Below, piece after piece: positions 1 through 39,007 of a stretch of 39,007 nucleotides of DNA. Positions within the stretch are counted from its first letter, which is position 1; each line of letters begins with the position of its first letter. Both the position numbers and the translations under genes were made by a program. Under the pieces are notes generated by a model that saw nothing but the letters and a program-made list of their open reading frames with translations, made no database searches and was not told where the DNA came from. The stretch lies in the NCBI GenBank assembly GCA_018985235.1, contig JADGIG010000026.1:1-39007 (forward strand). Direction: 5' to 3'. Source of the stretch: Sanchytrium tribonematis (lineage: Eukaryota).

Positions 1-1
1 T

Positions 2-346
2 TCTCTGAATGAAATGAAATTTAATCCATCGAGAGGGATCTGGGAAGGAAACGAGGCTATGTTAAACACATTTGAGATTAAAAAAGATTCGCTTCTTTCT
101 AATGATATTGAAGAATATGAAAACATGGTATTTGATCCTGTTAGGATGGTCTGGACGGAGAGTCAGTGTGTGGAAGACCAAATTGATATTTTTGATGATA
201 TACCAGATATTAAAGTAGATTCTGACGAAATTGATGAAACTCCATTCGTGATTACAGGACACTCTACTAAATGGAAAGCATCAGATCTGCGCCACAAAAA
301 ATGGGCGAAAAACTATTTTTCGATGCAAGGGCTCAGGCCCTACTAA
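2..346 (+). CDS. byr4: Byr4/Bfa1-like SIN/MEN GAP component, 3' fragment (5' end outside window)
   Basis: Frame open from window start. Two repeats MKFNPSRGIWEGNE and MVFDPVRMVW followed by acidic DIFDDIPD resemble the C-terminal motifs of fungal Byr4/Bfa1. Confidence 0.7.
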   Translation, partial: SLNEMKFNPSRGIWEGNEAMLNTFEIKKDSLLSNDIEEYENMVFDPVRMVWTESQCVEDQIDIFDDIPDIKVDSDEIDETPFVITGHSTKWKASDLRHKKWAKNYFSMQGLRPY

Positions 347-362
347 GAAAATGGTTGCTAGC

Positions 363-668
363 TTATTCTTGTGGTTTATTTATAGAATTAAATAGTTTGA
401 CTGTTCCCTTGGTAGCTAATTTTCTTAGCGATCTTTCAAATCCGCTCTCTTGGAGATTTTTGAACTTTAAGCTGTTATATAAATCCTTTTTCGAAATAAG
501 TGAATTTTTTTTTACAATACTCACCAATTTTTTCTTAATTGTTCTGGCCATAATCGGCTGTCGATTATCCCTCTTTGTTAATTTCCTGTCCTTAAGGAGA
601 GAAATGGCTTCTGAAAGACTCAATTCTTTCTTAGATTTTTTACAAAGAAGATCTTTAACGTCACTCAT
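363..668 (-). CDS. Small basic hypothetical protein (101 aa), possibly nucleic-acid binding
   Basis: ATG-to-TAA Lys-rich ORF filling the gap between flanking genes; no family recognised. Confidence 0.55.
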   Translation of the reverse strand: MSDVKDLLCKKSKKELSLSEAISLLKDRKLTKRDNRQPIMARTIKKKLVSIVKKNSLISKKDLYNSLKFKNLQESGFERSLRKLATKGTVKLFNSINKPQE

Positions 669-789
669 GAGTTAATTTTCTGAAGGAGATTACAGGAGTC
701 AAAGAAAATATTTATAGTCGTTTGATATCAACGCAACTCGATTCTAACTGCGTCATTGTTATGTAGGCCGTCTTGTTTTACTTTTATAA

Positions 790-1545
790 ATGGTAAAATT
801 AAAAATGGATTCGAAAAAACCTAGGGCTTTAAATTTCACAGTGGGGAAATATCTTTTGTCTGCCATGGTTGCTTTAGGAGTTGCTACGTTTGGCTTGATA
901 ATTTCTTTACCTCCCATTGATGTTTCGTTTTATAGCTGGTATCCACAATATAAAGCGGGATTATCCACATTTCAAGCTTCATTATTTGACGCGGTAGCCT
1001 TCCAAAACATTGAGGCAATCAAGGATGTTACCCTTAAACCCGTAGAGCAAAAGCTGCAAGATGACCATAAGGTGGATATTTTACTCCCAAAAAGATGGAA
1101 AAGTTCAAATATTACCTCTGGAAGTACTGTAAGTGTCAAGGTGAATCAGCAAACAGATTTACTCTCAGTCAAATTAAAATGCAGCACTTTGGTTTTAAGC
1201 TACACTATCGATTCTAATAGATTGGCTGCGGACGGAAAAAATCAACTCAGAACTTATCAGTTGTCTTCCTTGAGTGTGCCCTGTGAATTCTTCACAAAGT
1301 ATGGTCTTGATAACTATATTATAGTTGAGCAAGATCCTATCCTTGTTATGGGGCAATTGACAGGTTGGAATCTGGATTTCTTTAGTATGTCAGGGTTTCC
1401 GAGTTGGTTGCGAACTTTGAGTCTTGCTTTTTTAACGTTTCCAGGCATGGCAATCTCATACTGTTGCTCCCTTTGTTTTTACAAAAAGTACCGTTATAGA
1501 TGGAAAGTTTTAAATGGAAAATTAAAACACGAGGCCGCCATTTGA
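790..1545 (+). CDS. Hypothetical membrane protein (251 aa) with N- and C-terminal hydrophobic segments
   Basis: Hydrophobic YLLSAMVALGVATFGLIISL and LSLAFLTFPGMAISYCCSLCF followed by basic KKYRYR; A-rich start context. Confidence 0.7.
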   Translation: MVKLKMDSKKPRALNFTVGKYLLSAMVALGVATFGLIISLPPIDVSFYSWYPQYKAGLSTFQASLFDAVAFQNIEAIKDVTLKPVEQKLQDDHKVDILLPKRWKSSNITSGSTVSVKVNQQTDLLSVKLKCSTLVLSYTIDSNRLAADGKNQLRTYQLSSLSVPCEFFTKYGLDNYIIVEQDPILVMGQLTGWNLDFFSMSGFPSWLRTLSLAFLTFPGMAISYCCSLCFYKKYRYRWKVLNGKLKHEAAI

Positions 1546-1578
1546 TAAAATTACAATAATACTTAGTAAAATATAACT

Positions 1579-4057
1579 TTATTTTGCCGCCATTTTTTCA
1601 AAGGTTGGACGCAAAAGATCGTCAAGAACATTTTCAATATCTTGATCTTTCACTTCATTTTTCGGCAATTCTACAACTTGTGGCTCCATGATAACTTTCT
1701 GGAAATCACTATAAGTAACATGCTCTACCGGCGAGGTGGATACTGGCAAAGCCATGTTTGATCTGTCATCACTCGTTGACAATATTGACGGTTGCAAATC
1801 TCTTGTTGGCTTAATAAAATCTAACTGAATTGAGTCTCGATATATACTAGGGCTTGTGAATAATAAATCAAATTTCCCTTGTAGATTGTCGTGCTTAGAA
1901 ATTTCATCTTGAAATGCGTTCTTCGGTATCTTGCATTTAACAAAGATTTCATGCCAGGGGGTAGACAAAGGACTTGCTGGAGTGGAGGGCATTCCGCTAA
2001 AAGACATGCTGCGAACCCGATTTGGTGGACCGTCTAACTGGTCATCTAAGAATAAATTGATATTAAATCCTAGATGATCACTTAACACCCTAACAATGTT
2101 TTGCTTCTAAATTAAAAAAAAATACTTCGACAACCACATGGCGCAAATTGATTAGCTCTAAATGCTCAAATATTGCAAAGAGTATTGCAAGTATTGTCAT
2201 CTGTAAAGCAACTAAAGAAGTTTTATAAGTCAAATTCAATTCCTTCTCCACTTGTAAATACAATTTATCTTGTAGATCGAGACACCAAGCCAGAAGTTGC
2301 AACGGTTCATTTTTGTGTTCAATCAATTTGCTAAAATTTAAAGAACCAATTAAAACATGCCTTATGAGAATTAAATCAATGGGTTCTAAGAATTTATCAT
2401 CATTAACAAATGAATCTTCAAATTTCATTTTCTTGGAAACATATTTGAAGGAAATGTCCAACAGTAAATGCCTCATTTCGGTAGCTTGATTTGCAATATG
2501 AGCTGTCCATTTTAGTTGTAAAATTTGACCCAAGAATTTAAAAATAACTAAAATACTATCCTCGAGTTTCAACATCGGTACAAACAGTTCAGAACAAAGA
2601 ACTTTGGAGGGGTGAGGAACTTCTGATGACCATTTTTGATCTAATACATAAATGTTGCAATATTTGAGGAGCCTATAAGTGTAAAGCTCTACAATTTGAA
2701 GCCTTTTGCCATCCACTTCGAATGAAAGAGTAGTTGCAAAGACGCTTCGAAATTGTTGTTCCATTAGCCATTTGAGTGTGGAATAAATGTACACAGAATG
2801 ATAGGGATTCACCAATAAAGTTGATATTGTGTACAAAACGTATTGCACTATTTCAAATGAAGGATTTAAAGGATCGTCTGCTACAGTCGAGTAAGTTTCC
2901 TTGAGAGGAAAAGAAATTGTTTGAACAAGCTCGAGCATTGGAATTGCCACATGTTGATTTGTAGGAAGCAAAAACCACTGATTAAGCAAATTCAAAAGGT
3001 CTAAAAGGTTTGTGGTTTCATATTGCTTTGTGGCAACTTCTTCCTTAATAACTTTAGTTGCATATTGCTTATACTGATCCAAAATTGTGCTTAGTAATAT
3101 AGTTTTAACCTGGTAAGTCGCTTGCTGTCCCAAAATCAGTAATAGATACTGTATAATAAATGGATAACTAGTTCCTAAAGAAGAAGGTTGTCTTGGAAGA
3201 GAATGTACATGTTGCTTGTCACTGGTTGATTGAGAAGAATGTTGAGTAATATATTGAAATAGCGGTCCGCTTAATTTGTCAAAGTGTGCCGTACTTAATT
3301 TTGCAGTAAATTGACTGAGCATATTCACAATGAGTTGAGATAGAGGGTCAAGAACTACTGCGTTAAGATCCACTGGAGATTTTTTGTCTGAGGTTGCCTT
3401 GCTTACGTTGAGCTGAATTAACACAGCAAGAAGTTCAGGAATTATCGTATTGAGAAGATCTTCGCCTAATTTGTTCGCTACAATCCATGGAGCGTACACA
3501 ATACTTTGTATACCTATTAAAGCATAATAAGATATGGAGTGCGCAGTAGGAGTTCCTGAAGTGATAATGTTTCTAATCAACAGATTTAATATGTCTTTTT
3601 GGATAATTGAAAATTCCTCATCAATATTAAGGGAGCCATCGTATGTTGAGTTAATTAGCATAAAAGTATTCATCAAAGAAGGCAACAATGGATTATCTAA
3701 TGCAGGAAGTGAATTATCTGGGATGTTAAATGCGGTCTGTTGAAGATCTACACAAACTTTAAGTAGTTCCTTTATTATTTTATAAAGGTGAATGATATAT
3801 AAATTGAGATGGTTTTTGTTCTGCTCTAGAACACTGTTTATAATTTTCAGTGTTATCAAATGAAAAGAATCGCTTTTTTGATGGATGAACCTTAGAGTTA
3901 GTAAATATAAGAAGTGAAGAGATTTGTTCAATTTGTGAGGTCTAGTTTGCAAATAGTACAAAAAATATGACAAGTTTGATTGATTGAGTTGAGATTGACC
4001 AGGGATTTTCGGGTATATAGAACTAATCAAGTTTTTATGGCGCTTTGTTTGGCACAT
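1579..4057 (-). CDS. EFR3: EFR3 family PI4-kinase scaffold, spliced (exons 2126-4057, 1579-2106; 819 aa)
   Basis: N-terminus MCQTKRHKNLISSIYPK...LSYFLYYLQTRPHKLNK resembles EFR3. ORFs 2090-4057 and 1579-2088 join in frame after removing 19 nt at 2107-2125. Confidence 0.8.
2107..2125 (-). other. 19-nt spliceosomal intron (GTATTTTTTTTTAATTTAG)
   Basis: GT-AG; removal gives HVVVE|KQNIVRVLSDHL in frame. An in-frame acceptor 3 nt further on is also possible. Confidence 0.8.
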
Positions 4058-4073
4058 TTAAAACTGGGGTTTC

Positions 4074-4604
4074 TCATTTATTTGAAAAAATTGGCTCTGA
4101 TATTCTTCCATATTTTAATTTCCTTTTTTCAAGTGGAGCGTTTTTGTTTTCCATTGCATAAAAGGCTTTCATCAGATTAATCGCTCTCTCAGAATAATTC
4201 GAGCCGTTTTTTTTCGATTTATATTCGTCGAAAAGAAACACCCGTAGTCTTTTTTCTATCAATCTATTATCGTCATGAATATCAAAGACAGAGCCACACC
4301 CTCCAAATCTATCATTTTTAGCCGCAAAAAATACCCTTTTCAACTTAACCTTTCTCATTGCAGCAGCGCACATTATGCAAGGCTCCACGGTAACAAACAA
4401 TTCCAAATTCTCGAAATCAGTGGTCTCTATCTCTTTGATTGCAACAATTTCGGCATGACATGTAGCGTTTTTACTAGCATTGGGTCGGTTATGACCAGCC
4501 GAAATAATTTTCCCGTTGTTGACAAATACGCAGCCTATGGGCACTTCACAGCTATTCAAAGCAATCTCAGCTTGTCTGAATGCTTCTTCAAAATATTTTT
4601 CCAT
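4074..4604 (-). CDS. TAD2: tRNA adenosine-34 deaminase catalytic subunit (Tad2/ADAT2)
   Basis: EVPIGCVFV, HAE and EPCIMC zinc motifs, NDRFGGCGSV. Likely ATG at 4604 (MEKYFEEA). Confidence 0.9.
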   Translation of the reverse strand: MEKYFEEAFRQAEIALNSCEVPIGCVFVNNGKIISAGHNRPNASKNATCHAEIVAIKEIETTDFENLELFVTVEPCIMCAAAMRKVKLKRVFFAAKNDRFGGCGSVFDIHDDNRLIEKRLRVFLFDEYKSKKNGSNYSERAINLMKAFYAMENKNAPLEKRKLKYGRISEPIFSNK

Positions 4605-4634
4605 TGAAGTTCTGATCCATAGGAGTTTCTCCAG

Positions 4635-6050
4635 ATGAATCGAGTGGGATTGAATCAAAATAAAGCTGGACTTGATAGAGTTGATAAAGAAAAAGCAGAT
4701 GAGATTATCTATAATGCATCAAAACATTCTAAATTTTTTAAGAATGAAGAAATTCAACAAAAGAAAAATGAAAAAAAATTAGAGGAATGGCGAGTGGCTA
4801 TCAAACATATGAGCCCTGAAGTGACTAGCCCTGTCAAACTGGAGTCAGAGGAATTTCTTTGGAGAAACTTCCATTTAAAACCAGATAGATCCAAAGTAAT
4901 TGCACATTTTGACTTGGATTATTTTTATGCACAAGTAGAAGAAAAGGATGACAATTCTTTGAGAAATTTCCCTATGGCGGTTGGAGGAATAGGTATGTTG
5001 TCCACTACTAATTATCAAGCCAGAAAATATGGAATCAGAGCCGGTATGCCCGGGTTTATTGCAAAACAGTTATACCCTGAACTCAAAATTGTTCCTTTAC
5101 ATTTTGATAAGTATAAACGAGACTCAATTTTATTTAAAAAAGCACTTGGTGAATTTTCTGAAACAATACAAAGTGGTGGTTTGGACGAAGCATATGTTGA
5201 TCTAACTGATCTTGTTAAGACTCACGATATTGAATCCGTAGTTAGTCAAATACGGAATAGAATCTTTGAATTAACCGGTCTTACGTGCTCTGCTGGAGTC
5301 GGGCCGAACAAACTTGTTGCAAAGATAGCATCGGATGAGAAGAAACCAAACGGGCAATTCGTAGTGGATCATTCCGAATTACCAGCCTTTATTTCAAAAT
5401 TACCAATCAAAAGAATTTTTGGAGTCGGAAAAGTGACTTCAAATTTATTAAGTGGTATTGGAATCAGTTGCTGCGCTGACTTAATTAAAAACTCAAATAT
5501 TTTACGACAACTTTTGAGTACGAAACAGTTTGAACATCTACTAATTTCGGCATGCGGTGAAAGCTCCAATGTCTTGAAAACCGAGTGGGAAAGGAAAAGT
5601 ATTTCCGCTGAAAGGTCATTTGTGAATTGTAGCAATTCGAGTGAGTTGTATGTCATTCTCAGAAAAGTCTGTCGCGAACTTGCCAGAAGGCTATTGTCGG
5701 AATCTTCTTCTGGATTGACCTTGACCCTGAAAATAAAACTGTCAACTTTTGAAGTTAAATCAAGATCTACTATGTTAAATAGAAAGATTTCGTATGAGGA
5801 AGAGATATACACCTGTGCGCAAAGTTTGCTTTCCGCTAAGCTACCTCTATCACTGAGGCTTATAGGTGTAAGGCTTAGCAACTTATGTAAGCCTAGAAAA
5901 TCATCTTTTTCATTTATCAATAACTTTGAAATAGAGCCTAACAATCAAAGTTTAACTGAAACCAAAGTTTGTCCCATATGCCTAGAGGAATTATCAGGTT
6001 TGTCTATCTCTATTAACAAGCACATTGATGTTTGCTTGGCAACTAAGTAG
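4635..6050 (+). CDS. POLK: DNA polymerase kappa (Y family, DinB-type)
   Basis: N-clasp NKAGLDRVDKEKADEIIYNASK, HFDLDYFYAQVE, NYQARKYGIRAGMP, GLDEAYVD, and a C-terminal UBZ4-type finger CPIC...HIDVCL. Confidence 0.93.
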   Translation: MNRVGLNQNKAGLDRVDKEKADEIIYNASKHSKFFKNEEIQQKKNEKKLEEWRVAIKHMSPEVTSPVKLESEEFLWRNFHLKPDRSKVIAHFDLDYFYAQVEEKDDNSLRNFPMAVGGIGMLSTTNYQARKYGIRAGMPGFIAKQLYPELKIVPLHFDKYKRDSILFKKALGEFSETIQSGGLDEAYVDLTDLVKTHDIESVVSQIRNRIFELTGLTCSAGVGPNKLVAKIASDEKKPNGQFVVDHSELPAFISKLPIKRIFGVGKVTSNLLSGIGISCCADLIKNSNILRQLLSTKQFEHLLISACGESSNVLKTEWERKSISAERSFVNCSNSSELYVILRKVCRELARRLLSESSSGLTLTLKIKLSTFEVKSRSTMLNRKISYEEEIYTCAQSLLSAKLPLSLRLIGVRLSNLCKPRKSSFSFINNFEIEPNNQSLTETKVCPICLEELSGLSISINKHIDVCLATK

Positions 6051-6146
6051 CTCCCATAATATTTACTCGATCACATTAAATTTTTTTTTGTCTTTTTTAA
6101 TGGATTGATTTTCTCACGTCATTTGGGGAACGTGTAAAACTTATTG

Positions 6147-7826
6147 ATGAAATTGAATTGTTCAATTTTCTGCTCTGGGTTGATTTTAAATCAAATTCAA
6201 ATGAATAGAACATTTAACGATTCAAAATATTTTGTGGATATGCCTTCGAAATTCTGCGACCATAAATTAGTGGAAAAATTTAACAAGAATATGCCCTGGA
6301 AAAGCTTGTTCGACTTGCCAGGGTCAGATTTAATAATCCATCATAAATCTGAGGTCTCTCTGGCTAATCGAACAACGTTTTCGGATTTTGTGAATTCATT
6401 GGATAAAAAATGGGACACTTTGTCACGATCGACTAGTGAAAACCCTTGGAGGCTGCAAACTTTGATTAATTTGCCGTATCCCTTTATTATTCCAGGAGGC
6501 AGATTCAGAGAAATGTATTATTGGGATAATTATTTTATTGTGAAAGGATTATTAAAATCGAGCAAAAGAGATCCCAGACATCTTTATAAAGCTTACGGAA
6601 TAATTCAAAACCTTTTATTTATGCTTAAAACTTATAATATGGTACCAAATGGTTCGCGTAAATACTATCTCAGTCGGTCTCAACCTCCTCTTCTGTTGTG
6701 GATGATAAATGACTATTATGAATTTACTGGGAACAAAACATTGGTCTTGGAAAGTATTCCAGTACTTGAGAAGGAGTTTTCTTTCTTTCATAAAAGTAGA
6801 ATGAAGGAAATAGTAAGAAATGGAGAAAAAGTCAAGGTTTTTCATTATGATTGTGATTCGAAGCTTCCTAGACCAGAGTCTTACTACGAGGATTACAGTT
6901 TGGTATCGAACAGTAGTGTTGATAAGGAGCAAGATCTTTTTCGAAATATTGGTGCCGCCGCTGAATCTGGTTGGGATTTTTCTTCCAGATGGTTCGGCAC
7001 AAACTTTAAAGATATGTTTGCTTCTGATGTAATTCCAGTGGACCTAAATTACATAATGATTAAAAATTACAAATTGATGGTCAAGTTTATGAAATTACAA
7101 TCTCTCAAATATCACTCTAAAATCAATTCTTATAACTCATTGCTTTTGATGAGAGAGAAACAATTTCATAGCATTTTTTTCGATATTAAACATTCCACTT
7201 GGTACGATATTTTGCCGGATGGAAGAAAGAATCGAAAATTTTATGCCAGTAATCTAGCCCCATTGTGGTGTCTAGACGTAGAGGATTTTATGCACCATAA
7301 TATTAATTTGGGAAAAATTCTGTTGAGCCTGGAAGTTTTCACTACTTATCAAAATGGAATACCTGTCAGCACTCAATTTACTGGACAACAATGGGATTTC
7401 CCCAACGTTTGGGCCCCTCTTCAATACTGGGTAGTTGAAGGAATAAGTAAATTTAACACCACATTGGCAAAAAAACTTGCGCATAAATATATTGGTAACA
7501 TTTATTGTATTTGGAAAAAAACAGGGCAGATATTCGAAAAATACAATTGCTGCAAAAACGAGAAGGGCAGAGGCGGGGAATATGAAGTCCAAGAGGGGTT
7601 CGGATTTACAAATGGGGTTGTACTTGAATTTTTCGATAAATATGGGCCAAATGATTATTGTTTGCTAGAAGATAAAAATGACGAGCAGTCTAATGAACCG
7701 GCCCACAAAATTGCACCTTTACCACGGATTTTAATGATTTTCGCGGAGTCCCTAGCGCTAAGTGGAATCTTATATTTGTTAAGAATGTCTAGAACACAAG
7801 CTGATTTTCGTTTGTCTGCATTTTAA
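6147..7826 (+). CDS. Trehalase (GH37) with C-terminal hydrophobic segment
   Basis: DSKYFVD, PGGRFREMYYWDNY, RSQPP, PRPESY, AAESGWDFSSRW, QWDFPNVWAPLQ, EKY, GGEYEVQEGFGFTNG. Confidence 0.93.
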   Translation: MKLNCSIFCSGLILNQIQMNRTFNDSKYFVDMPSKFCDHKLVEKFNKNMPWKSLFDLPGSDLIIHHKSEVSLANRTTFSDFVNSLDKKWDTLSRSTSENPWRLQTLINLPYPFIIPGGRFREMYYWDNYFIVKGLLKSSKRDPRHLYKAYGIIQNLLFMLKTYNMVPNGSRKYYLSRSQPPLLLWMINDYYEFTGNKTLVLESIPVLEKEFSFFHKSRMKEIVRNGEKVKVFHYDCDSKLPRPESYYEDYSLVSNSSVDKEQDLFRNIGAAAESGWDFSSRWFGTNFKDMFASDVIPVDLNYIMIKNYKLMVKFMKLQSLKYHSKINSYNSLLLMREKQFHSIFFDIKHSTWYDILPDGRKNRKFYASNLAPLWCLDVEDFMHHNINLGKILLSLEVFTTYQNGIPVSTQFTGQQWDFPNVWAPLQYWVVEGISKFNTTLAKKLAHKYIGNIYCIWKKTGQIFEKYNCCKNEKGRGGEYEVQEGFGFTNGVVLEFFDKYGPNDYCLLEDKNDEQSNEPAHKIAPLPRILMIFAESLALSGILYLLRMSRTQADFRLSAF

Positions 7827-7843
7827 ATTTACTGAATCTCACC

Positions 7844-8725
7844 TCACGAATAAGGATTGCCATTAAAATCTGACAACTTGACATAGCCTGCCGGAAGACT
7901 TAATCTTGAGCCACCAACAGCACTTGTGTCAACATCTAATAAATTCATCGATCTTAATTCCGCCACACTTTCTCGTTTTTCCTCCTCTTTAATAGGATAG
8001 GGTTCCGTATATGCATTGTCTATAGGAGTTGTCGGAGAATTTGTAGAATGCCACCTTGGGATTGACTTTTTCATTGGTTTATACGAATACAAGATTACGT
8101 AAATGACCCCACTTAAAGCCACAATACCAAAAATGGCAACTAAAGTAAGCCCAAGTACTTCCATCTGTGAAATAGATCTAGCGGGTGGAATATTTGAACT
8201 TACATTGCTAGGGCAGCTACATTGCCCTTTTTTCAAAAAATTAGATGCCGCACTCCTTGACTCATATATAGCTTCCAAATATAATAGACATCCTAATTGA
8301 TATGCTCCTTGATTGACAGAATATGCTAAGCAACTTTTTGTCATATCGCATGAATTTCTACAATCAGATTCGCTATCGACTATTTTATAAGCTGTTTGAT
8401 TACCATTCGTATTTTTCACGGCCGAATATTGACACTGTGCGCATGAATTGATCTTTGGTGAATCGCAACTGGAGTCATTGAAAGACCTTTTCAAAGTAGT
8501 AACATTAGAAATACTTATAATTGAAGAAATTTCGCTCCAAAGTGTGCATGTTTGTGTATAAGTGGTAGTATATGTAATAGCAGTACAGTTTTGCATCGAT
8601 TTGCATGTTTTAACACATAAATCAACATCACCATCTACAGTCAATTGCCACCGGCCATTAATTGCTTGATTTTCTAAAGTTTGAAAGCAATTAATTGCCA
8701 ATATATTAGATACTAAATTTAACAT
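7844..8725 (-). CDS. Single-pass surface protein with two PAN/apple-like Cys-rich modules
   Basis: Short hydrophobic N-terminus; two CxxxC-x4-C..Y...CxL modules (CVKTCKSMQNCTAITY...CTLW; CRNSCDMTKSCLAYS...CLLY); TM VLGLTLVAIFGIVALSGVIYVILY; cytoplasmic tail. Confidence 0.7.
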   Translation of the reverse strand: MLNLVSNILAINCFQTLENQAINGRWQLTVDGDVDLCVKTCKSMQNCTAITYTTTYTQTCTLWSEISSIISISNVTTLKRSFNDSSCDSPKINSCAQCQYSAVKNTNGNQTAYKIVDSESDCRNSCDMTKSCLAYSVNQGAYQLGCLLYLEAIYESRSAASNFLKKGQCSCPSNVSSNIPPARSISQMEVLGLTLVAIFGIVALSGVIYVILYSYKPMKKSIPRWHSTNSPTTPIDNAYTEPYPIKEEEKRESVAELRSMNLLDVDTSAVGGSRLSLPAGYVKLSDFNGNPYS

Positions 8726-8951
8726 TCGTCTTTATTTTTGGTTCTTGCATTCTTATATTAAAACATTAGACGTGGAGGACGTTCATTCTGATACCAATGT
8801 GATGTCCCCATCTGATCAACCAAAGCGTGATCAATTTTTTTCACATTAATGCACAATCGAATTTATTTGAACTTGGTCTTTAATCATAAGAGAGCCGAAG
8901 TGTCGTAAAATACTGTTTAGATCTCAGCATTGTTTTTGTAACTTTGGGGTT

Positions 8952-9197
8952 ATGTCTAATCAATTTCGCGGGACTGAGGCAGATTTTCACGGTCAAATTC
9001 TAGCGGATAAAATTCTAAAAAGAGGACTCTGGATAGCGCTTGCAATCGCTGTAATTATTGGATACCTGGTAAAAGATATGGAAACAGCGGTGGTAATTTA
9101 TAGTTTTGGACTAGTGGCTGTTTTTCTAGCGTTGGTACCGCCAATGCCATACTTTAGACAACATCCTATCACCTGGAAGAAAGAACACAACAATTAA
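8952..9197 (+). CDS. SPC1: Signal peptidase complex subunit 1 (SPC12/SPCS1)
   Basis: DFHGQ, two TM helices, LVPPMPYFRQHPITW. Confidence 0.88.
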   Translation: MSNQFRGTEADFHGQILADKILKRGLWIALAIAVIIGYLVKDMETAVVIYSFGLVAVFLALVPPMPYFRQHPITWKKEHNN

Positions 9198-9279
9198 TAA
9201 ACCGTATTCGTCAATCAAATGAAAAATAAGGGATTTGATTGGCACATATTTCCTTGTTTTAATTTAGGAAACTCTTAAA

Positions 9280-9303
9280 ATGGATCCTGCGAATAATAGT
9301 TAA
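9280..9303 (+). promoter_or_regulatory. In-frame upstream ORF (MDPANNS*) abutting the zinc-finger start codon
   Basis: AAA ATG GAT CCT GCG AAT AAT AGT TAA ATG TTC. Confidence 0.4.
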
Positions 9304-10203
9304 ATGTTCGCTTGTGAATGGGAAGGCTGTAGCGTTAAGGAAAATAATTCAAAATCTCTTTATGATCACATACAGAAAGCCCATATCGGCTTTAAACGAC
9401 AAGGAACTTTACAAAGCCATTGTAAATGGTTAACATGTGATTTTACGACGGAGAGAAGAGACAGAATGAGATCTCATGTCCTTTGCCATATAGATGCCAA
9501 ATTATTTGAATGTAATCTCTGTCATAAATCATATAAATGGAAGCATGATTTAGGATCACATCAAAGAAAAGTTCATGGTAGAGATAAGAGTGATAGAAGG
9601 AAATCCAGCGCAGAATCTATTGACAATACACTTTCGAATTACCGTAGACACAGTTCAACCAGTCTTTTGGACTTGGAGCAAATGCGGCTTACTGTCGATC
9701 AGAATAATCCTGAATCATTCTGCGTAGAATCCTCATCGCGAGGTACATCTCCTGGACCCTCTGATCATTTGAGTCCCGGTAACATTCCAATAAGAAGGCA
9801 TTCGATGCAAGACACTGCGGATCTCAATGGGGGAATTCCTATGATTTATCAGCGTAGGGTTTCGGATACAGACATTCCTATGACCCAGGGCCTCATGGTG
9901 GCTCCAAATTCGGCGCAGCAAATGATGACAACAATGTCCGGCCAGATGGTCTATCCTCATTCGCCTATTATGGAGAGCGGTCAGTCTCCTATCCATGGTG
10001 TCTATATGGCACCGTACCAGGGATATGGTTTTGAATCGAACAGCAATTACCAGCAGTCTGCAAGTGCGCCACCTAGTTTGTCACCTTACCAAAGAAGTGT
10101 TACTCCAGAAATTCAAATTCAGGTAAATGACCAGAATCTATCCAATTACGGCCAAAATTTTGGAAATGGTCAGCCTTATTATCATGTAACTACAAATGTT
10201 TAA
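9304..10203 (+). CDS. Three-finger C2H2 transcription factor, PacC/Rim101-like
   Basis: CEWEGC...HIQKAHIG...CKWLTC...RDRMRSHVLCH...CNLCHKSY...DLGSHQRKVH; tandem CxWxxC fingers as in PacC; low-complexity S/P/Q/M tail. Confidence 0.8.
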   Translation: MFACEWEGCSVKENNSKSLYDHIQKAHIGFKRQGTLQSHCKWLTCDFTTERRDRMRSHVLCHIDAKLFECNLCHKSYKWKHDLGSHQRKVHGRDKSDRRKSSAESIDNTLSNYRRHSSTSLLDLEQMRLTVDQNNPESFCVESSSRGTSPGPSDHLSPGNIPIRRHSMQDTADLNGGIPMIYQRRVSDTDIPMTQGLMVAPNSAQQMMTTMSGQMVYPHSPIMESGQSPIHGVYMAPYQGYGFESNSNYQQSASAPPSLSPYQRSVTPEIQIQVNDQNLSNYGQNFGNGQPYYHVTTNV

Positions 10204-10252
10204 ATTGAGTAAATATTTCGAAAATAAAGTGAGGCCGTTTTTTGAAAATTTT

Positions 10253-11278
10253 ATGAACGACCTTTCGATCCAGAAAGCAAGAGACGCAGAGGAAGAAAGA
10301 AAGAGAAGAATTCTTGAGAACCCTAAGTATTTTATAAGTATTGAAAAAGCAGCTTTGGATTTTCAAGTAGAACAGAAGGAAGCCAGTAGAAAATTACAAT
10401 TAGAAAAGGAAAACCTAATGGATTTAGCCCTTATTGAATCTGAAAGGAAGGTTGCCCAACTATCCCAATTGCAAGCTTCCAACAAAAAAGCGCGAGAAAT
10501 GATAAAATTAAATCTAAAGAGCTTGAGGAACTTCGAAAGTTGTGAAATAAACCCAGAATGCTGCGGCGTTTCCAGTGCGCAAAACTTTTCAAAAATCAAT
10601 TATGAAGAGAAAGGGATTCTTGCAAAACGAAGATTTGAACTCAAAAATTGGCTAGATATCTTAAGTAAAGAAAAGTTGGAGGCAGAAACGAAATATCAAA
10701 GTTTAGTTATTTCTCAAAATAAGAAGAATGAAGAAGAATTCAAAATTTCGAATAGTTTGCACTTACAAACTGAAAAGCAGAAGATTTTAGAATCGAAAGC
10801 TATTCAAAATTTTAATTTGCATTTGGCCGAAAATCGTAAGAAAAACATTTTAAAGGAAAAGCAAATATCAATTGAAGCCAAGCTGAACGAGATTTCTACT
10901 GCTTCAAAAAGTGACTTTTTAAATGAAAAAAAATCTTCAATAGAATACGATATTGCTAATACCAAATTTATAGATTTTAAGGGCTTAAGTAAAGATGCCA
11001 ACCTTAGAGTAAGTGGAATACTGAAGAAGCAAATTAATGAGCACTCAGTTGATAGAATAAATTGTCGTGCTATGGAATTGAAAGAAGCGTGGCAACTTGA
11101 ATCAGAAAATCACACATATAAAAATTTAATTCGACAATCTAAAGATGGCAAAGTTGATAATTTGGTAAAAATTAAAAAAAATAATCAATTTTCGTCTCAA
11201 AATCGAACGCGAATTGAAAAGGTGAGCAAAAATGTTGATAATTTTTTTGAAAAATCATTTATGAAAAGTTCCCGATAA
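10253..11278 (+). CDS. RIB43A: RIB43A-like axonemal ribbon / microtubule inner protein
   Basis: EEERKRRI...AALDFQVEQK, CGVSSAQNF, DFKGLS, C-terminal FFEKSFMKSSR; coiled coil. Likely ATG at 10253. Confidence 0.75.
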   Translation: MNDLSIQKARDAEEERKRRILENPKYFISIEKAALDFQVEQKEASRKLQLEKENLMDLALIESERKVAQLSQLQASNKKAREMIKLNLKSLRNFESCEINPECCGVSSAQNFSKINYEEKGILAKRRFELKNWLDILSKEKLEAETKYQSLVISQNKKNEEEFKISNSLHLQTEKQKILESKAIQNFNLHLAENRKKNILKEKQISIEAKLNEISTASKSDFLNEKKSSIEYDIANTKFIDFKGLSKDANLRVSGILKKQINEHSVDRINCRAMELKEAWQLESENHTYKNLIRQSKDGKVDNLVKIKKNNQFSSQNRTRIEKVSKNVDNFFEKSFMKSSR

Positions 11279-11290
11279 AATAAATTTATT
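11279..11290. terminator. Palindromic bidirectional poly(A) signal AATAAATTTATT (RIB43A / AIF-like)
   Basis: AATAAA on both strands at a convergent junction. Confidence 0.6.
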
Positions 11291-13029
11291 GATGTTGAAA
11301 ATACCAATTTAAACTTATTGCTGCACCCACCACCAAAGCTCCGTAAGCTACGAGAGAACGTGGAGATATGGGCGCACTGTTAATATATGCTTTGACTAAA
11401 TTAAAAACACATACCCTTGGCTTTGGGGTTGAAAGGGAAACTCAGAATATCGCTTGATTTAAGAGTTTCCAAAGGAGGCATTTTTTTTGTTCTGAATAAT
11501 TCAGATGCGTGAGAGACAACCGGATCCCACATTAACGATGCAACTGCCTCGACATTTCCAGAATCGTTGCCGAAATAAGCACGAAATTTAAGCTCATCAG
11601 GTCCAATCTCATGGCATAAAACTTGCTTTATATTGCCTTGGATAACAACATTAGCTGGTCTCGCATGACCACAGTATCTCAACGATTTTCCGAACTGAAC
11701 TGTCCAAAAATATGGAATATGTTCGTATGGAATCAAATCTTGGCTAGCATTTGAATTGATAATATTGTATGCAATGGTACGTCCGTGGTTTTGCGCAACA
11801 TTCCAGTGTTCGATTCGGAGCGATTTGTCTTCAACATCATATTGAGCAATATCTCCCCCGGCAAAAACATTTTTGAAGCCCTTAACTTGAAGAAATTTGT
11901 TTACGTTTATGCTTTTGTTTTTGTTTAATGAGAAAGAATCATCCAAAAAGTTAGTATTTGGTATAGCTCCAATACCTGCAATTACAATGTCGCAATTCAA
12001 ATTGTCACCACTTTTTAAATGTACTGATTTAATAGCTCCATTTTCAGACTCAACACTATCTATAGTATCAGATAATCTAAACTTGACATTGTTCTTTTCG
12101 TGAAGCAGTTGTACTGCCTTGCCAATTTCTTTCCCTAGAACGACTTCTAAGGGAACTGATTCCATACCAACCACAGTGATAGAATTGGCTATCTTAGAAA
12201 AGGCCGCAGCACATTCTAATCCAATAAAGCTGCTGCCACAGATAACCATATCTTTCTTATCGCCAGCCATGAAATCACTAACCTTCTTCGCATCATCGTA
12301 TGATCTGAGAGTAAAAGAGTTGCTAAATCCTTTCAAAAAAGGTAATTGCCTAGCAATAGAACCGGTAGCTAAAACCAGATAATCGTATTGAAGTGTTTGA
12401 GCATCATTAACTGTAACTCTTTTCGATTTCTCATTGACTGAGGTCACCATTCCTTCCACCCATTCAATATCTAAATCTTTAAAATGTTGAGGATCTCTCA
12501 GTCTTAACTTTTCAATGTCCGGAATTTGATTGCCGACCTTTGAGAGTTTGGGCGTGTCAATTGGTAAGTCAGGACTTACCATTTTTATGACTCCAGAATA
12601 ATTCTCTTTTCTTAAAGTCTCTACACAAACCAATGCGCAGGGGCCACCCCCGGCAACCAAAACTACCTCAGGCTTAGTAGGTCCCACTGATTTTGGTTTG
12701 CAAACGCTCGAGCTGCTTACATCAATGTATATGATTCCATTCTCAACTTTTGTTGGATACGACTTCAAAGAATCTAAAGCTGGACCATCTTCCACATTTC
12801 CAGATTTGATATTGAAGCAAGCACCATGCCAGGGACACATGATTCTATCGCCATGTAAACTTCCCTTGGTAAGTGGTGCCTTGTAGTGAGTACAAAGGTG
12901 TGAGGTAGCTGAAAATTGACCGTCGTCAGCTTTAAACAAAATGAACTTGGTCTCAGTGTCATTATCTGTTACCGAGTATTGGCCCATTTGATCTTTAAAA
13001 TCATTGACATGAACTATTTGTTGCCACAT
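11286..13029 (-). CDS. AIF-like Rieske/FAD-NADH oxidoreductase (AIFM3 type), spliced (exons 11415-13029, 11286-11395; 574 aa), with C-terminal TM
   Basis: Rieske CTHYKAPL...CPWHGACF; GGGP, ATGS, GSSFIGLE, AGGDIA, IEHWNVA, PYFWT. The 19-nt intron adds VKAYINSAPISPRSLVAYGALVVGAAISLNWYFQHQ. Confidence 0.88.
11396..11414 (-). other. 19-nt spliceosomal intron (GTATGTGTTTTTAATTTAG)
   Basis: Canonical GTATGT donor; removal opens a 36-codon terminal exon whose stop lies in AATAAA. Confidence 0.8.
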
Positions 13030-13075
13030 TTGCTTCTCCTTGAAAAAACAATTATAATTACAACCTGAAAATTAT

Positions 13076-14152
13076 TTACTTTGAATAAATGTACTCCATT
13101 AGTTGCGTTCTAAATCGGCAGTAGTCATATTCATCGTGTGATAATTGGATGACCAATTGATGTTCAAATTCTAAATTAGCATCGAGATCATGTACAACAA
13201 GGGTGGTGTCATCGAAGAAACTAACAGTTTGGTGTGGACATAATTGAATTTTTCCGTGCACTTTCTCAATGCTGAAGGACATTGGAGCGTCTTTTGTAAG
13301 TTTTATTGCGTAACTTACACCTACATTATGCAAGATAACAATTCTTTCATATTTAAAATTTGTATGAAATGAATAGGAAAATTCCAAATTTTTCTTTTTC
13401 GTTAATTTGAAATTTAAAGTCGAAATTGCTCCCCATCTCACCTTGCTACTAATTGGGATTCCATTCAAATCGGTGCAATTGAGAAACATACACATGTAAA
13501 TTAAATGAAAATATTCAGTTCCCACAAAAAATGGGTTTCCTTTGAAACTTAAAATCGTGACATTTTTGTGCTTCAGAAATTCAACATATTTAATACGTTG
13601 AATTCGATTGTTAGAAATATCCAAAAATTGTAAACTGTCAAGAAAGTTTATCGCTTTGATTTCTGTTAATTTGTTATTGCTAAGGTCCAGATAATTCAAA
13701 TTTGAATAGAATGGGACTCTTTTTATCTCTGTAATTGCATTATTAGACAAAGCCACTTTCTTCACGTTTGCGAAATTTTCCAGTTCCAATTGGGTTAGCT
13801 TATTATGAGAGAGATCAACAGCATCCAAATAAGCCAAAGATTGAAAAAAATGAAGAGACTCTGATTCAATTGAATTTCGACTAAAATCTATCTGGATTAA
13901 TGATGGTAAACTGCTTATAAAAGATAAATCTGAAATGTTGTTTTGACTAAGATTTAAAATTTGCAGTAAATTTTGAGAACACGATAGTATCACCCTCGAC
14001 AAGCCTATACTTGGTGCCTGAAATTGTTGAGAAATTGGAAATAAATCAAAATTGATATCATCTTGACTAGTAGAGTGAATTGTGACTTCATCACAGTAGC
14101 AAAAAGGCACATCTACTGGATTATATTCCCTATTGGAAAGTTGACTGAACAT
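13076..14152 (-). CDS. Leucine-rich repeat protein (SDS22-like repeats, LRR cap)
   Basis: Repeats LNLSQNNI, IDFSRNSI, VDLSHNKL, LDLSNNKL, LDISNNRI, then FKGNPF. First in-frame ATG at 14152. Confidence 0.8.
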   Translation of the reverse strand: MFSQLSNREYNPVDVPFCYCDEVTIHSTSQDDINFDLFPISQQFQAPSIGLSRVILSCSQNLLQILNLSQNNISDLSFISSLPSLIQIDFSRNSIESESLHFFQSLAYLDAVDLSHNKLTQLELENFANVKKVALSNNAITEIKRVPFYSNLNYLDLSNNKLTEIKAINFLDSLQFLDISNNRIQRIKYVEFLKHKNVTILSFKGNPFFVGTEYFHLIYMCMFLNCTDLNGIPISSKVRWGAISTLNFKLTKKKNLEFSYSFHTNFKYERIVILHNVGVSYAIKLTKDAPMSFSIEKVHGKIQLCPHQTVSFFDDTTLVVHDLDANLEFEHQLVIQLSHDEYDYCRFRTQLMEYIYSK

Positions 14153-14220
14153 ATAAAGTTTCGAAATTCTCTTTTGCTCATTGAAATAATGTAAGAAATT
14201 CACAATTGTCCCCTTGAAAA

Positions 14221-14752
14221 ATGAAAAAAGACATTGCTCAATTGAGATTAACTCATGAACGGAAAAAGTGGCGAAAAGAACAAAAGGAAATGGCTGGATT
14301 CAGTGCCAAACCTTTAAAAAAGAATAACGCAATTGATTTATTCACATGGGAGTGTATTTTGGACTTATTTAGTACTTATTCCTGGCAAGCCAAATACTAG
14401 CTGGGCGGATGGAACTTATAAAATAATTGCTAAATTTCCAATCGATTATCCCGTCAAGGCTCCAAAACTAACAGCAACTCCCCCATTATTTCATCCAAAT
14501 ATTTACCCATCAGGGAATATATGTTTGTCGTTAATTGACGATGGAAAAGATTGGAAATCAGAGGTCTCAATTAAAGATCTACTGTATTCGATACAAAATT
14601 TTTTGTCGGCACCAAATACCAACGATCCGGCTCATCCTGTTGCTATCAAGCTCTACAGACAGGATCTTGCTGCTTATAATGAAAAAATAAGGCAGCAGGC
14701 TTTAGAACACTCTAAATTTGCAAAGATTATCAATTACGATGAAATAAAATAA
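14221..14752 (+). CDS. UBC9: SUMO-conjugating enzyme Ubc9, spliced (exons 14221-14353, 14373-14752; 170 aa)
   Basis: IAQLRLTHERKKWRK...GFSAKP...DLFTWE-LLIPGK...HPNIYPSGNICLSLI. Exon 1 is missing from the ORF track. Confidence 0.9.
14354..14372 (+). other. 19-nt spliceosomal intron (GTATTTTGGACTTATTTAG)
   Basis: Removal joins the Ubc9 N-terminal helix to the catalytic domain (WE L LIPGK). Confidence 0.9.
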
Positions 14753-14760
14753 TTGGGTCA

Positions 14761-15270
14761 ATGAAACATGAAATTTTGCAAGAGCCGATTTTACTATCTA
14801 ACAACATTGAAGCTTCTATAATTAGGCCAACGAAGTCTTTTTTGAGAGAGTTGGAGCCAATCTTCAATAGAGATACCACTAGATTTAACGTTGTAATTCT
14901 GATCTTAAAAATGCAAAATGATATCCTTGGCAATCAGCAGCAAGAAGAAAGAGACGAGCACTTGGATTTTGTAATGTCTGTAGGAAAGGAACTGAAAGAG
15001 GTATTTCACCACCAATATTATGTTGACTATTGCGATCCTGTGTCTGGACTTATAATTGGGTCCAATTCCAACAATGTGTATGCAGATGCTAATGGTTGTG
15101 AAAGGCTTTTAAAAATGGATGTTGTCTCAATAGGTTGTTGTAAATTGGTCAGTCATAAAAAATGGGGTACTAATATTTACCCTTTTACATTGTTTACGAC
15201 AGCTCCACCAGAAAAGATCCTTAAAGAGCTTCGTCCTATCATAAACAAGACTTTTAGTAAAACTTTGTAG
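14761..15270 (+). CDS. MMADHC: Cobalamin trafficking protein CblD (MMADHC)-like
   Basis: YVDYCDPVSGL, GCCKLVSHKKWGT and TLFTTAP resemble the MMADHC C-terminal domain. Confidence 0.82.
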   Translation: MKHEILQEPILLSNNIEASIIRPTKSFLRELEPIFNRDTTRFNVVILILKMQNDILGNQQQEERDEHLDFVMSVGKELKEVFHHQYYVDYCDPVSGLIIGSNSNNVYADANGCERLLKMDVVSIGCCKLVSHKKWGTNIYPFTLFTTAPPEKILKELRPIINKTFSKTL

Positions 15271-15352
15271 TATTCGTTTGAAGACAAACTACTGCCAAAA
15301 TATGCGCAACACCATTGTCTTTTTTATCTTGTGTCCCAATTTGAAACGATTT

Positions 15353-16096
15353 ATGAGCGATATTATTCAATGGCATTTGGATGGTTGGTATAAGGGTATA
15401 TTTTGTGCCTTGAGTTTGTTGTCACTCTTTTTATCAATTCCAAGTTTCTTTGAGCAAAGTGCTTTAAGTAAAATTAATGGCATATTGGTTTTATTGACAT
15501 TGTTTGCGATGATTAGCAGACCTACCAGAATGGTTTATAGCGCAGATGCATGTGGAGAGATATCTGTATTATATTGGGCGCTAACTTCTGTTTACGTCGG
15601 ATTCGCATTCGTATATTATGGAGCTAGAACCGAGAATTATAAATGTCTGGTGTTCGCTGCGGGCGCTTCAATAACCATTTTTCATTTAGTGGCAATTTTG
15701 GGATATAATTATGATTGTCCTGACGGCATGCTTATTGATGAATATTTCAGTCCTTGGACGTTTTTTAGCGGTGTGTCTCTGATACTTTTTGGAAGCGCTG
15801 TTTTAGTCATAACACATCGATCTCTACGCGGCCTCATCGATTTGGAAGATAGCAGGTTGACTAGGATCAACATGCTGAGTAAGTTTTCCTTATTTTTTTC
15901 AGAATTTTCATTAGTTTTGGCTGGAATTTTTTCATTCACAATCTATTCAAATATACGACTATTTTTTATGTTTCTTTCAGTCTATTTGATAACTACTAGC
16001 CATTTAGGCCTCCTACTTCAGAAATCTTTGCAGCAAGATACAAAACCAAGCGCTAATGTTGAGAGTTTGTCCGTAGGAAATGTTCATAATAAATAA
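15353..16096 (+). CDS. Orphan multi-pass membrane protein, probably 7TM (about 247 aa)
   Basis: Seven hydrophobic segments; Cys before TM3 and in the TM4-TM5 loop. Start uncertain (15302 or 15353). Confidence 0.7.
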   Translation: MSDIIQWHLDGWYKGIFCALSLLSLFLSIPSFFEQSALSKINGILVLLTLFAMISRPTRMVYSADACGEISVLYWALTSVYVGFAFVYYGARTENYKCLVFAAGASITIFHLVAILGYNYDCPDGMLIDEYFSPWTFFSGVSLILFGSAVLVITHRSLRGLIDLEDSRLTRINMLSKFSLFFSEFSLVLAGIFSFTIYSNIRLFFMFLSVYLITTSHLGLLLQKSLQQDTKPSANVESLSVGNVHNK

Positions 16097-16119
16097 CTCT
16101 TCCAACTCTTCTCCTTCAA

Positions 16120-16437
16120 ATGTCAGAGCAGGATCAACAAACGGTTTTGATGGCAACTGCGCAAAGCCTGCAAAATGTTCAAGGACAGCTCAAAACAATT
16201 GCATCGCATAAAAAGAAGACACAGATTGTGGAAAAAACTATATTAGCCCTGCCTGATGACACTCAATTTTACTCTAGCGTAGGTAAAGTTTTTTTACCAA
16301 AAACGAAAGATAACGTAAAAGGAATGTGTAAAACCGATATAAAAGAGTTGGATGAGACTTTCATGGGCTTATTAAAAAAGAAAGATTATTTTGAAAAGCA
16401 AATTGTGGAATTACAAAAACAGTTGCAAAAGAAATAA
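16120..16437 (+). CDS. PFD1: Prefoldin beta-type subunit (probably subunit 1)
   Basis: Coiled coil, beta hairpin (LPDDTQFYSSVGKVFL), coiled coil; ...KKKDYFEKQ. Confidence 0.8.
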   Translation: MSEQDQQTVLMATAQSLQNVQGQLKTIASHKKKTQIVEKTILALPDDTQFYSSVGKVFLPKTKDNVKGMCKTDIKELDETFMGLLKKKDYFEKQIVELQKQLQKK

Positions 16438-16444
16438 ATTTATT
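16433..16444. terminator. Palindromic bidirectional poly(A) signal AATAAATTTATT (prefoldin / CyclOp)
   Basis: Contains both TAA stop codons, 2 bp apart. Confidence 0.65.
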
Positions 16445-18044
16445 TTCTTCCCATCACCCAGTAAGTTTTCATTATTCCTTTGCCTTTCACCTGCATGGGT
16501 TCCATTTCGTCGCAAATGAAACCCTTTGAAGCTATCAATCTGTAGGTGTCTTCTGAAATGTGAATGTGTCCGGCCTTTGATGTGCTTTCCATTCTTGATG
16601 CAGTATTTACTGTATCTCCGACTAAACACCAATGCGGGTTCAATTCCCCTAGGATTCCGGCCGTCACTGGACCAGAATTTAATCCAACTCGAATATTAAT
16701 TGACTCTCCAAAAGATGTTTTGAATGTTCTAATCATCTCCATAATGTCTAAGGAAAAGTTTACGGCCTTTTCTGCATGATCAGCAGATTTTGTTGGACAG
16801 CCACAAACTCCTAGAAATGCATCTCCAATTGTTTCAACCTTATATACTCCCCATTTCTTAGCTATTTTGTCGTATTCCTGCCAAAGCAAGTTCAAAGTCT
16901 TCATCATTTCTTTTGGAGTGTTTCTGGAGCTTAAAACTGTATAATTAGCGATGTCCGAGAAAAATACTGTTACCGACTCAAATTCCTCTGCCTCAGTTGA
17001 TTTTCCTTCCTTCATTGCTTGCAAAACATCTTCAGGCATCATCAAATTTAAGATTTTATCAGCATTAGTCATTTTTTCCTCGAGGTCTTGAGCTATAGCA
17101 GTAATTTCCTCAACTCGTTCATTTTGGGCTTGTTCGATTGTTGTGTTCATTAAAACCAAAGTCAAAAAAACTTTAGCTCCGACATCTGCTAAGCAAAGTA
17201 ATGCTTCGTACATTTGGAACGAAATTGCATCTCCATGAAATAAGAAAGTTGTCACGGGAAATGCTGTCCAAGTAAACAATGTTGAGAATCGAATCACTTT
17301 TAACGTTGTCGGATCAATGGAGCAGCCGTTTCTTCCTTCGATTGCATCAGTGAAAAAGGTGTAAAGCGATTTCACTACATGAGCGAAACAAAACAACGCA
17401 ACATAGTGACACCACTCACAATATGGATATGGGAGAATTGCACCGAAAAATCCAAAAATTACTAAAGTGTAGTCGCTTAGAATAGCACTTACTACATCTG
17501 ATTCAGATTTTGTCAATTCATTGATGATCAAAATCAAAGAGGGACAAGTTGCAATCCATTCTAGATACCTTGCAGGTTCCACTGGCTGGCCTAATATTCC
17601 ACCATCAAGACTGGGTGTTAGTTGAAAAGCCATCAAGACATATGAAGTAAAAGAAACAATATCTACCAATAATAAAACCAGTGAAAGGTTTCTTTTTTCA
17701 GGATTTGTGGAAGAAAAGAAGCCGATCATTGCAAAAACTATCCCTAAACTAAATGCAACTGCGTTGTATAGATAAAACTGGGAGGTATTGCTTCTGAAGT
17801 ATTCAGTCTCGCTGGAATTGTTCAATTGATATATTGCACAGGAAAGGGTTGCAAATATGTAAACACCAAAGTTAAAATATACAAATTTGACGCTTGCAGA
17901 ATTCATAGTACTAGTCTCATTCAGTATTGCAGTAGCCTCATCCACAGTCAAATCCTTTTTAGTACTACCCAATTTTGCGTTTTTTGCAGTTTTAATGGCT
18001 TGAGAGAGCCCTGAACTTCTTTTCTTCAGAGTGCTAGTTGACAT
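16440..18044 (-). CDS. CyclOp: Rhodopsin-guanylyl cyclase fusion (CyclOp/RhoGC, BeGC1-like), 534 aa
   Basis: Type-1 rhodopsin domain with extra N-terminal TM, PARYLEWIATCP and retinal Lys in ADVGAKVF; coiled-coil linker; class III cyclase FFSDI, KVETIGDA, HWCLVGDTVNTASRMES. Confidence 0.96.
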   Translation of the reverse strand: MSTSTLKKRSSGLSQAIKTAKNAKLGSTKKDLTVDEATAILNETSTMNSASVKFVYFNFGVYIFATLSCAIYQLNNSSETEYFRSNTSQFYLYNAVAFSLGIVFAMIGFFSSTNPEKRNLSLVLLLVDIVSFTSYVLMAFQLTPSLDGGILGQPVEPARYLEWIATCPSLILIINELTKSESDVVSAILSDYTLVIFGFFGAILPYPYCEWCHYVALFCFAHVVKSLYTFFTDAIEGRNGCSIDPTTLKVIRFSTLFTWTAFPVTTFLFHGDAISFQMYEALLCLADVGAKVFLTLVLMNTTIEQAQNERVEEITAIAQDLEEKMTNADKILNLMMPEDVLQAMKEGKSTEAEEFESVTVFFSDIANYTVLSSRNTPKEMMKTLNLLWQEYDKIAKKWGVYKVETIGDAFLGVCGCPTKSADHAEKAVNFSLDIMEMIRTFKTSFGESINIRVGLNSGPVTAGILGELNPHWCLVGDTVNTASRMESTSKAGHIHISEDTYRLIASKGFICDEMEPMQVKGKGIMKTYWVMGRK

Positions 18045-18240
18045 GAAAATTCTTGGCCTAAAAATTTAAACCTGATTTTCCTTAAATAGCTCTGATAATG
18101 AGTATCAGTCTTAATAAAGAGCTCATTGCCAAAATCTAGATTTATTATAATTAGAAAGAATTGTTAAAATTTGAAATTTTTATGAAAAAGTGGAACAGTG
18201 AAAGAATTAATTATAAAAAATATAATTTATGTAGCATAAT

Positions 18241-20211
18241 TCAGTCAAATTCGGTCTCACTGCTCGAAATAGCATTAATAAAATCTTCGAATGAGCTCAC
18301 ACCTTTAATGCCCTCGGCAATAGCCAGCAATGAATCACCGGAAGAAGTATAGTTTGACAAATTACTGGTGTTAATTAATTCGTGAGCATGTATTGGTTTA
18401 CGATCTGACTTTCCAGGTGTAGGTAGAGCTCTACTAGGAGGATTCGAAGGTGATCTATCAGTAGGAATCTCAATATGATCCATCAAAGAAATTTTCGGTT
18501 TATCTACAGTCTCAATTCCATATTTATCTATCAACTGATTTAAAGGCATATCACTTGTTATTGTCGCACGCTTTTTGGTTATCTGAGTAGCTACACTGGG
18601 ATCGGCAACTATTCGTACCATAACATGAACTAATATAGGGATTTTTGGATCTCTTGTATCAACATCAACTTCGACTTTCTTTAAAGCATCTCTGATCGAA
18701 TCGGTCACCACTATTTGACTTTTTTCACCATCAAGAAAAGCCATGTCGAAGGCAATGTTCTTTAGACCATTTTTGTTAGCAATTTTACGAATGGTGCTCT
18801 GGACCAGGTCACCAAATTTCACAGATACTGGAACTTTAACCGTCTTCGTAATTTTCTTTTCAGTGTTTAAAATCATCTTGGCAAGTATCCATTTATCAAC
18901 GGATTGTGAAAATGTGTCTCTTTTCGAAGGCTGTTCTACTCCAATTGTCATACGCTTCGACGGCCCCATTTTATTAGATATTGGGCTTTCAAAGCTCGAC
19001 ATAGGTCTAGGATTCATTGTAGCATCTATGTTAGCACTGAGTTCCGCAGATGACATGGGCCGTTGTGGTAATGGACGCTTATATTTTGCTTCATTTTTTG
19101 ATGTGTTACTTTCTTCAAACTCTATTGACCTTTGTGAATTAGCGCCCTCAGTTATTTCATGCAAAAAGACTTTAATTTCTTCCTGTAAAGTAGAGACTTC
19201 TACCTGGTCATTGCTTTTGGAAAAAAGACTTCGCCTCCTATCCATTTTCACATTAAGATCGTTCAAGACCTGAAGAATAAGCTCTTCATTGGCTAATTTT
19301 CGTTCTCCACTCTTGGATTTTATACTTAAAAACCAAGAGTTGAGAAAAATGTCAATACTTGATCGTTTGTCAACATCGAGTCCAGACTTTCGTAGTTTCC
19401 CAAACACTCTGAATTTCAGGGCTGCTTGACGTAGCAATTCACCAACAGTCGTGGCCTCAGTTGCTGCAACTGTTTTAAATTGTGCAATCTCTTGCGAATT
19501 TGACATTTTACCTTGATAAATTCGGATTGCAGTAACCTTTGTTGATTTTGGAAAGTTTTTCACAGGTGATGGTCTAACTTTGCCTTCAAGTTTTGCCAGA
19601 GTCACAGTAGCTTGCTTAGGTTTTGATTCTTCTGAGTGCTGTTCCTTGTTTATTATTTTATGTTTTTCATTTTCGTTGATGTCCGCCTCTTTTTCTAATA
19701 CCTCTTCCTGTTCAACTTCTTCGTCTACGAGCTCATCACTAAGTTCTTCAGTGTCCTCTTCGGAACTGTCAACATCAAAACCACTATCCGGTCGTTTTAA
19801 AAATTTACCAGCAACTGAAGACACTCGTTTATCGACAGACGCTAAAGTATCCAAATTTCCATTATTATCAATAACACTTTCAGAAAATCTAACAGACTTG
19901 TCTGTTGCTCCCAATTTCCCTACATAATCTTCCTGTTCTTTAAACTCGCTGAGTTGCAAATTTCGATGTCGATTTACACGTGCCAAACGCTCAGATGGAG
20001 TTTCAACAATTTCTGCAGGAATATAACCGATTTGATTGCTCGATAATGGCTTTACCAGCCACCAATAATTATTACTATCATCCAAAAGCAGCAACGGCTC
20101 ATTTTTAATGACATCGATTTGCGAATCGACTGTGGCTTTAAATGTCTGAAGAGCATGAACTAATGAAAAATCCTTTTCTTCCTGAACGAAGTCGCTGTCA
20201 CTATCACTCAT
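18241..20211 (-). CDS. Tea4/Bud14-like SH3 polarity protein and PP1 regulator, with RA-like domain
   Basis: HALQTFKATV...LLLLDDSNNYWWLVK...GYIPAEIVETPSERLARVNRHRN; RVxF motif KSVRF; RA-like IRIY...FKTV. Confidence 0.85.
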   Translation of the reverse strand: MSDSDSDFVQEEKDFSLVHALQTFKATVDSQIDVIKNEPLLLLDDSNNYWWLVKPLSSNQIGYIPAEIVETPSERLARVNRHRNLQLSEFKEQEDYVGKLGATDKSVRFSESVIDNNGNLDTLASVDKRVSSVAGKFLKRPDSGFDVDSSEEDTEELSDELVDEEVEQEEVLEKEADINENEKHKIINKEQHSEESKPKQATVTLAKLEGKVRPSPVKNFPKSTKVTAIRIYQGKMSNSQEIAQFKTVAATEATTVGELLRQAALKFRVFGKLRKSGLDVDKRSSIDIFLNSWFLSIKSKSGERKLANEELILQVLNDLNVKMDRRRSLFSKSNDQVEVSTLQEEIKVFLHEITEGANSQRSIEFEESNTSKNEAKYKRPLPQRPMSSAELSANIDATMNPRPMSSFESPISNKMGPSKRMTIGVEQPSKRDTFSQSVDKWILAKMILNTEKKITKTVKVPVSVKFGDLVQSTIRKIANKNGLKNIAFDMAFLDGEKSQIVVTDSIRDALKKVEVDVDTRDPKIPILVHVMVRIVADPSVATQITKKRATITSDMPLNQLIDKYGIETVDKPKISLMDHIEIPTDRSPSNPPSRALPTPGKSDRKPIHAHELINTSNLSNYTSSGDSLLAIAEGIKGVSSFEDFINAISSSETEFD

Positions 20212-20307
20212 TTAGGAGACTCTGAGGGTTTCCAATATAAATTGAATATTTTTATTACTCGAGGACCAATCACACTAAAATCCTTAATTAGCCAATCAAC
20301 ATCTCAA

Positions 20308-21075
20308 TTAGCCTGAAGCAGATTTGATCCAATCATTCCACCCAATACCAGGCTTATTGATCCCACAGCCTTGAAGTCTCACAACAATTTCACCAGCTTT
20401 AGGTCTGTCACAATAGCTTAGCATATTCTTAATAATTTCAAGTGTAGCCGGAACCATAAATCCTTTCCCTTCAATAAAATTAAATTGCAACTTACCATAA
20501 TCTGGCAAATCTTTCCAATCTGGCCACGTTTGAATAGTTGGAGTTCCGAGTAGCCCAAATATTGCACATATTAATGGAATTTCACCCTCAACATGGAATA
20601 AAACTCGCTTGTGGATCATCTCATATCCTACACATCCCAAAGCCCAAATGTCTTGTGTGCTGGTTATTTCTCCGCCAAATGCCTCCTCGGGACTCATGTA
20701 AAATATAGTGGACTGACTTGAAGGGAAATCTATCAATTTAACAATACCTAAATTGTCAATCAAAATGTTTTCGGGTTTCAAATCATGGTGTTGTATATCT
20801 TTTTCGTGAATAAATGCCAAACCTCTAGCTATTTGCACAATAATTTCCTGAATAATATTTGTTGGAATGCCGTATTTAATTAGTTCTAGTAAATTATGCG
20901 GTATGTAGTCCATTTCCAAAATTCTACCATTCACATTATATATTTTTATAATGTTGGGATGATCGAGTGATTTTAAAATTTTAATTTCTTCTGAGTTTGT
21001 GCTATGCTTGTATATTTTACCTTTCATTTTGAAAACGTCCCCATGTCTCCCAGAAGATATCAATAAAGATGCCAT
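20308..21075 (-). CDS. Minimal CDK-related kinase (CDK20/CAK-like), degenerate motifs
   Basis: HPNIIK, HHDLKPENIL, DFP in place of DFG, YMSPE, DIWALGC, CDK-type insert LGTPTIQTWPDWKDLPDYGKLQF. Confidence 0.8.
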   Translation of the reverse strand: MASLLISSGRHGDVFKMKGKIYKHSTNSEEIKILKSLDHPNIIKIYNVNGRILEMDYIPHNLLELIKYGIPTNIIQEIIVQIARGLAFIHEKDIQHHDLKPENILIDNLGIVKLIDFPSSQSTIFYMSPEEAFGGEITSTQDIWALGCVGYEMIHKRVLFHVEGEIPLICAIFGLLGTPTIQTWPDWKDLPDYGKLQFNFIEGKGFMVPATLEIIKNMLSYCDRPKAGEIVVRLQGCGINKPGIGWNDWIKSASG

Positions 21076-21081
21076 TAGGAT

Positions 21082-24036
21082 TTACTTATCAGTTTGACTT
21101 TCCCCCAAAGGCTGTTTCAAGTGACAGACACTGCACCAATTTGAACTCAACAAGACCTTGCATCTTGAGCATCGTATCCCAGACTTGCATATAGTTCCTT
21201 TATCATCAAACTCAATTTTCATAGTGCAATTTGAGCATGTACTACTTATGTTGCTTTTAGCATTGCAATGGACACAATCTATTAAATCGCAGCTCTCTGA
21301 ATTGTTTCTAGAAAAAGTCTCAGTAAGTAGGTTTATGCATGTTATGTATATATCTTTAGAGCGCAACAGCCCAAAGCATGCGGATGATATGGCATAAAGC
21401 TTTAAATTAAATGCACTTAAACCTCGAAGTAATATGACGGTGAGAAGTGGCAATGTTCTTGAGAGTAGACAAGGCGTTGTTAGTTTAAGGGTTTCGCTGT
21501 AGTATTCATTTTTATAATTTAATAAGGCTTTATAAAAATAGTGGTATTCAATACAAACTGTAAAATTATTACTTGCACAGCCTTTCAAAAAGGCTAATTT
21601 TTTGTTACTGAGCAGATCTTCATAGTTAAGGCTTTCCAGCTGTTGCAGACATTTATCGTACATAGAGATCCCAAAAAGAAATTTAACATTCGTATAAATA
21701 TTGCCGTAAGTAATATCATTATGCTGTTCGTAAGTTAATTTTTGGTATATATGATTTGTTTTTAATTCGAGCAATTGCGTGGGGCTATCTACTTTAATGA
21801 TAGAGTAGTTACCAGATTGAAATTTATATTTAAAAGGAATTTCGCTATGTTTGATTTGATCAAATTTTCTCGCCGACAGTAAACACTGTGCAGACAGCTC
21901 ATACTCCGAAATAGAATCGAAGCATTTTGATGCCTCCAAGAAGCTCCCTTTTTTCTTTAAATTGATACCGACATTTTTAAAGCAAATTTTACGAATACTA
22001 TTATCTTGAATTAAATTTAAATAAGGTGCCAGCTTTTCAAGCGATTTTGTTTGTATGAGATAAAGGCAAAGATCATTAAAGTCTCCCTTATGCTTTAAAG
22101 TAGATATCACCTCATCAACTTTTTTAAAGTATTTCAAAAGTTCAATGGCCAGGTCCTCTTTTGAAAGTGACATCAACAGACGACAAAATTTCATTAAATC
22201 TTTGGACTTTGCCTTAATAAAACAAGAGAGTGCCTCATCTATCTTGTTTTGGTTAAGAAATTTTATTCCAATTTGCTTGTACAAATTCAAAGCCTCGTTC
22301 GGAATTAAGGAAGAGACATTAGGTGATTCTTTGTCTATTATACTTGAAAATTCGGTAAAATAATACTTAAACACGTCTACTGGTTTGAAGTTATTTGGTA
22401 ATTGTTCATAGCTAAAATATCTAACGATATAATTTGTAAATTCGGCTAAATAATCACCATCAATAATAATCGACTCTGAATTAACAATAACCAGTTTTTG
22501 TTTTTCAATGCAACAAACACCAAAGTCTTCATTGAATTTGAAGTCCAAAACATTGGGTCGTTTAAATTTTGCTTTGAATGGGTTGAGATCGTAAACATGT
22601 AATGTCTGACCTAAAAGAAGGCCCAATTGACCGAACTTCACCTCAAATTTAATCAAATTTTTCACTTCCCCACATTCCAATTCATATGAAAACAGCTGCT
22701 TCAGTTCAATATCAAAACCAGACACTTGCCCGCCTTTAAATAAAACATATAATACTTCTCTATAAGAAACACATGAAATACATTCTACTGAAGTTGCATT
22801 TGGGAACTTAAATTCTTTGAATTCTATTTTTCTCACTATATTGTCTACGTAAAAAATAGTTGGTTGATTAAAATTAAAGACTGTTGATTTGTAAATGAAG
22901 TAGTGATTCTTTGTAATAAAGCCTAAAAAACTTTTACAAATAGAGACCTCGAGTACGTTTTCTTTGATTTCGACTATTTCCAGAATTCGTCCAATTTTGT
23001 CAGCTATGGTGACTTTGGATTTTCCATCTTGGATCTCGCAAAAAACCAAGAACGAATCATTGGCGTGAAATGCTGAAAGTCCAGCTACTCTTATAGTCTT
23101 GAAGTTCAATGGGGTATACACACATATACAACTTTTGTCCATAATATTTTTTTCGTAATACAATATTCCAGTATCATATATTACTCGGTGATGACACCTA
23201 TATTTTAAAAACAAAACTTGAGACAAAGAGACAGAGGCTAGTGTTCCACCGTAGCTCATCAAAAATTGTTCATTAGTGGTATGTAAGTTCAGTTGACTTG
23301 ATAAAGAACCTGCTTGATTGTAAATTTGCAACATTCCTTTACGACAAATAAGTATGTTGTTTTTAATAAAAATCATATCGTCTCCTACACCAAAATCTAT
23401 CACTTTGTTAAGGTCCAAGTCGCTACATCCATATATTGTCTTTTCAGTTTTGATCAGAATTTTAAGATTTGTTTGCAATAGTTCTATGCCAGTGTTGAAA
23501 AGAAATTTGACAGGATTTTGGATGTTCAGCAGAAAAGTGCCCAGTTGAACCCCAGTCCAGTCGTACTTAACAATTTGACAAGGGCTATCAGTTAAAATCA
23601 GGAGATTTGAGTCAAGCCATTTACAATCTTTAATGGAGAGGTCTCGTAATTGAATTCCCCAATTAAGTTGGCCTAAACCAGTCCCTACAATGATCTGGCC
23701 GTCAGAATAAGCTATGGCTAAATAGGTTCTAAACGCAATACTAACAACTTTGGACAGATTTTTATGGTTTGACATTTCTTCATAGTAAGCATTTTGGTAA
23801 AATTTCCATATAATTAGAAGACCGCTTGAATCTCCAGACGCCAAATACTCCCCGTAGCACTCAATGCTTGTAATCTCTTCCTTGTGGCCTACAAGCTCTT
23901 GTATTTCATGATTCGAATTAATTACCAATATTGTGCCAGAAGTCAGTCCAATAAACTTATTTTCATTCATACATACACAACTGACTGAATTGCTTTTAGT
24001 ATTAATTAAAATAGAAGAATTGATCCAAGCAAACAT
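21082..24036 (-). CDS. IFT121: Divergent IFT-A subunit IFT121/WDR35
   Basis: LVGH...SGDSSGLLIIWKFYQNAYYEEMSN...IAYSDGQIIVG...WG parallels the WDR35 N-terminus; helical repeat region; C-terminal CxxC pairs. Likely ATG at 24036 (MFAWI). Confidence 0.75.
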   Translation of the reverse strand: MFAWINSSILINTKSNSVSCVCMNENKFIGLTSGTILVINSNHEIQELVGHKEEITSIECYGEYLASGDSSGLLIIWKFYQNAYYEEMSNHKNLSKVVSIAFRTYLAIAYSDGQIIVGTGLGQLNWGIQLRDLSIKDCKWLDSNLLILTDSPCQIVKYDWTGVQLGTFLLNIQNPVKFLFNTGIELLQTNLKILIKTEKTIYGCSDLDLNKVIDFGVGDDMIFIKNNILICRKGMLQIYNQAGSLSSQLNLHTTNEQFLMSYGGTLASVSLSQVLFLKYRCHHRVIYDTGILYYEKNIMDKSCICVYTPLNFKTIRVAGLSAFHANDSFLVFCEIQDGKSKVTIADKIGRILEIVEIKENVLEVSICKSFLGFITKNHYFIYKSTVFNFNQPTIFYVDNIVRKIEFKEFKFPNATSVECISCVSYREVLYVLFKGGQVSGFDIELKQLFSYELECGEVKNLIKFEVKFGQLGLLLGQTLHVYDLNPFKAKFKRPNVLDFKFNEDFGVCCIEKQKLVIVNSESIIIDGDYLAEFTNYIVRYFSYEQLPNNFKPVDVFKYYFTEFSSIIDKESPNVSSLIPNEALNLYKQIGIKFLNQNKIDEALSCFIKAKSKDLMKFCRLLMSLSKEDLAIELLKYFKKVDEVISTLKHKGDFNDLCLYLIQTKSLEKLAPYLNLIQDNSIRKICFKNVGINLKKKGSFLEASKCFDSISEYELSAQCLLSARKFDQIKHSEIPFKYKFQSGNYSIIKVDSPTQLLELKTNHIYQKLTYEQHNDITYGNIYTNVKFLFGISMYDKCLQQLESLNYEDLLSNKKLAFLKGCASNNFTVCIEYHYFYKALLNYKNEYYSETLKLTTPCLLSRTLPLLTVILLRGLSAFNLKLYAISSACFGLLRSKDIYITCINLLTETFSRNNSESCDLIDCVHCNAKSNISSTCSNCTMKIEFDDKGTICKSGIRCSRCKVLLSSNWCSVCHLKQPLGESQTDK

Positions 24037-24162
24037 TTTCAAACCTTGGAGACTCGGAAAGAAAGAAAAAAAGAAAGAGGAGGATTTATTAACATATCGG
24101 AGCTGAAGGACATGTATATGATCCCACAAATGCATCACTTTTGCCTCTAGCTGTTTCCCAAA

Positions 24163-24283
24163 TACAATTCCAACTCAAAGCATCCAAATGAACCTCCAGT
24201 TTATGTGCCATGTGCAATAAGTAGCTTTTAAGGAACATAACTCGGACTACAATTAGTAGTTTCATTTGGAGACTTGGAATGTA
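24163..24283. ncRNA. Candidate structured RNA element (nested stems) of unknown class
   Basis: ATTCCAA 24167-73 / TTGGAAT 24274-80; TCCAAATGAA 24183-92 / TTCATTTGGA 24261-70; TTATGT 24201-06 / ACATAA 24235-40; ACTAC 24246-50 / GTAGT 24256-60. Confidence 0.3.
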
Positions 24284-24304
24284 AAATTATAAATCACTTG
24301 TTTA

Positions 24305-25687
24305 CTAATCGTCATCACCGAGTTTTTTAAGACCCCACTGTGGTCTTTGACCCGTCCAAGTACCAAAATCACGAGTTGCTGGTTTGGGGGCATTCAAAAT
24401 TTTAACATAGTCATAGGTGGTTTCTCCCATTTCAGCAGCATCAATTCCAGATTCCTCTTCGGATGCATTTAGCTGTAAGGATAAACCTGGTATTCTATTA
24501 ATTATTAGAAGTATAATACACGTCAAAACAAATGACCATAGGAAACACACAACGCAACTCAAAATTTGCCATTTTATAACTCCCTCTCCTTCCACTAATC
24601 CGGATTCTTTCAAAGTAATACCATCAATATCTGACCACTTTCTTTCAGCAAAAACACCGGTCAATATATTACCAGCAATTCCACCTACTCCATGCACTGT
24701 GAATACATCCAACTACATTATTTGTAATTACTGTGTCATCAAGTTGCAGCTTTTCTTTTGCAATAACGCCAAGATAACAAAAACTACTTCCTATCATTCC
24801 TATTAGCAGCGCATACCCAGGATTGACGAACCCGGCTCCGGGAGTGATTGCAACTAATCCCGCAACGGCTCCGCAACAAAAGCCTATTGAAGAAAATTTT
24901 TTAGTTCTTAAATAGGACCACAACATCCACGCTAGAGAGCCTCCGGAAGCAGCCATATTTGTGGCCATTATTGCAGCCGCTGCTCTTGGTCCAGAACTAA
25001 GTGCACTTCCCCCATTAAATCCGTTCCAGCCGAACCAAAGAAAAAGGGTTCCTAGAAGAACATTGGCAGGAGAATGTGCCGAACTTTTTGCTTGGTTTCT
25101 TCTTTTGCCCAAAATTAATACGAATGCCAATGCAGCTGAGCCCGAAGCAATACTAAATTATAAATAATTACTGTACTGGCGAACCTCCTGCAAAATCAAG
25201 TACTCCAGCTTTATTCAACCAACCGTTGGTGTTCCAACACCAATAGGCTATGAAATCGTAAACTTAATTAAAAATAAATACCTAAGGTTGTCCAAATAAA
25301 TACGAATACTATTTTCGGTAGCAAACGGGCGTTTTCAGCACCAGCTCCTACAACAAGTGCCGGGGTTATACCTGCAAATGCTGATTGATATATTGCAAAT
25401 GCATAATCAGGATATTTAGAATTTGGATCCGTTTCTGAAGTCAAATGATTAAATCCACCATTATAAAATGAACCTATAAAATCCCCTCCTTCTGAGGAAA
25501 ATACCAGTGAGTAGCCGAACATAAACCATTGTATTAAAACAACTGAATAGGTTAAAAAACAAAGCAATAATATACTTAAAGCTGCTTTAGATGTTGTCAA
25601 TCCAGAGTAGAAATATCCAAGTCCAGGGATCATTATGAATACTAACGTACTGCATAAAAGTAAAAAGCTCGTGTCACCAGCAGTCAT
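24305..25687 (-). CDS. Ammonium transporter (Amt/Mep) copy 1, four exons (25282-25687, 25172-25262, 24732-25152, 24305-24712; 441 aa)
   Basis: PGLGYFYSG, DFAGGSPVHIASG, LWFGWNGFNGGS, AGLVAITP and DDTLDVFTVHG are all restored after removing three 19-nt introns. Confidence 0.93.
24713..24731 (-). other. 19-nt spliceosomal intron (GTAATTACAAATAATGTAG)
   Basis: Restores DDT|LDVF. Confidence 0.9.
25153..25171 (-). other. 19-nt spliceosomal intron (GTAATTATTTATAATTTAG)
   Basis: Restores the conserved His codon CA|T in PVHIASG. Confidence 0.92.
25263..25281 (-). other. 19-nt spliceosomal intron (GTATTTATTTTTAATTAAG)
   Basis: Restores WTTLVYDFIAYW, colinear with the paralog's intronless WSIFVYDFIAYW. 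Confidence 0.92.
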
Positions 25688-25835
25688 TTTAAGTTATACA
25701 AGCCACATAAATTTGAAACCGCAGACATATGTTCATTATTATTACAATTATTAATTATTTATAAAGAATTGATCCATTTATCGCCACATGGTCAAAAGCG
25801 GATAAGAAAATTGAGATTGTCATTCAGGATTAATT

Positions 25836-27156
25836 TTATTCGACATTGTTTAGTGGTTCTTCTGATTCCTTGACTCTCATGTCTCCTTTCTTAGTTTGAC
25901 TATGTAAAAAGTCAAAGGAAAGCTCTCCAATCTCTGAGATATCAACCCCTGCCTCTTCATGATGGGCTTGTAATCTGAGACTCAAACCTGGAATTTTATC
26001 CAAAACTAGTACAATAACCCCAGTGATAACAAATGACCAACCAAAACAGGCCAAACAGTCTATTAATTGCCATGCAAGCAGCATTCCGTCACCTTCTATA
26101 ACGCCGGTGTATTTTATGGTAGCGCCACTTAAACTAGGCCAATATCTTTGAGTACAAAAGCCAGTCAAGATATTTCCAACAATGCCGCCAACCCCATGGA
26201 CTGCAAAGACATCTAGCTATATAAGTTTAAAATACAGTGTCATCAAAATTGAAATACTCCTTAATTTTTCCTGCAAAATTACAACAAAAAGCACCAATGA
26301 TTCCAATAAGAATGGAGCTTCCTGGTGATACAAATCCTGATCCAGGTGTGATTGCCACCAAACCTGCAACCGCCCCACAGCAAAAACTAATTGCACTAAA
26401 TTTTCCAGTTTTATAGTAGTCTATAATCATCCAAGTCAATGATGCACTTGAGGCTGCTAAATTTGTCGTAATAATTGCTGCCGCAGCTCTTCCATTAGCT
26501 CCCGCAGCACTTCCACCATTGAATCCATTCCATCCAAACCATAAAAATAAGGTACCCAAAATGACATTAGCTGGCGAATTGGGTAAAAACTCTTGATTTT
26601 TTCTTTTACCAATTACCAAAGCATATGCAAGTGCAGCCGCTCCGCTGGATATATGGACGGGGGAACCACCAGCAAAATCAAGAGATCCATTCAAGTTGAG
26701 CCAGCCATTTGGATTCCAAACCCAATATGCTATAAAGTCGTACACGAAAATTGACCACAAGAAAATAAATACCATCTTTGGGAGAAGTCTAGCTCGTTCG
26801 GCAGTGGCCCCGATAACTAAAGCAGGACTAATACCGGCAAAGGTGGACTGAAAAAAAACAAATGCATAATCGGGGTATGTAGTTTTATCAGCAACAACGC
26901 TACCCAATCCCACAAAAGCCCCATTTGTAAAAGACCCGATCATTGGACCACCATCAGCAGCAAAGACAAAGGAATATCCAAACAAAAACCATTGAATCAT
27001 TACAATTGAATACGATACAAAACAAAGAAGTAACATAGACAAAGCTGACTTGTTATTACACAAACCGCTATAAAAGTATCCCAGTCCAGGAATCATTGAA
27101 AATACTAAAGCTCCTGATATTAATAAAAATGCAGTATCTCCAGAATCTGAGCCCAT
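25836..27156 (-). CDS. Ammonium transporter (Amt/Mep) copy 2, two exons (26236-27156, 25836-26216; 433 aa)
   Basis: AERAR, DFAGGSPVHISSG, LWFGWNGFNGGS, DDT|LDVFAVHG. Confidence 0.93.
26217..26235 (-). other. 19-nt spliceosomal intron (GTATTTTAAACTTATATAG)
   Basis: Restores DDT|LDVF; same position as the third intron of copy 1. Confidence 0.92.
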
Positions 27157-27353
27157 TCTTCCAGTGTTTTAAAAGTAAATTCGTCGCTATCTACCTGAAT
27201 CAATTTCCTGAAAATTTGCGACGTCAATTTGATGTCCCAGAAAAATTGGCACGATAAAAATGAGCATAAAAGGCAATATAAAATTTTGGCCAATCATTAA
27301 TTGGCAACTGAACGTTTTAAATCCTTTACAACTCTCCGTGATAAATTTAGTTC

Positions 27354-27971
27354 ATGGAAGTCGACATCAAATTTCTTGGATACATTGCAATCAAAAGTTG
27401 TTTTAACAGGTACTTATGCTGTGAAAATTTAATATTGGGTCAATTTCTAGTGTTCGATCGAGCGTCATTAGGCGAATGGGAAACTTTCGAATTGTATAAC
27501 GCAGAGAATGGATTTTGCTTGTTAAGAGCCCACAATGGAAAGTGGCTCACAGTCATGGATGGTCAAATCACATGCGAAAAATACATGAGTTCTCGAAGTA
27601 TTTTTGCTCTCAAGGTGTGGCAGAAACACGATGATTATGCTTACAAAATATCGCTACAAACATATTTGGGTACATGGCTCTGCGCCAATCATACAACTTT
27701 GATCTTAAAGGAGCATTGCTTGGAATGGGAAAAGTTCACATTGGAAGTGCTTTCAGGCATGCCTAGATCAGTAGAAATAACTAATTTGCCAATTTCTTCG
27801 ACCAAACCAGTGTCTTGCTCCCAAACATATACCTCACAATTGACAATGGGAACTCAAACTGAAAATAGTACTGTTACTGTGGTTATACCATTAAACGAAA
27901 ACAATTCCACAGTATCAGAGGATGAATGGACACAAGTGCAAGACGTCAATTCTTCGTGTAATGGCAATTAA
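27354..27971 (+). CDS. Fascin-like beta-trefoil domain protein with S/T-rich tail
   Basis: Three repeats IAIKSCFNRYL...EWETFEL, LLRAHNGKWL, ISLQTYLGTWL...EWEKFTL. Confidence 0.7.
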   Translation: MEVDIKFLGYIAIKSCFNRYLCCENLILGQFLVFDRASLGEWETFELYNAENGFCLLRAHNGKWLTVMDGQITCEKYMSSRSIFALKVWQKHDDYAYKISLQTYLGTWLCANHTTLILKEHCLEWEKFTLEVLSGMPRSVEITNLPISSTKPVSCSQTYTSQLTMGTQTENSTVTVVIPLNENNSTVSEDEWTQVQDVNSSCNGN

Positions 27972-28022
27972 TAAATTTATGAAATTTCCCCATACGCTTA
28001 CGTACAATGATGACTCCTTGAA

Positions 28023-31000
28023 ATGTTCGATGTTTTTAATCAACAATTGGATCTTAAAGCAATAGACACCAAAAGACCAGCAAACCAAGAGAATGTCACT
28101 AAGAAGAAAAAGAACTCCAAAATTCGAGTAATTGAAGATGAATTCACTCATCAATCATCTCATTCGGTAAGACATGAGGTTTGCATTCCAGAAAGTGTAG
28201 ACAATTACGAGTCGCTTTCCAATTACGAAATAAAAGAAAGATATAGAACTTGGGATTTCGAATTAGACCCTTTTCAAGAAATTGCAATTCGCTCTATCGA
28301 TAGGAATGAGAGTGTACTAGTTGCTGCTCATACTTCGGCGGGGAAGACGGTTACAGCAGAATATGCAATAGCTATGGCACTAAGGAACAAGCAAAGAGTT
28401 GTATATACTTCTCCGATCAAGGCACTTTCTAATCAAAAATATCAAGACTTTAAGAAAATATTTGGCGACGTTGGACTACTTACAGGGGACAACACAATCA
28501 ATGAATCATCATCCTGTCTTGTCATGACTACAGAAATTTTAAGATCTATGTTCTATTTGGGCTCGGAAGTTTTTAGAGAAACCAGTATCATCATATTTGA
28601 TGAAGTTCACTACTTAAGAGATCTAGAGCGTGGCGTAGTATGGGAAGAATCTATTTTATTGGCTCCCAAATCTGCTCGATTTGTATTCCTTTCAGCTACT
28701 ATCCCTAATGCTTCACAATTTGCATCATGGATTTCTTCAATTCATGAGCACATTTGCCATGTGGTTTATACAGATTTTCGACCAGTCCCACTTACGCACT
28801 ATATCTATCCACTTGGTGGGGAATGTATATATAATGTTTATGATGGTAAAAATTTTAAAAATGAAAGTTTTCAATTAGCAATGAAAGATATTGCCAACAG
28901 CTCTTTAAATCGCAAAAAGCTCGGCACTTCTAAATCTTTACAAAAACTAAACCAAATGGATGAGAATCCAGTTGAGAAAATTGTGAAGCTTTTAACTAAA
29001 AAAAATCTGGACCCAATTATAATGTTTGCATTCAGTAAAAAAGAATGTGAAACATATGCTATAAAAATAAAGCTGGACTTTAATGAGGAAGAAGAAAAAG
29101 ATGCCATTGATCTGATTTTTTCGAAAGCACTTGAGAAACTAGATGAAGAGGATCAGCAATTGCCTCAGGTTGAGTCTCTTCTGCCAATATTGCAACGGGG
29201 GATTGGGATTCATCATAGCGGTATGTTGCCAATCTTAAAAGAAGTCGTTGAAATTCTTTTTGGAAAAGGTCTTATCAAGGTACTATTTGCAACGGAAACA
29301 TTCTCTATCGGCCTTAATATGCCTGCTCGCACTTGCTGTTTTACTGGCTTAAAGAAGTTTGACGGCAAGCAAATGAGACTTTTATCAAGTGGTGAATGGA
29401 TACAAATGTCAGGAAGAGCTGGGAGAAGAGGATTGGATTCTCAAGGATTATGCGTCATGATGATTGATGATCATGTTGAAAGCGATCAGTTACTTGGAAT
29501 GATCACAGGGGAGGCGCTGCCTTTAAATTCAGCATTCCGTTTAACTTATCATATGTTACTAAATTTAAGTAGAGTAGAAGGAGTAGATAGCAGAGATTTA
29601 TTGGAAACAAGTTTTAAGCAATATCAGAAGATTGACCAACTTCCAGCCTTGGAACAACAGCTTTTTGAAAAACAGCGAAAACTGAATGATTTGAATGTTG
29701 AGAATGAAGAGCTCGTATCTCAATATTCCGATGCCTTGAAAAAGCATCATAATTTAGAAGAAGAATTAAAGAGGACATGGACGCTCCCAAAGTATTTGAA
29801 TCAATTCTTACAGGTTGGCCGCCTAGTGCATATCAAATTTAAAGACCTTGATTTCGGCTGGGGTATAGTTGTCAACTTAAAAAATAGATCTAAGGGCTTT
29901 CGTGGGGATGAACGAGCAAAGTTTTCAGTTGATGTCTTGATACGCATTCCAACTCCACAAAAATATTCTGAAGGCAGATTCCATGGAAATGTTAGCCAAG
30001 TGGTTCCAGCTTATTCACAAATAACTTGCTTTGAAAACGATCACAAATTTATTATCTCCAATTCACCTGAAATGGACGACCCCGGTATATTTGTTATAGT
30101 GCCATGTTTTCTTGATACAATTCAACACGTTTCTATAATAAGGGCAAATTTGCCGGAATATTTAATTTCTGAGGCAAATAGAGAAGTGTGTAGTAGAATA
30201 ATTAAACAGGCAAAAGCAAAGCACGATAACGAATTGCCGCTATTTGACTTCGTGCAAGATTTTGGAATCGAAGATCAAGAGTTTCAAGTTAAGTATGAAA
30301 GTTACAAAAATTGCAGAAACTCCTTACTGAATAATTCTATTATCTTGAACAAAGACATTCTTAAGTCTAAATTTATTGAGTACAAAATTAAACTTGATGT
30401 TGCAAAAGAAGTTTTAAATTTAGAAGCTCAAATCAAGGAAGCCAAAGCCATTATAACCCTTGATGAACACAATTCTCACATGCAATTGCTTAAAAAGCTT
30501 AGTTACCTCGATTCTAATGATGTGATATTGATGAAAGGCAGAGTTGCTTGCGAAATTAGTGCCGGTGATGCAGTTTTAATGACTGAATTAATATTTGACG
30601 GTTTTTTTAATGAAATGGAAGAAGAAGTCATCGTCGCAATATTGTCCTGTGTTGTTTTTTCCGAAAAATATGATGATATGGTCCCGTTGCCCAAAGAATT
30701 GGTCCAGGTTCTAGATACTTTTCAGGAAATGGTTAAAACGCTTGCGAAAGAATCTTCAGAATGTGGTTTAGAAATTGATATTAGCGAGTGTTTGTCACCC
30801 TATAGAACAGAATTGATTCCAGTTGCATACTCCTGGAGTCAAGGAACATCTTTCGTCGATATTTGTAAAATGACTGATGTCTATGAGGGCTCAATTGTCA
30901 GGATGTTTCGAAGATTGGATGAATTATTGAGACAATTAAAATCTGCTTGTGAAGTTGTAGGTAATACAGAACTGGCCACTAAATTTTCTGTATGTTGTTC

Positions 31001-31046
31001 CAAGATCAATAGGGGAATAGTTTTTACTGAAAGTTTGTATCTGTAA
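28023..31046 (+). CDS. MTR4: Ski2-like RNA helicase Mtr4
   Basis: FELDPFQ, AHTSAGKT, DEVH, FLSAT, GIGIHHSG, QMSGRAGRRG, KOW arch FGWGIVVN, YEGSIVR, SLYL terminus. Confidence 0.93.
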   Translation: MFDVFNQQLDLKAIDTKRPANQENVTKKKKNSKIRVIEDEFTHQSSHSVRHEVCIPESVDNYESLSNYEIKERYRTWDFELDPFQEIAIRSIDRNESVLVAAHTSAGKTVTAEYAIAMALRNKQRVVYTSPIKALSNQKYQDFKKIFGDVGLLTGDNTINESSSCLVMTTEILRSMFYLGSEVFRETSIIIFDEVHYLRDLERGVVWEESILLAPKSARFVFLSATIPNASQFASWISSIHEHICHVVYTDFRPVPLTHYIYPLGGECIYNVYDGKNFKNESFQLAMKDIANSSLNRKKLGTSKSLQKLNQMDENPVEKIVKLLTKKNLDPIIMFAFSKKECETYAIKIKLDFNEEEEKDAIDLIFSKALEKLDEEDQQLPQVESLLPILQRGIGIHHSGMLPILKEVVEILFGKGLIKVLFATETFSIGLNMPARTCCFTGLKKFDGKQMRLLSSGEWIQMSGRAGRRGLDSQGLCVMMIDDHVESDQLLGMITGEALPLNSAFRLTYHMLLNLSRVEGVDSRDLLETSFKQYQKIDQLPALEQQLFEKQRKLNDLNVENEELVSQYSDALKKHHNLEEELKRTWTLPKYLNQFLQVGRLVHIKFKDLDFGWGIVVNLKNRSKGFRGDERAKFSVDVLIRIPTPQKYSEGRFHGNVSQVVPAYSQITCFENDHKFIISNSPEMDDPGIFVIVPCFLDTIQHVSIIRANLPEYLISEANREVCSRIIKQAKAKHDNELPLFDFVQDFGIEDQEFQVKYESYKNCRNSLLNNSIILNKDILKSKFIEYKIKLDVAKEVLNLEAQIKEAKAIITLDEHNSHMQLLKKLSYLDSNDVILMKGRVACEISAGDAVLMTELIFDGFFNEMEEEVIVAILSCVVFSEKYDDMVPLPKELVQVLDTFQEMVKTLAKESSECGLEIDISECLSPYRTELIPVAYSWSQGTSFVDICKMTDVYEGSIVRMFRRLDELLRQLKSACEVVGNTELATKFSVCCSKINRGIVFTESLYL

Positions 31047-31089
31047 TAAATTCTTAATTAGTACCCTTGTTTTAAGAAATCTGACAAAA

Positions 31090-34000
31090 ATGCGACACAG
31101 CTCAAGGACGAATTATTACGAGGGAAGTGACTCGGAATCCGAAGAGGCTTATCCGAAGCGAAGGTCTTCTCGACTGAATCGCAACAGACGAATCACTTTG
31201 GATGACTATGAAGAATTCTACTCCCCCGAAAATTCACCTCAGCCTAGAAAGCGGCGAAAAATTCTTTATAATATTAGAGAAACCAAATCAAAATCAAACG
31301 ACTTTATTAAAGAACGATACTCACTTAGAAATAAGGAAAATACCATCGAATCTGATATTGTAGAAGAAACTGATCCAATCGACGAAGCTGATACCCAATC
31401 TCGACATAGTGACAAAAACGACATCATTGCTTCGAAAGAAGAACATGAGGGGTCCTCAATTATCGACTTAGAGCCGAATGAAACGAAAGAGACTGAAGTT
31501 GTCGATTTGAAGCCCAAACGCACAGTTAGACTTGAGATTTTGGTTGATAAAAGCAAAGAAAATAATCTTATGGAAGAATCTAATACTTTAGAAGAAGTTG
31601 TGGAAGATGATGAGGAATTTCAGGAACCTGACGAGACCAGTTCTGAGGAATATGAAGAATTTGACGATGATATAACTTCACCTGACAGGCCTAACCCTTT
31701 CTATTCATTTCGGCGGAGGCGATCTCAAAAAATTGAGGACTTGAGTCCGGTTCAAACTTCTTATAGGACTCGGCGCAATTTAAGAAAGAAAAAAGATTTT
31801 AGACCTTTTACCGACTATCAGAGCACTCAACAAGTTCTCGATTTAATTGAGAAACAGTCAAAGTTGAACAAGAAAAGAAAAAAAATTAATTATAATAGAA
31901 ATGAAAGTGGTGATTCTAGTGAAGAAGAAAAGGAAGAAAAGAGAATCATGGACGATCGTTTGAAACAATATGACCACAGGCAAACAGTGTTGCGAGACAT
32001 GATTGAAACTCAAATGAAGTCACGATTGGTTAAGTTCGAAAAAGAATTGAATTCTGGAGATTCAGTCAGTGGCGAGGCTAATTTAATATCACCTCAATCT
32101 AATCAGTCAGATCTAGAGACCACTGCGCACGAAAAAAATGTCACAGAACAGGATCCTAACATAGAAGAAACTGAAAATCATATTTTAGTCGACCCTCCAT
32201 TGAAAAGCTGGTCTGAATGGTTTCGAAACTTACTTCTAACAGAAACTGATCCTGCACCGGGAATAGGCGCGTCTCCTGGAGACTCAAGGTATTCATCCTG
32301 GTACGATTACCTTGCCAGAGGTCCAATGGCTATCAAAGATAGACATTCAGAACCCCTCAATATCAAAATTGCAAGCAACATTTCTTTCAACTCAATCGCT
32401 GGACTAGATGAGCATATTGTTTCCATGAAAGAAATGGTTATTCTTCCATTGCTCTATCCCCATTTATATACAAATATGGGTATAAACCCTCCTAGAGGAG
32501 TCTTGTTCACTGGTCTGCCTGGCACAGGTAAAACACTCTTAGCAAGAACACTGGCATCGCAGTATGGTAACATAAGTTTTTTTGTTCGTAAAGGTGCCGA
32601 CATATTAAGCAAATGGGTAGGCGAGGCAGAGAGACAGTTGAAAAAGCTTTTTGAAGAAGCTCGAGCAAAACAACCATCCATAATATTTTTCGATGAAATT
32701 GACGGGCTTTCTCCTACCAGATCTGGTAAACAAGATCAAATTCACTCAAGTGTAGTCGCTACATTATTGGCATTAATGGACGGTCTTGAGTCGAGGGGTC
32801 AAGTTATAATAATTGGTGCAACCAATAGACCTGATGCCATTGATCCCGCTCTTCGCCGGCCTGGCAGATTTGACAGAGAACTGTATTTTACTCTTCCAAA
32901 CAAAGTTGCTCGTAAGAAAATGTTGGAGATATACACAGAAAAATGGACTCCTCGACCATCGATTGATTTACTTTCTGATTTATCTAACCAGACCATTGGA
33001 TATTGTGGTGCAGACATTAGAGCTCTTTGTACTGAATCAGCCTTGAATGCAGTGCGACGAGTATTCCCACACATATATCAAGATTTTAAAAAATATGAAG
33101 TTGATCCATCTAGTGTTGTTGTAAGTAGAAATGATTTTATTTTGGCTTTGAAAAAGGTGGTACCTTCACTTCACAGAAGCTCTCCAAATTCTATAATTCC
33201 TTTGAATTTTCAATTAGAAGTTTTGCTTTACGAGTCGATTCAATTTGTTTTTGATGCTATTTCAAATTTACTCCCAATTAATGGCATTATGGGTAGAAAG
33301 CGCAAACTGGTCCTAACAGGTCCCTCATGTGATTTGATAAGTAGGGGAGTGCTTCATCTTTTTGACTTGAATGTGATTCTTATTGATCCCTCCATATTAT
33401 TTGGTGACTCAACTAGGGTATTGAATACTAACGCAGACAGCGGAGTGTATACTTATTGCTCTTTTTAACGAAGCAAAAAAGAGGACCAGTATTGTCTACT
33501 TTCCGAGATTGGACAATTGGTTTTTTGATCTTCCAGATATATTGCAACGGCAAATTGCCTATATGATTGATATACATTCTGCCAATGAGTGCATTATCAT
33601 TTATACAACGCTACAATCCTACACCGATGCAAATGTCAATTTGATTGACTTATTTCAAATTTCCTGCACTAAAGTAATATCTGCAGCTAAAATTAGCGAC
33701 GTGTCCAGAATGAAATATTTTGCGTCAATAATTAAATGCGAGGTTGACAAGTTTTCAGCTTCCCAGTCCCGAAGTATCTCTGCAATAATTCCACCAAAGA
33801 CAATCGATACTCACAAAAATTATTCGGATGATGAAATTTTGATGATGAGAGAAAATGATGAATTTGTTTTGAGAGAATTAAGAATCGCACTTCGAAGTAT
33901 CACTATTGAAATTTGCAAAGACAAGCAGTATAAAATGTTTATTAAACCTGTGAACCCTATGGAATACGAAGATTACTATAGCGAAATAGCTCATCCACTC

Positions 34001-34747
34001 TGTTTAGCAGATGTAATGAACAAAATAGATGAGGGTGGATATTTGACTATTGGCGAATACATGGATGACATACAATTGATTCGAGACAATTGTCAGCAAT
34101 ATAATCAAGAGCAACATCAATTTGTTGTAAATGCAAATTTGATGCTAGATTTAATTATAAGTATGATAAGTCGCATTAACAAAGACTTATTGATGGAGTG
34201 CGAGAAAGTAGCTTACAGGGCAACACTGGGCTTAAGCAAGCAACTGAATAGACCAATTGAAGAGCTTTACAAAGTCAATTTGAGACAGGTAGTTAGAAGC
34301 GTTGAGCATGAAAAAGAAGCTAAAGCAGAGGAGGAATTGAACAATCAAGAGCTTGAATACGAAAATTTAGACAAAGTAGATGTTGATCATCAAGTAGCGG
34401 TTCAAAATACAGACTTAATAGATGAGAAATTAGATGCGGAGGAGCTTGAAATTACTTCTGTCATTGAGAAATCGGAAACAAAGTCCGAACGCAAATCTGA
34501 TATCTATGAAGATCTAGATGATCGTAGCAAAGAAAACTTACCTAGTGACACGGAATTCAACATAACTAGATTTAACAAAAAGCGAATTCTTTATATAATG
34601 GCACTGCTTTTGGGTCAATCATCCAAATTCAATGCTGAACAGTGTGAAAGACTTTCTAGGGATATTAGTTGTTGCTTCAATTCAAAAGCGAACCTTGATA
34701 CAATTCTTTCAATGTGCATATGTAGTATAAAATCATTTAATGAATAA
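31090..34747 (+). CDS. YTA7: AAA+ ATPase with bromodomain, Yta7/ATAD2, spliced (exons 31090-33417, 33437-34747; 1212 aa)
   Basis: Acidic N-terminus; GLPGTGKT, RKGADILSKWVGEAERQL, FFDEIDG, RRPGRFDRE; degenerate second AAA; bromodomain FIKPV...DYY...YN. Confidence 0.93.
33418..33436 (+). other. 19-nt spliceosomal intron with perfect TACTAAC (GTATTGAATACTAACGCAG)
   Basis: Restores LFGDSTR|TAECILIALFNEAKK, in frame with ORF 33509-34747. Confidence 0.92.
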
Positions 34748-34754
34748 ATTTATT
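34743..34754. terminator. Palindromic bidirectional poly(A) signal AATAAATTTATT (YTA7 / ankyrin)
   Basis: Contains both TAA stop codons, 2 bp apart. Confidence 0.65.
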
Positions 34755-35203
34755 TGCTGACGAATATTGCCCGAATTTCAGCGTCATCCACAACATCTAC
34801 AGCCAGGAATCCTTTATTAAAATTGGGTACCTTTTCCGTTTTTGACAGTTGGATCTGCCCCAGCATTGATTAGTTTACTTATAAGTTCACCTGATCCTAG
34901 AAGTGCAGCCAAATGCAAGGCTGTGTTACCACTTCCGAATGTTTCATTAAGATGTTCTGCAAAACTACTTTCTATGATTTCAGCAGCTATTGAGTCATAG
35001 TGGAGTAGCATCGCAAGATGTAGCGCAGTAATGCTTCCCAAAAACGCGCCCAAAAATTTATACCCATCATTAGCCACATCGGTTGGATAAGATACATCTG
35101 GGAACTTTCTTTTAACTGCTAACAATGACTTATTTTGAATCAATGAACGCACCCCGTCTTTATCGTTCTTTTTAATCTCGTTGAATAAATCGTCAGCGGT
35201 CAT
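34750..35203 (-). CDS. Small ankyrin-repeat protein, spliced (exons 34831-35203, 34750-34811; 144 aa)
   Basis: TALHLA twice; GADPTVKNGKGFLAVD after splicing; the new stop lies in AATAAA. Confidence 0.82.
34812..34830 (-). other. 19-nt spliceosomal intron (GTACCCAATTTTAATAAAG)
   Basis: Completes the final ankyrin repeat and fills the gap to the YTA7 stop. Confidence 0.8.
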
Positions 35204-35246
35204 CACTTGTTTCACAATTTAAAATACAAATCCTAAAGTATCAAAT

Positions 35247-36675
35247 TTACTCTGATTTGCCGTAATCTTTCATGAACTGCAAATGAAAAGAGGTGAAGTA
35301 ATTCAAAAATTGATCAAACTGATCTTCGGGTGGCAAAAATGTGGATCTAAAATGAAAAGTACCAGGGAGTTGTCCAAATCCATTTCCAGGAACAACGCAA
35401 ACTCCTGTTTTTTCTAACAGTTGCAGACAATAAAGCGTATCAGGGTGCTTTTTAATTTGTTGCGCCTCTTTGATAAATTTTTCTGGAAATTCTAATTTGA
35501 CAAAAACGTACATCGCACCCTCCGCTGGGTTGCACTTGACTCCAGGAAGCTTGTTTAAAGAAGTAACTAATTTCTGAGATCGCCTTTTCAAGGATTCTGA
35601 ATGAGACAATATTACCAAATATATCTTGCACCTCACTTGCATAAAGGTCATAACTTGGGCTCCCAGGAGTCGGAGGAGACACCATTAAATCAACCCCAAT
35701 TTGCCCCATAGTGTTGCTACATAGATTTACAGATGCAAGCTTATACAGCTCATCAAGAACCTGCGGATCAATATTCACTGCTTCTACATAACCACCTCTT
35801 CGACCGCATTCGCCCACTACACCTTTGCTGGTAGAGTGGAAGGAAAATAATTCCAAATCTGTGCTATAGGGAGATCCCATGTCCATAACTACTTTTTTAA
35901 AAGAATACCAAGGCTTTTCCAGGTACACGTTTGTTTGATACACCTCATCGGCCAGTAGAACTAGTCTTTGTTCATAACATAACTTGACGATTTCTCTCAT
36001 GGATTCTAACGACAAAACATTTCCAATTGGATTACCGGGGTTAATAACACATAATGCTCTCACATCTATGCCATTTTTCCTAGATGATTTCAAAGACTCG
36101 ATAATTTTGTCTAAATTTGCGTCCCACCCATCTTCTTCATCCATCTCATATCGAACAATTTGGCCTCCATTTAATGTAATTGACGCAGAATACAAAGGGT
36201 ATTGAGGAATTGGTATCATTATTCCAACTTTTTCGTTTTGTATCAAACATTTTAAAATCATTTGAACGGCTGGTGAGGCACCGTCAGTCAAAAATATGCT
36301 TTCATAATCAGACGGGTATCCGTCTCTAGACTCTATAAATTTCGCAACATTTTTGCGAATATATGGAATCCCTTTACTATGACTGTATGCTCCAACAGAT
36401 TTACAAGCAGATAATATATCCTCTGCACGTTTCTTTACATCCGATGGAAATTTGTCAAGGCCAATTAATTCCGGGTAATCCACCAATGCAGAAACTTGTC
36501 GAAGAAAAGTTATTGGCTTTTGATTTAAAGATTGAGGATTGCCAATATTACACTGAATAATAGTACGACCTTTTGATAAAAGCGATTCCGCTTTTATAGC
36601 AAGCTCGCCGCGCACCGCATATTCGGCGTTTTTTATGCAATTATGAATGCTGTCCCTGGTTAAAACGCGACGCAT
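35247..36675 (-). CDS. ALT1: Alanine aminotransferase, spliced (exons 35616-36675, 35247-35596; 469 aa)
   Basis: YAVRGE, NIGNPQ, PQYPLYSA, INPGNP, ADEVYQ, PLP site STSKGVVGECGRRGG, GAMY, VVPGNGFGQ, HFRSTFLP. Confidence 0.93.
35597..35615 (-). other. 19-nt spliceosomal intron (GTAATATTGTCTCATTCAG)
   Basis: Restores IFESLKRR and joins the two overlapping ORFs. Confidence 0.92.
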
Positions 36676-36707
36676 AAAAGTTTGGAAAAATAATTTATTT
36701 GTCACAA

Positions 36708-37286
36708 CTATTGGCAATTTTGATTTTTCCATTCTACATATTGATCGATTAAAAGAGGCCAACTAGAAGTTTCCAAATCAAATGTAGAGATGTCTTCAAT
36801 TTTTAAAAATTCCAGATATAGATTCCAGGTATCTTTAGATATTACCTTCACTTTTTTATCCTTGGAATTTAAAAATTTTAAGAAATCAGTATGTTTTTCT
36901 AGTTGCTCTTTCGGCAAATATGCAAAAAGCAATTCCCATAAAGCAATAGCCGTTTCTAATTGCATGCTACGACTAGATTCCTCTTTTCCAAATTGAAAAG
37001 TAAATAAGTACACAACTTTAAAGAAAGTCTCGTCTTTAAGTTTGTCTCTTATAGAAGGTATTGATCTTTTGAAATCAGATATCGTGTTAATTTTAAGCGA
37101 CTTGCAACCGCTTATAAATTCTGCTTTTGGAATCTGGCACATTAATTTGCTTCCAAGTAGATACGATAGTGGGATCCATACAACATCCATCACGTCTATT
37201 CCTAGGTCTTCAGAGAATTTCTCTACCCCGTCAGCCGTGATCATGTCTTTTCTTTCAGTTGCATATTTTAAAAAAACTTTTTCCAT
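36708..37286 (-). CDS. DCN1: DCN1-like neddylation co-E3 (PONY domain, no N-terminal UBA)
   Basis: DGVEKFSEDLG, FKVVYLFTFQF, AIALWELL, ISKDTWN, WPLLIDQYVE. Confidence 0.9.
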   Translation of the reverse strand: MEKVFLKYATERKDMITADGVEKFSEDLGIDVMDVVWIPLSYLLGSKLMCQIPKAEFISGCKSLKINTISDFKRSIPSIRDKLKDETFFKVVYLFTFQFGKEESSRSMQLETAIALWELLFAYLPKEQLEKHTDFLKFLNSKDKKVKVISKDTWNLYLEFLKIEDISTFDLETSSWPLLIDQYVEWKNQNCQ

Positions 37287-37384
37287 ATTTTAAAGGGGAA
37301 TTTATATTAATTTTCGTCGATCAATTTCAAGTTAAAAAGATTCGATGGTAATGCATTTCAGAAACAATTATTTACTTAAGATCT

Positions 37385-37834
37385 TCAGTGCTTTGCGCTA
37401 CTGAGTTTTTCGTGCATATCCTGTACTAAGTCCGCCGTCCTTTTAAGTAATTCCGCTCTTGAAAATTTCTTGTTTCCCAATATCGGAACCACTACACTCT
37501 CTAGATATTTGTAGCTGGACTGAATTTTTTGCCTCCTTCGCTTTTCACTTTGTAAATGAAGTTGTCTTTTATCTTCGTCTCTTTTATCCGTGGAAGGTAT
37601 CTCCGTTATATGAACCATGGATCTCGAAGCCGCTGATAACCCATCGCTAGTAGGTTTTGGCTGAATAGGTGGATGATGGTAAAGTAACCCATCTGATAGA
37701 ATTTGCGGTTGTATATTTTGGGGTATCCTTGGAACATCGTCACCATCCCTATAATCTTCAATTAAAGAATCATTTAAAGGTTCCGGGTTTTTTGTGTAAA
37801 AAAAATCTGAAGCAGAGTCAATCCAGTCTTCCAT
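37385..37834 (-). CDS. bHLH transcription factor
   Basis: KRQLHLQSEKRRRQKI...SRAELLKRTADLV; first ATG at 37834. Confidence 0.85.
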   Translation of the reverse strand: MEDWIDSASDFFYTKNPEPLNDSLIEDYRDGDDVPRIPQNIQPQILSDGLLYHHPPIQPKPTSDGLSAASRSMVHITEIPSTDKRDEDKRQLHLQSEKRRRQKIQSSYKYLESVVVPILGNKKFSRAELLKRTADLVQDMHEKLSSAKH

Positions 37835-37931
37835 TTCGCAATTGGTCAAAGATCGATTAATAATCCAGTAAACTCTCTGTGATTGGATGATACACGCGAA
37901 AGACCTTGGTTTATATTATACAGGGAAAAAT

Positions 37932-38702
37932 TTATTGTTGCATCTTGGCTTTCTCTTCCAACAATTTGAAAATTAGTGGCCAATAATTAAATCGGCGTCT
38001 AATATTCTCCCTTTTCCATTCTTCTCTTTTTGCCAATTCCTCATGAAGTCTGGCGTTGTCGGCAGAGTCTTGTAATTTGATCAAAGGATCCGGTATTACT
38101 GCCATCAAATTAAATTTTGTATTAGTTAAAAGTCTCTCCTTGAGGTGTTTAGCTGCAACATTTATCCAATCGTTATTTTCAATGGACCCAACTAAAACAG
38201 GATTATTCAAAAGGCCATCTAACTCATAAACATTTCCTTTGTACGGAATAAAGGCGCTAAAATGAAATGACTCTTCCTTTTTCCCACTATGATCTTCTTC
38301 AATTGAAAAATTTTGAGGTAATGCGAAAGAATTGTGAGCGTCTCTGATCTCGGAACAGTTTCCTATTGATATTCCTTTCGATTCTGGGTCGAAATCGGCA
38401 ACAAATTCCTTTAAATTTTCTAAAACTTTTCCAGTTTTTACTGTATTCATGATGACATGCAGAATAGATAAAGTTGCGCAAGCATTGTTTATGACTTGAT
38501 TCGCAAAAAATAGCCCAGGTACACTTACAGTAAGAGGTGACCGTTTCTTGTAATCAAATAGAAAAATCAAGCCTAGAGCGTCACTATTAATATAGTCCAA
38601 GTCAAACACCTCTTCCATTACAACACCTTCGACTCCAAATAGCTGAATAAGCTCGGTAAACACACCTGGGTCTGACTCGATCAAATTCCAATCAGAACTC
38701 AT
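37932..38702 (-). CDS. UCH37: Ubiquitin C-terminal hydrolase UCH37/UCHL5 type
   Basis: WNLIESDPGVFT, QVINNACAT, FHF, ELDGL, FNLMA, WKRENIRRRFNY. Confidence 0.92.
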   Translation of the reverse strand: MSSDWNLIESDPGVFTELIQLFGVEGVVMEEVFDLDYINSDALGLIFLFDYKKRSPLTVSVPGLFFANQVINNACATLSILHVIMNTVKTGKVLENLKEFVADFDPESKGISIGNCSEIRDAHNSFALPQNFSIEEDHSGKKEESFHFSAFIPYKGNVYELDGLLNNPVLVGSIENNDWINVAAKHLKERLLTNTKFNLMAVIPDPLIKLQDSADNARLHEELAKREEWKRENIRRRFNYWPLIFKLLEEKAKMQQ

Positions 38703-38868
38703 TTGTTTTGCGGGGATTGAAACAAACGTATATATTTATTTTGCCAAATTGTTAATAAAAAAAATTGTGCATCGTTAAATATGCAACCCATGTAAAGTGA
38801 ACTTGGTTAAGCATTTAAAATTCCTGGAACTTGTTCATCCTTGAAACTTAAAATATATTTATTCATTT

Positions 38869-39007
38869 ATGTTACTCAAATTTACTCCAGCTGCTTTGAA
38901 GCATATATCAAATACTTTACCACAAAATAAAGCACTAAAGCTCAGTATCATAAGGAAGGGATGTAGTGGCCATATGTATAACATTCAACATATCCCGAAA
39001 AACGAGA
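38869..39007 (+). CDS. ISA1: A-type Fe-S carrier Isa1/IscA, 5' fragment (not in ORF track)
   Basis: MLLKFTPAALKHISNTLPQNKALKLSIIRKGCSGHMYNI; T..A and GCxG.xY motifs; runs off the window. Confidence 0.75.
   Translation, partial: MLLKFTPAALKHISNTLPQNKALKLSIIRKGCSGHMYNIQHIPKNE

Follow-up and report, generated by a model that had tools for sequence, protein, structure and literature searches.

The fungus Sanchytrium tribonematis encodes, on the minus strand of contig JADGIG010000026.1 (positions 16440..18044), a rhodopsin-guanylyl cyclase (RGC) of the CyclOp type, designated P0001 here. Its domain layout, its retinal-binding and catalytic residues and its place in the phylogenetic tree are established below, and by analogy with BeGC1 (BeCyclOp) of Blastocladiella emersonii and CaRGC of Catenaria anguillulae the protein is likely to work as a homodimeric, green-light-activated source of cGMP.

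The sequence is already published and is a known member of a well-studied family. Sanchytrid fusions of this kind were first reported as BeGC1 homologs of 532 and 535 aa in two species (Galindo 2021, PMC8371127), the length of 535 fitting P0001 since it corresponds to 534 residues plus the stop. The dataset of Broser 2023 (PMC10622942) includes RhGC(St)/1-534 of S. tribonematis, equal in length to P0001 and matching it by eye over the first 400 residues, which are those covered by the comparison, as well as RhGC(Ag)/1-531, which matches its relative P0004; one row per sanchytrid species was found there. Apart from Broser 2023, the literature found on the sanchytrid rhodopsin consists of genomic, phylogenetic and review papers, including a phylogenetic treatment of sanchytrid proteins (Galindo 2022, PMC9616733), and sanchytrid RGCs are absent from the pocket figure and from the visible part of the spectral table of Broser 2023. 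No functional test of P0001 (activity, spectrum or expression) was found in the literature searched, most subscription journals lying outside its coverage. With the gene reported and the family well studied, P0001 adds little as a discovery; it is useful as a test object.

Gene and genomic context

The RGC gene is 1605 nt in length and runs from ATG to TAA in a single intronless frame of 534 codons without internal stop, while the plus-strand frame over 16440-18044 is riddled with stops. This unbroken translation bears out the intact, intronless fusion described in the initial annotation, the coordinates of which were exact and to which the minus strand, unstated there, can now be added. The window, that is the whole stretch of 39,007 nucleotides analysed, is gene-dense eukaryotic DNA with a GC content of 36%, and it carries both housekeeping and flagellum-related genes; a GC content of about 35% has been reported for two sanchytrid fungi (Galindo 2021, PMC8371127). 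A viral or foreign origin of the RGC gene was rejected, since its GC (0.379) and GC3 (0.342) are near those of five neighbour genes and the surrounding genes are ordinary eukaryotic ones. A Pfam scan of 36 ORFs of the window revealed neither a second RGC nor a further rhodopsin or cyclase, nor any CNG channel. Two scans of metagenome_contigs gave 138 and 320 pattern matches, none of which was confirmed as a related locus.

A prefoldin gene (16120-16437, plus strand) converges with the RGC gene, leaving 2 nt between the two stop codons, and therefore each 3′ UTR must overlap the opposite coding sequence. Approximately 340 nt from the RGC gene lies a hydrophobic, multi-pass membrane ORF of 264 aa (15302-16096, plus strand), for which no Pfam match and no Atlas match above 0.78 were found. 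Two tandem ammonium transporter genes (24305-27156, minus strand) are each broken across several frames, probably by short introns.

The window also has an ORF for a RIB43A-like microtubule inner protein (10196-11278, plus strand; Pfam E-value 6e-17, PDB RIB43 E-value 1e-5), which is retained in this lineage, for which singlet-microtubule axonemes are reported. A further ORF of 1017 aa (21082-24135, minus strand), with a Cys-rich tail at its C-terminal end, has its best matches to WDR35/IFT121; the Pfam match (E-value 5e-21) is under the curated cut-off and that to human WDR35 in the PDB (E-value 3e-10) covers aa 79-194 only. Sanchytrids are said to be without all IFT-A proteins (Galindo 2021, PMC8371127), although the annotation supplement of the same paper has a WDR35 match in Amoeboradix; judging by its sequence, this ORF may be a very divergent IFT-A subunit that has been retained.

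Domain architecture and structural model

P0001 is a single chain in which a type I rhodopsin precedes a class III cyclase, with the Pfam domains Bac_rhodopsin at aa 90-304 (E-value 3e-25) and Guanylate_cyc at aa 351-531 (E-value 3e-57). An AlphaFold2 model built from an alignment of 79 rows (mean pLDDT 85, pTM 0.59) has eight membrane-length helices, these being aa 50-75 (TM0), 87-111, 115-139, 157-178, 184-203, 208-235, 245-270 and 276-326, with low confidence at the N-terminus and at aa 327-335. All feature coordinates that follow are on the minus strand. The chain begins with a short cytoplasmic N-terminus without a Cys cluster (aa 1-49, 17898..18044), delimited by alignment and by the low-confidence part of the model, in which helices are predicted at aa 11-22 and 34-46 (helix -1). 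The helix TM0 (17820..17897) is predicted with block pLDDT values of 89-97 from residue 51 and aligns with TM0 of BeGC1, in agreement with the extra N-terminal membrane helix ahead of the seven rhodopsin helices that had been read from the sequence. A simple hydropathy scan placed only five segments of P0001 above threshold and missed TM0 of BeGC1 too.

The rhodopsin part (TM1-7, aa 87-300, 17145..17786) is delimited by Pfam, PDB matches and the model, and is closest among solved structures to SrRhPDE (E-value 5e-23), followed by bacteriorhodopsin (BR; E-value 5e-13). In the model TM7 extends without a break into the next segment, which is consistent with the helical linker of the initial annotation. 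This linker, with the cyclase transducer segment (aa 301-350, 16995..17144), is 92% identical within the four-member clade described below and shares 29 of its 50 residues with CaRGC. The class III guanylyl cyclase (aa 351-534, 16443..16994), assigned from structure matches and alignment, has 133 of 183 residues identical to CaRGC, and its model gives TM-scores of 0.95-0.98 against the crystal structures of the CaRGC and BeGC1 cyclases, with 0.97 for 6SIR/5OYH. A full-length RGC chain was not among the PDB matches listed, and a literature search found no full-length RGC structure since 2023.

Functional residues of the rhodopsin and cyclase

All of the motifs quoted in the initial annotation are present at their sites, namely RYLEW (159), TCP (166), DVGAK (287), FSDI (362), VETIG (403), IGDA (406) and HWCLVG (471). 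The 12 reference residues of CaRGC (E254, C259, D380, K384, D457, E497, D501, R545, C566, N573, R577, and K612) are likewise all identical in P0001. In the rhodopsin these correspond to the counterion E162 (CaRGC E254, BR D85; 17559..17561 by alignment), C167, and the D287-x3-K291 stretch (CaRGC D380/K384; 17172..17186), which contains the second counterion and the retinal Schiff-base lysine. In the cyclase they are the metal-binding pair D364 and D408, the guanine-selecting E404 and C473, the Asn/Arg residues N480 and R484, and R452 and K520. As E497 and C566 decide between GTP and ATP in the Be and Ca enzymes (PMC5967339), the retention of E404 and C473 points to the GTP specificity called initially, and an adenylyl cyclase identity was rejected on these two residues. 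It should be mentioned that W472 (Ca W565), which adjoins the guanine-selecting Cys, is Tyr or Phe in the relatives P0002, P0003 and P0004.

The E/D/E counterion triad of NeoR is replaced in P0001 by E162/T166/D287, with Thr (T166) where NeoR has Asp at the second counterion position and with Asp instead of Glu in helix 7. Identity with NeoR was rejected on this triad and on the tree, which puts P0001 in another clade; the pocket is canonical, as had been supposed.

Relatives and phylogenetic placement

The homolog search listed 120 matches, of which P0001-P0114 were aligned and the six weakest left out. The closest relatives of P0001 are P0002-P0004 (75-80% identity, 524-533 aa), and the open frame is kept in all four sequences at this level of identity; BeGC1 and CaRGC are 57% identical over 91% of the length. 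In a quick IQ-TREE analysis of the 94 rows that reach 440 aa or more, with SH-aLRT support and no bootstrap, P0001-P0004 form one clade (SH-aLRT 100) within an unresolved group, itself with a support of 100, that contains Blastocladiomycota RGCs and a clade of P0023, P0025, P0031 and P0065. The four-member clade stands away from RGC(a) and from the NeoR-like rows, a label of our own assigned from counterion residues. The phylogeny that had been proposed as a check thus groups the protein with Blastocladiomycota RGCs outside the NeoR/RGC(a) clade, as for a homodimeric RGC(b), and domains, residues and tree all agree with the original assignment to the CyclOp/RGC family. Sanchytrid sequences were also placed in homodimeric RGC(b) by Broser 2023 (PMC10622942), and short branches have been reported for the sanchytrid BeGC1 and BeCNG1 proteins (Galindo 2021, PMC8371127).

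P0065 (EukProt label Colp12) is a rhodopsin-cyclase of 530 aa on a long branch in the Blastocladiomycota/sanchytrid group, in which Ala replaces the guanine-selecting Cys. The label is presumably that of a holozoan protist (Syssomonas). If it is right, and the sequence is not a contaminant, P0065 would be an RGC outside fungi, of which no report was found in a literature search.

The short N-terminus

Ahead of the alignment column of BeGC1 residue 147, P0001 has 53 aa and no Cys, against 146 aa and seven Cys in BeGC1 and CaRGC. The long, Cys-clustered N-terminus of the Blastocladiomycota type is therefore absent, and the N-terminus is indeed shorter than in BeCyclOp, as the initial annotation had it. 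Across the clade of four, residues 29-46 share 69% identity, above the value for TM0 (50%), yet have 0/18 identities to BeGC1 and CaRGC, which suggests a functional helix -1 specific to this lineage. When shortened by 90 aa, BeCyclOp stays active, with raised activity in the dark and reduced activity in the light (PMC4569695), and is left with an N-terminus of 56 aa, near the 53 aa of P0001. CaRGC is active minus 43 aa and dead minus 139 aa, and its activation has been proposed to involve two beta segments (PMC8575461) that are absent from the N-terminus of P0001. By analogy with the shortened BeCyclOp, the dark activity of P0001 is possibly above that of the full-length enzyme, and the altered dark activity suggested in the initial annotation is a reasonable guess. 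Being a close BeGC1/CaRGC relative with a naturally truncated N-terminus, the protein bears on how this segment gates the cyclase.

Counts were made on 77 aligned rows, among them the four clade members, that begin with Met and have 15 or more residues ahead of TM0. An N-terminus of at most 53 aa is found in 42 of these rows and a total length of at most 534 aa in 47, both being upper bounds because some database models may be 5′-truncated. Working homodimers of 506-507 aa with short N-termini have already been noted (Broser 2023, PMC10622942). With small size this common and such homodimers functional, the case made initially for a smaller tool candidate is weak, and P0001 is compact only beside BeCyclOp and CaRGC (626 aa). 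The N-terminal motif of 5-7 Cys is shared by the RGCs of Blastocladiomycota and many of those from chytrids (31 of the 77 rows, examples being P0008, P0009, and P0045) and looks like a metal-binding module; a literature search found nothing on the role of this cluster.

Retinal pocket and predicted absorption

The four clade members share without variation the pocket core of P0001 (E162, W163, C167, W259, F262, P263, D287, and K291). Differences from BeGC1 are V195, I196, A216, L217, T266 and L283, at positions which agree with Fig. S3 of Broser 2023. By alignment, T266 (17247..17249) occupies the site of BR W189 (W359 in Be/Ca) and is specific to the clade, Thr being found there in 4/4 members and in 0/105 other homologs with a residue at this position. 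The 110 other aligned rows have 73 W, 15 F, 10 Y, 2 H, 5 A, no T and 5 gaps, so that a ring-packing aromatic (W/F/Y), absent here, is present in 98 of the 105; among the five Ala rows is a divergent Allomyces clade whose pocket is altered at other sites too. SrRhPDE, which has Glu (Glu271) at the W189 site, binds retinal and absorbs at 492 nm (PMC7644710).

A216 (17397..17399), aligned with BR S141 and replacing the Ser of Be/Ca, is predicted to shift absorption to the blue. Ala at this site is less special, occurring in 33 of 99 others with a residue there and in two of the four clade members. Changes of the S141A type shift other rhodopsins blue by 240-560 cm-1 (PMC8815786), which applied to 530 nm gives by arithmetic about 515-523 nm. 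The P186 proline, the loss of which marks red-shifted RGCs, is kept in P0001, whereas it is missing from those RGC(a)s that absorb at 550 nm or beyond. Given the retention of P263, T166 and A290 and the change from Ser to A216, the absorption of P0001 is expected near 500-530 nm (green to blue-green), probably a little blue of BeGC1. The clade, with its pocket residue found in none of the 105 other homologs, might yield a bluer cGMP actuator.

Proposed mechanism and alternatives

Following studied relatives, retinal would bind K291 with E162 and D287 as counterions and would be isomerised by light; the change would travel via TM7, the linker and helix -1, releasing the cyclase dimer, in which D364 and D408 would hold the metal and E404 and C473 would pick GTP over ATP for the production of cGMP. 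In the organism, cGMP would open a CNG channel, BeCNG1 having been reported in both sanchytrids (Galindo 2021, PMC8371127), and retinal would be supplied by the algal host. According to the same paper, sanchytrids are without carotenoid or retinal synthesis genes, their flagellum does not drive movement and their zoospores do not swim. The output therefore cannot be swimming phototaxis and, as the flagellum does not beat, would be the steering of crawling or the timing of settlement. B. emersonii is the only species for which phototaxis has been demonstrated (Broser 2023, PMC10622942); the zoospore phototaxis ascribed to the family in the initial annotation holds for that species and does not carry over to sanchytrids. 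These algae-parasitic fungi keep a light sensor, having lost flagellar motility and retinal synthesis, and the output of P0001 would show what a fungal eye does without swimming. It is conceivable, if rather doubtful, that sanchytrids rebuilt the CyclOp N-terminus with their own helix -1 and retuned the pocket with Thr at the BR-W189 site, giving a blue-shifted cGMP switch under tight light control, which would use host retinal and steer amoeboid crawling or settlement without a beating flagellum.

Relatives that look intact can fail, AmCyclOp2 having almost no activity and AmCyclOp3 being equally active in dark and light (PMC4569695). The absent beta segments, the replacement of the ring-packing aromatic by T266 and the missing retinal synthesis genes also weigh against the main reading. 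P0001 might be a leaky or largely light-independent cyclase, its light control weakened once some 93 residues at the N-terminus and the aromatic at the W189 site had been lost in a lineage with neither a retinal pathway nor a beating flagellum. The behaviour of the shortened BeCyclOp, the light/dark ratio of 1 in AmCyclOp3 and the missing retinal synthesis genes all fit such a loss. We nevertheless consider it unlikely, as the pocket core is invariant in a clade whose rhodopsin parts are 72% identical, natural homodimers with short N-termini work, and SrRhPDE binds retinal with a non-aromatic residue at the same site. It is very improbable that P0001 is one half of an obligate heterodimer like NeoR/RGC(a) in Chytridiales; subunits of that kind do keep the full catalytic set and have short N-termini, but P0001 falls outside their clade, the only reported heterodimers are those of Chytridiales and C. 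replicatum (Broser 2023, PMC10622942), and P0001 is the one RGC among the 36 ORFs scanned in the window, as is RhGC(St) the one row found for its species.

The short N-terminus itself could be an annotation artefact if a Cys-rich first exon had been missed, given that introns seem present in some genes of this genome (the split ammonium transporter and aminotransferase frames), that truncated gene models may account for many of the short homologs in databases and that the 5′ end of the RGC gene is read from the genomic sequence. However, an in-frame stop lies eight codons upstream of the ATG, and the 196 nt between the RGC gene and its upstream neighbour have two TGT/TGC triplets, too few for a motif of 5-7 Cys; the annotated start therefore looks real. 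The start position of P0001 is shared by P0002 and P0004, which are similar there in sequence, P0003 starts 12 residues later, and none of the four has a Cys before TM0. A missed exon was rejected as highly unlikely on the Cys-poor gap and the agreement of the relatives' starts.

Comparison with known systems

As a probable homodimeric, light-activated cyclase, P0001 is most readily compared with BeGC1/BeCyclOp and CaRGC, which share its arrangement of TM0, seven transmembrane helices, linker and cyclase, as well as the counterions, Schiff-base lysine, metal and guanine residues and P186. It differs from both in being 92 aa shorter, in lacking the 7-Cys N-terminal motif, in the unrelated sequence of helix -1 and in four pocket residues (S309 to A216, C310 to L217, W359 to T266, and F376 to L283). 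GpRGC1/2 and GhRGC2 of Rhizophydiales (Broser 2023) are light-active homodimers of RGC(b) with short N-termini, and P0001 is likewise RGC(b) by placement with a short N-terminus; GpRGC2 and GhRGC2 differ from P0001 in their smaller size of 506-507 aa, in the missing P186 proline and in absorption maxima at 565-571 nm. The NeoR/RGC(a) heterodimers of Rhizoclosmatium globosum and others have the same domain order and cyclase motifs, but NeoR differs in its counterions and belongs to a different clade. SrRhPDE of Salpingoeca rosetta (PDB 7CJ3/7D7Q) is the best solved match for the 8-TM rhodopsin part and resembles P0001 in its non-aromatic W189 site, whereas its enzyme is a phosphodiesterase and that of P0001 a cyclase. 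RhGC(St), which was used for phylogeny, has no difference from P0001 over the 400 residues compared.
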